Part shown: positions 1-53,795 of the stretch, one piece after another
Layout of the letters: the number at the start of each line of letters is the position of its first letter
Numbering within the stretch: the first letter of the stretch is position 1
Notes under the pieces: generated by a model
The model's input: the letters and a program-made list of their open reading frames with translations, nothing else
Told to the model about the DNA's origin: nothing
Database searches by the model: none
Program-made: the position numbers and the translations under genes
Origin: a virus
Lineage: Duplodnaviria; Caudoviricetes
DNA: 53,795 nucleotides
IMG/VR virus record: IMGVR_UViG_3300026926_000001
Location: 1-53,795 of that record
Reading direction: 5' to 3' (one strand)

Positions 1-37
1 AGAGAACATCTGCGACTATTGCAGGGAGAACTACTAA

Positions 38-421
38 ATGACGCAACGTAAATGGGAAACAACCGACGGCTGGAGTGTGCTGGCTGGCTGGGATCGCCCG
101 TTGCACCACTTCTTTGTGAGCATCGACCGCCAGTGCCGAGCATGTAATGGTGACGGCGGGTTTGGTCTCGAACCCAACGATGCCGACATGTGTGGTAAGT
201 GCCAGGGTGAGGGCAACGAATACCTGTTCAACAATCTGTCGGACACCACTGGTATGACGGACCTATTGGGCGGTATGTCCATTGATCAGGTCAAGCGTGT
301 GCTCGATGACAAGCTGACACAGTACCCACAGTCTGTGCTCAGTGACCTTGTTGGTGACCAGATTGCCAACGCGGGGAACCACATCCAAGTCTACGACACA
401 GTCGGCGCAGCAAAGCAATAG
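38..421 (+). CDS. Hypothetical protein with DnaJ-like CxxCxGxG zinc-finger motifs
   Basis: SD GGGAGA before ATG; CRACNGDG and CGKCQGEG motifs. Confidence 0.7.
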   Translation: MTQRKWETTDGWSVLAGWDRPLHHFFVSIDRQCRACNGDGGFGLEPNDADMCGKCQGEGNEYLFNNLSDTTGMTDLLGGMSIDQVKRVLDDKLTQYPQSVLSDLVGDQIANAGNHIQVYDTVGAAKQ

Positions 422-494
422 CGACGTCGTAGACACTGCTCCAATGCGAGGTGGGCATTGGGGCGACCTAGGCAGTTGGGGACTGTCTAGATAC

Positions 495-519
495 GCCCAG
501 ACAATCCATGGGGTATACT
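495..519 (+). promoter_or_regulatory. Early-type promoter (ATGGGG-TATACT)
   Basis: -10 TATACT at 514-519, same ATGGGG context as at 1980-1991 and 3651-3662. Confidence 0.55.
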
Positions 520-549
520 GTGCCTAGCCCCACCAGGGGCTACCAATGA

Positions 550-882
550 ATGCCGCATAGGAGTGTAGTCGTGGCTGACATGGTTAACGTCTCGGGCAAA
601 GTTGTGAAGGTGCATAAGCACCAGGACTTTTGTCCGGTCCCCAACAGTATCGCCGAGGTACTGCGTCTTAACAACCACCGTCTCTTGGGGACACACCAGC
701 ACGTCTGGGCGCAAGGCCAGAACATGAAACTGCCCGATGGCAGTTGGGCGCGCATTGTCCGTTGTCGAGTGACAGCGTGCCGTGTTAGAATTATGGTTAT
801 GCTCGAGCCTGTAGAGCAGCGTACCTGGGAAAGCACCCAGGAGACAGGCACCACAATTGCTGAAAGGGCACGCAGTCGCTAA
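550..882 (+). CDS. Hypothetical protein
   Basis: ORF coupled to next gene (TAATG); start may be downstream (SD AGGAG at 560). Confidence 0.55.
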   Translation: MPHRSVVVADMVNVSGKVVKVHKHQDFCPVPNSIAEVLRLNNHRLLGTHQHVWAQGQNMKLPDGSWARIVRCRVTACRVRIMVMLEPVEQRTWESTQETGTTIAERARSR

Positions 883-1109
883 TGGAAACGGACGCACGCG
901 GGTTTACTATCTTTGGTCACGTGGTTGACCATGCTGGTAACACCATCTCTGTGAAAGAGAGCAGTAGCGCGGAGGCCAACCGCGTCTGGGTGTTTATCGA
1001 AGAGAGCAACACCACACAGGCAGTGGAACTGAACCGAGACCAGGTCGACAGCCTGGTCTCCATGCTTCAGGCATGGCAGCACATGGACAACGGCAGTGCC
1101 GACCTCTAA
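882..1109 (+). CDS. Hypothetical protein
   Basis: TAATG stop/start overlap with upstream ORF. Confidence 0.65.
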   Translation: METDARGFTIFGHVVDHAGNTISVKESSSAEANRVWVFIEESNTTQAVELNRDQVDSLVSMLQAWQHMDNGSADL

Positions 1110-1266
1110 GCAGACCGAGGCACGGCAGCCTCAACAGCCAGACCCATCACTAAGCCCCAAGCTCAGAGCTTGGGCACACGTCCGTGAAGTGTGGAAACAC
1201 TACAAAATGGTCTGCCCGGAGCTTATCGAGGCAGAGGAAGAAGCCAAAGCAACCGACGATGAATAG
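1096..1266 (+). CDS. Small hypothetical protein (56 aa; not in ORF track)
   Basis: GTG start, reads MPTSKQ...VWKHYKMVCPELIEAEEEAKATDDE; fills the gap between neighbours. Confidence 0.45.
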   Translation: MPTSKQTEARQPQQPDPSLSPKLRAWAHVREVWKHYKMVCPELIEAEEEAKATDDE

Positions 1267-1510
1267 TACCATCAACTGGCAGGAAGTAGCACCTATCAAG
1301 GAGATTGTGTGGGCGTCCGTGTGTTGCGACGCCCCCGCTCTTTCACCACCGTTCGAGGACGAAGAGGGCAATGCCATCCATGTGTGCATGGATTGTGGCA
1401 AGAGAACAATGATTCAGCCGTGTTGGGGTGTGAAAATTGTGTGCCCTGAGCATGGACCACACATGCGTGCAATTCCAGTAGAACTGGTGAGTTACGACGG
1501 GCAGAACTAA
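1259..1510 (+). CDS. Cys-rich hypothetical protein (probable Zn-binding)
   Basis: ATG 1259 in frame with track ORF 1184; SVCC, CMDC, CPEH motifs. Confidence 0.6.
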   Translation: MNSTINWQEVAPIKEIVWASVCCDAPALSPPFEDEEGNAIHVCMDCGKRTMIQPCWGVKIVCPEHGPHMRAIPVELVSYDGQN

Positions 1511-1956
1511 TGTTGCCCGCGTTTATCAAGCGACGTGAACGCCGTCAATGGACACCAGGTCAGGCCAACTGGTACTGGATTGCAGACGCACCATGTGGCA
1601 TGGAAGTCATGTTCATAGAGAACCTTGCAATCGAACAGTGGACGTCGCCCGACAAAATCTGGTGCCACCATGCGCAGTGTGATATGTGCGATGCAGCAGA
1701 CCACACTATTGTCGCCCACGCAGACTGTGACGATTCTAGGAACTGGTTTCCTGTGCTGGCGTGCAATAGTTGGCTCAGTTCAGGGATCATGCCAGGGTGT
1801 GACGGAGTGAATCACACACTGAACGGTTTCAGTAGTGGAGTAGAAGACTGCTACTGGTGGTATCAGGGGAACTACCCCAATGGATGGGTATACTGGATGG
1901 GCGATTGGCGTTGCGGTCCCTGTACCACCAAATCCATAATCGGGCCACGTTCGTAA
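1510..1956 (+). CDS. Cys/Trp-rich hypothetical protein
   Basis: TAATG coupling; CDMC and CGPC motifs. Confidence 0.6.
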   Translation: MLPAFIKRRERRQWTPGQANWYWIADAPCGMEVMFIENLAIEQWTSPDKIWCHHAQCDMCDAADHTIVAHADCDDSRNWFPVLACNSWLSSGIMPGCDGVNHTLNGFSSGVEDCYWWYQGNYPNGWVYWMGDWRCGPCTTKSIIGPRS

Positions 1957-1961
1957 CACGA

Positions 1962-1991
1962 TTGCCCAAAAGACGTTCAATGGGGCATACT
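1962..1991 (+). promoter_or_regulatory. Early-type sigma70-like promoter
   Basis: TTGCCC-N18-CATACT; near-identical to 3633-3662. Confidence 0.65.
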
Positions 1992-2009
1992 TTGCCTGCG
2001 GGGTAGTGT

Positions 2010-2375
2010 ATGCCCCCTATGAACAGGAGTTTGGCAATGACGCGTTTGGCGCTAGAGTTTAGCTACAATCTGGCGTACAAAGAGATTACGCACCACGATG
2101 GCGGCCACGGCTGGACAAAGTCGGGTTCGCGTGGACGGACAACGTACCGTTGGGAGAAGCGCCAGATGGCGAAGCTCTCACGGCGCAACGGCCGTGAAAT
2201 TATTGCAGAGTACAGTGACAGCGGCCCAGACTTGGAGCTGGCCGCGTTGCTGGAACTGTGGGTAGCCTATCTCCTGTTCTTGGAGAACCTGTGGTTTGTG
2301 CAGGTTATGTTCGATTTCCTGCGCCCGGAGTGTGATGGCCCAGGATATTGTCACATTTGTGACGGAAAGGAATAG
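2010..2375 (+). CDS. Hypothetical protein
   Basis: ORF downstream of promoter; C-terminal CDGPGYCHIC; start may be ATG ~2037 after AGGAG. Confidence 0.6.
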   Translation: MPPMNRSLAMTRLALEFSYNLAYKEITHHDGGHGWTKSGSRGRTTYRWEKRQMAKLSRRNGREIIAEYSDSGPDLELAALLELWVAYLLFLENLWFVQVMFDFLRPECDGPGYCHICDGKE

Positions 2376-2377
2376 TA

Positions 2378-2722
2378 GTGGAAGAAGAGTATCACGGCAT
2401 GGACTGGTATGAGTATGCCGCGCCTACGGAGGCCAAGGCCATCGATTTTGTGGCCGAACTCAAGGCCAAGGGTTACGACGTAGAGCAGCCGTTTCACAGC
2501 ACGGCGGGCACGGATGGCCGCTTCAGTGCCGAGAACGGTTTCGGTGGCAACAAAGAGATGTGGACAATTACGGTGTACATCGACCAGGACTTTGTGTCTG
2601 CTGAAGTGGTTGCAGCCATGGACACCATCGCGGAAACCCATGACGTGGAAAGTTGGGGCTGTGAACCAAGCACCAGCTACGAACACGGCGAGCGCGACGG
2701 CAGCGTCAACGCGCACCTGTAG
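2378..2722 (+). CDS. Acidic hypothetical protein
   Basis: SD AAGGA, GTG start, tight operon packing. Confidence 0.65.
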   Translation: MEEEYHGMDWYEYAAPTEAKAIDFVAELKAKGYDVEQPFHSTAGTDGRFSAENGFGGNKEMWTITVYIDQDFVSAEVVAAMDTIAETHDVESWGCEPSTSYEHGERDGSVNAHL

Positions 2723-2731
2723 GGAGAAACT

Positions 2732-2953
2732 GTGAACGAAGAATGTCCGTTGGACAGCACGCCGCTGGACAACCAGTACGTCTTAGTCCCAGGGGCCACA
2801 CCAGAGAGTGGCCCCGCTTTCTGCCTCAACTGCGCGGTGGCAATCATTGCTCAGGCGTATGAAGGTGGTTACCTCGAGGGCAAGCAAATCAACAACGTGG
2901 AACAGCTCTGGCAACTGGCCCACGACATCACATTTCAGAGCATTGGGTACTGA
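2732..2953 (+). CDS. Hypothetical protein
   Basis: SD GGGAG; Cys pair motifs. Confidence 0.6.
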   Translation: MNEECPLDSTPLDNQYVLVPGATPESGPAFCLNCAVAIIAQAYEGGYLEGKQINNVEQLWQLAHDITFQSIGY

Positions 2954-3303
2954 TGCACACAATCCCACTTGAGTTCGAGGGCAGCATTCCGCTGCCCAAG
3001 GAACTGAACGGCTATGATTGCCGTATCTGCATGGTGCTTCAGCGTAGTGAAGTTGACGAGACACACTACGTTCTGCGCACCCACAAAGATGAGAGGCTGG
3101 ACGCGAACAACAACATGGTGGACTACTGTGACATCCTCACAGGTGAAGGCACCATTTGTCTGCCAGACCACCACTACGCGCATGCTGACCACAGTTGGGC
3201 AGAGCGCGTGACATACGCTGAAATGCTTGAAGTGCGTCTGCCTGCTGACGAATATCAGCGGTTGGACGTCAATCGTTGGCGCAATCGACCTGAGGTAGTG
3301 TAA
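2953..3303 (+). CDS. Hypothetical protein
   Basis: TGATG coupling; CRIC and CLPDH motifs. Confidence 0.65.
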   Translation: MHTIPLEFEGSIPLPKELNGYDCRICMVLQRSEVDETHYVLRTHKDERLDANNNMVDYCDILTGEGTICLPDHHYAHADHSWAERVTYAEMLEVRLPADEYQRLDVNRWRNRPEVV

Positions 3304-3593
3304 TGTCGGGTTGGGATTTGGCTGGATATGGAAAGCCAGCGCCAAAATCTGGCCCCAAACCCGTTGAGATGACAAAGTCTGGCCCCAAACTCGTTGAGAT
3401 GACTAGGAGTGAAACTATGGGTATTGAGATTACAACTGGCGCAGATACTGTTCTGCGCACAAATGACCCAGCGATGGCAAGTGCATTTCTGGGATCAATC
3501 GGGCAACAGGAAGTGCGATTGGTATGTTCAGTGGCTAGTCTTACGACTGGAGCTGACATTGCCAAGCTCGTTGTGGAACACGCTTATTCCTAG
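3303..3593 (+). CDS. Hypothetical protein (start uncertain, possibly ~3418 after AGGAG)
   Basis: TAATG coupling; internal SD-ATG. Confidence 0.5.
   Translation: MSGWDLAGYGKPAPKSGPKPVEMTKSGPKLVEMTRSETMGIEITTGADTVLRTNDPAMASAFLGSIGQQEVRLVCSVASLTTGADIAKLVVEHAYS
3345..3404 (+). repeat. 30-bp tandem duplication (KSGPKPVEMT/KSGPKLVEMT)
   Basis: aaatctggccccaaacccgttgagatgaca then aagtctggccccaaactcgttgagatgact. Confidence 0.9.
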
Positions 3594-3632
3594 ACCATCT
3601 GCCCAATTTGTCGCTCCCACGTTCGCCCACGC

Positions 3633-3662
3633 TTGCTCCAGCGACGGTCAATGGGGCATAAT
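3633..3662 (+). promoter_or_regulatory. Early-type sigma70-like promoter
   Basis: TTGCTC-N18-CATAAT. Confidence 0.65.
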
Positions 3663-3737
3663 TTGCGCATGCGCAGCAGGGTAACCTACACACGACGCCA
3701 GCAAGGCGCGGCCCTGCCCTGCGTAAGGAGTGTTTCC

Positions 3738-3884
3738 ATGGTCAAACAAAGCCTGCGGCTTTGGGACAAGGCCAGCCTTGAACGTGCCAAGGCGTGGTGG
3801 CTGTCCACGGGTGTTGAACTGTGCGGTAGGCGTGACGCTTACAACGCGGTTGCTGAAATTGACGCGGCGCTTAGGTCAAAGTAA
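3738..3884 (+). CDS. Small hypothetical protein (48 aa)
   Basis: SD TAAGGAG before ATG 3738. Confidence 0.6.
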   Translation: MVKQSLRLWDKASLERAKAWWLSTGVELCGRRDAYNAVAEIDAALRSK

Positions 3885-4246
3885 TGCCTGAGTACCACGG
3901 CGTCATGTTCCGCATGGCAAAGGGCGACAGCCCTTTTCATGCACCAATGGCAGAATTTACTACCACTGACCCACAACGGTTTCTGGCGTGGGTCGACCGC
4001 ATGGAAACCCAGGGCTACGTCGAGGCCAGTGAGTACGAAGCCAACCAGGTGATGCTTATGGTCATGGCACGGCGGCGGCGAGCTGAGCTTAGCAAGCCCT
4101 ATGACCCAACCCCTGAGCAAGTGGCTGCTGACAGGGCCAACAAGCCGAGTGGCAAGGGTCTCAAGCCAATGCCCAAGCCGACACGCGACTACCGTGGCAG
4201 TGAAATGCCCAAGGGTCCCTGGGAACCCATCCGTACCAAGTGGTAA
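3884..4246 (+). CDS. Hypothetical protein
   Basis: TAATG coupling; SD AGGT. Confidence 0.65.
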   Translation: MPEYHGVMFRMAKGDSPFHAPMAEFTTTDPQRFLAWVDRMETQGYVEASEYEANQVMLMVMARRRRAELSKPYDPTPEQVAADRANKPSGKGLKPMPKPTRDYRGSEMPKGPWEPIRTKW

Positions 4247-4301
4247 TGCGAGGCGGGGCGCGCAAGCGCCCTGTCAACAAAGCGACAAAGAGAGTGATGT
4301 A

Positions 4302-4490
4302 ATGAGAGACATGCGTAAATGGAGTGACGCCAAGCTTCAAGCACGACAAGAAGCACTCCGCGTGCTGCTGGCTGCGACAGCGCCCAAGGATGGGGTCGCA
4401 CCCAACAAGGAGATGGAAGGTTTTCGCAAGTATTGGCGGCGAGACTTGTATCAGGTACAAACCGAAATGAGTGTGCGGGGTATCCAATAA
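4302..4490 (+). CDS. Small basic hypothetical protein
   Basis: ATG 4302 in track ORF 4101; coupled to next gene. Confidence 0.55.
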   Translation: MRDMRKWSDAKLQARQEALRVLLAATAPKDGVAPNKEMEGFRKYWRRDLYQVQTEMSVRGIQ

Positions 4491-4672
4491 TGTTGGACAA
4501 GAAACAGTGGCGTGTCTACAAAAGTCAAGCGGCGCGTGCCAGCGCCCTGACACAAATGCTCAGGCACGGGAAGTACAACTACATCGTTCTCTACACAGAC
4601 ACCCGTGGTCCAGCAATCAACTGCGCCAACGTTCCGTGGGTGGGTAGGGGCAAGGTCCACATAGACCGATGA
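4490..4672 (+). CDS. Small hypothetical protein
   Basis: TAATG and ATGA overlaps on either side. Confidence 0.55.
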   Translation: MLDKKQWRVYKSQAARASALTQMLRHGKYNYIVLYTDTRGPAINCANVPWVGRGKVHIDR

Positions 4673-4857
4673 CTACCATTGTTATCGGCGGGGCCATAGT
4701 GCTGATTACGTGCATGGTGTTTGGCCCGTTCGGTCTGCTGATTCTCATACCACTGGCGCTCATGTCAGCCTGGTTTTTCAAGCCGAGCAAGCCAGGTGAA
4801 GGACTCAGTGGCAAAGAAATGGACGATGCTCTTAAGTCCTACTACGGGCGTAAGTAG
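4669..4857 (+). CDS. Small membrane protein
   Basis: N-terminal hydrophobic hairpin; ATGA overlap. Confidence 0.65.
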   Translation: MTTIVIGGAIVLITCMVFGPFGLLILIPLALMSAWFFKPSKPGEGLSGKEMDDALKSYYGRK

Positions 4858-4875
4858 AAAGGTGGCAGTGTTACA

Positions 4876-5232
4876 ATGAACGGTGGAGATGTATCCATGA
4901 TCAGTAGTGCAGAAGAGGCGCAACGCACACAGGCCGCACGATTCCAAATCTACAGGGATGCCGTGCTTAGCGGTTTCTACAACGAGTGGCCTGAGACCGT
5001 GGTCTACAACGGCTACCAACTGGTTCAAGAAGGCGAAAAGGTCGCCGTGGTGCGCAACGGTACGGTACTGATAAAGGTCCAGACCAAGCACATTGCGAAG
5101 TGTTGGGTGATTTGCCGTGTGAACAACTGTGGGTTGAGCGAGGCGACAAAGCTGGTGGCGGCAGAGGACAACACCATATTCTGCCAAGACTGCGGCAGTT
5201 ACGTTGCTCAGCCACACGATTGCCACGACTAA
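4876..5232 (+). CDS. Hypothetical protein with Cys/His motifs
   Basis: SD AAGGTGG; CRVNNC, CQDC...HDC. Confidence 0.6.
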   Translation: MNGGDVSMISSAEEAQRTQAARFQIYRDAVLSGFYNEWPETVVYNGYQLVQEGEKVAVVRNGTVLIKVQTKHIAKCWVICRVNNCGLSEATKLVAAEDNTIFCQDCGSYVAQPHDCHD

Positions 5233-5690
5233 AATCTGGCACGAATACCCCACTAATGATACTATCTTGGGCTTTGTTTCCAGGACCTACCAGCCAAGTA
5301 CAAATGGCGGCGGAATGGGAAGAAAGCCTAAGCGACGCACTTGCCATGACTTGTTCTTGTAACGCGACGTTCCGTTTGCGACATCTGATCTATAGGTCGT
5401 CGCAGAAAAGTGTCTGTCCCAACCATCTAACATACGCATTGTTCAGTAAGGTTCCCCCTGGTGTTATGTGGTGGCAGTCAATAGAAGACTCAATGTTGAT
5501 TTTGCGTGTTCTTTATGTGTGAGACTCTCCTAATCTGCCATGATAAGACTCGCAAATCTGGTACAATCGCGCAAAAAGATGGTAGTATCCGGTTATAAGT
5601 CATCACAAGTCTTTTTAATTCAAGATTAATGCGTCATGACACAGGTTTTATAAGCGGGGCACCCCGTAAAACTTCACTTTGACTGAGATT

Positions 5691-5956
5691 TCTGGCCCAC
5701 TGACAGAGAAGACGGTAGCTTCCCGTTTTCTATAAGATCTTAAGGATCGGGATCTGTGGCGGTACCTTATTCTCAGTAATTTCTGGCCTGACTCCCAGAA
5801 AGACGGTAGTTTCTTAAAGATCGCGATCTGGAACTAGGATCCGGATCTAGGGATCCCGATCTCCCCAGGATCTGGCCGTCCCTTGGGAGGGACGGTAGGT
5901 TCTATAAGAGCCAAAATCTGGCCCGACCCCAGACAAGACGGTAGCTTCTTAAAGAC
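5691..5956 (+). repeat. Degenerate ~45-bp-period array; four clear units TCTGGCC-N13-GACGGTAG
   Basis: Units start at 5691, 5782, 5871, 5917; weaker copies near 5557, 5738, 5827. Confidence 0.85.
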
Positions 5957-5966
5957 GGCCCGGCAG

Positions 5967-6143
5967 GTTAGCCACGGCTAACCTGGAGCGTTAGCTGGCG
6001 CTAACGCTTGCAGTTAGCATATGCTAACCTCTGGCGTTAGTACGTGCTTACGCTTGCCTGGAGCCAATGCTAACGCTTGCGCTTAGCTGGGGCTAACCTC
6101 TGGCGTTGTCCGCGGCTAACGCTTGCAGTTAGCATATGCTAAT
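5967..6143. repeat. Eight 16-bp palindromes GTTAGC-N4-GCTAAC at exact 23-bp period
   Basis: Copies start at 5967, 5990, 6013, 6036, 6059, 6082, 6105, 6128 with 7-bp linkers. Confidence 0.95.
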
Positions 6144-6156
6144 TGTGCAGTTTGCA

Positions 6157-6192
6157 CAAAGCGCCGCTGCCGCGCCTGCCAGCGGCGCTTTG
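6157..6192. other. 13-bp perfect hairpin
   Basis: CAAAGCGCCGCTG / CAGCGGCGCTTTG. Confidence 0.8.
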
Positions 6193-6434
6193 CAAGCGTA
6201 CCAATGTGCCAACTACAAGCATGCAAGCGCTCAATCAACCGATTGATTGAAAACTGGCATTAGCATATGCAAATATGCCTCTGGCAGGTTGCATCATTGC
6301 TAAATCACGTTAGCAATTTGCCAAACTGCAAATTTGCAATCTGTTATCAACTGCCAGCGCCGCGCCAGGCCAGCGCAAACTCAAAATTGTGCTAATGCCA
6401 GAGGTTAGTACAACCGATTTAGCAATTTGCAAAT

Positions 6435-6463
6435 TTGCCTGTTTCTACGCGTAGCATCATAGT
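6435..6463 (+). promoter_or_regulatory. Candidate promoter for Ala-rich gene
   Basis: TTGCCT-N17-CATAGT, similar to the CATACT/CATAAT -10 boxes elsewhere. Confidence 0.4.
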
Positions 6464-6507
6464 GCTGCCAGCGCCGCAACCTATACAAGCGGCGCGGGAG
6501 TAACGCA

Positions 6508-7686
6508 ATGGCAAAGCGCCAGAGCACAACCGATAGCGCGGCAACCGACAGCGCCGCAACCGATACCACGCCAGCGGCAGAGGCAACCTCTGCCAGCGTT
6601 CAACCGATTGAGGCAGACATGCCAGACACAACCGTTAGCGCCGCGCCAGAGGCAGCGGCAACCGCAACCGATACCGCGCCTGCCGCGCCTACTCCCGTTG
6701 AATTGGCGCATGCGGCAGTGCGACAGATTGAGGCAGCGCTGGCAGTGCTAGGCACTGACAATCCTGCCGCTGGCGCTTTGCAAGCGGCGCTAGACACTGC
6801 CAGAGGCAACGTAGCGCTGGCAGAGGCAGAGGCAGCGCTACAAGCGCTCAAAGCGTCCGAAATTGCTGCGGCAACCGCTGCCGCTGCCGCTCTGCCTGCC
6901 GATTTGCTCGCTGCCATGCTTGCGGCAATCGAAGCGAAATATGCGCCTGCCGCGCCAGAGGTTGCGCCAGAGGCAGAGGCAACCTCTGCCGCGCCTGCCA
7001 GCGGTAAGCGTCCGATTGGCGCTATCGCAACCGAACGCAACGCAACCGTAGGCGCGGCAATCGCTGGCGACTCGCCATTGCGCCAGCGAGCTACTGCCAC
7101 AATCGAAGCGTTCGACGCGGCGCATGCGGCAAAGCTTGTAGGCGTAGCGCGGCAGGCAGGCACGCGGTTTGCCTCAATCGTTGCGTTCGCTGGCGATGGG
7201 GTTGAGAACGCTGCCGATTACCGCATTCTGGCAACGGCAGTGCGCTTGCGCTTGCTTGACGCGCCATACCGCTGCCGTGAAAACGGGCAAGGTGTTGCAG
7301 TGCCGATTTGGCTCGCTGCCAGAGCGGCGCATGCGGCAGGCAGCGCTAAAGGCAACGATTCGCTGCCGCTCAAATTCTCTGATAGGCGAGAGGTTGTGCT
7401 GCGCAACGGCAGGTTTATTCTGGCAGTGCCTGCCGCTGGCGATTTGCCGCTGCGAACCTCAGAGGTTGCATGGCAGACATTCAACGGCACAACCGCTGCC
7501 GCGCCTGCCTCAACCTCAACGGTTGCCGTGCCTAGCTCGCCTGCCGCGCCTACTCCGCCAAACGTACAGGCAACCGCCAGCGGCGCTCTGGCGACAACCG
7601 CTCGCTGCCAGCATTGCAGCGCTCGCAACATCGTAGGCACGCCAGAATGCGCCAATTGCGGCGCGGCAGACTGGCATATCGCCTAG
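6508..7686 (+). CDS. Ala-rich protein of unknown function with C-terminal zinc ribbon
   Basis: SD GGGAG; 392 aa; C-terminal CQHC...CANC. Confidence 0.8.
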   Translation: MAKRQSTTDSAATDSAATDTTPAAEATSASVQPIEADMPDTTVSAAPEAAATATDTAPAAPTPVELAHAAVRQIEAALAVLGTDNPAAGALQAALDTARGNVALAEAEAALQALKASEIAAATAAAAALPADLLAAMLAAIEAKYAPAAPEVAPEAEATSAAPASGKRPIGAIATERNATVGAAIAGDSPLRQRATATIEAFDAAHAAKLVGVARQAGTRFASIVAFAGDGVENAADYRILATAVRLRLLDAPYRCRENGQGVAVPIWLAARAAHAAGSAKGNDSLPLKFSDRREVVLRNGRFILAVPAAGDLPLRTSEVAWQTFNGTTAAAPASTSTVAVPSSPAAPTPPNVQATASGALATTARCQHCSARNIVGTPECANCGAADWHIA

Positions 7687-7693
7687 CAGCGCC

Positions 7694-7718
7694 AGAGGCA
7701 GGCAAACCGCCTGCCTCT
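7694..7718 (+). other. 10-bp hairpin directly after stop codon (no U-tract)
   Basis: AGAGGCAGGC / GCCTGCCTCT. Confidence 0.6.
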
Positions 7719-8083
7719 ACCCTGCCTGCCTGCCATGCAACACCTAACCTCTACCCTGCCTGCCAGCGCTTACCACGCTACGCGGTATGCCGATTGGACG
7801 TTTGCCAGTTATTGCCTCTGGCCGCGTGCTACTCGCTGCCGCTCGCTGCCAGAGGTTGAGCGCCGCAAGCTTGTAGCGCGTGCCTCTAGCTATGCTGGCA
7901 AGCTTGCGCTACTGCCGCGCTACTCGCTGCCAGACACTTACAACGTGCCTGCCTACGCTCGCCAGCGGCAACCTCTGCCAGCGCTGCCAGACTGGCAGGT
8001 TGCCTGCCTAGAGGCAGTGCGCCATATGCGCCGCTGGCGCTACTACTCCGATTCGCCAGCGTAGCGCTGGCGCAACCGCTCAC

Positions 8084-8112
8084 AACCGCTGCCGCTCTGG
8101 CAGCGGTTTTTT
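8084..8112 (+). terminator. Intrinsic terminator
   Basis: AACCGCTGCC-gctct-GGCAGCGGTT followed by T run. Confidence 0.75.
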
Positions 8113-8253
8113 GTTGCCTGCCTGCCAGCGGCAACCGCTGCCAGAATGCCTCTAGGCGGCCCTGGCAAGCGCAAGGTACCGCCTGCCGCCATACCGCCAA
8201 CCTGCCAGCCACCCGCTGGTACCTGACGTCGTTGGATAGATCGTCAACCGTCA

Positions 8254-8676
8254 TCATTGGACAGAACGAGAAACCGTCAACGTCAAGATCCGCTCACGCA
8301 CCCTGGAGAATTCAACCAAGCTCCAGGCACGCCATGCAGGGTGGTGGATGAAGAGGTTGGGCTGAGAACCCTTGTAAGGAGACAGACGAAACGTACTTTT
8401 TGCCACAGCACCACACACCAAAAGTACATCGAAGGCTCCCAGAAGGCGCAGGATGCGGGCTACGTACAGCGGATCGGGTGTACCATGATGGTTAGCTGAA
8501 GCGACTATGTACGGACAAGAATTGAAGCAAAGCAACTCACTTCCTTCAGGTACCATCTTGCGCAGATTGCGCGATGAAACGCTGCTATCGGAAGGTACCC
8601 ACAACGGAGGAGCAAGACGTCCATGGTGACGCGCATCCTGGGTGTAGAAAGAATCCAATAAACATACTATCAGCAC
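8254..8676 (-). CDS. Uracil-DNA glycosylase superfamily-like protein
   Basis: FNSCP, VLLVCGAVA (cf. LGxxA) and HHPAWR (cf. HPS motif B) in UDG-fold order. Confidence 0.6.
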   Translation of the reverse strand: MLIVCLLDSFYTQDARHHGRLAPPLWVPSDSSVSSRNLRKMVPEGSELLCFNSCPYIVASANHHGTPDPLYVARILRLLGAFDVLLVCGAVAKSTFRLSPYKGSQPNLFIHHPAWRAWSLVEFSRVRERILTLTVSRSVQ

Positions 8677-8681
8677 ACCTA

Positions 8682-8690
8682 ATTATACCA
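8682..8690 (-). promoter_or_regulatory. Extended -10 promoter, leaderless
   Basis: TGG-TATAAT on minus strand, 5 nt before GTG. Confidence 0.6.
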
Positions 8691-8831
8691 TATCTACGTA
8701 CCGACGATCCGCATCATAATGTATGTAAACCAGCTAACGATCAAGTTGCCAAATGTTAGTCCTCCAACCAACACGACAAGGGCTACCAGTGCAACCAGTA
8801 GCCCATATTCTTCTATGTCCACACGACGTCC

Positions 8832-9053
8832 TTAGCTTACTGGCTCAGCCTCCACAACACCAGGCTGTGTAGTAGGTGGTTCAGAATCCTTCCAGGCAAT
8901 GTCTAGGTCTGCCTCTATGAGTGCTCCTTGCAAGATGCGATCCAGGGCGTTGCCGTCAATGGGTACAATACCCTGAAGGGTAATAGTGACGATGGTGTTG
9001 CCGTTGAGCTCGCTGTCCTCAGCCTTACCGTGATGTCGCTCGACTACGGTCAT
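8832..9053 (-). CDS. Hypothetical protein
   Basis: SD GGAG before ATG 9053. Confidence 0.55.
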   Translation of the reverse strand: MTVVERHHGKAEDSELNGNTIVTITLQGIVPIDGNALDRILQGALIEADLDIAWKDSEPPTTQPGVVEAEPVS

Positions 9054-9177
9054 TTCAGTGCTCCATTCATGTATATAACCCAGAGTACGTACAGTAGCAT
9101 GACGCACAGGCATAGGATGATTGCCGCAATCTCCCTAGAACCTTTTAGTCTGCTCACCCGCCTGTCTGCTGGCAGAT

Positions 9178-9417
9178 TCATAGCACGTTGGTACCGTAAT
9201 GCCTAAAACCTCGCGGTTGTGTTTGCACAGAGGGCAGTCCTCCTTCTTCGTGTGTTTTGGAAATGATGGTTTGGTTTGCGATGCATCCTCGGATGACATT
9301 AGTTATGGATTCTCCTAGCAGATGTATACATCTTCGGCTGACGCCTACCACTTCGCCATCGGCGTTCGTCTCTATGGTACCCCTCTTCTTGCCTTGCCTC
9401 AGCTTGTACACAGTCAA
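9178..9417 (-). CDS. Hypothetical protein
   Basis: TTG-start ORF in leftward block; weak support. Confidence 0.4.
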   Translation of the reverse strand: MTVYKLRQGKKRGTIETNADGEVVGVSRRCIHLLGESITNVIRGCIANQTIISKTHEEGGLPSVQTQPRGFRHYGTNVL

Positions 9418-9497
9418 GGGTGCTTACCTGGAAGATAATTGTTGCGCCCGCGTCTTCGTCTTCCATGTTTTAGAAACCTATCAACTTTGGGTTCACT

Positions 9498-9527
9498 TTG
9501 CATCAAAATGCCCACAAAGTATATCAT
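9498..9527 (+). promoter_or_regulatory. Promoter for terminase operon, leaderless
   Basis: TTGCAT-N18-TATCAT, 5 nt before ATG 9533. Confidence 0.6.
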
Positions 9528-9532
9528 AAAGT

Positions 9533-10171
9533 ATGGCGCACAAAGTTATGCGGGAAAGTAGAATGCGCGCGCAGCAGACGCATTACCTCCCAGACTTTCG
9601 TGAGAGAGTGTTCAGGATATGGTTGCACAACGACCAGAACGCGACTGCTACGGCACGTATATGCCGAGATAAGCTGCGCACTGAAGTAAGTGTACCGACC
9701 ATTACGCGCTGGCGCGAGAAGTTCGACTGGGAAGCGAAAGCTGCCGTCTATCATAACGAGCTACAGCGCATGCTGCGCACCAGTGAGGATCCCGTACTCC
9801 AGCAGTTGGCGATGGACGACATCGAGACAGCCAAGGTACTGTCTCAGATCCAACACATCATGCGCCAGGTACTACGCTATCCCAAGCGCTACGGGATGTT
9901 CCCGAAGAACGTGGGTGAAGCAGTAACGCTACTGAAGTACACACGTGAGGAGCGCGAGCGCATACTCAAGAAGACCAACCAGGCACAGTCTGGGCAGGGC
10001 AGCGTTACGTACTACGACCAGCGCAAGAACGAACTCAAGGTATCGTTCGATCAGCTACCACCCGAGCAACAGCGCATACTCATAGGCCAGCTATCGAACG
10101 TGAACGGGCAGGCATCGCGCGCTATACGTGTAGCACGCGCAGAGGCATTTGCTGATGAGCAAGAGTCCTGA
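9533..10171 (+). CDS. terS: Putative terminase small subunit
   Basis: N-terminal HTH-like (VSVPTITRWREKFDW), helical body, upstream of TerL. Confidence 0.6.
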   Translation: MAHKVMRESRMRAQQTHYLPDFRERVFRIWLHNDQNATATARICRDKLRTEVSVPTITRWREKFDWEAKAAVYHNELQRMLRTSEDPVLQQLAMDDIETAKVLSQIQHIMRQVLRYPKRYGMFPKNVGEAVTLLKYTREERERILKKTNQAQSGQGSVTYYDQRKNELKVSFDQLPPEQQRILIGQLSNVNGQASRAIRVARAEAFADEQES

Positions 10172-10322
10172 AGTTTGCCCCAAGTGCCTGGAGCTACTGA
10201 TCAAGATACGCAACGGCGAAATAACGGGGGCTGTGCTCAGTTGCCACCCCCTGGAAGACATTGCTGATATAGTGATCAAACCATTCATCACTAGCAAGAA
10301 GCTGGACAATGAGCGACCTTGA
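10155..10322 (+). CDS. Small hypothetical protein (55 aa; not in track)
   Basis: MSKSPEVCPKC...; overlaps both neighbours. Confidence 0.5.
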   Translation: MSKSPEVCPKCLELLIKIRNGEITGAVLSCHPLEDIADIVIKPFITSKKLDNERP

Positions 10323-10470
10323 GGTTTTGATTACCTCGCTAATTGCGATGGTTGACCAACGCAGTGCAGAGTATAATGACCCGGAAACAAGCCAGGAACG
10401 AAAGGCACAGATACTAGCGGACATACGTGTCTTGTACGACGAACTGGTAGAAATACAGAGGAAACTGTGA
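10309..10470 (+). CDS. Small helical hypothetical protein (53 aa; not in track)
   Basis: MSDLEVLITSL...LVEIQRKL. Confidence 0.5.
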   Translation: MSDLEVLITSLIAMVDQRSAEYNDPETSQERKAQILADIRVLYDELVEIQRKL

Positions 10471-10553
10471 TCTGGTCAATAATCTTTGCACTTCTACTTT
10501 TGGCGGTTATGGCGTTTATGCTATACATCGCTGGGACAACACCTGTAAGATGA
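10467..10553 (+). CDS. 28-aa single-TM peptide (not in track)
   Basis: GTGA and ATGA overlaps, SD GAGGA; MIWSIIFALLLLAVMAFMLYIAG. Confidence 0.5.
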   Translation: MIWSIIFALLLLAVMAFMLYIAGTTPVR

Positions 10554-10756
10554 CACCTCTAGAAATGAAAGACAAAGTAGAAGGGTCGCGTGCCTTTGCT
10601 CAGGTACATGGTTTCAATGCGCTAACTGGCTCTGACGCTTTCTGGCTTCTTGAGTACGTAGATTACTTGCGGGGAGTATTGACCGAGATTGAAGCTGGAT
10701 ATGGCAAGAGACTATCGGCTGCGGAACTAGCCAGCATGGCACGCCAAGCACTATGA
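10550..10756 (+). CDS. Hypothetical protein
   Basis: ATGA overlaps with both neighbours. Confidence 0.6.
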   Translation: MTPLEMKDKVEGSRAFAQVHGFNALTGSDAFWLLEYVDYLRGVLTEIEAGYGKRLSAAELASMARQAL

Positions 10757-12537
10757 CACTGACCGATCTGACGGCTGGTTTTGCCGAGCTATTGAAAGAC
10801 AACCCTGGCGTCGCTCAAGAGATATTGGGCGACATAGACCCTATAACCTGGATGAACTACAGGGCACAGCTGAAGACAGAAAAGCTGGAGCCTCTTGAGT
10901 TCGAGGACCATCTACCTATGGTGGATGTATATAGGGACTGGCACCCGTTTATATGCGCCCAGAAGGGCAGCCAGATAGGTATGACGACATGCCAAATCTG
11001 CAAGCTGCTGTACTACTGCGACACGCACAACATCACGGCTATATATACGATGCCGACAGCCAAGGACGTATTCGAGTTCTCACAAGCGCGATTCGCACCA
11101 GTAATCAAAGCTTCACCTTACCTCAGCTCAAGGATGGGTAACGTTGATAACGCTACGCTCAAACGTATGGGGGCCAGTACGCTCTACTTTCGTGGTGCTC
11201 AGAAACACAGCCAGGCTATTTCTGTACCTGCGGACATCATCGTCAATGACGAGTACGATTTCTCGTCTCAAGATGTCATGGACACTTTCGAAAAAAGGGT
11301 GGGAGCCAGCAAGCTCAAATGGTTCTGGCGTTTCAGTACTCCGTCCATCCCCGACTTTGGGATCAACGCGCTATATAAGGATACGGATCAAAGACATTGG
11401 CTGGTCCGATGTACTAGCTGCGGAAAATGGCAGAACGTTACCTTTGAGCACAATCTACTCAAACGGGCATCAGGTACGCCCTACTTCGGATGCAGACGAT
11501 GTGGTGTCCGTCTAAAGCGGCGTAACGGCGCATGGGTAGCCAAGTACCCTAAGAAAGCTACTGATGCCGTATATGACGACAAGGGTAATCTTGTCCAGGC
11601 AGCTGATGGCATGCGGGGTTACTGGATCAACCCACTGACTTTTACTTATGTCACGGCCAAGACTGTATGGAGTGAGTGGCGCAAGGTAGAGCGCAAGAAC
11701 ACCAACTACGCGAGGAAGCGCTTCTACAACTTCGATCTAGGTCTGCCATATCTTAGTGGCGAGGGGCTGGTAAGTCGTGAAACAATTCTCAAAACCATGC
11801 AATTGTCTGTACCTGACACCGGATTCAATGTTATCGGTGTCGACCAAGGTGATCTCCTTCATTGGGTGGTTCGACGCATCCTGCCAACGGGTAGAATGGC
11901 TATCATTGCCTTTGGAGTCACAGACGACTTTTTCCGCATTGATCACGTCATTAGTCTGTACCGTGTGCGATCGGGTATTATTGACGCCCTCCCCAACAAG
12001 CACAACGCCAGAGATCTAGTACAACGCCATCGCGGGCGCATGTATATGGCGTACTATAAGGACCAGCGCGAGGAGAAGAAGTACGTTACCGAGAACAAGC
12101 GCCGCGAAGCCGAGAAGAAGCGTCACGACCAGGAGACCGAAACCCAGACTATGCACTTGGATCGCACTGAAACGCTGGACGATAGTGCTCAGGATTGGAT
12201 AGATGGTATGGCATTCCTGGTGGGTGATCCTATGCGCAACCTTAGCGAGGACCAGGAAGAATTCATACGCCAGATGACCAATATGAAGCGCGATCTGGCT
12301 GAAGACGCTAAGGGTAACACCATAGCAGTATGGCTGAAGATAGGTGACGATCACTATCGCCATGCTGATAACTATGCCAAGGCCGCTGCGAATATATACG
12401 GGCGAGGACGTATTGAGGATCTACACGTTGGTGGCTCTATTGACAGCTTGGTGCTGCCCAATGTCAATAGCGGCATAAGCATCTCAGATCTCGTACCAGC
12501 AGGTATGGATTGGCGCAATGCCTTTCCTTCACGGTGA
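10753..12537 (+). CDS. terL: Terminase large subunit (lambda GpA-like)
   Basis: KGSQIGMT Walker A variant, DEYD Walker B, STP, CxxC..CxxC, GVDQG nuclease motif, DHYRHAD. Confidence 0.9.
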   Translation: MTLTDLTAGFAELLKDNPGVAQEILGDIDPITWMNYRAQLKTEKLEPLEFEDHLPMVDVYRDWHPFICAQKGSQIGMTTCQICKLLYYCDTHNITAIYTMPTAKDVFEFSQARFAPVIKASPYLSSRMGNVDNATLKRMGASTLYFRGAQKHSQAISVPADIIVNDEYDFSSQDVMDTFEKRVGASKLKWFWRFSTPSIPDFGINALYKDTDQRHWLVRCTSCGKWQNVTFEHNLLKRASGTPYFGCRRCGVRLKRRNGAWVAKYPKKATDAVYDDKGNLVQAADGMRGYWINPLTFTYVTAKTVWSEWRKVERKNTNYARKRFYNFDLGLPYLSGEGLVSRETILKTMQLSVPDTGFNVIGVDQGDLLHWVVRRILPTGRMAIIAFGVTDDFFRIDHVISLYRVRSGIIDALPNKHNARDLVQRHRGRMYMAYYKDQREEKKYVTENKRREAEKKRHDQETETQTMHLDRTETLDDSAQDWIDGMAFLVGDPMRNLSEDQEEFIRQMTNMKRDLAEDAKGNTIAVWLKIGDDHYRHADNYAKAAANIYGRGRIEDLHVGGSIDSLVLPNVNSGISISDLVPAGMDWRNAFPSR

Positions 12538-12580
12538 TCTACTTTTTGTTGCCTGACTACCGTTTTGTAGGATATGACTA

Positions 12581-14017
12581 ATGCCGCCGGGACGCCCCAA
12601 GAACATAGTCAAGGACCTACAGCCCGATGAGACTAGGAACAAACCTAGCCTTAGCGAGCTAGGCACGGCTGTTGTTTCGCCATTCTCGCTATTTGATATT
12701 AGCGAGTTCTTTGATGACAGTGCGGTAACGATAGCTGATCTTGACAGGATGATCCAGACCGATGGTCAAGCTATGTCTCTGTACCGTATTCTTACTATGC
12801 CTATACGTGCTGGTGAGTTACGGATTAAGGCTGTAGACGGCGGCGTTCAAGAGGCAAACTTCATCCAGGCTCAACTGGCAAACCCACCCGAGCTAGGTGG
12901 CATGACGACCCCGTGGTCGATGGTCGTACAGAACATTGCTAAAAATGTGCTCACAGGCGCAGAGGTGCTGGAGAAAGTACACGAGAAGCGCAACGGGCAT
13001 ATCGTGTTGCGTAAGCTGGCACCACGCCCACGCGAATCGATCATCATCAAAATGGACAGCAAGGGCGGATTCAATGGCGTGCGACAGACACTACCTTCAG
13101 GACCTGTGGAAATTCCCAGGGAGAAGTGTGTCTTGTTTGTGCAGGGCCGTGAGTTCAACCCTTTGTATGGACGTTCCATGTTGTTGCCTGCCTACGGGCA
13201 CCATGAGATGAAGCACAAGCTGTACTACATCTCCCATCTGGCATATGCTCTGAATGCTATCCCGATTCGTGAGGGCAGCATACCCCCTGGTGTGCAGGAC
13301 AGTGAGCGCAAAGCGTTCCAGAACGCCCTTGACAACGTGGGAGTAAACACCAGCATTATTGTGCCTGAAGGCTACGGCATGGAAATTCATGAGACGCGCC
13401 AGGTGGCTGACTCCATGCCGTTGATTGATCATCATGACATTGAGATGGCAAAGGCTGTCTTGGGCCAGATCATCAACATGGGCACCACTGTCTCGGGTGG
13501 TAGTTATTCGTTAGGGCAGACGCAGCTCGAAATGCTGTTGCTGTCGCTAAATGCTCTGCGTGACGACATTTCTCAGACCGTCAACAGCTATGTCATTCCA
13601 GAGCTAATCGACTGGAACTACGGTACGCAGCGTTACCCCCAGATGAAATTGCTGCCACCGAGTACAGATCTCAAGGTGCTTACCAAGGAGATCTTCGAGC
13701 ATATCAGCGCCGCACGCCAGGTAAACACTAGCGCAGAGTTCTGGCTGCTGCTTGAGCGCAAGATGGCGGAGATGCTCGGGTTTGAAGACGAGATCGATTA
13801 TGAGAAGAAGCAAGCCGAGATGCTGGCAAGTATCAACGAACGCCAGCAGGCTCAGACGGGGGTATCCCAGGTAAAGGTTGCACAGAAGCAGGCACAAACC
13901 GCAGAGAAAGTAGCAAACAAACCGACTCCAGCGCCCGTGGTGGCTCCTCCACAGCAACAACAGCCAGCGGCTCCTGCAACAAGACGACAGCCTACTCGAC
14001 CAGCGCAAACGAAGTGA
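12581..14017 (+). CDS. Portal protein (DUF935/Mu gp29-like)
   Basis: Follows TerL; NPLYGRSML, GSYSLG, LIDWNYG motifs. Confidence 0.85.
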   Translation: MPPGRPKNIVKDLQPDETRNKPSLSELGTAVVSPFSLFDISEFFDDSAVTIADLDRMIQTDGQAMSLYRILTMPIRAGELRIKAVDGGVQEANFIQAQLANPPELGGMTTPWSMVVQNIAKNVLTGAEVLEKVHEKRNGHIVLRKLAPRPRESIIIKMDSKGGFNGVRQTLPSGPVEIPREKCVLFVQGREFNPLYGRSMLLPAYGHHEMKHKLYYISHLAYALNAIPIREGSIPPGVQDSERKAFQNALDNVGVNTSIIVPEGYGMEIHETRQVADSMPLIDHHDIEMAKAVLGQIINMGTTVSGGSYSLGQTQLEMLLLSLNALRDDISQTVNSYVIPELIDWNYGTQRYPQMKLLPPSTDLKVLTKEIFEHISAARQVNTSAEFWLLLERKMAEMLGFEDEIDYEKKQAEMLASINERQQAQTGVSQVKVAQKQAQTAEKVANKPTPAPVVAPPQQQQPAAPATRRQPTRPAQTK

Positions 14018-14020
14018 CAT

Positions 14021-15679
14021 ATGCCTTGGAGTAAGAGCAACCCACCAAATCCCTCAAAGAATTGGTCTCCTGCTGCACAGGCATTGTGCATCAGGGTCGC
14101 GAATGGCGTACTGAAAGATGGAGGTTCTGACGCGCAAGCTATACAGGCGTGCATTGGTGCGGTAAAACGAGCACACCCAGACCAGATCGGCAAAAAACAT
14201 AGCGACTTCGCTCCCATGAAAAGCAAGACGCGCACCAGCCTGCCTGATTCAGCATTTGCAATCGTAACGACTGTCAACGGCAAGAAGGTCCGCAAGTTGC
14301 CTCATCATAACAGTGATGGGTCAGTCAACAAGCCACATCTTCGTAACGCCTTGGCAAGAGTAAATCAGGTGTCGGGAGTATCAGATTCGTTGAAAGCCAG
14401 AGCGCGTTCACACCTAGTATCGCACGCTCGCTCTGCGGGTGTGGGCGAGCACAGTGCTGACTCCCACCTCGCACAGTTCTTCGCATTGCCTACCATCACG
14501 CTAAAGGAGGAAAACGGAAAGTACAGCAGTCGCATCCCTGTTTTGCCTGAAGGCAGATTCAAGCACCCGTGGTACGGTGATCTTGACTTCACAGCGCCAG
14601 TGCTTCGTGCTGCAAAGCGTCACTTCGACAGAAGGATTCTTGGCACGGACATCATGGTAGACGAGAGCCATGATCGAGGTAAGGCTCTGGGCTGGTTCAA
14701 GGCAGTACATCATGGGACTAGCGAAATAGGTGGACAGCCGCATGTTGGGTTGTTTGCTGACATTGAGTGGACTGATCTTGGCCGTAGCCTACTTGAGCGT
14801 GACATCTATCGTTACTTCAGCGCTGAGGTTGGCTCGTTCACTGGTCCAGATGGCAAGACGATCAAAAACGTGCTGTTCGGCGGCGGCTTGACAAACCGTC
14901 CGTTTTTCAAGCAAATGCCTGCCGTCAAGTTTGGCGAGGGAAATGCCAACGACCTGGTCTGCCTGGGTATGTTTGGTGATTCCCTTTGGGAATTTGACAC
15001 ACCGCAAGACGACGGTAAGGACGACGATCGGTCGTTCTTTGCAGGCTATGATGCCGAGGCAACAGAAGAGGATGTCGTCGAGGATGACACCACTGAAGAG
15101 GACGGTGACGACGAAGATATGAAGTATGCGGATCTGATCGCACACCTCAACCAGAATTTCGGCACCAAGCTTAGTGCCGATGACGAGGAAGAGGCTGCGG
15201 ACGCCATTGAAGCGGCGTTTGGCAGTGCTGCCTCTCTGGAGAGCACGCGGCGCAAATTCACTGAGGCAGGGTTCAAGTTCGACGCGGATGCGGACGTTGC
15301 CGACGTAGTGCTGGCAGGATACAACGCCTTGAAGACCCAGAACACCGAGAACACGGCGGCCATCGCTTCAATCCGCAAGGAACTCGATGACACCAAGGCC
15401 GCTACAGCAGTCGACAAGCTGGTGGACAGCGGCAAGATCGTCCCAGCCAAGCGCGACCAGTACCTGAGGCTGTACAACACCAACCCCGAACTGTTCGACG
15501 AGATGACCAAGGATCTCGAGCCTCCGGTGCAGTTTGGTGAGATTGGTGGCGACGGCATTCCTCAGGAACCAGGCAAGGCCAAGGAGTTCGACGATCCTGC
15601 CAAAGCCACCACGGAAGCCGAGCGCTACATGAGCCTGGTCCCAGAGCTCGAAGACCGCGTTGCGGCTCGGAGGAAGTAA
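14021..15679 (+). CDS. Prohead protease/scaffold (Mu I-like) with two extra N-terminal domains
   Basis: H-containing DESH, WTDLG, YRYFSAE, GGGLTNRPF; acidic linker and helical scaffold C-terminus. Confidence 0.85.
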   Translation: MPWSKSNPPNPSKNWSPAAQALCIRVANGVLKDGGSDAQAIQACIGAVKRAHPDQIGKKHSDFAPMKSKTRTSLPDSAFAIVTTVNGKKVRKLPHHNSDGSVNKPHLRNALARVNQVSGVSDSLKARARSHLVSHARSAGVGEHSADSHLAQFFALPTITLKEENGKYSSRIPVLPEGRFKHPWYGDLDFTAPVLRAAKRHFDRRILGTDIMVDESHDRGKALGWFKAVHHGTSEIGGQPHVGLFADIEWTDLGRSLLERDIYRYFSAEVGSFTGPDGKTIKNVLFGGGLTNRPFFKQMPAVKFGEGNANDLVCLGMFGDSLWEFDTPQDDGKDDDRSFFAGYDAEATEEDVVEDDTTEEDGDDEDMKYADLIAHLNQNFGTKLSADDEEEAADAIEAAFGSAASLESTRRKFTEAGFKFDADADVADVVLAGYNALKTQNTENTAAIASIRKELDDTKAATAVDKLVDSGKIVPAKRDQYLRLYNTNPELFDEMTKDLEPPVQFGEIGGDGIPQEPGKAKEFDDPAKATTEAERYMSLVPELEDRVAARRK

Positions 15680-15682
15680 TCA

Positions 15683-16075
15683 ATGCCAGCAGGTACCCGT
15701 TCCTACGGAACCGTCACCAACGTTGCGGTTACTGACCCAAGTGAGATTCTGCGCAGCACCGCGCTGTCCTGCAAGATCTCGGGTGCAGCCAGTGTCGCAA
15801 CAAACACGCCTAACATCAGCCCAGGCATGGGTCTGATCAAGGACGGTACGTCTGGAATGTATCGTCCAGTAATTCCTGCCTCTGAGGCCGCAGAACTCGT
15901 AGCCGCGAACTACGTGTACACCAGTGCCACCGAGCAGCAAGTCTGTGATGTCTATCTCACGGGCGTCTTCAAGAAGTCCGAGCTGAACAAGTGGTACACC
16001 GACGGCCAGCTCGCAACCGTCTTCGTTGGCTGCAAGATTCACGCAAATCTTGACGCCGTTATCATCACTGGATAG
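15683..16075 (+). CDS. Head decoration protein (lambda D-like)
   Basis: 130 aa beta-rich, between scaffold and capsid; YLTGVF. Confidence 0.65.
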   Translation: MPAGTRSYGTVTNVAVTDPSEILRSTALSCKISGAASVATNTPNISPGMGLIKDGTSGMYRPVIPASEAAELVAANYVYTSATEQQVCDVYLTGVFKKSELNKWYTDGQLATVFVGCKIHANLDAVIITG

Positions 16076-16086
16076 GGAGAGTAACG

Positions 16087-17088
16087 GTGCCAGAGATTAG
16101 CCTCCTCCAGCCAACTGTGCTCAACGGCTTTGTGCGTCGCAAGCCGTTCCCGCAGAACCTCCTGGGCCTGACCATCATGGGTACCAGGACCGGATACCCG
16201 TTCCCAACCTGGGCGTACGACATCGTTCAGGGCAACCAGTTGATGAGCAAGCCGAACGTTCCAGACCAGGAAGCCCACATCAGGCCACAGCGTGGTGTTG
16301 GGTCCGTGGCTGGTTCGTTCATCTACATGCGCGACAAGAAGGTCTTCACCCCCACTGCTATCCACTGGCTGCGCGCTCCTGGTGAGCTGGCTCGTGCCAA
16401 TGCAGAGGCCAAGGTAGCCGAGGAGGTCTCGGACCTGGACGACGGCATCGAGCGCTTTGTCGAGTGGTCGGTGTGGCAGATGTTCATCACGGGCACGTTG
16501 ATCGTCAACCGCCCAGATGCTCCTCGTGTCAACATCAACTACCAGATCCCTGCCAGCCACCTGTTCACGCCTAGCCCGCTGTGGACTGACTTGGTCAACT
16601 CGAACATCCTGGCAAACGTGGCCGCGTGGAAGCTGCAGATCCAGATCGACAGCAACATGACGGTGCGTCGCGTCTTCCTCAACAGCACCACCATGTACGC
16701 TACGGTGTTTGCCAACCAGAAGATCCAGAACTTGCTCAGCAACGAGATGCGTGACGCATTTCTGAAGACGGGCGTCATTTCCGGGCTGGCTGGTGTGGAC
16801 TGGGTGACCTACGACAACACCTACACCGACGACTGGACAACGCCAGGCACACCGACCACTAAGCAGTACATCCCCAACAACAAGATTCTGTTCTTGGCTG
16901 AGGATCGCACAGCCTACGGCATCATGGAAGGCCCAACCGCGGACGACGAAGCCCCTGCTAACAACACGGGCAAATTCAGCAAGTCCTGGAAGGAGAAGGA
17001 CCCGAGCACCCGCGTTGTGCTGGAAGAATATCCCTTCGTGCCGATTCTTCCCAAGCCCGACAACGTCGGTATTGCGACGGTAGGCTAA
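16087..17088 (+). CDS. Major capsid protein (lambda E-like)
   Basis: 333 aa; IERFVEW, YIPNNKI, KDPS...P.LP pattern; strong codon bias. Confidence 0.9.
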   Translation: MPEISLLQPTVLNGFVRRKPFPQNLLGLTIMGTRTGYPFPTWAYDIVQGNQLMSKPNVPDQEAHIRPQRGVGSVAGSFIYMRDKKVFTPTAIHWLRAPGELARANAEAKVAEEVSDLDDGIERFVEWSVWQMFITGTLIVNRPDAPRVNINYQIPASHLFTPSPLWTDLVNSNILANVAAWKLQIQIDSNMTVRRVFLNSTTMYATVFANQKIQNLLSNEMRDAFLKTGVISGLAGVDWVTYDNTYTDDWTTPGTPTTKQYIPNNKILFLAEDRTAYGIMEGPTADDEAPANNTGKFSKSWKEKDPSTRVVLEEYPFVPILPKPDNVGIATVG

Positions 17089-17091
17089 ATC

Positions 17092-17577
17092 ATGGCAGAA
17101 GCACAAGAGCAAGAAGTCGACTACGCAGAGTACTACATGGTCTCGGCTGGTTTCACGGTCGGTACTACCGTGTGCCAGGAAGGTGACATCGTCGCTGGCT
17201 CCGACATGGGCTTTAGCGAGACCAACCCGCCCCTGTCCGAAGAGGAACAGGAAGCGAAGTACGGGCGCGTACTGTATGAAGAGTACGAGCCGGACGAGGA
17301 GGAGAAGAAGACGCTCCAACCACGCGCAATCCTGGGTATGCAAGCATCGACCGAGCCAGTGGTTGTGCCGCCACCCGCAGGCCAGGCTGACCTGACAACG
17401 CTCAGCCGTCAGCAGCTGCGACAGCGCGCTCGTACTGTTGGTCTCAAATTTCCAGAAGACACCGATCGTGACCAGATGATTGGTGCCATCCAGAAGAAGG
17501 AGAAGGAACAGGTCGAGGACGCGGCCAAGGCTGCTCAGGAAGATGCTCCAGAGGAGGAGGAAGAGGCACGTGGCTAA
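17092..17577 (+). CDS. Acidic protein with HeH/Rho-N-like motif
   Basis: LTTLSRQQLRQRARTVGL...RDQMIGAI. Confidence 0.7.
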   Translation: MAEAQEQEVDYAEYYMVSAGFTVGTTVCQEGDIVAGSDMGFSETNPPLSEEEQEAKYGRVLYEEYEPDEEEKKTLQPRAILGMQASTEPVVVPPPAGQADLTTLSRQQLRQRARTVGLKFPEDTDRDQMIGAIQKKEKEQVEDAAKAAQEDAPEEEEEARG

Positions 17578-17686
17578 GACTACAGGCAGCAAGCCAGCAC
17601 GCCAAGGAGGCTCCAAGCAGGCTGGCGTACCAAGCGTCAAGATGGGACCGATGATCGGTACCAAGGGAGCCAAGAAGGTCGCATAG
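17570..17686 (+). CDS. 38-aa Lys/Gly-rich basic peptide
   Basis: GTG after GAGG; ends immediately before terminator. Confidence 0.55.
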   Translation: MAKTTGSKPARQGGSKQAGVPSVKMGPMIGTKGAKKVA

Positions 17687-17687
17687 T

Positions 17688-17710
17688 AGAGGGGGCTTCG
17701 GCCCCCTTTC
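17688..17710 (+). terminator. Terminator after head operon
   Basis: GGGGGC-TTCG-GCCCCC-TTT (cUUCGg loop). Confidence 0.8.
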
Positions 17711-17726
17711 CTCATTTGGAGATGTA

Positions 17727-18590
17727 ATGATCATCCTGGCTATACGGGTAAGCAACATAGGCGAGATCATAATGGATTTCGACCAGATGCGCGTGTACCG
17801 TGATGCCACTCAGGATGCTGCGTTCTCCGATCCGGCCATTGGGACTATCCAGTTGGTAGCTACCCAGACGGATTACGAGTATGATGACCCGGACGGGCAA
17901 CAGACTGACTGGTACACCATAACGTACTACAACAGCACAGATAGCACTGAGAGTGAGAAATCGCTGCCCTTTCAAGGTATTCCTGCCGAGGGGCCTCTGG
18001 GTCTTCTTACACCAGACTACATTCGCGCAAACACAGATTTTCCCGCGCTGGCAGCAATGACAGATGCCAAGTTGTGGAATTACATCTGGCGTGCCGAGGC
18101 TCTGATCTACAGTTGGGGTCAACAGTATGGTGGTTTCTGTGTTGTAGACAAACCCAACTGGAATGTAATGGCGCGTATAGCTGCCCAGATGGTCGTAGAG
18201 CAGCTATACATTACCAACAACCCCATTGCGCGAGCGCGTAGGGTTAGTGGCGTACAGAGCGAGCGGATTGGCTCGTACAGCTATACCCTGCAAAGCGGTA
18301 GTGCAAACTACGACATGCAGACTGCCAACAATCCGTATGCCTTTGGTGCTGAACCTCTGGCAATCTTGGGATACTACACCTGTGGCACTAGCTCCCTGGT
18401 CCATATGAAGGCCACACAGGTGTTTGTCGAGTTAGCTCCCATCGCAGGCTATCCGCTTACTCCACAGTACGTTGGTGTGGAAGTGCGACCGTGGCACGAC
18501 TATATGGATCTTGAACTGATGCGTGGCGTCATGTTCCCAGGTAGCTTGCGGTTGAGAGGCTATAACTTCGGCACTAAGGATCCAGCCTGA
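17727..18590 (+). CDS. Head-tail adaptor with N-terminal beta domain
   Basis: SERIGSYSYT motif; position. Confidence 0.65.
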   Translation: MIILAIRVSNIGEIIMDFDQMRVYRDATQDAAFSDPAIGTIQLVATQTDYEYDDPDGQQTDWYTITYYNSTDSTESEKSLPFQGIPAEGPLGLLTPDYIRANTDFPALAAMTDAKLWNYIWRAEALIYSWGQQYGGFCVVDKPNWNVMARIAAQMVVEQLYITNNPIARARRVSGVQSERIGSYSYTLQSGSANYDMQTANNPYAFGAEPLAILGYYTCGTSSLVHMKATQVFVELAPIAGYPLTPQYVGVEVRPWHDYMDLELMRGVMFPGSLRLRGYNFGTKDPA

Positions 18591-18952
18591 TGCCGTTGTT
18601 CAATCTGCTAGACAGGGTGTGTGATATCTACGGCATGACCCCTGGCGACCCAGAGACAGAAAACTCTGAGGATACAGAGGGTATTGTGTTCTCTGGCGTG
18701 GCATGCAGAGTAGACAGCATCCTGTACAGACGTGCCAGCACAGAAGCTGCCGTTACGGGTGGTGCGCAGGGCGTCAAGCGTGCCGTTATATTCCTTCAGG
18801 ATCAAAGACTTCAGTACCCAACCAACTTCAACGAAAACAACTGGATAGTACAGAACGGCGTAGAGTACCAGATACTATCCATTGACGAAGCAGACGACAT
18901 GTTCCAAATGCATCACTACGAGGTGAATGCGCAAGCAGGTAGGTTCCGCTGA
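18590..18952 (+). CDS. Head closure/stopper protein
   Basis: 120 aa beta-rich, HHYEV; position. Confidence 0.7.
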   Translation: MPLFNLLDRVCDIYGMTPGDPETENSEDTEGIVFSGVACRVDSILYRRASTEAAVTGGAQGVKRAVIFLQDQRLQYPTNFNENNWIVQNGVEYQILSIDEADDMFQMHHYEVNAQAGRFR

Positions 18953-19704
18953 TGCCACCTAATCCCTTTGCTATGTACCAGAGCTCTGGGCAGACGTTTA
19001 CTCAGAGAGGTCGTGCTGGTAGGACAGGTGTTAGCTATGCCAGGGACAAAATCAACGACTGGCAGGGTCCTATCGAAGATATGGCCGCTCTTAGTGCTCG
19101 TCTACTGGTTGTTGGCCGTGATGCAGCCGTGGAACTGGCCGATGCACTGACCCAGAACACCAAAGATGCTATTCGCAGACATATGCCAGCTCCAGGGTGG
19201 CGACCGCGTGAAAGCACTGGTGAACCCTTTGAGTACTCCAAAGGCAGACTACACGCTGCCTGGGGTCGCTATACACCAGAGTCCATGCGTGGTGAAGTAG
19301 ATGAACACGACATGGTGCCTATCCAGTACAAGCACGAAGCCTGGTGCGAGGAGAACGGTGTCGCTGGTGGCCCACCTGAAGAAGGTGCTGACATTGGTGA
19401 AGAAATAGAAGTCCAGATGGCTGCTTTTACTGAGATCAAACGTATCAAGGCCAGTGCTTGGACGGCAGAAGTGGGTACGTTCTTGCCATATGCTGGTCTG
19501 GTAAACGATGGTGGCACCATGATGATCTACCCGTATGGTAACCGTGGTGCTAGGCCAGTGACGGCGCACTGGGAAGGCGTACATTTTATCGAAGAGGGTA
19601 TAGCTGCGACAGAAGCCCAGATTGACGACATTGTCGAAGGCAGTGTTCAGTCTGCACTGGATGCACGGCCCAACAGGCGCAGGAACCCAAGACGCCGTGG
19701 TTAG
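18952..19704 (+). CDS. Neck/tail completion protein (HK97 gp10-like)
   Basis: GRLHAAW, VGTFLPYAGLVNDG, HFIEEG. Confidence 0.7.
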   Translation: MPPNPFAMYQSSGQTFTQRGRAGRTGVSYARDKINDWQGPIEDMAALSARLLVVGRDAAVELADALTQNTKDAIRRHMPAPGWRPRESTGEPFEYSKGRLHAAWGRYTPESMRGEVDEHDMVPIQYKHEAWCEENGVAGGPPEEGADIGEEIEVQMAAFTEIKRIKASAWTAEVGTFLPYAGLVNDGGTMMIYPYGNRGARPVTAHWEGVHFIEEGIAATEAQIDDIVEGSVQSALDARPNRRRNPRRRG

Positions 19705-20578
19705 GTCTACAGCTACAATCGATCTTGAGGAGCAATTTCGCTCTATCAAGCATGCCATCTGGTGTGTGTACCCAACTGGTTCCAAAGTACGTGTTCTGGA
19801 AGACAGGCCAGACGTATTGATGCGTCCAAGCTGGCGTGTCACCTACCTAACCCACCGCGACGAGCAACTCACATCGCGCAGATTCAGACAAGTAGTTGAT
19901 TGGACGATTGATTACTATGGCATGAACCGCGCAGACACTATGGACAGATTGAATTCTTTCGAGCGTTCTATGAAGTTTGGAGGCTCACGTTTTAGATTAG
20001 TCAACCTCATACCAGCATGGCGGTTTGATTGGCAATATCCTCCCGTACAGCTAGATACACTGACTACAGGCACGCTTAGTCCAGCAACGTATCAGGTGCG
20101 CGTTAGCGCCATAGACGTAGCGGGCAATGAAAGTGCAGCCAGTGTAGCCCAGGCAGTGGATGTAGCCGATCCTGACAACGCTATACACGTCCGTGTGCCC
20201 CGCGTGCCCTATAGCTCACCATTGTTCAAGCAGTTCAACGTCTTTGTCAACGGTTCCCAAGAAGCAACAATACCTCTGCCAGACAGAAATAGTTATCTTT
20301 ACCCAGAGACGGTGATAACCAATCTACTTGGCACAGGAGCAGCCCCTAAAGAACCAAGTGATACAGTTAGGGTACGTTGGCAGAATCTTCGGGTCACGGG
20401 ATTTGCCGCCAGCAGTCGCGAGGATGACGTCAAGAACGGTGTGTATATAGGCAACATCAGCCTACAAACTACCGTGGAACAGGAGCATGATAGAATTCAA
20501 CTGCCTGCTATCGAGTACCTAGAAACAGAGGTCACTCTGAACGTAAGTGACAAGTTCACGATTGTAGTAGAGGCTTAG
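19697..20578 (+). CDS. Tail terminator-like protein with inserted FN3-like domain
   Basis: Position before sheath; YQVRVSAIDVAGNES; GTG 19697 in frame with track ORF 19622. Confidence 0.6.
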   Translation: MVRSTATIDLEEQFRSIKHAIWCVYPTGSKVRVLEDRPDVLMRPSWRVTYLTHRDEQLTSRRFRQVVDWTIDYYGMNRADTMDRLNSFERSMKFGGSRFRLVNLIPAWRFDWQYPPVQLDTLTTGTLSPATYQVRVSAIDVAGNESAASVAQAVDVADPDNAIHVRVPRVPYSSPLFKQFNVFVNGSQEATIPLPDRNSYLYPETVITNLLGTGAAPKEPSDTVRVRWQNLRVTGFAASSREDDVKNGVYIGNISLQTTVEQEHDRIQLPAIEYLETEVTLNVSDKFTIVVEA

Positions 20579-20579
20579 T

Positions 20580-20882
20580 ATGACAGAACAGCCCCCAGAG
20601 ACAACTGAAGAAACACCACCTCCACCGCCAGGCTCGCCGTCACCTACGAATGCCGAGCAGGGTGCAAGTGCTACACAGCAGGAGACTCAGTCGCAAACGC
20701 CGCTCAAGCCCAGCGATCATGTCACCTACTCGCAGCAGTTGTACAAGCAACCCAATTTCGTGGTGCAGTCGGTGTTCCACTCCGGAAGGCTAGATCCGAA
20801 CGGCGGTCCTTACACGCAGGCACAGGTTCAGCAAGCCATCGACGCGATGATGCACGAGCCTGACAAGCGATATCAGCAGTAG
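20580..20882 (+). CDS. YqzN/YkzM-like small tail-associated protein
   Basis: YTQAQVQQAIDAMM pattern; directly before sheath as in PBSX-type modules. Confidence 0.5.
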   Translation: MTEQPPETTEETPPPPPGSPSPTNAEQGASATQQETQSQTPLKPSDHVTYSQQLYKQPNFVVQSVFHSGRLDPNGGPYTQAQVQQAIDAMMHEPDKRYQQ

Positions 20883-20894
20883 GAGGCGCAAGTA

Positions 20895-22382
20895 ATGCCA
20901 GGTGGTCCTTGGAGTCCAGCAGCACCTCCGACGCGCCCAGGTCTGTACATCAACTTTATCTCGGATGCTATTGCGGCGATTACCGTAGGTGTCCGGGGTA
21001 GGGTTGCCATGATCGTCAGGTCGTCCTGGGGCAATGCCAATCAGGTGCAAATTCTCGACAGCTTTGCAGACCTGATGAACTACTTCGGTACAGACGAGAC
21101 ACCACCATACAATGCCTATTACGCGGGGCGACAGGCGTTCTTGGGTGGTGCTCGCGAGATCCGCATGTACCGCATCATGGGTTCGGGCGCTCAAAAGGCT
21201 ACCGTTACCCTGAATGATACGTCTGCTACAGCAGTGGCGGCTATCAAATTTGACGCCAAGAACGAAGGCGTAACAGGCAACTCGTTTGTGGTCGAAACGC
21301 GGCCTAACCCTGGTGACACCACCAAGACAGACATCCTGTTTTCAGTTGGGACGACACTGATGGCGGTTTGGACCAGCAGTGTGAATCGTTCCACACCAGG
21401 ACACATGCAGAACTTGGTGGACGTAGTCAACAAGGATACCGCCAATTTCTGGGTCACAGCGTCGTTGCTTGCTGAAGGCAACAGTATTCCTGACACTGCT
21501 CCGCTTACCCTGGCTAGTGGCAGTGATGGCAGTGCGCCCCTGATGCAGGACTATGTGGATTTGATGCAAACTATCGCACTCGAAGCCGACGAGTGGGATG
21601 TGTTTACCATGGATGTCAAGAACTCCGACGTTAGTGGCATCGAATCCACAATGACAACGTGGTTGCAAGACCTGCGCAACGACGGCTACAGGGTCACGAT
21701 GATCACAGGTAGTGACCTTAGTGAAAGTGCCACTACTGCCGAGACCAATGCATCTGGAATCAACTCGGAAGGCGTGCAGTACGTCTATCCTGGCGTGCAG
21801 CAGATGGATTCCAACGGCAATCTGGTGATCAAGCGTGGCGCGGCGTTTGCAGCACAGGTTGCAGGCATCAGGTCTTCTCTCCCGTTGGGCCAGGGTATGA
21901 CATTCTATCCACTACAGGAGGTAGTAGGAATCGAGACAAAGTTCAAGGGTACTACGACTGACCTTCTGATCCAGAATGGTGTGACGGTACTTGGCAGGTC
22001 AAGCTTGCAGTACCATGTCATCAAGGGAGTGACAACCCTGGTGACTCCTGGTCGTGCCCTGGATGGTAACTACATCCCACAGGGCTTCAAGAAGGTCTCG
22101 ATCGTAAATACCTGCGATGCTATTGCGGCGGCAATCGAAATTGCTGCACGCCAGAACTACATTGGGAAAGTCCCCAACGACACGGATGGTCAGCAGGCCA
22201 TAGTTGGTGTGGTGCGCGACTTTCTGCGTGTGATGGCAGGACAACGTGCCATCCGCAATAACTACACGGTGGGCGTAAGCGACACCCGTGAGTCTGCAGG
22301 AGAGCGACTGTATCTTGACATTTCCATGACGGTGGTTGACACAATCGACGTCATCCTTGTCACTGTGAAGGTTGGGACGTAA
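20895..22382 (+). CDS. Tail sheath protein (XkdK-like)
   Basis: RPGLYINF, WG, KGVTTL, FKKVSIV..D, YIGKVPND..GQ. Confidence 0.9.
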   Translation: MPGGPWSPAAPPTRPGLYINFISDAIAAITVGVRGRVAMIVRSSWGNANQVQILDSFADLMNYFGTDETPPYNAYYAGRQAFLGGAREIRMYRIMGSGAQKATVTLNDTSATAVAAIKFDAKNEGVTGNSFVVETRPNPGDTTKTDILFSVGTTLMAVWTSSVNRSTPGHMQNLVDVVNKDTANFWVTASLLAEGNSIPDTAPLTLASGSDGSAPLMQDYVDLMQTIALEADEWDVFTMDVKNSDVSGIESTMTTWLQDLRNDGYRVTMITGSDLSESATTAETNASGINSEGVQYVYPGVQQMDSNGNLVIKRGAAFAAQVAGIRSSLPLGQGMTFYPLQEVVGIETKFKGTTTDLLIQNGVTVLGRSSLQYHVIKGVTTLVTPGRALDGNYIPQGFKKVSIVNTCDAIAAAIEIAARQNYIGKVPNDTDGQQAIVGVVRDFLRVMAGQRAIRNNYTVGVSDTRESAGERLYLDISMTVVDTIDVILVTVKVGT

Positions 22383-22385
22383 CCA

Positions 22386-22859
22386 ATGGCACTGAACCCA
22401 GACCGAACTATCAATGGCTCTTACGGCGAGCTATTCCTGGACGGCATTTGGCAGACCCAGGTACAGCGCGTTGAGGGCCGCATCACAATCAACCGTCGTG
22501 AAGTGCGTCTGGCTGGCGCACGTCAAACGGGCTACAAGGCGACTGGTACTGCTGGTGATGGGACTATCACTGGCTTCAAGGTCACCAGCTACTTCCTGCG
22601 CACCATTGGTGCATATCAGCGCCACAGCCGTAGCCGACAGGTACCGGCTCTCATCCGCTACGAGTTGGACGATCCCGAGGCGTTTGGTGCTGAGGTCGTT
22701 GAGCTGGTAGGCGTGAAATTCTGGGAGGTGCCAATCGGCTTCCAGGTAGACGAATTGGTTGAGGAAGCCATTCCGTTTACCTTCATCAACCACAACATGC
22801 TTTCGTGCATCGACGGAAACCTGCAAGAGTGGGAATCCGAAGGCACGGACTGCACGTAA
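22386..22859 (+). CDS. Tail tube protein (XkdM-like)
   Basis: INGSYGELFLDG, LDDPEAFGAE, EEAIPFTF. Confidence 0.9.
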   Translation: MALNPDRTINGSYGELFLDGIWQTQVQRVEGRITINRREVRLAGARQTGYKATGTAGDGTITGFKVTSYFLRTIGAYQRHSRSRQVPALIRYELDDPEAFGAEVVELVGVKFWEVPIGFQVDELVEEAIPFTFINHNMLSCIDGNLQEWESEGTDCT

Positions 22860-22875
22860 GGAGCAATTGCGGGCA

Positions 22876-23424
22876 ATGACTACTCAGGAAAACGCAGTAC
22901 AGGCAGCAGACGTTCGTACTCCTATGCGTAGGATTGCGGCTAGGCCGGATGTAGACGTGGTACTCACACCCGAGGAAGCTGCTGAGCAATATCATGGTGA
23001 GCCAGTAGATGCTTTGGAGGAACTACTGGCTTACGATTCCAACAAGAAGTTTACAGATGAGCTGGACATGAGCCAGTATGGATTCAAGGCATCCTGGCAA
23101 ATCCAGAACCTGACTGGCCCAGAACATAGCCAGCTCATCGAACGTGCCAGCCGCATAGTAAAAAACACTGGCTCTGGTACCCTCCAGAAGCAAATGGACG
23201 GCCAGAAGTTCCAGGCGTTGGTGGTGGCATATGGTGTAAAGACACCTAACCACAGAGACTCCAAGATTATGAAGAAATACAACATGCGCAACACCCAGGA
23301 AGACCGTCTGGTTCTGGAGATCTACAAGAACCAACCTGGGCTGATGTTGTATGTGTCCAACGCCGTGCTGGAGCTTAGTGGTTTCCACGAGGATTTGGTC
23401 GAGGTCGCCAAAAGCTCTGATTGA
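22876..23424 (+). CDS. Tail assembly chaperone (XkdN-like)
   Basis: SD AAGGAG; PG...VLELSGF...VEVAK ending. Confidence 0.8.
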   Translation: MTTQENAVQAADVRTPMRRIAARPDVDVVLTPEEAAEQYHGEPVDALEELLAYDSNKKFTDELDMSQYGFKASWQIQNLTGPEHSQLIERASRIVKNTGSGTLQKQMDGQKFQALVVAYGVKTPNHRDSKIMKKYNMRNTQEDRLVLEIYKNQPGLMLYVSNAVLELSGFHEDLVEVAKSSD

Positions 23425-23644
23425 GGCGCATCCAGAGACCAATCTGCTGGCTAGGATCTTCCTTGAAACAGGTAGATTCCCACACGAAGTTTATGAGCTA
23501 CCCCGTGGGGAGCGTGCGTTAGTGTACGCTTCTGTTATCACGGGGGCAAAGTTCAATAAGCAGACGGGTGGAAGTCCAGCTAAGAACATCAAGTCGATGC
23601 TGGCAAAAGTGAGGATGGCGAAGGGATTACCTGGTGGCGATTAG
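23410..23644 (+). CDS. Frameshift extension of tail assembly chaperone
   Basis: +1 frame ORF KALIEAHPE...PHEVYELPRGERALVYAS, no good start of its own, abuts tape measure. Confidence 0.65.
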
Positions 23645-26600
23645 ACGGGTCGTTGCTGCTATCGACGTTGTCATCAATGGACAACGTAATCTCGATCGCC
23701 TTGCTCAGGGTTACCTGGCGTTAGAGCGGACGGTTATACGTGCCCAGACCGCTCTAACCAGGACTACCACGTCGACCACGGCTATGGGCCGTGCTTTCAA
23801 TACCATGACCTCTGGCATTCGTGGTGCTACCAGTGCCTTTGGCTCGATGGTAACCACTGTTGAAAGAGGCCGTACAGCCTTAGACCAACAGGGTAGAACC
23901 ACACGCGGTTTGACAGACAACATTCTGTCGCTAACCAAGTCTATGCTCTTATTTTCTGTCTTGCTGCCTGCTGTGCAGATGCCACAGAGAATAATTGAGT
24001 CTTTTGGTGACTTTATCAAAGTTGGCGCAGAGTGGCAGACCCAGATGCGTGCTGCCAATGCGCTGCTGGACCTGAACGAAAAGGCATTCAAGGACTATAA
24101 CGTCCAAGTTCAGCAAATGGCTATCGCTCAAGGGGTTGCCACGGACCAGATGGAAATGTTCGTGACAGCTGCATCTAGTGTTGCAGGTATCAAACAGAAT
24201 ACCCAAGCGATGCAGGCTATGGGTAAAGAAGCCTACAACGCCAGCGTAGCGCTAGAGCTTGCCACGGAATCTGCCAGGCTTGCTCGCGCTACCAATACAC
24301 AGGCAGCAGAGTCCCAGAGCACGTTGATTGAAGTGATGTCTGCCTACAGGTTTGGGCTGGAAGAGACAACTAAAGTTGCAGACTCTCTGTTTGCCATTAC
24401 TGACGTAGGCAACGTGCGCTTTAGGGAATTAGAGAGTACAATTCCGCGTATTACCGCTGCGATGGGACCGTTCATCCAGAATGCCCAGACTGCTGCTGAC
24501 AAGCAGCGCGTGATGAATGAGTCTTTCGCTGCCTTTGCGGCAATGACTCAGGTAATGCCAGCGGATATGGCAGCTACGTCGTTTGCCAATATCTTTAAAG
24601 ATATCTCCCAGATGACAGGCCAGCAGAGATCATTGGTGCAAACCTGGGAGAAGATCAGGGTACAGCAAGGTTTGGGTAGAGACATGAGTCTGGACCCAAC
24701 TGCCTTGATTGAAAATGGCCCGATGGCTGGCCTTATTCAGTTGCGCAAAGTGTTGGACCTGCAAAGTCCGTTGGTTACTGCGTATGTGCAGAATCAGAAA
24801 AGACTAGGCAACACCGCTGACGAAGGCTCACTGCGTATGACGGGCCAGATGCAGATTGCGCAGGCATACTTCGAAGATATGCGTGCTGTGCGTGGTTTTG
24901 TCAGCACCACGCCTGAGCTATTAGAAGCATCTGGGCAAGCATTTGGCGAGAGTAGACAAGGTGGTGTAGAGCGCGGCATCGGGCAGATGGAAAAGACGCT
25001 TACAGATGCCCAGAAAAGATTAGGTGCTGCCTGGACCGCAATACGTACAGCTATCTTTCAGCCGCTAGAAGCACCGATGATTGCGCACATGAATCCAATC
25101 ATCGAGATGTTCAGCAACATGCTAACCAATGTGGATTTCCAAAATGGTAGCGTGCTGAACAAAATTCGCATGGTAGCCAATGCCTTGATGGATTCCTTTA
25201 CTAACTACTTCAGGAGTGGCGGTAGAGGTGAGATTCAGTCAGTAGGCAGAGAAATTGGCACGTTTATCGGCGATTCCATCACTGCATTCTTCCGTGGTGG
25301 TAAAGATAACGTGCTGGTAGAAGCAGCTACGGCATTTGGTGAAGCGTTTGTCTCTGGTATCGGGCAAACGTTGCCAGATATGCTCAAGGCTATCATCACC
25401 AGCAGTCTTACAAGAGCGTTGGCTGAAGGTTTAGCTATCAGCTATGTCACCAAGGGCAGGATACCAGACGTAGCTAGACGAGCATTGGCAGTCGGTGTGC
25501 CAGCCTTGACGTTAGCTGCGTCTGATAATGGTGGCGGAGTAGGCACACCCAACGGTACAGGCATGGATCTTAGTTCTCTAGCCCTGCCTGCTGCTGCTAC
25601 ACTGGTAACTGGAGTCGCTGCAACGGCAGCATTCAGAAGATTTGGTGGCGCACCGATCTTTGGAGCGGGTCTTAACTCTAGATTTGGACCTAATAGTATC
25701 CGAAGTCTTGCTGATGTTGGTGCCTGGCTCTCGCTTGTGTCGCCCATGCGCATGGGTGCTGCTAGAGCTAGAGGCCCGATACCGACTCCACCAACAGGTA
25801 GTGTCTTGGGTAGTCTTGGTAAGGCGATTGGACCAGGTGCTCTCCTGACTGCTGCACAGGTTCTCCCAGAATTGTTGTCTGATGAGTCGGAACGGGAGAA
25901 ATGGGCAGCGATTGGTGGAGGTGTAGGTGGCGTAGGTGGTGGTCTGCTAGGTGTTGTAGGAGGCGGTGGAATTGGTAGTCTTGCGCTTGGCCTAGCAGGT
26001 TCGATTGGTGGCGGCATGTTTGGTAGATGGGCTGGTGGAGCTCTCTACGACCGCTTCCACCCTGCTACTGGTGCTGGCGGAATGCCTGCGGGTGGTGCAG
26101 ACACCATGGATGCCCCTGAGCGTGTTGCAGTTGCAGACATCTTTGCAACTGGCATGGACAACAGTAGTCTGCCAACACTGCTAACCCAGATTCGCGATAT
26201 TCTAATCCGTAGTGGTGGTGGTGCGGTAGGCGGTTTCTCCAGTCCTACTGCTACTACAGGCACTACAAAAACGTCTGCCAACGCTTCTTCAGGTAATCTA
26301 GCCAACAACTTCGTAAATCAGATGGATAGAACGCAGCTAACATATGACCAGACGCAAGCAGCGTGCGGTCCTGCTGCGGCAGCGTTCTTTGCCCAAGCTT
26401 ACGGACGTAACCCAACCCTGAAGGAAGCATACGCACTGATTACCCAGATCCAGGGTGCAGATCCTGCTGCTGCGGGTGTGGGTGGTACACGAGGCGTGGC
26501 TACCATTGGGCAGGCACTCAACAAGATGGGTGTTGGCAACGAAGTCTACACAGGTGCTAACGTAGACTGGGGTAGACTAGCCAATAACGCTCAAGCTGGT

Positions 26601-27041
26601 ATCCCAGGCATTGTGAACATTGGACCTAGCGGTAGATTCCCAGGCCACTTCTTCCAGATTGGTGGTTGGGACCCATCTACCAACAGATTCAATGTTGGCA
26701 CTTCGGGCACTGTGCTCAGCAAGTTTGGCGGCAAGGATTGGATGACGCCACAGGAAATGATGGCGTTGGGTCCAACTATGGGTGCCGTTTACGGTACAGG
26801 CACAGGTGCAGGACCTGGAGTGACAGCAGCAGACGTAGCTTCCATCCAGGGTGCGGGCACAGGCACAGGACCTGGAGAAGGTGGCGGCGGAATTACAATC
26901 AATGTACAAAACCTGATGAATGTAGAGCGTATGGACGGTAACACAGATATCAGGGCGTTGATGGGTCAGATGGCAGATATGCTACGGCAACTGTCCACTG
27001 GTGGTTCTGTTGTTGGGCAGAATGGAACGGTGGCCCCATGA
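23634..27041 (+). CDS. Tape measure protein with C-terminal C39-like peptidase domain
   Basis: 1135 aa Ala/Gly helical; TP901-type core; AACGPAAA...GHFF near C-terminus. Confidence 0.9.
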   Translation: MAIRRVVAAIDVVINGQRNLDRLAQGYLALERTVIRAQTALTRTTTSTTAMGRAFNTMTSGIRGATSAFGSMVTTVERGRTALDQQGRTTRGLTDNILSLTKSMLLFSVLLPAVQMPQRIIESFGDFIKVGAEWQTQMRAANALLDLNEKAFKDYNVQVQQMAIAQGVATDQMEMFVTAASSVAGIKQNTQAMQAMGKEAYNASVALELATESARLARATNTQAAESQSTLIEVMSAYRFGLEETTKVADSLFAITDVGNVRFRELESTIPRITAAMGPFIQNAQTAADKQRVMNESFAAFAAMTQVMPADMAATSFANIFKDISQMTGQQRSLVQTWEKIRVQQGLGRDMSLDPTALIENGPMAGLIQLRKVLDLQSPLVTAYVQNQKRLGNTADEGSLRMTGQMQIAQAYFEDMRAVRGFVSTTPELLEASGQAFGESRQGGVERGIGQMEKTLTDAQKRLGAAWTAIRTAIFQPLEAPMIAHMNPIIEMFSNMLTNVDFQNGSVLNKIRMVANALMDSFTNYFRSGGRGEIQSVGREIGTFIGDSITAFFRGGKDNVLVEAATAFGEAFVSGIGQTLPDMLKAIITSSLTRALAEGLAISYVTKGRIPDVARRALAVGVPALTLAASDNGGGVGTPNGTGMDLSSLALPAAATLVTGVAATAAFRRFGGAPIFGAGLNSRFGPNSIRSLADVGAWLSLVSPMRMGAARARGPIPTPPTGSVLGSLGKAIGPGALLTAAQVLPELLSDESEREKWAAIGGGVGGVGGGLLGVVGGGGIGSLALGLAGSIGGGMFGRWAGGALYDRFHPATGAGGMPAGGADTMDAPERVAVADIFATGMDNSSLPTLLTQIRDILIRSGGGAVGGFSSPTATTGTTKTSANASSGNLANNFVNQMDRTQLTYDQTQAACGPAAAAFFAQAYGRNPTLKEAYALITQIQGADPAAAGVGGTRGVATIGQALNKMGVGNEVYTGANVDWGRLANNAQAGIPGIVNIGPSGRFPGHFFQIGGWDPSTNRFNVGTSGTVLSKFGGKDWMTPQEMMALGPTMGAVYGTGTGAGPGVTAADVASIQGAGTGTGPGEGGGGITINVQNLMNVERMDGNTDIRALMGQMADMLRQLSTGGSVVGQNGTVAP

Positions 27042-28603
27042 GTGAGATGGACCCAGAGACTGGCGAAGGCTTTGATGCCGTACAAGTAGGCGATCAGGTC
27101 TATTTTGATCCAAATGCCCATGATGAAACGTATCCAGGCTCTACTGGTCTTGAAATACGCAAGAAGACCTACTGGCAGGGTGATGTACAGTTTGACACGT
27201 ATGAGACAGTAGGCCCGAAGTTTGGTCCCAAGTGGCCCGACGGTACGCTGCGTGTTTCAGGACTTGGCACAGATACAGATGTCTGGGGTCTGACCGACAA
27301 AGCTCCTCCACCTCCAGGTTATGCCCCCTGGCTACACAACGGAGTCAATGGTCAACCTCAAAATAGTGGTATCTATATATCTTCTGGTACTGGTGGTCCA
27401 CCAGGTGTTGTAGATATAGGCGATGGCGGTCTACATGAGTGGACACCATGCTACGAAGACGATGGTTCTCCAACTATGGGGGACTATTCGGGCCGTTTTT
27501 TTATGGATATCACACTCCTTGGTGCATACGGTGGAGACATCAAGTTTCCCGTAATGCCCGAGGAGTTTGGCGCTGATTTCACCCATGAATACTGGACACC
27601 AAGGGTTATTGGTCTTGGCGAGATCATTATGCCTGGTGGGCAGTCTATGGAGACAATCAGCTGGGATAGCTTCTTCCCTGCTAACTACGATGCCGACTAT
27701 GTCTCTGTAGCACCCACCGAACTAGAGGACCCCAAGTCTCTAACCGCCAGGCTTATCTGGACCATGCGGTTCAAGATGAACTGTATGCTATTGGTAGGTG
27801 GTGGGATTTGGAATGACCAGGTAGTTATCACCAACTTCAACTACAGACACAAAGCTGGTGAGATCGACGACATCTACTATACCATTACCTTGAAGCGTTA
27901 TAGGGCACCAGTAGTCTCTACTTCGCCTAACCCAGACTCACTCAAGGACAGATGGTATAAAGACCCTCGGCAGGGCGACACAGGTACGGCTACACCATCT
28001 GGCACAGACCCAGGTACTTCCGAATCGCCACCTCCAGAGGATGCTAATCCCGATGCAGTAATACCTTTGCCAGATCCTGTGGTAGTGCCGCCTGAAGACC
28101 ACACTGGCGGCAGGGATTCGATGATCAGCATTGAAACTACCACTGTTCTAGGCCAGCCCAAGAAGGATATTAGACAGCCTGGTGGTCCTCACGAAGCTTT
28201 CAGTGAGACTTTTGCACAGGTAGTAGCCAGGGTATCCAGCAAGGGGCCGAACGATATGGCTGCCATGCTTGCTCTGAATCAATGGGTAACCGACAACGAG
28301 TACAATCCATATACAAGTCAGTTGCCAGTAGGATCTGGAGTGAGATACTATCTGCAACAGCCAGCAGCGTCTGCACCAACTACTACGCTACAACCGAGTA
28401 CTAGCACAAGTCTCAGTGGTGCTTATCCAGGTGGTTATCTGTATCCACCAAAGCCACCGGAAGGCACGCCATCACATGGCTCGCCAATAGAGACTGCTTG
28501 GGATTGGTTGAATCAGCGGCCTGATCCTAGCACGGTGCAGCCGCAGACGAACGTACCTGCCAATAAGCCAATCGAGCTACCTCAGTCCCCAATTAGACGC
28601 TAA
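27038..28603 (+). CDS. Tail tube initiator (XkdP-like) with extensions
   Basis: FPVMPEE, IGLGEI, WDSFFP, DIYYTITLKRYR; degenerate LysM-like segment. Confidence 0.75.
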   Translation: MSEMDPETGEGFDAVQVGDQVYFDPNAHDETYPGSTGLEIRKKTYWQGDVQFDTYETVGPKFGPKWPDGTLRVSGLGTDTDVWGLTDKAPPPPGYAPWLHNGVNGQPQNSGIYISSGTGGPPGVVDIGDGGLHEWTPCYEDDGSPTMGDYSGRFFMDITLLGAYGGDIKFPVMPEEFGADFTHEYWTPRVIGLGEIIMPGGQSMETISWDSFFPANYDADYVSVAPTELEDPKSLTARLIWTMRFKMNCMLLVGGGIWNDQVVITNFNYRHKAGEIDDIYYTITLKRYRAPVVSTSPNPDSLKDRWYKDPRQGDTGTATPSGTDPGTSESPPPEDANPDAVIPLPDPVVVPPEDHTGGRDSMISIETTTVLGQPKKDIRQPGGPHEAFSETFAQVVARVSSKGPNDMAAMLALNQWVTDNEYNPYTSQLPVGSGVRYYLQQPAASAPTTTLQPSTSTSLSGAYPGGYLYPPKPPEGTPSHGSPIETAWDWLNQRPDPSTVQPQTNVPANKPIELPQSPIRR

Positions 28604-30825
28604 TGCCGCTACTTACAGCACAAACCCCAAATATCGCTGATCTGAAGATTAGCGAGTACAAAGTAGTGGTTGTGGACGCACAGCTAGGTATGAGTCAGGA
28701 TCTGTCTCAGCTAGTATCCAGTATACAGTGGGATTACGATCTTGACCAGCCTGCTGAACACTACCAAGTCAGCTTTGTGCATACCCAGAACATTGCTATG
28801 AAGGTCAAGCCTGGCGATCGCATCAAACTGTATGGTTGGGCGGTACGACCAGTAGGCAGCAACATAGAGATGTACTGGGAGCTACTAAAGCGAATCTACA
28901 TTGCCGAAACTTCGCTAAGTAGCGACGAAGGTGGCACTCTGAGGGCTACGGGCTACAACGTGATGTGGTATCTCATGCGCAATAAAGATACCATCATGCT
29001 GGAGCATGAAACTGCTAGCTCGTTTATCAAGCGCACTGCTGCCTACTTTGGTATTCCATTGGGTGTTATCCAGGAAACTAACGTACAGCTAGAGCGCGAG
29101 CCTTTTATCAACCGTACCCTGTGGGATATGTGGGTGTCTGCATTGTCTTACACACGAGACATAAATACAGACGCGCGTTTCATCTTGCAAGAGAACGGTG
29201 GCAAGGTAGAACTCATCCAGCGTATACCATCTAGTGGTGTCTGGAATTTCATGCGCGGCCAGTTCGTGCCTGGGCCACAGTCCTGGGAGAACAACCCAGG
29301 CAATATCTTCTCCAGCACAAATACCTTCAGCATGCAGAACTACTCGAACGTTATTAGGGTCTACAAAGGCACTACTGCGAGTCAGGGTGCTAACTTGCTG
29401 GAGGGTGATCCTAGCTCTGATAGTAGTGGCAATCCCACACTACAGTTTCAGTGGCCCCCACAAGCAAGAATCGAAGCAGGTCAAGATCCAGAAGTAGAAC
29501 GCTATGGCATGTTTGTTGAATCTGTTGATCTACAAGCACCAGGTGAAGTAGCGCTCGATCTGGGCAATGATGCTGCTAACGCAGAACAACAGGGCATGAA
29601 ACTGTACAAGAAGTTGGTGAAGTTTGAGAACACAGGTACAATCACCACCTTCAATGTCAACACCATACGCCCAGGTGATGCACTGTATCTCCGAGATGAG
29701 ATAACTGGTCTGGTGGGCCAATACTATGTCAAGTCTGGCAACCACAATATCTCGGATCAAGAAACCTCGATGACGCTTACCGTCAATATTGAGGACAAGC
29801 TGCCAGAAGAGTACGATGCGAGGCCACAGAAGAAGAGTTCTGCCAATACTCTGCTTGGGCCTGCCACTGGAGCTCCTGGTGCTGGACCGTCTGGGCAGAA
29901 CTGGACGCTTATGTCTGGTTCAGTCAGTATTACAGATCGTTACCAACTGGCAGTAGCCGCAGGGTTCAACCCTGGCGATGATGCTATCAAGATGACTACC
30001 ATTAGCTACTTCGAGTGTGGTAACTGCGATATGTCTGCCGTGAATGCAACTGGTGACGTCAGCTTGTGGCAGATAAATCAGGTACACTGGCCGTCTTACG
30101 GTGGCCCAGAAGTCCTACAGAATCCGCGTCAAAGCGCCAGGGCAGCCTATGGTGTGTGGAAGGGAGCTGGTGGTGGGGAAGCTGGCTTCCGACAGTGGCA
30201 TGTCTATCCTGGTTGGAATGGGCCAGGTACCGGAACCTCGCAGACTGCGTGGGATGCCAAATTGGCTGAGATACGTGCGGTCGTAGGCAGTGGTGGTACT
30301 ACGTCTAGGACAGGCTGGGAACCCACCGATATGCGCGGTAAGCTACCAACTAACCACGAAGCAGATTATGATGTTAGAGCATTGTCCGACATTACTGGTA
30401 TCACATTACACTACACGGCTGGTGCAGTCAATCAGACTGTGTATCAAGTAGCTCAGTACCAGACTTCGGAAGCAGCAAGAGACCAGACAGGTAATGGTAC
30501 GCCGTTCCCAGGTTTGGCTTACACCCTGTTTGTAGAGCAGGATGGTAAGACGTCTCTTGCTTGGGATCTCACTGTAAGAACCTGGCACAACGCTGCTTTC
30601 GATAGAAATAGGACCAATGTCGGCATATGCTATGCTGGTGACGTAGCTCCAACTGATGCACAGATAACAGCGATGGCACAAGCAATCGGTTGGGTACAGA
30701 AGAATCTTGGTAGAAAACTAGGCTTAGAAGGGCACAAGGATTCTTATGGCGATACAGAGTGTCCTGGCCCACAGTGGCCTACCTGGAAACAAACTGTAGT
30801 CGATAGGGTACCTTTGAACCTATGA
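28603..30825 (+). CDS. Baseplate hub (XkdQ-like) fused to transglycosylase-like and amidase_2 domains
   Basis: Hub N-terminus; FE...SLWQIN...W; TLHYTA...WHN...GHKD...TECPG. Confidence 0.85.
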
Positions 30826-32570
30826 CAACACTTGACGGACCGCAGAGATTACTAGACACCCTCCGTTATATTGCGGATACGGAGGATAAACTCAATGCGC
30901 TATCTGGTACTGGTGTTGTCTTCCGCACAGGCGTAGTACTCAGCAGCTTGCCCCAACTGACGCTATCCATGGATGGTGAATCTTCCATGGGTGGCCCAAT
31001 GATCTTCGACGCATCCCAGGGCGATTTGCTGGTACCTGAGGATCTGTTCCTAACTACTGGCGACACGGTAGTCCTTGCACCATTGTCCAAGCGCAAGTGG
31101 GTAGTGTTGTTCAAGACCAGAACCAGTGCGGATCAGGTTTACCGTGCTCGTTATGGTATAAACAATGATCGCAATGGTGGTGAGTTCGCTGGTCTTGAGA
31201 TTACAGAGGATCCCAACACTGGTCATGTCACAGTAACCCTGGTAGGCACCAACACCAATGTCAATGGTGATACTGTACTGTCTAACGGTGGTGGCTTTGG
31301 AGGAGGTGAAGTAGGTCCTCCAGGACCAATTGGCCCAGAGGGTCCTCCAGGTCCGCCAGGTCCTGCTGGTCCACAAAGTACAGTCCCTGGTCCGACTGGC
31401 CCTCCTGGACCTAATGGTCCGCCAGGTTTGACTGGCCCCACGGGTCCTCAAGGTCCTGCAGGCCCACAGGGTCTAACAGGTGCCACAGGTTCTATCGGTA
31501 ACACAGGACCTCAGGGTCCACAAGGTGCTGTAGGCCCGACTGGCCCTCAAGGAAACGTTGGTCCTCAAGGTGCAAAGGGAGATAAAGGCGACACAGGCGC
31601 ACAAGGCACTCAGGGAATTCAAGGCCCACAGGGTGTTACTGGCCCTACTGGTTCCCAGGGACCTAAGGGTGATACGGGCCTGACAGGTCCACAGGGGTCG
31701 CAGGGCACTACTGGCGCTACTGGACCACAAGGACCAGCAGCTACAGTCAATGCTGGAACAACAGCGACGAGTGCGCCAGGGACCAATGCAAACGTCGTAA
31801 ATGCAGGCTCTACCAGCGCAGCAGTCTTTAACTTCACCATCCCACGCGGTGATGTTGGCGCGCAAGGAGCGACAGGTGCTCAGGGCTTACAGGGTCCAGT
31901 AGGGCCACAAGGACCAACTGGCTCGACTGGTTCTCAGGGTATACCTGGACCAACTGGTCCACAGGGAACGCAAGGCCCAACTGGCCCAACTGGACCGATT
32001 GGACCTCCTGGTGGTACTACGATGCGTGAGGAGTCCAAGCCTGTAAATGGTACCACGGTAGTCAATACAAGCCAGGTACCTGATTCACTGATATATGTGA
32101 GTCGCAATGGTATTGTTCAATCTAGTCAGGATGGACATTTCACACAAGCAGGTGGTGTCTTCACATTCTCCACACCTTTGGATGGTACCGAGCGTGTGGA
32201 GATCAGCTATGTGGTTGGTTCTATCGGTGGTGTTGGGCCTCCTGGTCCTCCTGGTCCAAACGCTGCTGTGCATGAGGAATTCTTGCCAGCTAACGCAGCG
32301 ACTACAGTAGCGTTGGGACAAACTCCTACTGTCTTGTTGACAGTGTCGCGTGGTGGTATCATACAGTCACAAACCGACGGCAACTACTCTCTAAGTGGTC
32401 GTACAATTACTTTCACAGACGCATTTGATGGAACGGAACGGGTTGTGGTATGCTATGTAAGCAACACCTATGTTCCACCATCCTTCGTCGTCACACCAGC
32501 AATAGACACAGTGCTTCGTGCTTACATCTCGAGACTGATGACACCAATTGATCCGGGAGGACCACCGTGA
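30822..32570 (+). CDS. XkdR-position baseplate/spike protein with collagen-like repeats
   Basis: OB-like N-terminus (L..GDTVVL); long Gly-X-Y tracts; duplicated ~65-aa C-terminal domain. Confidence 0.75.
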
Positions 32571-33499
32571 CAACTCTCGACTTGATACCATCGCAAGATG
32601 TATCAGTCGTCCCGTTGGATGTATCTACTACTAACAAGGTAGTTATCTGGCCTGGAGCTGGAGGTGCATTCAAGAATACGGGCAATGCGCTCATAGACGG
32701 GCCACTGTACATTGGTTCCACCAACCAGGCACTAAAGAACGCTGTCAATGCTGCCCAGATGCTCAGCCTTGAGAGTCAGGTTAGCCATCTGTTCTTGAGT
32801 TCTGGCCCTGGAGCTAATGTACATCTAGCTGCCAATGCTTATTACGATGGTGTCAACTGGCAGCGCTACGATGTGAACAGCACGTCTGCTGTATTTTCTG
32901 CCAATGCTGGCGGTGGATTCTCGTTTTACTCGCAAGCTGCGGGTGCTAATCCACTATCATTGGCGTCTGTAGCCCAGATGAGCGCAGCAGGCAATTTGAC
33001 GCTCAATGGCGGCAACTTGTATCTACGCAACGACAACGGGGTGTTCTTGACGTGGAACGGTACATACATTCGCAGTAATGTTGGCCTATACACAGATGGA
33101 ATACTCCAATCGGTTGGCCGTCTGATTACCAACAACTGGGACGGTGGTTGGTCGAACAACCTGGGTGGCACGACATATGCACAGAGTCATCTTCTGACAG
33201 CTGGACGCTTTGCCACAAACGGATGGTGGGACACAGGTTACGCCAACTCACTCGGCGGCAACGTGCTCGTGAATGGTTTTGTCTACCAGCGAGCTTCAGG
33301 TAGTTACCGTTGCTGGGACAATGGTGACTTTACCTATGATACTGCGGCCAGTGGTAGCACTCTGGTGCAGCGCGATGGCAGTGGTTATATCAGAGGTACT
33401 TACATCAATATGTCGGCGGACATACAAGGCGGTGCCCCCGTATATGTGGCAGGGCAGAATGGAGACAACTATCTACGTTGGTACCCAAAAGCCTCGTAG
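32567..33499 (+). CDS. Tail fibre-like protein
   Basis: Gly/Asn/Ser-rich; TLVQRDGSG fibre motif. Confidence 0.7.
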
Positions 33500-33864
33500 G
33501 TCCCCCTGCTCTTACTGAGATTGGCGGGACCTATCCAGTCACCTCTTTCCCTTCCGGAACATCGAACACGCAATTGGCGTATGTTACCGTGAACCGAACA
33601 GGTTATTGGGCATTCAGTTACGCTCTGGGGGTTACAAGCGATTCGGATCATTTAGTTCTCTACGCACAGTACGCAGGAGCAACACAGTTCTCACTAGATG
33701 TCAACCCACAAGCTGTACACGGAGGCGGTTTGGGTGGAGTTGCCTATATCGCGAATGGACAGCAGATCTCGATTCTTGGCACACACTCATACAACGGTGG
33801 TTATAACATCTCGTACCAGACGCTCAAGTGCTGGTTTGTTCCGACCACTAGCTATCCATCGTAA
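33484..33864 (+). CDS. C-terminal receptor-binding-like domain, likely reached by -1 frameshift
   Basis: Slippery C CCA AAA plus hairpin; paralogous to C-terminus of 41988-43064. Confidence 0.7.
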   Translation, partial: PKSLVGPPALTEIGGTYPVTSFPSGTSNTQLAYVTVNRTGYWAFSYALGVTSDSDHLVLYAQYAGATQFSLDVNPQAVHGGGLGGVAYIANGQQISILGTHSYNGGYNISYQTLKCWFVPTTSYPS

Positions 33865-33872
33865 AGGAGCAT

Positions 33873-34250
33873 TTGAAGATGGGGCTTAGCGGCACATTTA
33901 CTGACCCTAACACTGGAGCGATAGATCAACCGCTCTATGTTGTTGTGTATGGTATCAATCTTGACCATGCACTAAAGACAGCGATCATACGTGCCAATGC
34001 CTACGTCAGTGATGAGATGTATGAGCAAGGCAAACAGTCGCTGCGTACTATGGATCAGGCATGCTCGGACACTGCTGTGGGTGTCGCCAATATAGAGCCA
34101 TCTACAGCATACACAGACTACTTCAGCTCAGATGCTCTGGTAGCCGCAGCCCAAGAGGACCCGCCAATTGACGTCTGGTTGCAAGCTTATCGGTGGCTGC
34201 AAACACTAGAACTCTTTGCTAACACTCAATTCGACGGCAAGGTACACTGA
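33873..34250 (+). CDS. Hypothetical tail-fibre-associated protein
   Basis: SD AAGGAG, TTG start; QAYRWLQTL. Confidence 0.65.
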   Translation: MKMGLSGTFTDPNTGAIDQPLYVVVYGINLDHALKTAIIRANAYVSDEMYEQGKQSLRTMDQACSDTAVGVANIEPSTAYTDYFSSDALVAAAQEDPPIDVWLQAYRWLQTLELFANTQFDGKVH

Positions 34251-35164
34251 TGAGTAGGCAGCGCGTACCCAACAATATGTTGCTGGATCTCGTGGAAACA
34301 AGTAGTTTCCGCGCTACGGGTGCGGCTGCAAATTTTCCCGCCAGTGGTTCAGGTGAAGAGTTCTATGTAGCGCCATCTCAGAAAAGTACCATCCAGTGTT
34401 ACAATCGTAGTACAGCCACATGGCTGGATCTAGTCGCCAACACTAGGAACGTCTTCATCAATCAGGCAAATCCATCTGGAGTGCTACAGTTTGGTGCCGC
34501 CAGTACACCACCTGTAATGAGACAATCGGGTAGTGGCAGCTTGACTGTTGAGTCATCCAACCAGTATCTCATGCTGCACAGTAAGGGGACTACCCACGCT
34601 GGTGGAAACACCTATTGGGATGCGACTAACTGGCGTCCGTACGATGCTGCACAGACAGCCATGATGTTTTCTGTGAATCTGGGTTCTATCAACTTCTATA
34701 GCGCAGCAGCAGGGAACCCGACACCTCTGGTTGCTCTCCAGAACATACAATCAAGCACGGGTCTGTGGACTAATGATACCTGGCACACGGTAGCCTACCA
34801 GAGCGGATTTAGTGCGCAGTCTGGCTGGAACGATGTCCAGTATACACGCACTCCTGAAGGTATGGTACGGTTCCGCGGCTTGCTTATGTCACCAGCTTCT
34901 GGGTGGGCGTACAATGTACCAGCTTTTACTCTGCCAGTCGGTTATCGTTTGACACTTGAGCCAGGTGCTGGATATCCTGCCAATCAAGGTGCTAATGGGT
35001 ATCATTTTTTCTGGACGATTTCGGATGGTGCTTTGGCTAATCCATTTGGCATGATCTATATCTGGGCTGATGGTAGATTCTGTCCCAATATGGCTTCTGC
35101 TGGAGCCACTGCTGGCGTGCATTGGTGGGATATGTCTGGTATAGCATATATGGCGGCGGCATGA
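34250..35164 (+). CDS. Tail fibre/receptor-binding protein, paralogue A
   Basis: G.VRFRGL...FTLPVGYR head motif. Confidence 0.75.
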   Translation: MSRQRVPNNMLLDLVETSSFRATGAAANFPASGSGEEFYVAPSQKSTIQCYNRSTATWLDLVANTRNVFINQANPSGVLQFGAASTPPVMRQSGSGSLTVESSNQYLMLHSKGTTHAGGNTYWDATNWRPYDAAQTAMMFSVNLGSINFYSAAAGNPTPLVALQNIQSSTGLWTNDTWHTVAYQSGFSAQSGWNDVQYTRTPEGMVRFRGLLMSPASGWAYNVPAFTLPVGYRLTLEPGAGYPANQGANGYHFFWTISDGALANPFGMIYIWADGRFCPNMASAGATAGVHWWDMSGIAYMAAA

Positions 35165-36048
35165 GTAGACAACGTGTTCCCAACAAGATGCTGCAGGATC
35201 TAGTAGATGTTTCTGCACTGCATACGACATCTGCTCTGTATCCAAGTGCTGGTGCTGGTCTAGAACTCTACAGCTACCCGCCAACGACACCAACGCAGGG
35301 TATGATCCAGAGCTTTGATCGTACTGCTGCGGCATGGTTGGATCTGGCTATCAATGCCAAGAATCTGTCCATAGTACCTCAAGGGTCCAACAGCAAGCTG
35401 TTTATCGGCAACTACAGCACACCGCCGTTCTTCTATCCTCTGGGTAGCGGCAGTTTGAGCATTGAGTCTCCTGCCCAATATCTGATGCTGCACAGTAAGT
35501 CAGGTACCCATTTGGGTGGAAATGCTTATTGGGACGGCACCAACTGGTATCGTTACGATACAGCATCAGCAGCAGCTCTTGTCATAGTTGCATCCTCAGC
35601 GATTTACTTCTGGACTGCGCCTGCTGGGACAGGTCCTATTTCGTGGGCGCAAAACATGAACATTGCGCAGGCAACGGGCTTGCTGACAGCAGATACATGG
35701 CATACTGTCACATACCAGAATGGATTTAGTGCGTACTCTGGCTGGAATGATGTGCAGTACATGCGCACGCCAGCAGGCGAAGTACGATTTCGTGGACTGC
35801 TCGGATCACCCACTACAGCCTGGGGGCATGGTACAGCGGCATTTACAATGCCAGTTGGTTATAGACTCGCCTACGAGCCTGGTAGTAGCGGTGTCAACTA
35901 TCATCATTTCCCGATCCTAACGGATAGTGCGCTCGGAGGTGTTACTATCTGGCTTACTGGAATGATCAGTCCATGGTTCTCTGCAGGAGGCGTTTCTTCG
36001 GGAGCACACTGGTGGGATTTCAGCGATATAAGCTACATGGCGGTGTGA
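35161..36048 (+). CDS. Tail fibre/receptor-binding protein, paralogue B
   Basis: Starts MSRQRVPN as paralogue A; colinear similarity. Confidence 0.75.
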   Translation: MSRQRVPNKMLQDLVDVSALHTTSALYPSAGAGLELYSYPPTTPTQGMIQSFDRTAAAWLDLAINAKNLSIVPQGSNSKLFIGNYSTPPFFYPLGSGSLSIESPAQYLMLHSKSGTHLGGNAYWDGTNWYRYDTASAAALVIVASSAIYFWTAPAGTGPISWAQNMNIAQATGLLTADTWHTVTYQNGFSAYSGWNDVQYMRTPAGEVRFRGLLGSPTTAWGHGTAAFTMPVGYRLAYEPGSSGVNYHHFPILTDSALGGVTIWLTGMISPWFSAGGVSSGAHWWDFSDISYMAV

Positions 36049-36049
36049 T

Positions 36050-36340
36050 ATGACTTCTCATACTATCGAAGTTTCCGAAGACGAAGAAGCAGCCCTGCAA
36101 TTCATGGCTGGTACTGATGCGTCCTCTGGTATGTGGCTAGAGAACTATATCCGTGGACAACTTGCCGATTGGGTATTGCGTCACAAGGCCAGTATGTCCG
36201 CTGTTTCAGCCAATGATGTAAGCCAGGCATATCTACTTGCCACGCCAGAAAAGAAACAGCAAGTTCTGGATACACTAGGGCTGGTAGCACCTGAAATTGC
36301 GTTGCAAGAAGATCCTGCACCCTGGATGCCTAAACCGTGA
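36050..36340 (+). CDS. Hypothetical protein
   Basis: Tight operon packing. Confidence 0.6.
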   Translation: MTSHTIEVSEDEEAALQFMAGTDASSGMWLENYIRGQLADWVLRHKASMSAVSANDVSQAYLLATPEKKQQVLDTLGLVAPEIALQEDPAPWMPKP

Positions 36341-37899
36341 GTCCTGTCCAGCAAATACATCCACCAGATATCATAGTTCCTCTGCCCAGGAACTTGGCCC
36401 TGAACGCTTCCTTTGAAAACTGGATAAGTCAAACTCCGTCTACTGCCAACATGATGGAGACGGCGATAGCTTGGTTTACCCAAGGCACAGAGATCACGAC
36501 CACACCTGACAGCGCTAATCAGGAAAGTGGTCGCTACTGCATGAAGTGTGTACAGACTGCTAATGCAGGCCCATCATACATACACCAGAGCTGGGAGTTT
36601 CCAGACTTGGTAGCAGTTCTGTCCATACCCAACAAGCAGAATCTGTCGTTGTTGATCGGGCAGACTGTCACCTTTACGGCCAGAGTCAAGACTGCATCAG
36701 CCAATGTAAGAATAGGCATAAATTGTTGGAATACAGGTGTTGGCAATAACTTCACCTGGTCTACCAATGCAGCGACAAACAACATCTACCAGACTCTGTC
36801 TGTAACTGCAACAATCACAGCTAATACCAGATTGTTCCAGTTGATGCTCAATGCTAACGGGGCTGCGACGTACTACGTAGACAGCGTGATGCTGGTCATT
36901 GGGCCATATAGTCAGGAGTGGACACCAGGGCCAATCGTAGACCGCGTACAGAATGCACAGTTGGCTGGCGATATACCTCGTGTCAATATGCTCAGCAATG
37001 GTGGCTTCGAGCTGTGGCGCAATGGTACAAGTGGGCTTGGTGCCAACGCATACAACGCAGACAAATGGTATGGTCAACTCTTTGGTGGTGCTGCCACATT
37101 CAATGGCACCATTGCACGAAGCACAACGGTAGATCCTAATGGCCGTTCGCTCTATTCATGGACGGCTAATGTCACCGCTAATGCTACAGAATGGTGCCGT
37201 GTATACCAGATACTTACTGACTACGGGCAAGTAGTTGGTGGTGCGGCACTAACTTTCAGCATGCGGATCAGAGTCTCTGTTGCCAATGCTGCTCGCATAT
37301 GGTTGTATGCAGACACAAACAACGGGAGTGGTGGCAGCAGCGTCCAGGCATTCAGTGCCTACCATAGTGGGAGTGGCAACTGGGAGACATTAACGGCTTC
37401 CATCATCGCACCTGCTGGTACCAACTACCTGATGGTGGCGTTCTACTTCTATGCGACATGCACACCATATGTGGATAATGGGATGTTGGTACTTGGATCT
37501 GTGCCAGCAGACTACTATCCACTAAGTATGGCAGATGAGCGGGTAAGATGCGCCGATACCGCTTGGTTTACCTTGCCATATTCAAATGGTTGGGCAGATT
37601 GGGGTGGTGTTTGGGATGGCGCACAATGTTTCTTGGGTCCTGATGGAATTGTGCATGTGCGTGGTTTGCTCAAATCACCTGCATCTCCGGCATCTAGTCA
37701 AGCCGTAGTTGTTTTTCCAGTTATCTACCGACCGAAGAACAATCACTACCTTGCAGGAGCGGCGAACGGTACCATCAACACAACTTGGTACATCAATGCT
37801 GCTGATGGTAGTTTGAATATTGTGGGCTATAATGGCACTTCTACTATCCCAGCCGCTGGATATTTCTCTATTGCGGGTATGTCCTGGCCGAATTTCTAA
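36337..37899 (+). CDS. Tail protein with two carbohydrate-binding-like jelly-roll domains and RBP-type head
   Basis: Two NL..N..FE.W starts ending YVD..MLV.G; GIVHVRGLL...YRP C-terminus. Confidence 0.7.
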   Translation: MSPVQQIHPPDIIVPLPRNLALNASFENWISQTPSTANMMETAIAWFTQGTEITTTPDSANQESGRYCMKCVQTANAGPSYIHQSWEFPDLVAVLSIPNKQNLSLLIGQTVTFTARVKTASANVRIGINCWNTGVGNNFTWSTNAATNNIYQTLSVTATITANTRLFQLMLNANGAATYYVDSVMLVIGPYSQEWTPGPIVDRVQNAQLAGDIPRVNMLSNGGFELWRNGTSGLGANAYNADKWYGQLFGGAATFNGTIARSTTVDPNGRSLYSWTANVTANATEWCRVYQILTDYGQVVGGAALTFSMRIRVSVANAARIWLYADTNNGSGGSSVQAFSAYHSGSGNWETLTASIIAPAGTNYLMVAFYFYATCTPYVDNGMLVLGSVPADYYPLSMADERVRCADTAWFTLPYSNGWADWGGVWDGAQCFLGPDGIVHVRGLLKSPASPASSQAVVVFPVIYRPKNNHYLAGAANGTINTTWYINAADGSLNIVGYNGTSTIPAAGYFSIAGMSWPNF

Positions 37900-37908
37900 G
37901 GAGAAACC

Positions 37909-38256
37909 GTGGAACTCACTACAAACGGAAATGTTCACGTACCAGAATCACCGACCGAAGTAACTCTTTCACCTACAGAGTTGCGAAAGCTGGCACGACT
38001 ACATGCTCGTGCCGAAGGTGCTGCACAGGTAGCCCAAGCAGCTATCGTAGCGGCTCAGGCAGCACAGGAAACACTACAGCAGGCACTTACCGAGACCTGC
38101 GAAGATGCTGGCATGGAGGTGCCACAGGGACAAAATGCGCCAGTGAGTGTAGACTGGCGTACAGGTGTTGTCAAACTGCAACAGTCTCCAACAGGACCAG
38201 TGCCACAACCAGCACCTGTCCCACCACCTATTCCATTGACTGTGCCAGCAGAGTGA
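37909..38256 (+). CDS. Hypothetical helical protein (paralogue of 43073-43363)
   Basis: SD AAGGAG; LS...LA.L.AR.E and T..C...G...P shared. Confidence 0.65.
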   Translation: MELTTNGNVHVPESPTEVTLSPTELRKLARLHARAEGAAQVAQAAIVAAQAAQETLQQALTETCEDAGMEVPQGQNAPVSVDWRTGVVKLQQSPTGPVPQPAPVPPPIPLTVPAE

Positions 38257-38322
38257 CATGTCCGGGGCCGAGGAAAGAAAGGGAGTATGCCTACCAGAGC
38301 CTCGGCCTCGGGCACCCTACTT

Positions 38323-38350
38323 TTGGGGCTACTGTCTCATTGGCTATAAT
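38323..38350 (+). promoter_or_regulatory. Promoter for baseplate wedge operon
   Basis: TATAAT at about 38345-38350 upstream of SD GGAGA; weak -35. Confidence 0.5.
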
Positions 38351-38367
38351 GCGTAAACGGAGAACTA

Positions 38368-38835
38368 ATGCCAGTTACTACAGTCCCACGCTTTGAGGAT
38401 CCTGCGTTCGCTTCGGACGTTCCAGACCTCAATGCACAACCAATCTGGGGTACAGCACCCGCATTGAAGTGGGATTCTCCAGATGGCCAACTATTTCAAT
38501 TCAACAACTCGAACGAGTTTGTGTTTGCCAACGCTGGTGGCACGCTCGAACAGTTGATTGTGAAGTCTTTGATAACAGATCGTCTGATGTTCAACGCCTA
38601 TGATAAGGAGTTTGGCTCGGACTTCTGGACTATCATTGGGCGTGGGCTAAGTGATCTGGCTGTTATGACGGCTGCCGAGAAATTCACTCGGGATGCGCTG
38701 TCTAACATCGATCTCATCCGTGCGGTTGACCAATACGCCTCATCAGTACGGGGCGATACGTTATATATTGGCTTTCGCGTGGTCACTATTACTGGACAGC
38801 AACAACAATTTCAATTCGCAAGGACTGTACGGTGA
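38368..38835 (+). CDS. Baseplate wedge protein (XkdS/DUF2634/gp25-like)
   Basis: K.L.T.R....Y...FGSD, F.V.TI.G. Confidence 0.75.
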   Translation: MPVTTVPRFEDPAFASDVPDLNAQPIWGTAPALKWDSPDGQLFQFNNSNEFVFANAGGTLEQLIVKSLITDRLMFNAYDKEFGSDFWTIIGRGLSDLAVMTAAEKFTRDALSNIDLIRAVDQYASSVRGDTLYIGFRVVTITGQQQQFQFARTVR

Positions 38836-40478
38836 CAACTATTACCTCAGTGACTCCATCACTGACTCAGGTTGGAGTCGACACAGTATTGGAGATCACT
38901 GGGACTGGTTTCCTGACAACTACTACGGTCACGCTGCTAAGCCCAGAAGATCCGCCGTTAGAGTATCCGTTGTCGGCATTCCAGCTAGTAAGTAGTACAC
39001 TGATGCGTGCAACTGTGACTGCCAACGTAATCCCCATCGGGTTCTACTCGGTGCTGGTTGATAACGGCGGCGAAGATGCTGCACAGTTGGACGATGCTTT
39101 CAGGATCAGTGTCAACTTACCTGTAAGACCGTTCCAGACCAACAATACTTCAGATATCATCCAGGCACGTATTATGGATCGGATTGGTATTGCTCCTAAC
39201 GGGCTACCATACGACCAACGTAAGGGACAAGTGCCTTGGGATATGACCGCTGCACAAGCGCCTGAGTTTGAGAAGATCTACAAGCGCATGGATGATCTGT
39301 TTCCTCAGGGCTTTGCGCAGTTCATGGGCGGTGCGCTGCTGGACCTGCGTGCTGAAGAGCATGGTGTTCTGCGCAACATTGCCAGCTTTGCCCAGACTGT
39401 GGTAGAAGTTACAGCCTCTGTAGGTACTGTGATTCCCACAGCAATTTCTTTCAGCACCACGGCAGTGCCGAATACTACGGACAGACCGTTGGTATTCAGT
39501 GGCACTGAACCTTCGTCGGTAATCTGGCAGAATCCAGTAGCTGGTCTGGTTACCAGCGCTACGACCACCAGTGTGACAGATTCTACTGCCCATTTCACAG
39601 TCAACCAGTGGCAAAACTTCTACGTCTTGATTACTCTGGGTAAGGGTATTGGGCAATGGCGCAAAGTCATCAACAATGATGCCCATACCATGAACGTTAT
39701 GGACTGGGACGCTGGTGCTACTCCTGACAATACGTCTACCTATAGACTGTTTACGGGTGTGGCAGCGCAAGCGGCGATTGCAGGAAGTGGTGGCAATGTC
39801 CTGACTGGCGCTGTCAATAGATTAGCTGTCCCAGTAGCTTTTGTTAGCAAGGTCAGCAATCCAGTTCCTGCTGCTGGCGGTGTGAACAGAGAGTCTGATA
39901 GGTTGTTCCTGAGCAGGTTCCTACTAACTGTACGCCAGAGGTCTGCTGGTGGCAACGACACTGACTATCAGATTTGGGCCAGAGAAACTCCAGGCACTAG
40001 CTTGGGTGCAGTAAGCGTGCTGGAGGAATGGAATGGCTACGGGACAGTCAAGGTAGTCATCGTAAATTCGGACAACAGTATTCCGAATGCTGCTACTGTA
40101 AGTAAGGTCTACGAATACATTGAGACCAAGCGGCCTATCGGAGCACATGTCACAGTAGAAGCAGCCGTAGCCATTGGCATCGATGCACATTTCACCATGA
40201 CGGTACAGCCTGGCTTCAGTCTAGTGGCTGTACAACAAGATGTGGTCAATGCGATTACTGCCTACTTGAACATCATTCCTGTTGGTGGCGACGATGGCTT
40301 TGTGATGTTCTACAAAGTACAGCAGGCAGCGATCACAGGTATAGATGGCATCGAGACTTTCAATATGTACTCTACTGGATACGGTATCAGGCAGGCTGGT
40401 GCTGCCAACTATGGTACTGCCGATCTGCCAATATCAGGTACTGGGAAACCAATTGCAGGGGCGATCACAGCTTCATGA
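38832..40478 (+). CDS. Baseplate J-like protein (XkdT) with N-terminal IPT/TIG domain
   Basis: LD.RA.E.G..R, GG...ESD..F..R, GGN..DY..WA, WNG.GTVKV, RPIGA.VTV; ITSVTPS...ITGTGF. Confidence 0.9.
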   Translation: MTTITSVTPSLTQVGVDTVLEITGTGFLTTTTVTLLSPEDPPLEYPLSAFQLVSSTLMRATVTANVIPIGFYSVLVDNGGEDAAQLDDAFRISVNLPVRPFQTNNTSDIIQARIMDRIGIAPNGLPYDQRKGQVPWDMTAAQAPEFEKIYKRMDDLFPQGFAQFMGGALLDLRAEEHGVLRNIASFAQTVVEVTASVGTVIPTAISFSTTAVPNTTDRPLVFSGTEPSSVIWQNPVAGLVTSATTTSVTDSTAHFTVNQWQNFYVLITLGKGIGQWRKVINNDAHTMNVMDWDAGATPDNTSTYRLFTGVAAQAAIAGSGGNVLTGAVNRLAVPVAFVSKVSNPVPAAGGVNRESDRLFLSRFLLTVRQRSAGGNDTDYQIWARETPGTSLGAVSVLEEWNGYGTVKVVIVNSDNSIPNAATVSKVYEYIETKRPIGAHVTVEAAVAIGIDAHFTMTVQPGFSLVAVQQDVVNAITAYLNIIPVGGDDGFVMFYKVQQAAITGIDGIETFNMYSTGYGIRQAGAANYGTADLPISGTGKPIAGAITAS

Positions 40479-41128
40479 AAGACACTGATTTCTACGGTTG
40501 GGGCGAGATTCTCATGGAGAATCTGCCCACTTACTGGGAAGAAGACGACTTCATGCAGCAGTTTCTCATGGCTGTGGGGTTTGAGTTCGACCCAATTGAT
40601 CGTTTCACGCGCTTCATGGTAGATGGTGAAATACAGAGAGCATTGGACCAGAGTTTGACTGCTAATCTGGAACCGATGCATTCTGCGTGGTTTGTGCGTA
40701 CAGCCAATGAAGATGCGATGTTGTTGTGGGAGGAGATGTTCAATGCAGCCTCTGACAGCACTATGGATCTGGCAACGCGGAGAGCCAATATCATCACCAG
40801 GATGCAGTCTACGGCCACACCTACGCCAGCCTACATACACTCTCAGATCTCACAGTACGCCACTGAGATAGCCATTGTTGAGCATTTCGATCTGGCACCT
40901 ACGGACCTGAAACGATATAGTTTTACAGTACGTATTATCCAGCCCAAGGGATTTCCGCCCAACGTCCAGCAGAACATTGACCTCATGATTAGGAGAATCA
41001 AACCTTCGCATCTGGGATACACCATTGAGTATAGCGAAGTCACTTGGCATGGCGACCCGAGCAATATGTCGAACAATACCTGGGCAGATCTCGGCAATTT
41101 GACGTGGGCCGATCTCAGATTTACGTGA
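40475..41128 (+). CDS. Baseplate protein (XkdU/DUF2313-like)
   Basis: LP.YW, TA....LWE, RR..I, IKPSHL. Confidence 0.8.
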   Translation: MKDTDFYGWGEILMENLPTYWEEDDFMQQFLMAVGFEFDPIDRFTRFMVDGEIQRALDQSLTANLEPMHSAWFVRTANEDAMLLWEEMFNAASDSTMDLATRRANIITRMQSTATPTPAYIHSQISQYATEIAIVEHFDLAPTDLKRYSFTVRIIQPKGFPPNVQQNIDLMIRRIKPSHLGYTIEYSEVTWHGDPSNMSNNTWADLGNLTWADLRFT

Positions 41129-41136
41129 GGTAATCA

Positions 41137-41991
41137 ATGCAAACAACTGCACGACACGGGTTCTTACTACCAGAAATCACTGATGATGACCCCACACCTA
41201 ATGCTGGTGTGCGGGATACCACCAGATATAACTCTTCGTTGAGTGATCGGAGCACGTTCTACGATTACAACGAAGTCATCACTGGTAGCTGGAGCTTCTC
41301 TACCATCACACTTACTGGCGGCTTGAGCCAGGACATGGTGAACAACACTGGCGCAGCCCGTGTGCCTGGTGACGTGGTGATGCTCGATCCCAATGTGGAC
41401 CGTAGTATCATCATGCCCGTTGTGGGCACTGTTGGTCCGATGATTGGTGTGGTGGTAGCCAACATCGCAGCTGGAGCCATTGGGCGCGTCGCGATGGAAG
41501 GTTTTGTTCAGACCAAAGTCACAGGTGCCAGCCGTCTACAATATCTCGTAGCCCAGGACAACAATGTGGTTGCCGCTGGTAGTAGCCTAGCCAGCAGCGC
41601 AGCATTCGGGATTGCTCTGGAGAATCCCTCTGGCGGCTTGTGTTTGGCCTACTTGCACCCTAGTGCGGGTAGTGATGCAGAAAGCAGCTACAAGACCACG
41701 ACACTACGCTCCAATGCTGCCAATATCACAGCGGCAATGCTTTCGGGGAAACTGTTCGTCTTCTGTTATCTGGCAGGTGCTCAGACGGTTGTACTTCCAG
41801 ACCCAACTACTAATGAGCGCCCCATTACAATCTGTGCTGAGAATGGCACCGTCACGGTTACTGCCACTGGTGGCAGTCAGGTTTTGGGAGGCTCTACTAA
41901 CCAGACCACTGGTGCAATCATCAATGGCACGATAAATGCTCCTGATTCTTTCCAGTACAAGAGCAATGGCATCCAGTGGAGGGCGGTATGA
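41137..41991 (+). CDS. Tail fibre/baseplate-attached protein
   Basis: SD GAGGT; T.RHGFLLP N-terminus; TVVLP...SNG..W C-terminus. Confidence 0.65.
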   Translation: MQTTARHGFLLPEITDDDPTPNAGVRDTTRYNSSLSDRSTFYDYNEVITGSWSFSTITLTGGLSQDMVNNTGAARVPGDVVMLDPNVDRSIIMPVVGTVGPMIGVVVANIAAGAIGRVAMEGFVQTKVTGASRLQYLVAQDNNVVAAGSSLASSAAFGIALENPSGGLCLAYLHPSAGSDAESSYKTTTLRSNAANITAAMLSGKLFVFCYLAGAQTVVLPDPTTNERPITICAENGTVTVTATGGSQVLGGSTNQTTGAIINGTINAPDSFQYKSNGIQWRAV

Positions 41992-43064
41992 CCTACGCTG
42001 CATCAGCCGTTAGCTATTGGGTGGGCCAGGCTAACGACTCTAGTACAGGCACACATCCTCCTGGTTGGGCATCTGGACAGCGCTGGTCTGCCACAGCTAA
42101 CTCCTGGATGAACGTCTACAATACAGAGTATGCTAATGCACGGGACAACTCTGCAGGACAGCCAGGTAAACCTGGAGGTATCCAGCATCCTACAGGGTGG
42201 GTAGCTGGACAACTATGGTCTGCAACTGCTACCCAATGGAACACCATGTGGGGTACAGAGTGGACCAATGCCAGGGATAACTCTGGTGGGCAGACGTCTA
42301 GTGGTCTGGGCGCAGCGCATCCGACAAACTGGGTCGCAGGGCAGATGTGGTCTGCTACCGCTGACCAGTGGAATGCTATGTGGGGTAACGAATGGCGCAA
42401 CAGCCATGATCCACAAGGCTATTCCTACAGTTATCCTGGTCAGGGTGCCAATGCCGTCTACTGGTCGCAGTCTGCTAGTTACTGGCGCGGACAAGCAGAC
42501 TACTATTGGGGACCAAGCCGCGTCTGGAACAATGGTGCTACCTGGGAGCAGAACTACAACGCATACGTCGGTTATTACAACGATATGGTCAACCAGCGTG
42601 ATACCTGGAGTTCCAGGGCAAATCAGGCATGGGGACCAAGTAGAGTCTGGAGCAATGGTGAGTCTTGGGAAGCAGCCTACAACCGTGTGCTGCCCCCTGG
42701 TGGTATTGTCCAGATAAACGGTACCAACACTGCTACGTCGTTCCCAGACGGCGTGAACATGACACGTCTCAGTTATATCACTGCTGACCGTGCTGGCTAT
42801 TGGGCGTTTTCATACTCTCTCAAAGTTTCAAGCACTTCTGACCGTCTGAATCTTGAAGCCAGGTATGCAGGCACGGCACGATTCTCTGACATATGGAGTC
42901 CTGGTAACGCAGGTTCTTTTGCCGCAGGACTAGGTGGGATCTATACCCTTGGTGCTGGACAGTTGCTAGAGATCTGGGGTGTCCACGGGTACAACGGCGG
43001 ATACAATATTTCAGCACAGACTCTGCAATGCTGGTTCGTGCCAATGACTAGCTACCCACACTAG
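41988..43064 (+). CDS. Trp-rich repeat protein with C-terminal RBP-like domain
   Basis: SD GGAGG, ATGA overlap; three HP..W..GQ.WSATA..W repeats. Confidence 0.75.
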   Translation: MTYAASAVSYWVGQANDSSTGTHPPGWASGQRWSATANSWMNVYNTEYANARDNSAGQPGKPGGIQHPTGWVAGQLWSATATQWNTMWGTEWTNARDNSGGQTSSGLGAAHPTNWVAGQMWSATADQWNAMWGNEWRNSHDPQGYSYSYPGQGANAVYWSQSASYWRGQADYYWGPSRVWNNGATWEQNYNAYVGYYNDMVNQRDTWSSRANQAWGPSRVWSNGESWEAAYNRVLPPGGIVQINGTNTATSFPDGVNMTRLSYITADRAGYWAFSYSLKVSSTSDRLNLEARYAGTARFSDIWSPGNAGSFAAGLGGIYTLGAGQLLEIWGVHGYNGGYNISAQTLQCWFVPMTSYPH

Positions 43065-43072
43065 GAGGTACA

Positions 43073-43363
43073 GTGGAAGAAATTCAAATCAAGCTATCTG
43101 TACAGGTTGCCATGCGCCTAGCGCAATTGGAAGCCAGAGTAGAGGTAGCTAACAAGATCATGAGTGAAGTCATGGATGCTTATAAGAAAGTATGTGATGC
43201 TGAGCAGCAGCGCATGGATGTTCTTATGACTAGCATTTGTGACACCAACGGACAGACGCTGCCAGCGAACTACGAATACTCGTTTGATCCAGGCCAGATG
43301 ATGATAACGTTTCGTGGCAACAATCCATCCAAACTAGCAATTGAGGTGAACGGACATGAGTGA
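43073..43363 (+). CDS. Hypothetical helical protein (paralogue of 37909-38256)
   Basis: SD AGGAGGT. Confidence 0.7.
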   Translation: MEEIQIKLSVQVAMRLAQLEARVEVANKIMSEVMDAYKKVCDAEQQRMDVLMTSICDTNGQTLPANYEYSFDPGQMMITFRGNNPSKLAIEVNGHE

Positions 43364-43562
43364 AACATCGCCCGAAATCACACAGCTACAGCAGCAACAG
43401 TCTCTCTTCACGGCTGCACTGGCAGCTATGTTGGAAGGACGCTTTACTGGTGCCGATTCAGTAGAAGCGTTTTTGTATGCACTTGATCCTGGGCTCCAAG
43501 GTACCCTGACTCTTGACCCACCAGTATCTGAATCCGAACTGGAAGAACCCCCAAAAGGATAA
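43356..43562 (+). CDS. Small protein; probable N-terminal part of frameshifted lysin
   Basis: SD GAGGTG; ends CCC CCA AAA GGA TAA. Confidence 0.7.
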   Translation: MSETSPEITQLQQQQSLFTAALAAMLEGRFTGADSVEAFLYALDPGLQGTLTLDPPVSESELEEPPKG

Positions 43563-44011
43563 CCTGGGATCCAAACACCCTGATGCCAACACAGCGCGTC
43601 AATTGGACGTGCTCCGCCTGTGCGCTGGCTTGGGTGTTACGTGCTACCGGATTGGATCCCGGGGCCACAGAGGATGGCTGCGTCGAAGCAATTGGTTACC
43701 CACAGAACATCAATGCCACGTATGGTCTGATGGACGGTAGCGGCGCAGAACTCCAGAGGGTGTTGGCAGATTATGAACAGGACAGCGCTCAGGACTGGCT
43801 AACGTTTGAAGCAGTCTGGGCGGGTGCTGGACATACAACGGGTATGATGGCAGGAGGTAACTGGTACCATTGGGTAGCAATCCGAGGACAATCGGGGGAC
43901 AATCTGTGGATTGCTAATTCTGCGCCCGGATACAGAGGAGTTTGGGATACTGTAACCCGTGAACAGTTCCAAGCACTCGGGCCATTCAGTGTCGTATGGT
44001 TGGAGCCATGA
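43550..44011 (+). CDS. C39-like cysteine peptidase, putative endolysin (via -1 frameshift or ATG 43583)
   Basis: Q...WTCS, HWVAI, ANSA catalytic pattern; next to holin-like genes. Confidence 0.7.
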   Translation, partial: PKRITWDPNTLMPTQRVNWTCSACALAWVLRATGLDPGATEDGCVEAIGYPQNINATYGLMDGSGAELQRVLADYEQDSAQDWLTFEAVWAGAGHTTGMMAGGNWYHWVAIRGQSGDNLWIANSAPGYRGVWDTVTREQFQALGPFSVVWLEP

Positions 44012-44178
44012 GTACTGTTGTACGTCCTACGTACTATACACCCATCCGTTGGGTTGTAGTAATCATAGCAGTCTTGCTTTTCCTGCTCGCAGCATTCCAT
44101 GCCAATCCGTTTGGTAGCTCGGTTGATATCATTCCTCTCGGGTTGGCGTTCGGATTCGGGGCGTTACTGATTCCCTAA
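44008..44178 (+). CDS. Holin-like two-TM protein
   Basis: SD GGAG, two hydrophobic segments, follows peptidase. Confidence 0.55.
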   Translation: MSTVVRPTYYTPIRWVVVIIAVLLFLLAAFHANPFGSSVDIIPLGLAFGFGALLIP

Positions 44179-44183
44179 ATGCC

Positions 44184-45539
44184 GTGAACCTTTACGCGCA
44201 AGTTGCAATCTATACGGCAATCGGAGGCTGTGCGGGAGCACTCGTGCTTTCTCAGTTGAGCGGCAGTGGAGTACTCGGCCAGGAACTAAAATTGGCTGTG
44301 CCACAAGTTGTAGAAACATCTGTCTCGGTAGTAGAGACGCAGATTCCTACACAACAGTCAGCGACAATCGTACCGTTAGGTGTGCCGACCCAGGTGACTG
44401 CTACTGCAACATCTCCTCCGCCAGTAGTTATAGTGCTGGTACAGCCCACAGCTACATCTACTGAGACGCCTATACCTTCTCCTCAGGTAACCCCGACTGA
44501 TATATCTGCAGAAGAGCCAGAAGCAGTTGGGGTTTCTTTGGTGCAGACGCGCCTTTTGCCGACTGTGCGCTCTTCGCCTGTACAGTTGCCGAGCACAGCT
44601 ACACCCGTCATGATAGAGGTACCTACAGAACCCGAAGTGGTTGAGATCGTCACACCGACCCTAACTCCCACTCCTACTGTAGTGCCTACGATAGTGCCTA
44701 CTGTAATAGCAGCCGCCAACGATGGACAAACTCTGGCGGGGCAGTCGCGACAGACACAAGAAGATTTCCTAGCGGTGTACGGCGAGGATGCTCGAATTGC
44801 TTGGGCTGCCGAACATAATAGAGACACATCGTCGGCATCGGTTACGGGTGGCAGTGGAGTATTGCCAAGTCCCTCCCCTCCATTGTCGCCCGTGCCGACC
44901 CCTACACAGACTTCTACTTCCACATCGGTTACGGGTGGTGGTGAAGGTTTGCCTCCAATCTCCCCAACCACACCATCACCCGTGCCGACCCGTAGACCTC
45001 CTTCTCCTGGTGGTGGACAACCAACAAATACACCGACGGCCACAATTACGGTGACACCTACTGTAGCAACACCGCAACCCACGGCTAATCCGACGGCTAC
45101 TACGACGGTCACAGCTACTGTGACCCCAACACCTACGGTAACGCCAGTGCCTACACCGACAAGCGCAGCGACACCGTTCCCGATAACTGTCACGCCAACG
45201 GGTACTGCGACTCCTACCAATACTCCTCAGCCAGTGAGCACGGCAACCCCGACTATCACACCTGCACCCACGTTGACGAGTACGCCAACTCTTAGTCCTA
45301 CACCTACATCTACCGTATCGGTTCAACCCACAGCAACGCTACGACCAACACGCACACCAAGGCCAACCAATACACCACGTCCGACTCCGACACCAGGATG
45401 CCCTCCAGGTCAGATTCCAATACCAAATAGCCCTTCAGGTTGTATGTCTAAACCCGATGCGACAAGAACAGCAGTTGCATTGACACAGACAGCTATGCCA
45501 ACAAATACGCCTCGCCCAACAAGGACACCCAGACCGTAA
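44184..45539 (+). CDS. Membrane-anchored Pro/Thr-rich protein
   Basis: N-terminal hydrophobic segment; long PT/TPT tracts. Confidence 0.75.
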   Translation: MNLYAQVAIYTAIGGCAGALVLSQLSGSGVLGQELKLAVPQVVETSVSVVETQIPTQQSATIVPLGVPTQVTATATSPPPVVIVLVQPTATSTETPIPSPQVTPTDISAEEPEAVGVSLVQTRLLPTVRSSPVQLPSTATPVMIEVPTEPEVVEIVTPTLTPTPTVVPTIVPTVIAAANDGQTLAGQSRQTQEDFLAVYGEDARIAWAAEHNRDTSSASVTGGSGVLPSPSPPLSPVPTPTQTSTSTSVTGGGEGLPPISPTTPSPVPTRRPPSPGGGQPTNTPTATITVTPTVATPQPTANPTATTTVTATVTPTPTVTPVPTPTSAATPFPITVTPTGTATPTNTPQPVSTATPTITPAPTLTSTPTLSPTPTSTVSVQPTATLRPTRTPRPTNTPRPTPTPGCPPGQIPIPNSPSGCMSKPDATRTAVALTQTAMPTNTPRPTRTPRP

Positions 45540-45742
45540 TGTTGGGTGCTGATGTTATCACAATTGGTACTGTAATTGGTGCTCTTATAGGCATCATTAC
45601 GTTCCTACTACGTGTCTTAGTGGCAGCAAAGACACAGCATATACAGGCGCTTGAAAAACAGGTGGCAGATCTAACTGCAGAAAGAAATCTATACCGCGAC
45701 CTGAACTTTGCGGCAGGTCGTACTCCTCCAGATCACCCGTAG
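45539..45742 (+). CDS. TM plus coiled-coil protein (holin/lysis accessory-like)
   Basis: TAATG coupling; one TM then heptad helix. Confidence 0.6.
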   Translation: MLGADVITIGTVIGALIGIITFLLRVLVAAKTQHIQALEKQVADLTAERNLYRDLNFAAGRTPPDHP

Positions 45743-45832
45743 CCACGGCGGGTGAGGAAGGACCCCGAACTCTAGCGTGGTGCTTGCCCGCCACTAGCGC
45801 TAGATAGTAGGGGTCTTTCTGTATTTGGGCAA

Positions 45833-45870
45833 AGAGAAACCCCCTGTTGGCGGGAACAGGGGGTTCTCTA
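45833..45870. terminator. Hairpin between convergent operons (likely bidirectional terminator)
   Basis: CCCCCTGTT-ggcggg-AACAGGGGG extended by AGAGAA/TTCTCT. Confidence 0.7.
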
Positions 45871-46077
45871 TTAGGAAGATTTCTCTTCTTCGTGGGGAGT
45901 TGGCGTGGGCTGCGGCTGTGGCAGATCCTGGTTGGGTGCTTCGCCTTCTGGCTTGTCCTGGCCTGGAGGGCCACCCTGAGGGTGTTGCCCGGACTGTCCA
46001 GGTGCGCCACCCTGTGGATGCTCTGGATGATCAGGCTTGTCCTTCTCTTCCTTGTCCTTTTCGGGAGTTTCAGTCAT
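45871..46077 (-). CDS. Small disordered Pro/Gln/Glu-rich protein
   Basis: SD AAGGAGG; HPQGG(A/P)PGQ repeated twice. Confidence 0.7.
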   Translation of the reverse strand: MTETPEKDKEEKDKPDHPEHPQGGAPGQSGQHPQGGPPGQDKPEGEAPNQDLPQPQPTPTPHEEEKSS

Positions 46078-46102
46078 TCGTTCCTCCTTTCCACGCAAAT
46101 GT

Positions 46103-46234
46103 GCTAGTGGGCTACTGTAGAGACGACTCCGGGGGGAGATGGACGTCTCTACACCCGATAACCAGTCTAGACCCGCACTCTAGCCCGATTCCTATGCCCT
46201 GTTCCACCTGCGGAGGTGGCCCTCGCCCACTAGC
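46103..46234 (-). ncRNA. Candidate structured RNA / 5' leader
   Basis: 10-bp closing helix, three internal hairpins, begins at predicted TSS. Confidence 0.6.
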
Positions 46235-46240
46235 GTATAC

Positions 46241-46269
46241 AGTGTAGCACAGGAAATTTAGGGTAGCAA
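46241..46269 (-). promoter_or_regulatory. Sigma70-like promoter
   Basis: TTGCTA-N17-TACACT with TGn extension. Confidence 0.75.
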
Positions 46270-46273
46270 TCCC

Positions 46274-46714
46274 CTATGCGTTGAGTTGGTAGCTGTCGTT
46301 CTCCTCGTCGATGTCCACATCGTAGCCCTTGCTCTTGAGCATCTTGGCAAACCACGGCACATCGAAGTTCTTGTACGCCTTGACGTCCGACAGCGTTTCG
46401 ATGTTCTTCTTTTCTGCGAATCGCGCTGCGCGACTCTTGATTGCGGCTGCACTACCGCCGCGCTTCATAGCACGCATGATGAAGTCGCGCATGCTGTTTG
46501 CGTTGGGTGTGTAGCCTTCCTCGTCATCAGTCTTGGTAGACTTCTTGGCGACTGGCGCTGCCTTGCCGTTGCTGCGCCCGTTGGTGGATGCCTTGGGAGC
46601 AGCCGTAGTCTTCTTCTTGCTCGAAACTACGACTACCTCTTCCTCATCCTCTTCGTCGTCGGCTTCTGCCACCTTACGACTAGCCTTCGCAGGCACTGCT
46701 GTTCTCTTAGCCAC
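46274..46714 (-). CDS. Putative DNA-binding protein (Lys/Ala-rich N-terminus, wHTH-like C-terminus)
   Basis: SD AAGGAG before GTG 46714; composition. Confidence 0.65.
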   Translation of the reverse strand: MAKRTAVPAKASRKVAEADDEEDEEEVVVVSSKKKTTAAPKASTNGRSNGKAAPVAKKSTKTDDEEGYTPNANSMRDFIMRAMKRGGSAAAIKSRAARFAEKKNIETLSDVKAYKNFDVPWFAKMLKSKGYDVDIDEENDSYQLNA

Positions 46715-46783
46715 TTCGATTCTCCTTAGCAACCAAATAAGATTTGGGAGGCCTATTTCCCTGATCGGCTGCTGCACCCCAAC

Positions 46784-46812
46784 ACTTTAGCACAGATGTT
46801 CTGGGTACGCAA
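46784..46812 (-). promoter_or_regulatory. Sigma70-like promoter
   Basis: TTGCGT-N17-TAAAGT with TGTGC context shared with the 46241 promoter. Confidence 0.6.
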
Positions 46813-46815
46813 GCC

Positions 46816-47043
46816 TTATTGTTTGTACTCAGCGGCCTTCTGATTTGCTTCTTTTTCAGCCAGATCGAATAGGCGCTTATACGCCTGTGCGCTTGTCTCC
46901 CCTTCTCGTTTAGTTCCTTCGGCCCACGCTTCTACTCGGAGGCTCTGGTATTCGCCCATATTGAGGGTAACGCCAAAGCTCACGCCTATGCGATCCCCAA
47001 TATCAATCGGACTCGTCTTCTTGATCGGTGTGTCTCTTGGCAC
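46816..47043 (-). CDS. Conserved phage hypothetical protein
   Basis: VTLNMGEYQSLRVE motif; start uncertain (GTG 47043). Confidence 0.6.
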   Translation of the reverse strand: MPRDTPIKKTSPIDIGDRIGVSFGVTLNMGEYQSLRVEAWAEGTKREGETSAQAYKRLFDLAEKEANQKAAEYKQ

Positions 47044-47440
47044 CGTTGACCCCCACGATATACGGTTTGTGGTTTTGCAGCATGCTAACACTCTCGATAT
47101 CCTCAATGCTAAGGATACCGTCACGCATCAATTGGAAGATTGCCTTATCGTCGCGTACCTCCTGAGGTACGATATGAAATACCAACTCTTCGGGTACATT
47201 GCGACGCCTGAGTAACATTTTCAGTTCGCTATCATCCCAGATCTGAGTAGTACCCTGGCGCTTCTGCCATTTGACACCGCTTTCACGGTCCACTACATCA
47301 GTAAGGTTGTGCCGTTCGTAGTAAGCAATAACCCAACTGTTGATGTTGTCGATGCTGCGCGTGAGCACTTTCTGCTTCTCTACAAGCACTGCACGCCTGC
47401 GCAGCCATTGTAGTAAACTAGCGCGTCCTTTGATTCTCAC
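47003..47440 (-). CDS. Hypothetical protein
   Basis: SD GGAG; overlaps helicase end. Confidence 0.65.
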   Translation of the reverse strand: MRIKGRASLLQWLRRRAVLVEKQKVLTRSIDNINSWVIAYYERHNLTDVVDRESGVKWQKRQGTTQIWDDSELKMLLRRRNVPEELVFHIVPQEVRDDKAIFQLMRDGILSIEDIESVSMLQNHKPYIVGVNGAKRHTDQEDESD

Positions 47441-48923
47441 GAATTATCTCCAGTTCCATTTCTACGTAGGCTTGTCTTCTTTCGTACCATTGATTGCGTA
47501 AGACGCGCGGTTCGTCCACGTAATCACGGACGATAACATCTCTCTTTCCTGGATGGATACGTTGAATGCGTCCAACTTGTTGCGCAATCTTACCTTGTGC
47601 CCTTGTGGGAAACACAAGGTGAAGCCTGTCGAGGCGCGGGATATCGAGGCCCTCGTCTGCCAACTTAGTTCCAAATAGTACGCGCAGATCGCCCTTTCGA
47701 GCAGCCTGGATAGCCGCCGTCCTTTCTTTCTTTGTACGACCGATAGTACGTGTGATATTTCCGTGCTTATCTTTCTTAGTCCCCCCGGCGATAAGGAGTT
47801 CTTGGGCAATGTCAGGTCTACGCTCTTGTAAAGCCCTTGCCAGGAGAGCGAGGTGGTCGATTTGCTGAGATAGGACAAGTTGGACGTGGTTGCCGCTGTC
47901 GTGGTCTCGGATGATGTTCTCGATGATTTGGGCATTTCTTCTTCTATCATGCACAAGAGAACGCACCATGGAGTGCCATTGCTGCATGTTGCTGTACGGG
48001 TAGGTAAAGCCCGTGTCATGAACCATCACGACAGGGTCAACAATGAGTCCCGCACGCTTTAGCGCCCTACGTTGTACCTTGGCAATAACTGGCCCACAGA
48101 TGGCGTACAGCAGTCCCTGCAGATTGTCTTCACGTCTTGGCGTCGCAGTAGCGCCAAAGCGATAGTATGCGGGAAACTGCGTCATTACCTCTTGAAAGCA
48201 AGCCGCAGGACAATGATGTGCTTCATCAAGTATCACCATACCCCACTGCCGGAGGAAATCGTCATCCAGTTCACGCCTCGCCAATGTCATTACGCTGGCA
48301 AGCGTGATCTGCTTTACATCGTAAGTATCGCCCTGTATCAGCCCAGGCTCATAGTCAAGAAGACTGTGGCAATAATCTTGCCATTGCTTGAGAAGATCAT
48401 CAGTATGAGCAAGTATGATCGTTGGTTGTCCCAATTCCGCAACAACGTACAGTAGCATAACTGTCTTACCTGACCCGCAAGGAGCCTCGAGAACACCCTG
48501 ATGCCCATAGTCATCATGCAATAAGTCCTCTACGGCTGGCCGTTGTGGAGCCCATAGTTCAATGTTGTGCGGTAATGGCTTGCTCGGATAGAGAATCCTT
48601 TCGTCTACCCATTCTACTTCCAGATTGTTCTCCCTACACAATCTTTCGAAGTCGGGTACAAATTCTCTCGCGATCTCGTACGTATCGTTATCTTCATTGT
48701 TCTGAATACCGTATATGTGCTTCGGGATATCTATCCACTCGCGTCTACTCTTATCCCAGTAGCGCGTAGGCTGCTTCCGAAATATACGGTCATTATACTC
48801 AGGGTTATCCCACGTAAGATGGGATATCAATGCCCTGAATAACACGGGAGGTACTTGCGATCTAGGCAGGACCAGTTTTCCTCCCACCGTTGCAGTTATC
48901 TTTTGCCTGGACTGTCTAGCCAT
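47418..48923 (-). CDS. Superfamily 2 DEAH helicase
   Basis: APCGSGKT, DEAHH, ATATP, EGLDIP, QQVGRIQR; start set at ATG 48923 by promoter position. Confidence 0.9.
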   Translation of the reverse strand: MARQSRQKITATVGGKLVLPRSQVPPVLFRALISHLTWDNPEYNDRIFRKQPTRYWDKSRREWIDIPKHIYGIQNNEDNDTYEIAREFVPDFERLCRENNLEVEWVDERILYPSKPLPHNIELWAPQRPAVEDLLHDDYGHQGVLEAPCGSGKTVMLLYVVAELGQPTIILAHTDDLLKQWQDYCHSLLDYEPGLIQGDTYDVKQITLASVMTLARRELDDDFLRQWGMVILDEAHHCPAACFQEVMTQFPAYYRFGATATPRREDNLQGLLYAICGPVIAKVQRRALKRAGLIVDPVVMVHDTGFTYPYSNMQQWHSMVRSLVHDRRRNAQIIENIIRDHDSGNHVQLVLSQQIDHLALLARALQERRPDIAQELLIAGGTKKDKHGNITRTIGRTKKERTAAIQAARKGDLRVLFGTKLADEGLDIPRLDRLHLVFPTRAQGKIAQQVGRIQRIHPGKRDVIVRDYVDEPRVLRNQWYERRQAYVEMELEIIRENQRTR

Positions 48924-48935
48924 TGGTGTGCTTTT

Positions 48936-48964
48936 ATTATAGCTAATCTCAGCGTCGCGAGCAA
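48936..48964 (-). promoter_or_regulatory. Sigma70-like promoter for helicase operon
   Basis: TTGCTC-N17-TATAAT, 12 nt before ATG. Confidence 0.8.
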
Positions 48965-49067
48965 TCTGTAAACCTGAACGTAAATCTACTTTTTTGGATG
49001 CAACTGGGAACGTCCTGGCTGCTAAAATGTAGCGTGCCAAAAAAGACGGGTCTTGGGCAGCCAATCT

Positions 49068-49976
49068 ATGACTAGAAACCAACGCCTCGTGCTGGTGTGG
49101 TTTCAAGAACATTGCAGTGTGCGTGGCATAGTCAGGGTAAGCAGCCCTGAGATCGGTTTGATATTCGGTTGGTCGCACCAGTATACCCAAAAGATCCTTA
49201 ATGCTCTTTTAGAGTCTGAGGATCTTGTGTTGCTTCAACGGGGTAGCGGCCAAAGAGCAGCAAAGTATCTGGTTCCGTCAATTAGCTGCAACCAACAAGA
49301 GCTAGCTGCAACCAATTCTGTTTCCACTAGCCAACCCCCCAGGAGTGTCGCCCGCCACGTTCCTAGTTGCAACCAAAAGACGTCAAAAGAGCCACAAAAT
49401 ACACTCTTCCAAAAAAGTGTTGGCCCTTTAGGTAATGCACTAGGTAAGGATAAGGATAGGGAATATGCGTACCAGAGCGAACATATACGTAATGGTACCG
49501 TATTCGATAACGTACCGAGTAACCTGAAGCGCGTTAAGAAGAAGAGTTCTCCATTCAAACGCTTTCGTATACATTGCGAAAATGTGAGACAATGGTCTGG
49601 CCCTGACTTCGTCTGCTATTTCTCCTTTTGTCACCGGGTAAAGTACGGAGAAATGCCTACCATAAACTGGAAGATGGAATGTGGGGCAGCTAACACCTTA
49701 CTGAAGAGATTGGGTGGAGAACGCTGGAAACTCAAGGTATTCCTTCAGCAATCATTCTTGTTTCTCAAGCGTAAGCCCAACGGATTACGTACACTTACCA
49801 ATGATTACGTCTTCCGTGACATTATTGCTCAGAGATATACCGAAGACGAGCTGGATGAATATGCCGATGACTATGTCTTTCCATGGCTCTACGAGAAAAT
49901 GAAGCGAGAAAGTTTAGCAGCTTCAAGAGAGGCCAACGCACGATCAATCCGACGGTCTCTGGGCATCTACGACTAA
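49068..49976 (+). CDS. Putative replication initiator (N-terminal wHTH)
   Basis: wHTH-like N-terminus, internal DNA repeats, upstream of DnaB/DnaG. Confidence 0.6.
   Translation: MTRNQRLVLVWFQEHCSVRGIVRVSSPEIGLIFGWSHQYTQKILNALLESEDLVLLQRGSGQRAAKYLVPSISCNQQELAATNSVSTSQPPRSVARHVPSCNQKTSKEPQNTLFQKSVGPLGNALGKDKDREYAYQSEHIRNGTVFDNVPSNLKRVKKKSSPFKRFRIHCENVRQWSGPDFVCYFSFCHRVKYGEMPTINWKMECGAANTLLKRLGGERWKLKVFLQQSFLFLKRKPNGLRTLTNDYVFRDIIAQRYTEDELDEYADDYVFPWLYEKMKRESLAASREANARSIRRSLGIYD
49283..49376 (+). repeat. Iteron-like repeats TAGYTGCAACCAA x3 (candidate origin)
   Basis: Copies at 49283, 49303, 49364. Confidence 0.7.
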
Positions 49977-49977
49977 C

Positions 49978-50006
49978 TGGCATCCCAAACCTGGGACGGT
50001 TATACT
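49978..50006 (+). promoter_or_regulatory. Promoter for helicase/primase
   Basis: TGGCAT-N17-TATACT. Confidence 0.65.
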
Positions 50007-50051
50007 GTAGGGTGCAGCCAAACAAAGAGACTGAAGCTGCCAGGAGAAGAA

Positions 50052-51377
50052 ATGGCTACTAGCGAAGATTTGCTTATTAGTGCGATTGTGCGGCATAGCC
50101 GTGGCCCAGGTAGAGGCGTAGGTGCTGCATCTCGCCTGGGTGCTACCGACCAGTTGTTCATGCGCCGCAAGCCAGAGTGGATCTGGCTGCAAGAGCACAG
50201 AGCAGCAAGCAAAGAGACATTCAAGGCACGATTTCCTAACTTCCGTGTAATCGTAACGGACCCAGAGGAAATGTCTCTGTTGGTAGCGCAAGCACAGCGC
50301 ACCAAGGCAGAGTACGACATGGGTAAGATGTTCGAGCGTGCTATGCGGCGTCTTGGCCGTGTAGAACCTACTACGCTGGCGGCAGATCTTGAGGGTGAGC
50401 TACGTAACATCCTTCAGACATACGCCCGTGGTGAGGACATCGACATCTTCGGCAACTGGCAGCACACCTACAATCACGTGAAGAGAGCGCATGATCAAGT
50501 AGCTGCTGGTGAGTCCATTGGGTACCCGTTTGGGATACCAACCCTGGACAAAATCACGGGTGGCATGCAAGGCCCAGACCTGATTACCATTGTGGCACGC
50601 CAGGGTGAGTTCAAGACGTGGATGTCTCTGTACTTCGCCACACGGGCTGCTATTGATGGTGCCAAAGTCCTGTACGCCAGCTTGGAGATGTCACCAGCCC
50701 AGATCGGTATGCGTGTACAAACGCTGCTGAACAACATGCTGGCCGCGTCTGCCAAAGACGAGTTCCAAGACCGCTTCAGCAACATGGGCATGATGATGGG
50801 TGCCGTAGACCTGCGTAAGTACAGACGCTTTCTAATCCGTGCCAAGAAGCACCTGAAGTCTGGGTTCATCACACCCAATGCACAGGGTGGCTTTAGCATG
50901 GCAACGATGGTTGCCAAGTGCGAACAGCACGAGCCGAACATTGCGTTCTTCGACTACTTCGGCTTGGGTGTGGGCAACGACGTGGTACGCGGTGGAGACA
51001 ACTGGATCCAGGCAGTGCAGACCAGCCGCATGGCTAAGCACAACATTGCCATGAAGTTCGACATCCCGTTCGTCTTGAACGCGCAGGCCAATCGCAAGGG
51101 TGTAGAGGCTCAGGACGCACCAGAGCTTGACCATATCTCGCTGACAGATGCCTTGGGTGCAGACAGCGACCAGGTGTTGTCACTGCGCTACCGTGCAGGT
51201 GATCTCAAGATGGTGGTGAAGAAGAACAGGCGTGGGCGCACTGGTGACACCATCAAGTTTGACCTGGACATTGACAATGGCTTGATCGAAGAAGTTAGTG
51301 TGGCACGTCGTGGGCGTGGTACTGGTAGAGTTATTGAAGCACAGTACCGTGTTACCGACGAAGAGTCCGATGACTAG
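50052..51377 (+). CDS. dnaB: DnaB-like replicative helicase (SF4)
   Basis: ARQGEFKT Walker A, SLEM, FFDY, AQANR, DSD, KNRRG. Confidence 0.9.
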   Translation: MATSEDLLISAIVRHSRGPGRGVGAASRLGATDQLFMRRKPEWIWLQEHRAASKETFKARFPNFRVIVTDPEEMSLLVAQAQRTKAEYDMGKMFERAMRRLGRVEPTTLAADLEGELRNILQTYARGEDIDIFGNWQHTYNHVKRAHDQVAAGESIGYPFGIPTLDKITGGMQGPDLITIVARQGEFKTWMSLYFATRAAIDGAKVLYASLEMSPAQIGMRVQTLLNNMLAASAKDEFQDRFSNMGMMMGAVDLRKYRRFLIRAKKHLKSGFITPNAQGGFSMATMVAKCEQHEPNIAFFDYFGLGVGNDVVRGGDNWIQAVQTSRMAKHNIAMKFDIPFVLNAQANRKGVEAQDAPELDHISLTDALGADSDQVLSLRYRAGDLKMVVKKNRRGRTGDTIKFDLDIDNGLIEEVSVARRGRGTGRVIEAQYRVTDEESDD

Positions 51378-51392
51378 CAGGTCGATGATTGA

Positions 51393-52382
51393 GTGCGATA
51401 TACGGATAAGCCGCAGCCACTAGATGACCTGGAGATCAACGTACCTCAGGTATTGGAGCGCCTGCGGCTAGAAGGTGAGGTCATACAGCAAGAGTTCGTA
51501 ACACCATGTGTATTTCACGGAGAGACTGGCGCACCTAATCTCGAGATAAACACCCGCACAGGACTGTGGCACTGTTGGGTGTGTGGTGAGAAAGGCAACC
51601 TGCCGCGTTTGGTTATGCTACTGCGCAGCACAAGCTACCGAGAAGCAGTAGACATTATCAGCGAGTTCGGCAGTATGCTGGATATAGCCAGTGTGCGCAA
51701 ACGCCTAGCTGCACAGCTAGATACAATCCTGAACCCGCCTACGCATCGCTTTGAACCTATCGACATCACAAGGTACCGGAAGGGAAAGTCGTGGTGGTGG
51801 TATAATGGGATCCCTTACGGGAGATTCACTCGGGAAACTGTCCGGCGATTTAGTCTCGGATATGACGGTGTCTCTAAGCGCGCGGTTATCCCTGTTAGAG
51901 CAGAGGGTAAGTGGGTTGGAGTCATCCGAAGAGCAGTCAACCAGGGACAGCGTCCAAGATATCTATACTCTGAGGGTTTTGATCGCCGCCACGTCCTGTA
52001 CGGCTTGCCGCACGTCCATTCGGGATATGATAGCGTCGTTGTTGTCGAAGGTGCTAAAGATGCACTCCGCGCATACGAGCACGGCTTTGGAAACTTCGTT
52101 GCGACACTGGGAACAGGGCTTACTCGAGAACAACTAGCGTTACTGTATGATCGCTTTGATGAAGTGACTGTATTCTGCGACAATGATGGTCCAGGGCACA
52201 TTGCTCAGTTCAAGATGTGCCAGCAATTGGCAGAGTACATTCCCCGTGTGTTTGTGGTACAATGGCGGGTAAATCGCAAAGATCCAAACGAACTAACTGC
52301 GGGGACGATGCACAAGATGCTTGCGGGGCGTGTGCATTGGGCGCAACTGATTGAACCAGACTACGATCCGTACGGCAAGTAG
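51393..52382 (+). CDS. dnaG: DnaG-like DNA primase
   Basis: CVFH...CWVC zinc finger; VVEGAKD, DNDGPG TOPRIM, KDPNE. Confidence 0.9.
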   Translation: MRYTDKPQPLDDLEINVPQVLERLRLEGEVIQQEFVTPCVFHGETGAPNLEINTRTGLWHCWVCGEKGNLPRLVMLLRSTSYREAVDIISEFGSMLDIASVRKRLAAQLDTILNPPTHRFEPIDITRYRKGKSWWWYNGIPYGRFTRETVRRFSLGYDGVSKRAVIPVRAEGKWVGVIRRAVNQGQRPRYLYSEGFDRRHVLYGLPHVHSGYDSVVVVEGAKDALRAYEHGFGNFVATLGTGLTREQLALLYDRFDEVTVFCDNDGPGHIAQFKMCQQLAEYIPRVFVVQWRVNRKDPNELTAGTMHKMLAGRVHWAQLIEPDYDPYGK

Positions 52383-52383
52383 C

Positions 52384-52412
52384 TTGCTCCACAAACTTGG
52401 GACGGGTACAGT
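52384..52412 (+). promoter_or_regulatory. Promoter for SSB
   Basis: TTGCTC-N17-TACAGT. Confidence 0.65.
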
Positions 52413-52447
52413 TTGTTGGTAGGCCAAATTTGGTCTGAGGAGAAACA

Positions 52448-53470
52448 ATGGCAGTAGCTAAGAAGGGCTCGTTCTCACGTAATGGGAATGGGCGCAACGA
52501 TGAAGCGCCAGCCAAGATCAAAGTGCGCACCATGACGCATGATGATGCGGCCAGCATGAAGGATTCAGCTAAACAGATGCCTAGTGTGCGGCTGACCTTC
52601 AAGGAGGGCGAAGCGCGGACGGTGCGGTTCCTGCATGAGCCGTTTGACCGTAGGAACCCGTGGGTGGAATACTACGAGCACTACGTTCCTGGTGCAGGAG
52701 GAGGCAACGGAGCATATGTTCCGTGCATTGAGAATTGCCGTCTGGATGGCGATGTTCGTGCTGGTAAGCGATGGTATGTTAACGTCTGGGATCGAGACAG
52801 CAAGCAGGTACGTCTTCTGAAGCTCACCGGTGCGATGGTCGAGAACCTGATTATCAAGTTCGAGCGCCGTGGCACCATCCTGGACCGCGACTACAGCATT
52901 ACTCGGACAGGGGAGGGTACGGACACCAAGTACCATATCGAGGCGGAGGAGAAGGAACGCTTCGACCAGCGCAACATCAAGCTGATCGACATTGTTCAGT
53001 ATCTCGACCAACAGGCCCAAAGCTACTACGGTGGTAGCCGTGGGCTGAAAGCACGCTCATCTAGCATTGACGATGACGATGATGAGGATGTGGAGGACGT
53101 GGAGGATACCGAAGACGAGGAAGACGAAGATGAAGATGAAGCTCCTCGTCGTCGCAAACCAGCCGCTAAGCCCCGTGGTCGTCGTGCTGACCCAGATGAG
53201 GATGATGACGAAGAAGACGAAGGGGAATCGTCTGAAGAAGACGATGAGGAAGACGAAGAAGAAGAACGCCCTGCGCGAGGCCGAAAACCAGCAACAGCCC
53301 GAGGGAGGAAAGCAGCAGCAGTAGAAGACGATGATGATGAGGACGAAGACGGGGAAGACGATTCCGACGAGGACGATGAAGACGAAGAGGAAGAAGCGCC
53401 ACGACGGAAGACTGTCAAAAGTTCGTCCAGTTCTGCGGCGACCAAACGCCCCCTCGGCCGCCGACGCTGA
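52448..53470 (+). CDS. Single-stranded DNA-binding protein (gp32-like) with long acidic tail
   Basis: GE..TVRFL, YYEHY, RDYSITRTGEG.DT.Y; D/E-rich C-terminus. Confidence 0.7.
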   Translation: MAVAKKGSFSRNGNGRNDEAPAKIKVRTMTHDDAASMKDSAKQMPSVRLTFKEGEARTVRFLHEPFDRRNPWVEYYEHYVPGAGGGNGAYVPCIENCRLDGDVRAGKRWYVNVWDRDSKQVRLLKLTGAMVENLIIKFERRGTILDRDYSITRTGEGTDTKYHIEAEEKERFDQRNIKLIDIVQYLDQQAQSYYGGSRGLKARSSSIDDDDDEDVEDVEDTEDEEDEDEDEAPRRRKPAAKPRGRRADPDEDDDEEDEGESSEEDDEEDEEEERPARGRKPATARGRKAAAVEDDDDEDEDGEDDSDEDDEDEEEEAPRRKTVKSSSSSAATKRPLGRRR

Positions 53471-53512
53471 GTATTTCGATCGGATTGAGCAAGAACGTTA
53501 AATCTTAGTGGG

Positions 53513-53542
53513 TTGCAGGCCGACAGTCAAGTGTGCCATAAT
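53513..53542 (+). promoter_or_regulatory. Promoter overlapped by an inverted repeat
   Basis: TTGCAG-N18-CATAAT; GGCCGACA/TGTCGGCC. Confidence 0.55.
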
Positions 53543-53577
53543 TTGGTTGTCGGCCCATGCAGCCAGGGAGAAAAGAA

Positions 53578-53781
53578 ATGGCAGTCTTAGAAGAAGGCCA
53601 GGAACTATTCGACGGGTATTGCATGAAGTGCCGCGTAAAAGTACGCAACTTGCGAGGGAGGTACCGCACCACACCCAACAAGCGCGGCATCATCGAAGGC
53701 AATCATACCCGATGTGGTACAAAGGTGGTCAAGATCACCAAACTAAGAGACGAACCCAAGAAAAAGAAAGTAGTGGCATAG
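53578..53781 (+). CDS. Small zinc-ribbon protein (DUF5679-like)
   Basis: YCMKC...G.H..CGTKV.KI; SD GGGAG. Confidence 0.65.
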   Translation: MAVLEEGQELFDGYCMKCRVKVRNLRGRYRTTPNKRGIIEGNHTRCGTKVVKITKLRDEPKKKKVVA

Positions 53782-53795
53782 CACAACAATGACAC

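Follow-up and report, generated by a model that had tools for sequence, protein, structure and literature searches.

Programmed frameshifting is textbook knowledge for the tail chaperones of tailed phages and has also been documented for some of their capsid and tail proteins. At -1 tandem-slippage sites (dnaX, IS3, and phage G/GT), a downstream stem-loop or pseudoknot is usual but not universal, and in E. coli the motif X_XXA_AAA is less shift-prone than X_XXA_AAG. The -1 programmed frameshifting (PRF) of the tail assembly chaperones G/GT of lambda-like phages was reportedly described by Xu, Hendrix and Duda in 2004. That paper is among the references of PMC5506516. Two-component endolysins are produced by LysIME-EF1, Lys170, CTP1L, and CD27L, in each of which one gene carries an internal start (excerpts of PMC7098653 and PMC4777826), and LysIME-EF1 assembles in a ratio of one full-length chain to three CBD copies (excerpt of PMC7098653). 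PlyC is made up of PlyCA and PlyCB, which are encoded by two genes (excerpt of PMC3111421). A two-protein lysin locus is listed by PRFect among genes "known to contain a frameshift" (excerpt of PMC10885494). No report of a frameshifted endolysin gene or lysis enzyme was found in full-text literature searches; supplementary tables, such as those of PRFect and of a Streptomyces BI announcement, might list lysin-adjacent predictions.

Here, we describe a locus in a 53,795-nucleotide stretch of DNA from a tailed phage (IMG/VR record IMGVR_UViG_3300026926_000001; the whole stretch is termed the window). Programmed -1 frameshifting is the best explanation for the arrangement of its reading frames, and a short ORF (ORF1) and the peptidase ORF that follows it very probably form one recoded gene, judging from comparison of related sequences.

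Results

The proposed slippery site and its reading frames

ORF1 (positions 43356 to 43562, plus strand) is preceded by the Shine-Dalgarno (SD) sequence GAGGTG at 43343 to 43348 (plus strand), 7 nt before its ATG. Its translation and alignment with homologues (alignment A3) gave a 0-frame product of 68 amino acids (aa), a small helical N-domain ending in P-P-K-G-stop. The 3' end of the ORF reads GAA GAA CCC CCA AAA GGA TAA. The CCA and AAA of the heptamer C_CCA_AAA (43550 to 43556, plus strand), the proposed -1 frameshift site, are 0-frame codons, so that the heptamer is in X_XXY_YYZ phase, and the 0-frame stop (TAA, 43560 to 43562, plus strand) is located one codon past it. The -1 frame is closed by a TGA at 43529 to 43531 and is then open from 43532 to a TGA at 44009 to 44011; a shift could therefore occur only within the 29 nt from 43532 to 43560. 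From 43550, this frame reads P-K-R-I-T-W-D-P-N-T-L-M-P-T-Q..., and 151 codons are open past the heptamer, giving a predicted frameshift product of 218 aa, of which 67 would come from the 0 frame and 151 from the -1 frame. The -1 part of this product (43556 to 44011, plus strand) would start with the linker R-I-T-W-D-P-N-T-L and continue into a papain-like (C39-fold) cysteine peptidase domain of 142 aa (43583 to 44011, plus strand), which was recognized from alignment A1, an AF2 model, and Foldseek. The first-pass annotation had described the SD-led 68-aa ORF with its CCC CCA AAA GGA TAA end, the -1 frame open across the site into the peptidase, and the same reading from 43550, all of which agreed with the sequence. 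No in-frame internal RBS and start giving a C-terminal binding domain was found at the locus, and no phage-encoded tRNA that could act as a modulator was found in the window.

The sequence CCCAAAAG occurs five times in the window versus 1.27 occurrences expected, and none of 100 shuffles reached five; two of the five occurrences of CCCAAAAG are in phase at an ORF end. A scan of all the ORF ends on the plus strand of the window returned the sites at 43550 and 33484 only. The second in-phase C_CCA_AAA (33484 to 33490, plus strand) is located at the end of a tail/fiber ORF (32567 to 33499), and the -1 frame stays open from it for 124 codons, to 33864. As had been pointed out previously, the heptamer (CCCAAAA) and its phase are common to the two sites. 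No homologue of the fiber -1 extension was found in three related virus records.

Arrangement of the N-domain and peptidase in related loci

A total of 89 distinct loci, including the window, were classified after six duplicates had been dropped from 95; the metagenome loci were the best 80 of 250 confirmed relatives, and the class counts are not population frequencies. Class A comprises loci with the N-domain type of the window, and class B is a sister clade with an unrelated N-domain. A split arrangement like that of the window was observed in 16 of the 89 loci, and a one-frame fusion of approximately 217 aa was observed in 22. At least 20 of the 22 fused-type loci have a separate ORF1 homologue just upstream, and the other two are cut by a contig end, one of them showing the tail of such an N-domain gene. 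The TGA of the stand-alone N-domain gene overlaps the GTG or ATG of the fused gene by 4 nt (GTGA/ATGA) in 15 of these 20 loci. The class B loci (47/89) have a different, unrelated small N-domain of 60 to 65 aa, which is split from the peptidase in 46 of the 47; a +1 shift would be needed in 42 loci and a -1 shift at C_CCT_TTY in 4, while the remaining locus is in frame. The +1 contexts (n = 42), mostly CCC TTT TGA, consisted of TTT TGA in 26 loci, CCC TTT CGN TGA in 12, and others in 4. No N-domain was seen in four loci (4/89): three are truncated at a contig end, and the fourth is a distant relative. The first-pass annotation had asked whether homologues are fused or keep a slippery site; both forms were found, the heptamer being kept in all 16 split loci.

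Among the best 120 homologous protein clusters, 47 had lengths of 207 to 226 aa and 70 had lengths of 137 to 147 aa. The long clusters have an ORF1-like N terminus and a linker that aligns with the -1-frame residues of the window, and the predicted product of 218 aa falls within their range of lengths. The stand-alone calls of 137 to 147 aa are probably truncated models of a recoded gene. The 16 split loci span several lineages of the peptidase tree, with five changes, at least two of which are forced by well-supported branches. Two fused-type loci were present in Chloroflexota MAGs and one +1 locus was present in a Gemmatimonadales MAG. As the split, fused-plus-extra-gene, and sister-clade arrangements would all supply a free N-domain as well as its fusion to the peptidase, the short and the long product both appear, from these comparisons, to be required.

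ORF1 exhibited 49 to 76% identity to 30 homologues (alignment A3), and this alignment identifies the stand-alone "S" genes in the fused-type relatives as its orthologues. Nothing was detected for ORF1 in Pfam or PHROG, the ESM Atlas gave no usable match, and Pfam returned nothing for four class B N-domains and two stand-alone S proteins. A search of PDB sequences with the A3 profile returned designed repeat proteins only (Cake, Bagel, and Scone), matched over a 12-residue stretch and none significant alone, and these were rejected as a repeat artifact. A prediction of a two-copy ORF1 complex (alignment A3) scored 0.02 relative to a mark of 0.42 and is uninformative either way.

Conservation of the site and search for stimulators

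The heptamer C_CCA_AAA was in phase in 16 of 16 split loci, and the preceding codon ended in C in all of them (CTC in 11, CCC in 2, and ACC, GCC, and TTC in 1 each). This wobble C is kept although the codon encodes L, P, T, A, or F, indicating that the site is conserved beyond the needs of the protein. The distance from the heptamer to the stop was 3 nt in 14 loci; of the other two, one had a spacing of 0 nt and one a spacing of 6 nt. In the linkers of the split loci, P was kept in 16/16 and W in 15/16, and the counterpart of their W-[DN]-P motif in the aligned fused proteins is Y/W-[DNQ]-P. When read in the -1 frame, codons varied most at their third position (0.51 versus 0.38 and 0.31). The ratio of synonymous to nonsynonymous single changes was 169:142 for the -1 frame, compared with 132:202 for the 0 frame and 58:273 for the +1 frame. 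The -1 frame thus leads from the site into coding sequence in which both linker and domain are conserved as protein. Conservation of the site, on which the first-pass annotation had made its proposal depend, was strong.

Folding of the sequences downstream of the heptamer in 16 loci with RNAalifold gave -2.19 kcal/mol with no compensatory pairs and revealed no stem or pseudoknot conserved among these loci; the earlier remark that there is no strong downstream stem holds at the family level. The fold of the window sequence alone had an energy of -33.3 kcal/mol (z = -2.7), with a stem that begins approximately 17 nt after the heptamer. GGAG, GAGG, or AGGA was present 4 to 16 nt upstream of the site in 9 of 16 loci versus 586 of 3,200 random positions, an excess that Glu codons could explain, and an SD-like stimulator at this distance is absent from the window.

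The peptidase domain

Four residues of the peptidase domain were invariant in alignment A1 (12 sequences), namely Q4 (43592 to 43594), C10 (43610 to 43612), H96 (43868 to 43870), and N112 (43916 to 43918), and we infer catalytic roles for these residues. The AF2 model of the domain (pLDDT, 88; pTM, 0.86) has a helix beginning at residue 10 and exhibited a papain-like fold with a Cys at the helix N terminus together with a His and an Asn. The best solved Foldseek match was the pseudomurein endoisopeptidase PeiR (8z4h; E value, 1.7e-5; TMq, 0.70), and TMq values of 0.69 to 0.73 were obtained for peptidase domains of the PCAT1, ComA, and LahT types. The first-pass label "C39-like" is therefore supported by the fold but not by Pfam, in which no family was detected at an E value of ≤0.1 for ORF2 or the extended -1 product; one distant relative scored 18.7 bits against Peptidase_C39_2, under the cutoff of 24. 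A tblastn search with the peptidase detected no match in 50,697 cultured-phage records.

Immediately downstream, on the same strand as in endolysin cassettes, is an ORF for a small, holin-like membrane protein (43996 to 44178, plus strand) with a likely start at ATG 44008, producing an ATGA overlap with the peptidase stop. It is followed by an ORF for a 451-aa protein (44184 to 45539, plus strand), whose translation has a hydrophobic N terminus and a long Pro/Thr-rich region with no Pfam or PHROG match and which may be a further member of the lysis module.

Alternative explanations

Gain or loss of a single base in the C5 or A4 run, whether in a broken gene or during sequencing or assembly, could also have split a 218-aa gene, as the site is a homopolymer pair in which one extra base restores the fused frame and many relatives are fused in one frame. 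This explanation is hardly credible, however. The region was identical in a Logan contig from what is probably the source run, and an independent 151-nt contig from a different study, which covers 43525 to 43675 and hence crosses the site, had five substitutions and no gaps (the coverage of runs X2 and X4 is confined to parts 3' of the site), so that the assembly indel envisaged in the first-pass annotation was not detected. Furthermore, the same frames and heptamer, with differing flanks, recur in 15 other distinct loci, which come from many samples, and the fused relatives differ systematically, with an extra stand-alone N-domain gene. None of the runs on record as RNA contains the region. 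Slippage of RNA polymerase on the A4 or C5 run, such that part of the mRNAs would encode the fusion, would yield the identical two proteins. Transcriptional slippage occurs in some bacterial and phage genes and, in the known cases, needs longer A/T runs (approximately seven or more), whereas the runs here consist of 4 A and 3 to 5 C. The codon phase X_XXY_YYZ and the near stop are conserved, features that matter to ribosomes and not to polymerase, and the sister clade has CCC TTT TGA or TTT C, which are typical contexts for a P-site +1 slip; we regard slippage of this type as very improbable. The locus could instead contain two ordinary genes with an incidental heptamer, the peptidase being translated from ATG 43583, for example, by termination at TAA 43560 and reinitiation 20 nt downstream. 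Termination-reinitiation is possible over short stop-to-ATG distances, and the gap here would permit it; the Met opening the peptidase domain was at least 90% conserved among 47 fused proteins, 66 of the 70 short gene calls (137 to 147 aa, among the best 120 clusters) start with M-[PA]-x-Q, and a stimulatory RNA structure was not found. Against this, the 15 nt between -18 and -4 of ATG 43583 contain none of GGAG, GAGG, and AGGA, in keeping with the original observation that this codon has no good SD, and internal ATGs led by an SD were seen in neither class A (0/15 loci) nor class B (0/33 loci). A core SD was present ahead of the start of the N-domain in all 15 split class A loci, although start choice favored SD-bearing candidates. 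In addition, the domain start lacks an ATG in at least 10 of 43 class B loci, the nine codons 5' of the ATG show protein-level conservation in the -1 frame and can be aligned with the fused linkers, and the heptamer and preceding wobble C are invariant (16/16). Two separate genes are therefore improbable, and some independent or reinitiated translation of the 142-aa enzyme may accompany programmed -1 frameshifting.

The recoding could be real and the enzyme something other than an endolysin, namely, a virion-associated wall-piercing peptidase or a C39-type leader-processing protease. The gene is located directly after baseplate and fiber genes, the close folds include the double-glycine leader peptidases of PCAT transporters and the CdiA-CT papain-like toxin (also from Foldseek), and a YQBQ-like phage-tail-associated domain was detected in 2 of 10 distant multidomain relatives. 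However, one of these 10 relatives has a fused GH25 lysozyme (sub-threshold GH19 and C39_2 matches were obtained for one each, and nothing was obtained for five), the domain folds most like a phage-type wall endoisopeptidase, and no second lysin candidate was present among the neighboring genes scanned with Pfam and PHROG. A small TM (holin-like) gene, often overlapping the stop, was present downstream of the peptidase in 55 of 65 loci versus 9 of 65 for the opposite strand. A function of this kind is unlikely, though it is an alternative to be taken seriously. Because of the fold, the gene position, and the downstream holin-like gene, the peptidase is most likely the endolysin of this phage, and "putative endolysin," as proposed in the first-pass annotation, was a reasonable reading.

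Discussion

Proposed mechanism

The production of two products by recoding is strongly supported by comparative genomics. The phage would be myovirus-like, with an uncultured soil bacterium as its host. In the proposed mechanism, most ribosomes would finish at TAA 43560 and release the 68-aa helical protein, while a fraction would slip back one base on C_CCA_AAA, with tRNA-Pro moving from CCA to CCC and tRNA-Lys from AAA to AAA. The slipped ribosomes would stay in the -1 frame and produce a 218-aa protein consisting of the N-domain, a flexible Pro-rich linker, and the papain-like cysteine peptidase; both the occurrence and the rate of this slippage are presumed. The peptidase would then cut the cell wall alongside the holin-like product whose gene overlaps the peptidase stop. 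The short product may set the dose of the lysin, be its partner, or inhibit it. The short and long products may act together, and our favored guess is a complex formed through the common N-domain in a ratio set by the frameshift efficiency, by analogy with the tail chaperones G/GT or the two-component endolysins.

A stronger version of this proposal, which we advance tentatively as one possibility, is that the lysin is an obligate two-component enzyme in which the free N-domain and the fusion assemble via the common domain, the ratio being hard-wired by frameshift efficiency. This requirement would be met in three ways within one family: by a -1 shift at C_CCA_AAA, by a +1 shift at CCC_UUU_UGA with an occasional switch to -1 at C_CCU_UUY, and by a duplicated N-domain gene with a GTGA/ATGA overlap. 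If so, the family would be a natural series on how recoding sites arise and are exchanged. The family also provides more than 60 natural -1 and +1 sites and a two-gene equivalent for comparing frameshift signals in poorly studied soil phyla.

Comparison with known systems

The sister clade (e.g., loci L006 and L010) resembles the +1 "shifty stop" of prfB in that the P-site tRNA would re-pair one base forward, on UUU U or UUU C. The slip codon is directly before UGA in 26 of 42 +1 loci, as in prfB, but in the other 16 a sense codon (CGN, CTC, CCT, or CCA) comes next. As for the enzyme, the papain-like fold (TMq, 0.62 to 0.73) and the conserved Gln/Cys/His/Asn-type residues are common to PeiR/PeiW and C39 domains (8z4h, 6mpz, 7n87, and 3k8u), but sequence identity is 11 to 20% and Pfam membership is lacking.

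The lysin locus cited by PRFect likewise gives two proteins from one locus; according to the excerpted text of PMC3111421, however, its second product is a small holin-like protein rather than an N-terminally identical isoform. PlyC has a small (~70 aa) noncatalytic gene beside a catalytic gene, similar to the N-domain gene of the fused-type relatives, but without a sequence relation or a demonstrated structural one and without recoding. The internal-start endolysins are similar in producing a full-length enzyme and extra copies of a noncatalytic domain from one lysin gene. Their common domain is C-terminal and arises from an in-frame internal RBS and start, whereas here it is N-terminal and the long form would be produced by a frameshift; they are also described as assembling, as the present pair may. 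If the proposal is correct, an N-terminally common short/long pair would be a new way to build or dose a lysin, in contrast to the C-terminal pairs from internal starts.

The arrangement is similar to that of G/GT in having a heptamer near the end of a short ORF, which would yield two proteins with a common N terminus, a short one in abundance and a long one in smaller amounts, and in being kept across unrelated sequences. It differs in that the predicted product is a lysis enzyme and not a tail assembly protein, in that the 0-frame stop is located 0 to 2 codons from the site, and in that relatives reach the same output by a +1 shift or a duplicated gene.

A frame split at the 3′ end of a small open reading frame

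ORF1, a 68-amino-acid (aa) reading frame (positions 43356 to 43562, plus strand), lies downstream of the baseplate and fibre genes, has a Shine-Dalgarno (SD) sequence, GAGGTG, 7 nt upstream and ends with CCC CCA AAA GGA TAA. The −1 frame is closed by a TGA at 43529 to 43531 and is then open from 43532 to 44011; hence, a change of frame is confined to 43532 to 43560. Within this interval is a heptamer, C_CCA_AAA (43550 to 43556, plus strand), in the X_XXY_YYZ phase. The first-pass annotation had proposed that a putative endolysin is made by −1 frameshifting at this heptamer, and both its phase and the open −1 frame up to 44011 were confirmed. An SD-like motif was looked for upstream of the ATG at 43583, which opens the 142-aa peptidase-domain reading frame (ORF2), and was absent. 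Slippage at C_CCA_AAA, at whatever rate, is what we infer from these features. An assembly indel had been raised as one possible refutation. A contig from the probable source run was identical to the window sequence, while a 151-nt contig from another study spanned 43525 to 43675 with five substitutions and no gaps. No indel was detected, and the frame split at 43550 to 43556 is not an artefact.

Split and fused homologues

A word-indexed search with the 142-aa reading frame returned 537 proteins; among the 120 matches listed, 70 were of 137 to 147 aa, 47 of 207 to 226 aa and 3 of other lengths. At the N terminus, the 207- to 226-aa homologues showed clear homology to ORF1; the motif of their linker, Y/W-[DNQ]-P-x-x-x-M-P-x-Q, is also present in the −1 frame of the window upstream of the ATG. 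The predicted frameshift product of the window is 218 aa. DNA of 94 related loci was analyzed, of which 10 were viral, 4 came from GTDB genomes and 80 were metagenomic (the best 80 among 250 confirmed), with N-domains being located in all three frames by two HMMs built from these loci themselves; removal of 6 duplicates left 89 distinct loci, the window counted. Loci with an ORF1-like N-domain (class A) were either split and in need of a −1 shift (n = 16) or fused in one frame (n = 22), and CCCAAAA was kept in phase in every split locus; homologues of this class were either fused or retained the slippery site. Loci with an unrelated small N-domain (class B) were split and in need of a +1 shift (n = 42) or a −1 shift (n = 4) or were fused in one frame (n = 1). 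No N-domain was found in 4 loci, comprising three truncated contigs and one distant relative. At the sequence level, the core interpretation of the first-pass annotation holds, and the phenomenon is far wider than a single site.

In split class A loci, the 0-frame stop followed the heptamer by 3 nt in 14 of 16, by 0 nt in one and by 6 nt in one. The codon before CCA ended in C in all 16 (Leu CTC in 11, Pro in 2, and Thr, Ala and Phe); a wobble C fixed across differing residues reflects selection acting on the nucleotide string rather than on the protein sequence. In the −1 frame, the eight codons preceding the Met were under constraint (P in 16/16, W in 15/16), codon position 3 was the most variable in these linker codons, and synonymous-to-nonsynonymous counts were best in the −1 frame (169:142, versus 132:202 and 58:273 in the other two frames).

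In a peptidase-domain tree of weak resolution, split class A loci were interleaved with fused ones, and the tree required five changes, at least two of them forced by well-supported branches. A separate gene of 60 to 70 aa, the closer homologue of ORF1, was present just upstream in 20 of the 22 fused loci; the other two were cut by the contig end, one showing the tail of a stand-alone N-domain gene. In 15 of these 20 loci, the TGA of the stand-alone gene formed a 4-nt overlap with the GTG or ATG of the fused lysin gene, an arrangement of classical translational coupling. This overlap sits ∼220 to 250 nt upstream of the peptidase domain (loci L003, L004, L005, L015, L016, L022, L029 and others). 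Two coupled genes thus encode the product pair that frameshifting in the window would give.

A conserved downstream RNA structure was sought at the split class A loci and none was found, in agreement with the earlier observation of no strong downstream stem; the window alone folds well, with a nonconserved stem beginning ∼17 nt past the heptamer. SD-like motifs upstream of the heptamer occurred in 9 of 16 loci, versus 18% at random positions, and were absent in the window; this enrichment may reflect Glu codons. The sole constant neighbour of the heptamer was the 0-frame stop.

Class B loci

Class B (L006, L008 to L010, L024, L027 and about 35 more loci) is a sister clade of the same peptidase. 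Its N-domain of 60 to 65 aa, unrelated to ORF1, has the pattern G-P-G-V ... R-S-D-E ... E-E-D-N ... P-F and ends in R-x-P-F, and the junction precedes the start of the peptidase domain by ∼40 to 65 nt. An apparent +1 frameshift, mainly at CCC TTT TGA or CCC TTT CGN TGA, joins the two parts in 42 loci; by count, these had TTT TGA (n = 26), CCC TTT CGN TGA (n = 12) or other junctions (n = 4). As TTT was followed by T or C in all 42, tRNA-Phe can re-pair one base forward; by slipping +1 on TTT, it would bring the ribosome into the peptidase frame. The four −1 loci had C_CCT_TTT or C_CCT_TTC. Starting from the +1 arrangement, loss of a single base produces a fusion and gain of a single base produces the −1 arrangement; the occurrence of four −1 loci versus one in frame would fit selection for keeping two products, the numbers being small. 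The domain start lacked an ATG in at least 10 of 43 class B loci, and an SD before an internal ATG was found in 0 of 33.

The peptidase and its N-domain

Neither ORF1 nor ORF2 was recognized by Pfam or PHROGs. The 142-aa part, modelled with AlphaFold2 (pLDDT 88, pTM 0.86; 12-sequence alignment), matched papain-like cysteine peptidases in Foldseek, the top match being the pseudomurein endoisopeptidase PeiR (8z4h; E = 1.7e-5, TMq 0.70), followed by C39 double-glycine peptidase domains of PCAT1, ComA and a LahT-like enzyme (TMq 0.69 to 0.73); a CdiA-CT papain-like toxin was also matched. Q4, C10, H96 and N112 were invariant in the domain alignment. The Gln is placed six residues ahead of a Cys at the N terminus of a helix, presumably the papain-like oxyanion/nucleophile spacing, which would account for the conserved P-x-Q at the domain start. 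An exhaustive profile-free search with the peptidase detected 348 representative proteins at E ≤ 1e-3, many of them multidomain; 10 multidomain relatives were scanned and contained a GH25 lysozyme (n = 1), a YQBQ-like domain (n = 2), no family (n = 5) or subthreshold GH19 or C39_2 matches (n = 2). We infer a muralytic activity for the peptidase.

The model of a fused homologue, P0024 (pLDDT 91, pTM 0.70; 47-sequence alignment), has a long helix (residues 3 to 25), a short helix (36 to 43) and a low-confidence Pro-rich linker (51 to 70) before the peptidase, suggesting that the N-domain is a module of its own, flexibly tethered to the enzyme.

Genome context

The 53.8-kb viral record (IMG/VR) has an estimated completeness of 59%. 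Its genes are ordered as in a myovirus-like phage (large terminase, portal, head protease, major head protein, tail sheath, a tape-measure-sized reading frame of 1135 aa and baseplate wedge). A small holin-like protein containing hydrophobic segments has an ATG that overlaps the peptidase stop as ATGA (44008 to 44011, plus strand). Among 65 loci with enough sequence, a small transmembrane reading frame was present 3′ of the peptidase on the same strand in 55 and on the opposite strand in 9. Directly 5′ of the lysis genes, a 362-aa protein (41976 to 43064) with several Trp-rich repeats, W...G-Q-x-W-S-A-T-A-x-x-W-N-x-M-W-G-x-E-W, matched nothing in Pfam or PHROGs; it is a possible receptor-binding or fibre protein. 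A 451-aa protein (44184 to 45539) 3′ of the holin-like gene combines a hydrophobic N terminus with a very long low-complexity stretch rich in Pro and Thr; it had no family match. The lysin module is common to otherwise different near-complete virus genomes of 39 to 91 kb (L002 in G001, 90.6 kb with terminal repeats; L003 in G002; L010 in G003), which suggests that it moves between phages.

Other sites in the window

A fibre gene had been said to carry this heptamer in an identical phase, and a scan of all reading frame ends located it at 33484 to 33490 in a tail/fibre reading frame (32567 to 33499) whose stop is two codons further on; the −1 frame is then open for 124 codons, to 33864. A homologue of this extension was sought in three related virus records and not found. 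On the coding strand, 33484 and 43550 were the only in-phase sites of this type at reading frame ends. CCCAAAAG occurs 5 times in the window versus 1.27 expected, an excess for which the two candidate sites account only in part. The other copies are at 1965 (9 nt past a stop) and 49186 (out of phase with the reading frame 49053 to 49976), neither of them in phase at a reading frame end, and at 38320 (minus strand). Just 5′ of the 1135-aa reading frame (23634 to 27041), two reading frames (22759 to 23424 and 23351 to 23644, the latter in the +1 frame relative to the former) occupy the position expected for tail assembly chaperones and are candidates for these proteins. Their overlap (23351 to 23424) contains GCC AAA AGC, again with CCAAAAG, and its A4 run is phased for a forward slip.

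Comparison with known systems

Searches of article main text found no endolysin gene with a programmed frameshift inside it. Of the nearest reports, the PRFect paper (PMC10885494) counts 'lysins' with the genes in which a frameshift is known and cites Shearman 1994, a case that PMC3111421 describes as a lysin plus a small holin-like protein. A Streptomyces cluster BI genome announcement mentions genes 'near' endolysins and holins in which frameshifts are predicted. PMC7098653 describes two-component endolysins that are produced via internal starts.

Follow-up and report, generated by a model that had tools for sequence, protein, structure and literature searches.

The leaders of the E. coli ompA and papA mRNAs and the 5' stabilisers of Bacillus are 5'-terminal stem-loops that stabilise the mRNA, and the primary papers on such stem-loops are reportedly those of Emory 1992, Bouvet and Belasco 1992 and Hue 1995. 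Aptamers built on a four-way junction are found in the SAM-I, yybP-ykoY and NiCo riboswitches, and among phage RNAs the packaging RNA of the phi29 type has complementary loops. In PMC3997798, RppH and RNase E are described as needing single-stranded 5' ends, the RppH of B. subtilis at least two unpaired nucleotides, and this requirement is given as the reason why structures at the 5' end stabilise mRNAs. Mining of IMG/VR 3.0 has yielded 8,495 candidate structured RNAs (csRNAs) of 29-151 nt, some of which lie within 25 bp upstream of genes (PMC10690425).

Here we describe a structured leader RNA of 132 nt from an uncultured soil phage. The whole stretch of DNA analysed, 53,795 nucleotides long and referred to below as the window, is an IMG/VR virus record of 59% estimated completeness, so that the element resembles the csRNAs of PMC10690425 in both data source and kind of object. 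Like the 5'-terminal stem-loop stabilisers, it has a stem that begins within 1 nt of the predicted 5' end and lies upstream of a strong Shine-Dalgarno sequence (SD), and this stem is kept with a loop content that varies. It differs from them in that the stem closes a 112-nt insert of three hairpins with an invariant junction, which goes beyond what protection needs. The four-way junction with its invariant purines is new; the 5'-terminal structured leader is, as a kind, known.

Results

Genomic context

Related phages are about 90 kb long, one of them with terminal repeats, and the window is therefore regarded as a fragment of a soil phage of about 90 kb. Genes for portal, major capsid and baseplate lie on the plus strand up to about 45.7 kb, and those for a DnaB-like helicase and a primase follow on it from about 50 kb. 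Between these blocks the minus strand encodes an SF2 helicase and three small genes without a family, followed by the leader unit. The large terminase is only 25-27% identical to those of cultured (Herelleviridae-like) phages, ARAGORN reports 0 tRNA or tmRNA genes in the window, and a protein-anchored scan of the genomes of 185,579 species returned neither a relative nor a prophage copy of the 167-aa protein encoded next to the leader unit. The helicase ORF of the window (47418-49190, minus strand) is uninterrupted over 590 codons from a TTG. In four related loci (L002, L003, L004 and L006, at about 5001-5270) the longest helicase frame starts some 70-77 codons later and tblastn matched residues 1-589, which would place the N-terminal part of the helicase in another frame there; this could be due to a separate overlapping gene, a frameshift or a difference in assembly.

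Fold of the 132-nt leader

The element occupies positions 46234..46103 of the minus strand, and RNA numbering starts with 1 at 46234. The first-pass annotation had proposed a multi-helix RNA with helices P1 to P4 here. All four are in place and RNAfold agrees with them: its minimum free energy (MFE) and centroid structures both give P1-P4, together with a six-pair extension of P3 (RNA 45-50/70-75). The native sequence reaches an MFE of -59.6 kcal/mol, where dinucleotide shuffles average -48.55 (sd 3.9; z -2.83), and only 1 of 200 shuffles matches the stability of the native fold.

P1 pairs RNA 1-10 (46225..46234), the first of which is the predicted start of transcription, 6 nt downstream of the -10, with RNA 123-132 (46103..46112). 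The first junction strand, J1/2 (GAGGG, 46220..46224), is invariant in the four lineages that have all four helices. P2 (46204..46219; RNA 16-21/26-31) is a hairpin of 6 bp with a CCGC loop that is given by RNAfold as well as by the alignment, and relatives have a hairpin of varying length in its place. The purine-rich J2/3 (AACAGGGCAUAGG, 46191..46203) ends in GG in all four lineages. P3 (46160..46190; RNA 52-56/64-68 plus the extension) comprises 6+5 bp with a bulge and the loop GUGCGGG. In J3/4 (AUCGGG, 46154..46159) the GGG is invariant together with the U that opens P4, and P4 itself (46116..46153; RNA 82-91/110-119) has 10 bp, an internal loop, a CUCC/GGAG tip and a C-rich loop, the C-rich tip being common to the window, L020 and L011. 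The last strand, J4/1 (GUA, 46113..46115), is likewise invariant, reading GUAG with the first letter of P1.

Contigs of four DNA runs partly cover the locus. The sole variant inside the element, found in contigs of two soil DNA runs, is a T for C at 46112 on the plus strand (RNA G123->A), and it opens the innermost P1 pair only. Three further variants fall in the flanking ORFs, at 45898, 46063 and 46319. A 31-codon ORF that starts with GTG inside the element (46207..46112) is unlikely to be coding, because it has no SD and because the lengths of the element in relatives (132, 143, 172 and 137 nt) differ by non-multiples of 3.

Two finer features of the earlier proposal are not supported by the comparison with relatives. 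The hexamer AUCGGG does precede both P3 and P4; its first copy, however, lies in the extended P3 stem and only the GGG before P4 is conserved. A kissing interaction had been suggested between CCGCA at the P2 loop and UGCGG in the P3 loop. These are complementary in the window over 5 nt, which 15 of 500 loop shuffles equal, and the P2 loop is a tetraloop of only 4 nt. The pairing is nevertheless not conserved: in L020, L011 and L014 the complementarity shrinks to 3, 3 and 2 nt, respectively, and 493-499 of 500 shuffles equal it, the level of chance. Pseudoknots between the P3 or P4 loops and the G-runs of the junction, also considered, amount to 3-5 nt and are at chance level too. The element thus resembles phi29-type packaging RNA in coming from a phage, in the pairing of its 5' end with its 3' end and, in the window, in its complementary loops, but it differs in that this complementarity is unconserved, in that the phage is of about 90 kb and packages with a terminase, and in that the RNA is an mRNA leader.

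Transcription unit

Upstream of P1 lies an extended -10 element, TGCTACACT (TGnTAnAnT; 46241..46249, minus strand), which is kept in the window and its relatives, and 17 nt before the -10 there is a -35-like hexamer, TTGCTA (46264..46269, minus strand), which has 4/6 consensus positions and is not conserved in relatives. To call this promoter strong, as had been done, is an overstatement, since TTGCTA-17-TACACT has 8/12 consensus positions and a promoter consensus scan returned 0 sites at its threshold. Each of the 14 related loci that extend to the site has TGnTAnAnT in the corresponding position, and across the whole window the motif shows no enrichment, with 6 matches where 5.4 are expected. 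P1 begins at the predicted +1 of this conserved promoter, in agreement with the earlier proposal that the RNA starts at a transcription start.

Downstream, the element ends 25 nt before a small ORF, as had been noted. This linker (46078..46102, minus strand) consists of a 15-nt A/U-rich spacer, the SD GGAGG (46087-46083) and 5 nt to the ATG at 46077. The distance from the end of P1 to the SD is 12-16 nt in 10/10 elements, and an A/U-rich single-stranded spacer lies 3' of P1 in most forms. Folding of the full leaders reveals the element as a closed domain in 9/10, the exception being L027, with the SD unpaired with the element at a mean unpaired probability of 0.20-0.59. The ORF (45871..46077, minus strand) encodes a P/E/Q-rich peptide of 68 aa that matched no Pfam or PHROG family. 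Its equivalents in L010-L027 have 30-90 codons and encode very P/E-rich acidic peptides, many of which start MFEDPKPPDP, with a terminator always 3' of them; an MTET start and an NQDLPQP motif are common to the ORFs of the window and of L017. In the window, an intrinsic-terminator-like hairpin with a U-rich tail (45839..45857, minus strand), which has equivalents in relatives, ends the short transcription unit. The gene upstream of the unit has only a weak terminator-like hairpin, so read-through transcripts would carry the element internally.

A separate structure lies on the plus strand close by. The stretch 45725-45835 forms a long branched hairpin with a U-rich tail (MFE -50.6 kcal/mol, z -3.73) that overlaps the stop codon of a 67-aa gene (45539..45742) and was found by a short motif in 11/13 sources scanned, the window included. 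Its apical part is nearly invariant, its inner stem differs between lineages by compensating changes, and what would be A-C mismatches on the minus strand are G-U pairs on the plus strand. No Rfam family recognises it, the best score of 23.6 bits falling short of a gathering score of 64, and it is probably an elaborate terminator or a 3'-end structure of the late operon.

Homologues

The RNA had been described as one of no recognised class, and the comparison with known families bears this out. Rfam 15 gives 0 matches at the gathering score in the whole window; at E<=10 the region 45800-46400 has five weak matches, on the terminator or inside the ORF and none overlapping 46103-46234, and at E<=1 five related loci have two weak matches, both outside the elements. 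Neither blastn nor nhmmer with the element against five related loci found anything significant, and a distant blastn search of 50,697 phage records returned no match. In the literature on surveys of structured phage RNAs we found no description of the element, a statement that covers PMC10690425 apart from its supplementary alignments and coordinates.

Homologues were therefore reached by synteny first, with the helicase and the neighbouring 167-aa gene as anchors, and later through covariance models. The DNA following the 167-aa gene was compared in 15 loci, of which 14 reach the site, L019 being cut before it; L015, L023 and L028, which are the same contigs and coordinates as L014/L009, and L026 and L029, which end inside the gene, were left out. 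Searched against 17 sources, a model built from the window sequence alone matched L020 (23.3 bits, E 0.006) and L011 (19.7 bits, E 0.04), in both cases over the full length and at the same genomic site, and a model of three sequences found the L014/L024 type at E ~1e-6, all these E-values resting on a shortened calibration.

Wider searches added little. A scan with the helicase alignment gave no new close relative. The pattern TACACT..GGCGAGGG occurs in at least 116 stretches of viral contigs, and a 22-base three-block pattern in 36 stretches of viral contigs and at least 120 of genome contigs, almost all of them chance matches. Model R2, run on 235 pattern-scan loci (100 + 35 + 100, leaving out the 20 genome-contig loci L288-L307), found nothing convincing, the best scores being 20.3, 16 and 18.6 bits (E 0.08-0.4). 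The element is single copy in the window, and R2 has 0 further matches in two near-complete 90-kb relatives, one without the element and one with a short form. The blanks of R2 in genome searches are weak evidence, because the prefilter missed elements of L004/L005 that cmsearch finds. At 438-564 of the window R2 has a weak full-length match (17.6 bits, E 0.11) that may well be chance; it falls within a structured intergenic stretch of the plus strand (422-575, after an ORF ending at 421; MFE -66.1 kcal/mol, z -2.68).

Distribution and forms

Nine of the 14 loci have an insert that is closed by a stem beginning 6-7 nt downstream of the -10. In L012, L018, L021 and L022 only about 18-25 nt separate promoter and SD and there is no element, and L025 has a small membrane-protein gene at the site. 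Together with the window this makes eight distinct forms. Three inner hairpins are present in four of them, those of the window (132 nt), L020 (143 nt), L011 (172 nt) and L014 (137 nt), and L024 is a one-letter variant of L014 in which a G-U pair becomes A-U. The other four (L027, 79 nt; L017, 70 nt; L010/L016, 61 nt; L013, 50 nt) have a single one and are irregular hairpins of 20-27 bp. P1 is the sole part kept in every form, even where the interior is down to 22 nt; relative to the predicted start site, it follows TGnTAnAnT by 6-7 nt and leaves 0-1 unpaired 5' nt in 8/8 distinct forms.

In the tree of the 167-aa protein the four loci without the element form one clade, sister to L011. They include a relative that is 98% complete and has a helicase identity of 82-84%, and they keep a similar ORF behind the same promoter. 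Since the same kind of ORF and promoter occur there without it, the element is dispensable. The carriers of the four-helix form are scattered over this tree, the root of which is unsure, and their scatter would fit repeated reduction and loss. Among the sequences searched, the element family is limited to a single small clade, which consists of uncultured soil phages. In two loci (L013, about 3015-3165; L019, about 1010-1107, cut) a further small unit lies after the 167-aa gene and before the leader promoter. It has TGnTATAGT, followed at once by a hairpin in which compensating changes distinguish the two loci, then about 100 nt without an obvious ORF and finally a strong terminator. This unit looks like a small RNA gene.

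Covariation and the conserved junction

A lack of covariation had been named beforehand as a refuting outcome, and P1-P4 were found to be kept by compensatory changes in four lineages. In an alignment of three rows, 96% of cells are paired and 20/41 pairs have changed on both sides, against 0-3 in controls slid by 1-3 columns; with five rows, 93% of cells are paired and 26/37 pairs have changed on both sides, against 3-8 in slid controls. The alignments were fitted to the model structure and so lean towards it, and they sample no more than four independent lineages. For the five-row alignment 0/500 shuffles reach any of the observed measures, a control that ignores the relatedness of the rows. 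RNAalifold recovered P1, P3 and P4 de novo, with 23/29 pairs compensatory.

The helices share this pattern to different degrees. In the five rows, the 10 pairs of P1 have 98% of cells paired and four of them changed on both sides (positions 2, 5, 6 and 7); P3 has changed on both sides in 11/11 pairs with 94% of cells paired, and P4 in 6/8 modelled pairs. P2, with 80% of cells paired, differs in length in each lineage and is loosely aligned. The unpaired letters that are invariant in the four lineages are GAGGG following P1, GGGU leading into P4 and GUAG ahead of the 3' strand of P1. The neighbouring protein is 62-74% identical across these lineages. The comparison thus indicates that the element is a real, conserved and uncatalogued structured RNA whose four helices are kept by compensating mutations.

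Could the structure be maintained and still be nearly neutral, a tolerated filler in a dispensable leader? Presence and interior size do vary greatly in close relatives, and the same promoter and SD serve the ORF where the element is missing. Against this, the 26/37 compensatory pairs and the invariant junction, at a neighbour identity of 62-74%, imply purifying selection on the fold, and we regard a neutral filler as improbable. A self-cleaving ribozyme, which would be a natural insulator leaving a 5'-OH mRNA, could be imagined for a multi-helix junction with invariant unpaired nucleotides in a 5' leader. It is highly unlikely here, as no Rfam ribozyme family matches even at E<=10 and the reduced relatives lack most of the junction.

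The same data show which strand matters. The sense fold is more stable than the antisense fold in 8/8 distinct forms, and G-U pairs make up 42/292 of the pairs in sense folds against 9/250 in antisense folds. An element that is present or absent at one site, with 10-nt inverted termini around a variable interior, has the look of a miniature mobile insertion with terminal inverted repeats or of a palindromic operator. Against such a feature of the DNA stand the covarying internal helices and the excess of G-U on one strand only; the element is single copy in the window with no further copy in two near-complete 90-kb relatives, the P1 motif has 42 matches in the window where 50 are expected, and a dimeric operator could not have arms spaced 22-152 nt apart. 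Sense-strand stability, G-U excess, single copy and a chance-level P1 motif together point to an RNA of the minus strand, and leave a DNA palindrome or mobile insertion exceedingly improbable.

Discussion

Our tentative proposal, which we hold at somewhat under even probability, is that the element represents a new family of leader RNA that acts as a 5'-terminal protective and insulating domain. The transcription unit would run from the extended -10 promoter through the 132-nt leader, the strong SD and the 68-codon P/E-rich ORF to the terminator. P1 would pair the first ten transcribed nucleotides with nucleotides 123-132 and give an mRNA without a single-stranded 5' end; it would also close the three inner hairpins into a self-contained four-way junction, and the SD, 12-16 nt downstream of P1, would stay free. 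Such a leader would hinder decay that depends on the 5' end, by RppH with RNase E or by RNase J, and would make the initiation of translation independent of the upstream context. This is the best-supported mechanism because of what RppH and RNase E require of a 5' end, taken together with the position of P1 at the predicted +1, its distance to the SD and the closed domain. What the data show are the structure, its covariation, its strand and its fixed place relative to promoter and SD; where transcription starts, that the leader stabilises the mRNA and whether it has a binding partner are matters of inference.

A plain stabiliser, however, does not account for the whole element: a simple hairpin would suffice for that, and protection leaves the letters of the junction unexplained. 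We take the invariant junction letters and the three covarying inner helices as signs of an added function, such as the binding of a factor or ligand, or processing into a stable RNA. The invariant purine-rich junction suggests that the four-helix version may also bind something or take a specific tertiary fold.

Processing might even be the main point. In that case the leader would be cut off, in the A/U-rich spacer or by RNase III inside stacked helices, and live on as a stable RNA of about 130 nt that acts in trans as a noncoding decoy or regulator, or the element would mainly be a processing signal. The early leader of T7 carries RNase III sites, and the reduced forms, irregular hairpins of 20-27 bp, are similar to such phage sites. 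Both ends of the compact, closed domain are paired, the A/U-rich single-stranded spacer follows P1 in most forms, and a fast turnover of the interior in close relatives (8 forms, 4 losses) would fit a target in an arms race. What makes us doubt this reading, possible as it is, is that every instance of the element is in cis, upstream of one type of ORF at a fixed distance, with a single copy per genome.

The junction also brings riboswitches to mind. As in SAM-I, yybP-ykoY and NiCo, a P1-closed four-way junction of about 130 nt with junction purines and covarying helices stands in a 5' leader, here directly upstream of an SD, and invariant unpaired purines amid freely covarying helices are the usual signature of a binding core. 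An aptamer, whether riboswitch-like or a protein operator, might thus regulate the P/E-rich ORF in response to a ligand. Yet unlike those riboswitches the element has no Rfam similarity and no expression platform was found: most forms have no terminator after P1, a U-tract follows P1 only in L013, and the SD is unpaired with the element. The downstream gene is neither metabolic nor that of a transporter. The core has been lost in four lineages, close relatives that keep the gene have a single hairpin or nothing, and the family occurs in one small phage clade with none in the 235 pattern-scan loci. Regulation by a ligand is accordingly, in our judgement, unlikely.

A bolder reading, which we offer as a speculation of low probability though not a negligible one, would make the element a new class of phage four-way-junction RNA. 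Its G-rich junction (GAGGG, ..GG, GGGU, GUAG) would form a specific pocket, or even a small G-tetrad core, for a small molecule or for a factor of host or phage, with the leader as sensor or decoy. If this is true, the fast remodelling between relatives would reflect conflict between phage and host, and the leader would not be a passive stabiliser.

Returning to the protective leader that we favour, its reach is narrow, since it belongs to one clade of uncultured soil phages and is dispensable in some of its members. Structured leaders that bury the 5' end are a known protection of bacterial mRNAs, and few natural examples from phages have a conserved multi-helix junction. The leader may therefore offer a compact natural 'insulator' part, and its natural variants, with four helices, one hairpin or none in an otherwise identical context, would provide a ready-made deletion series.
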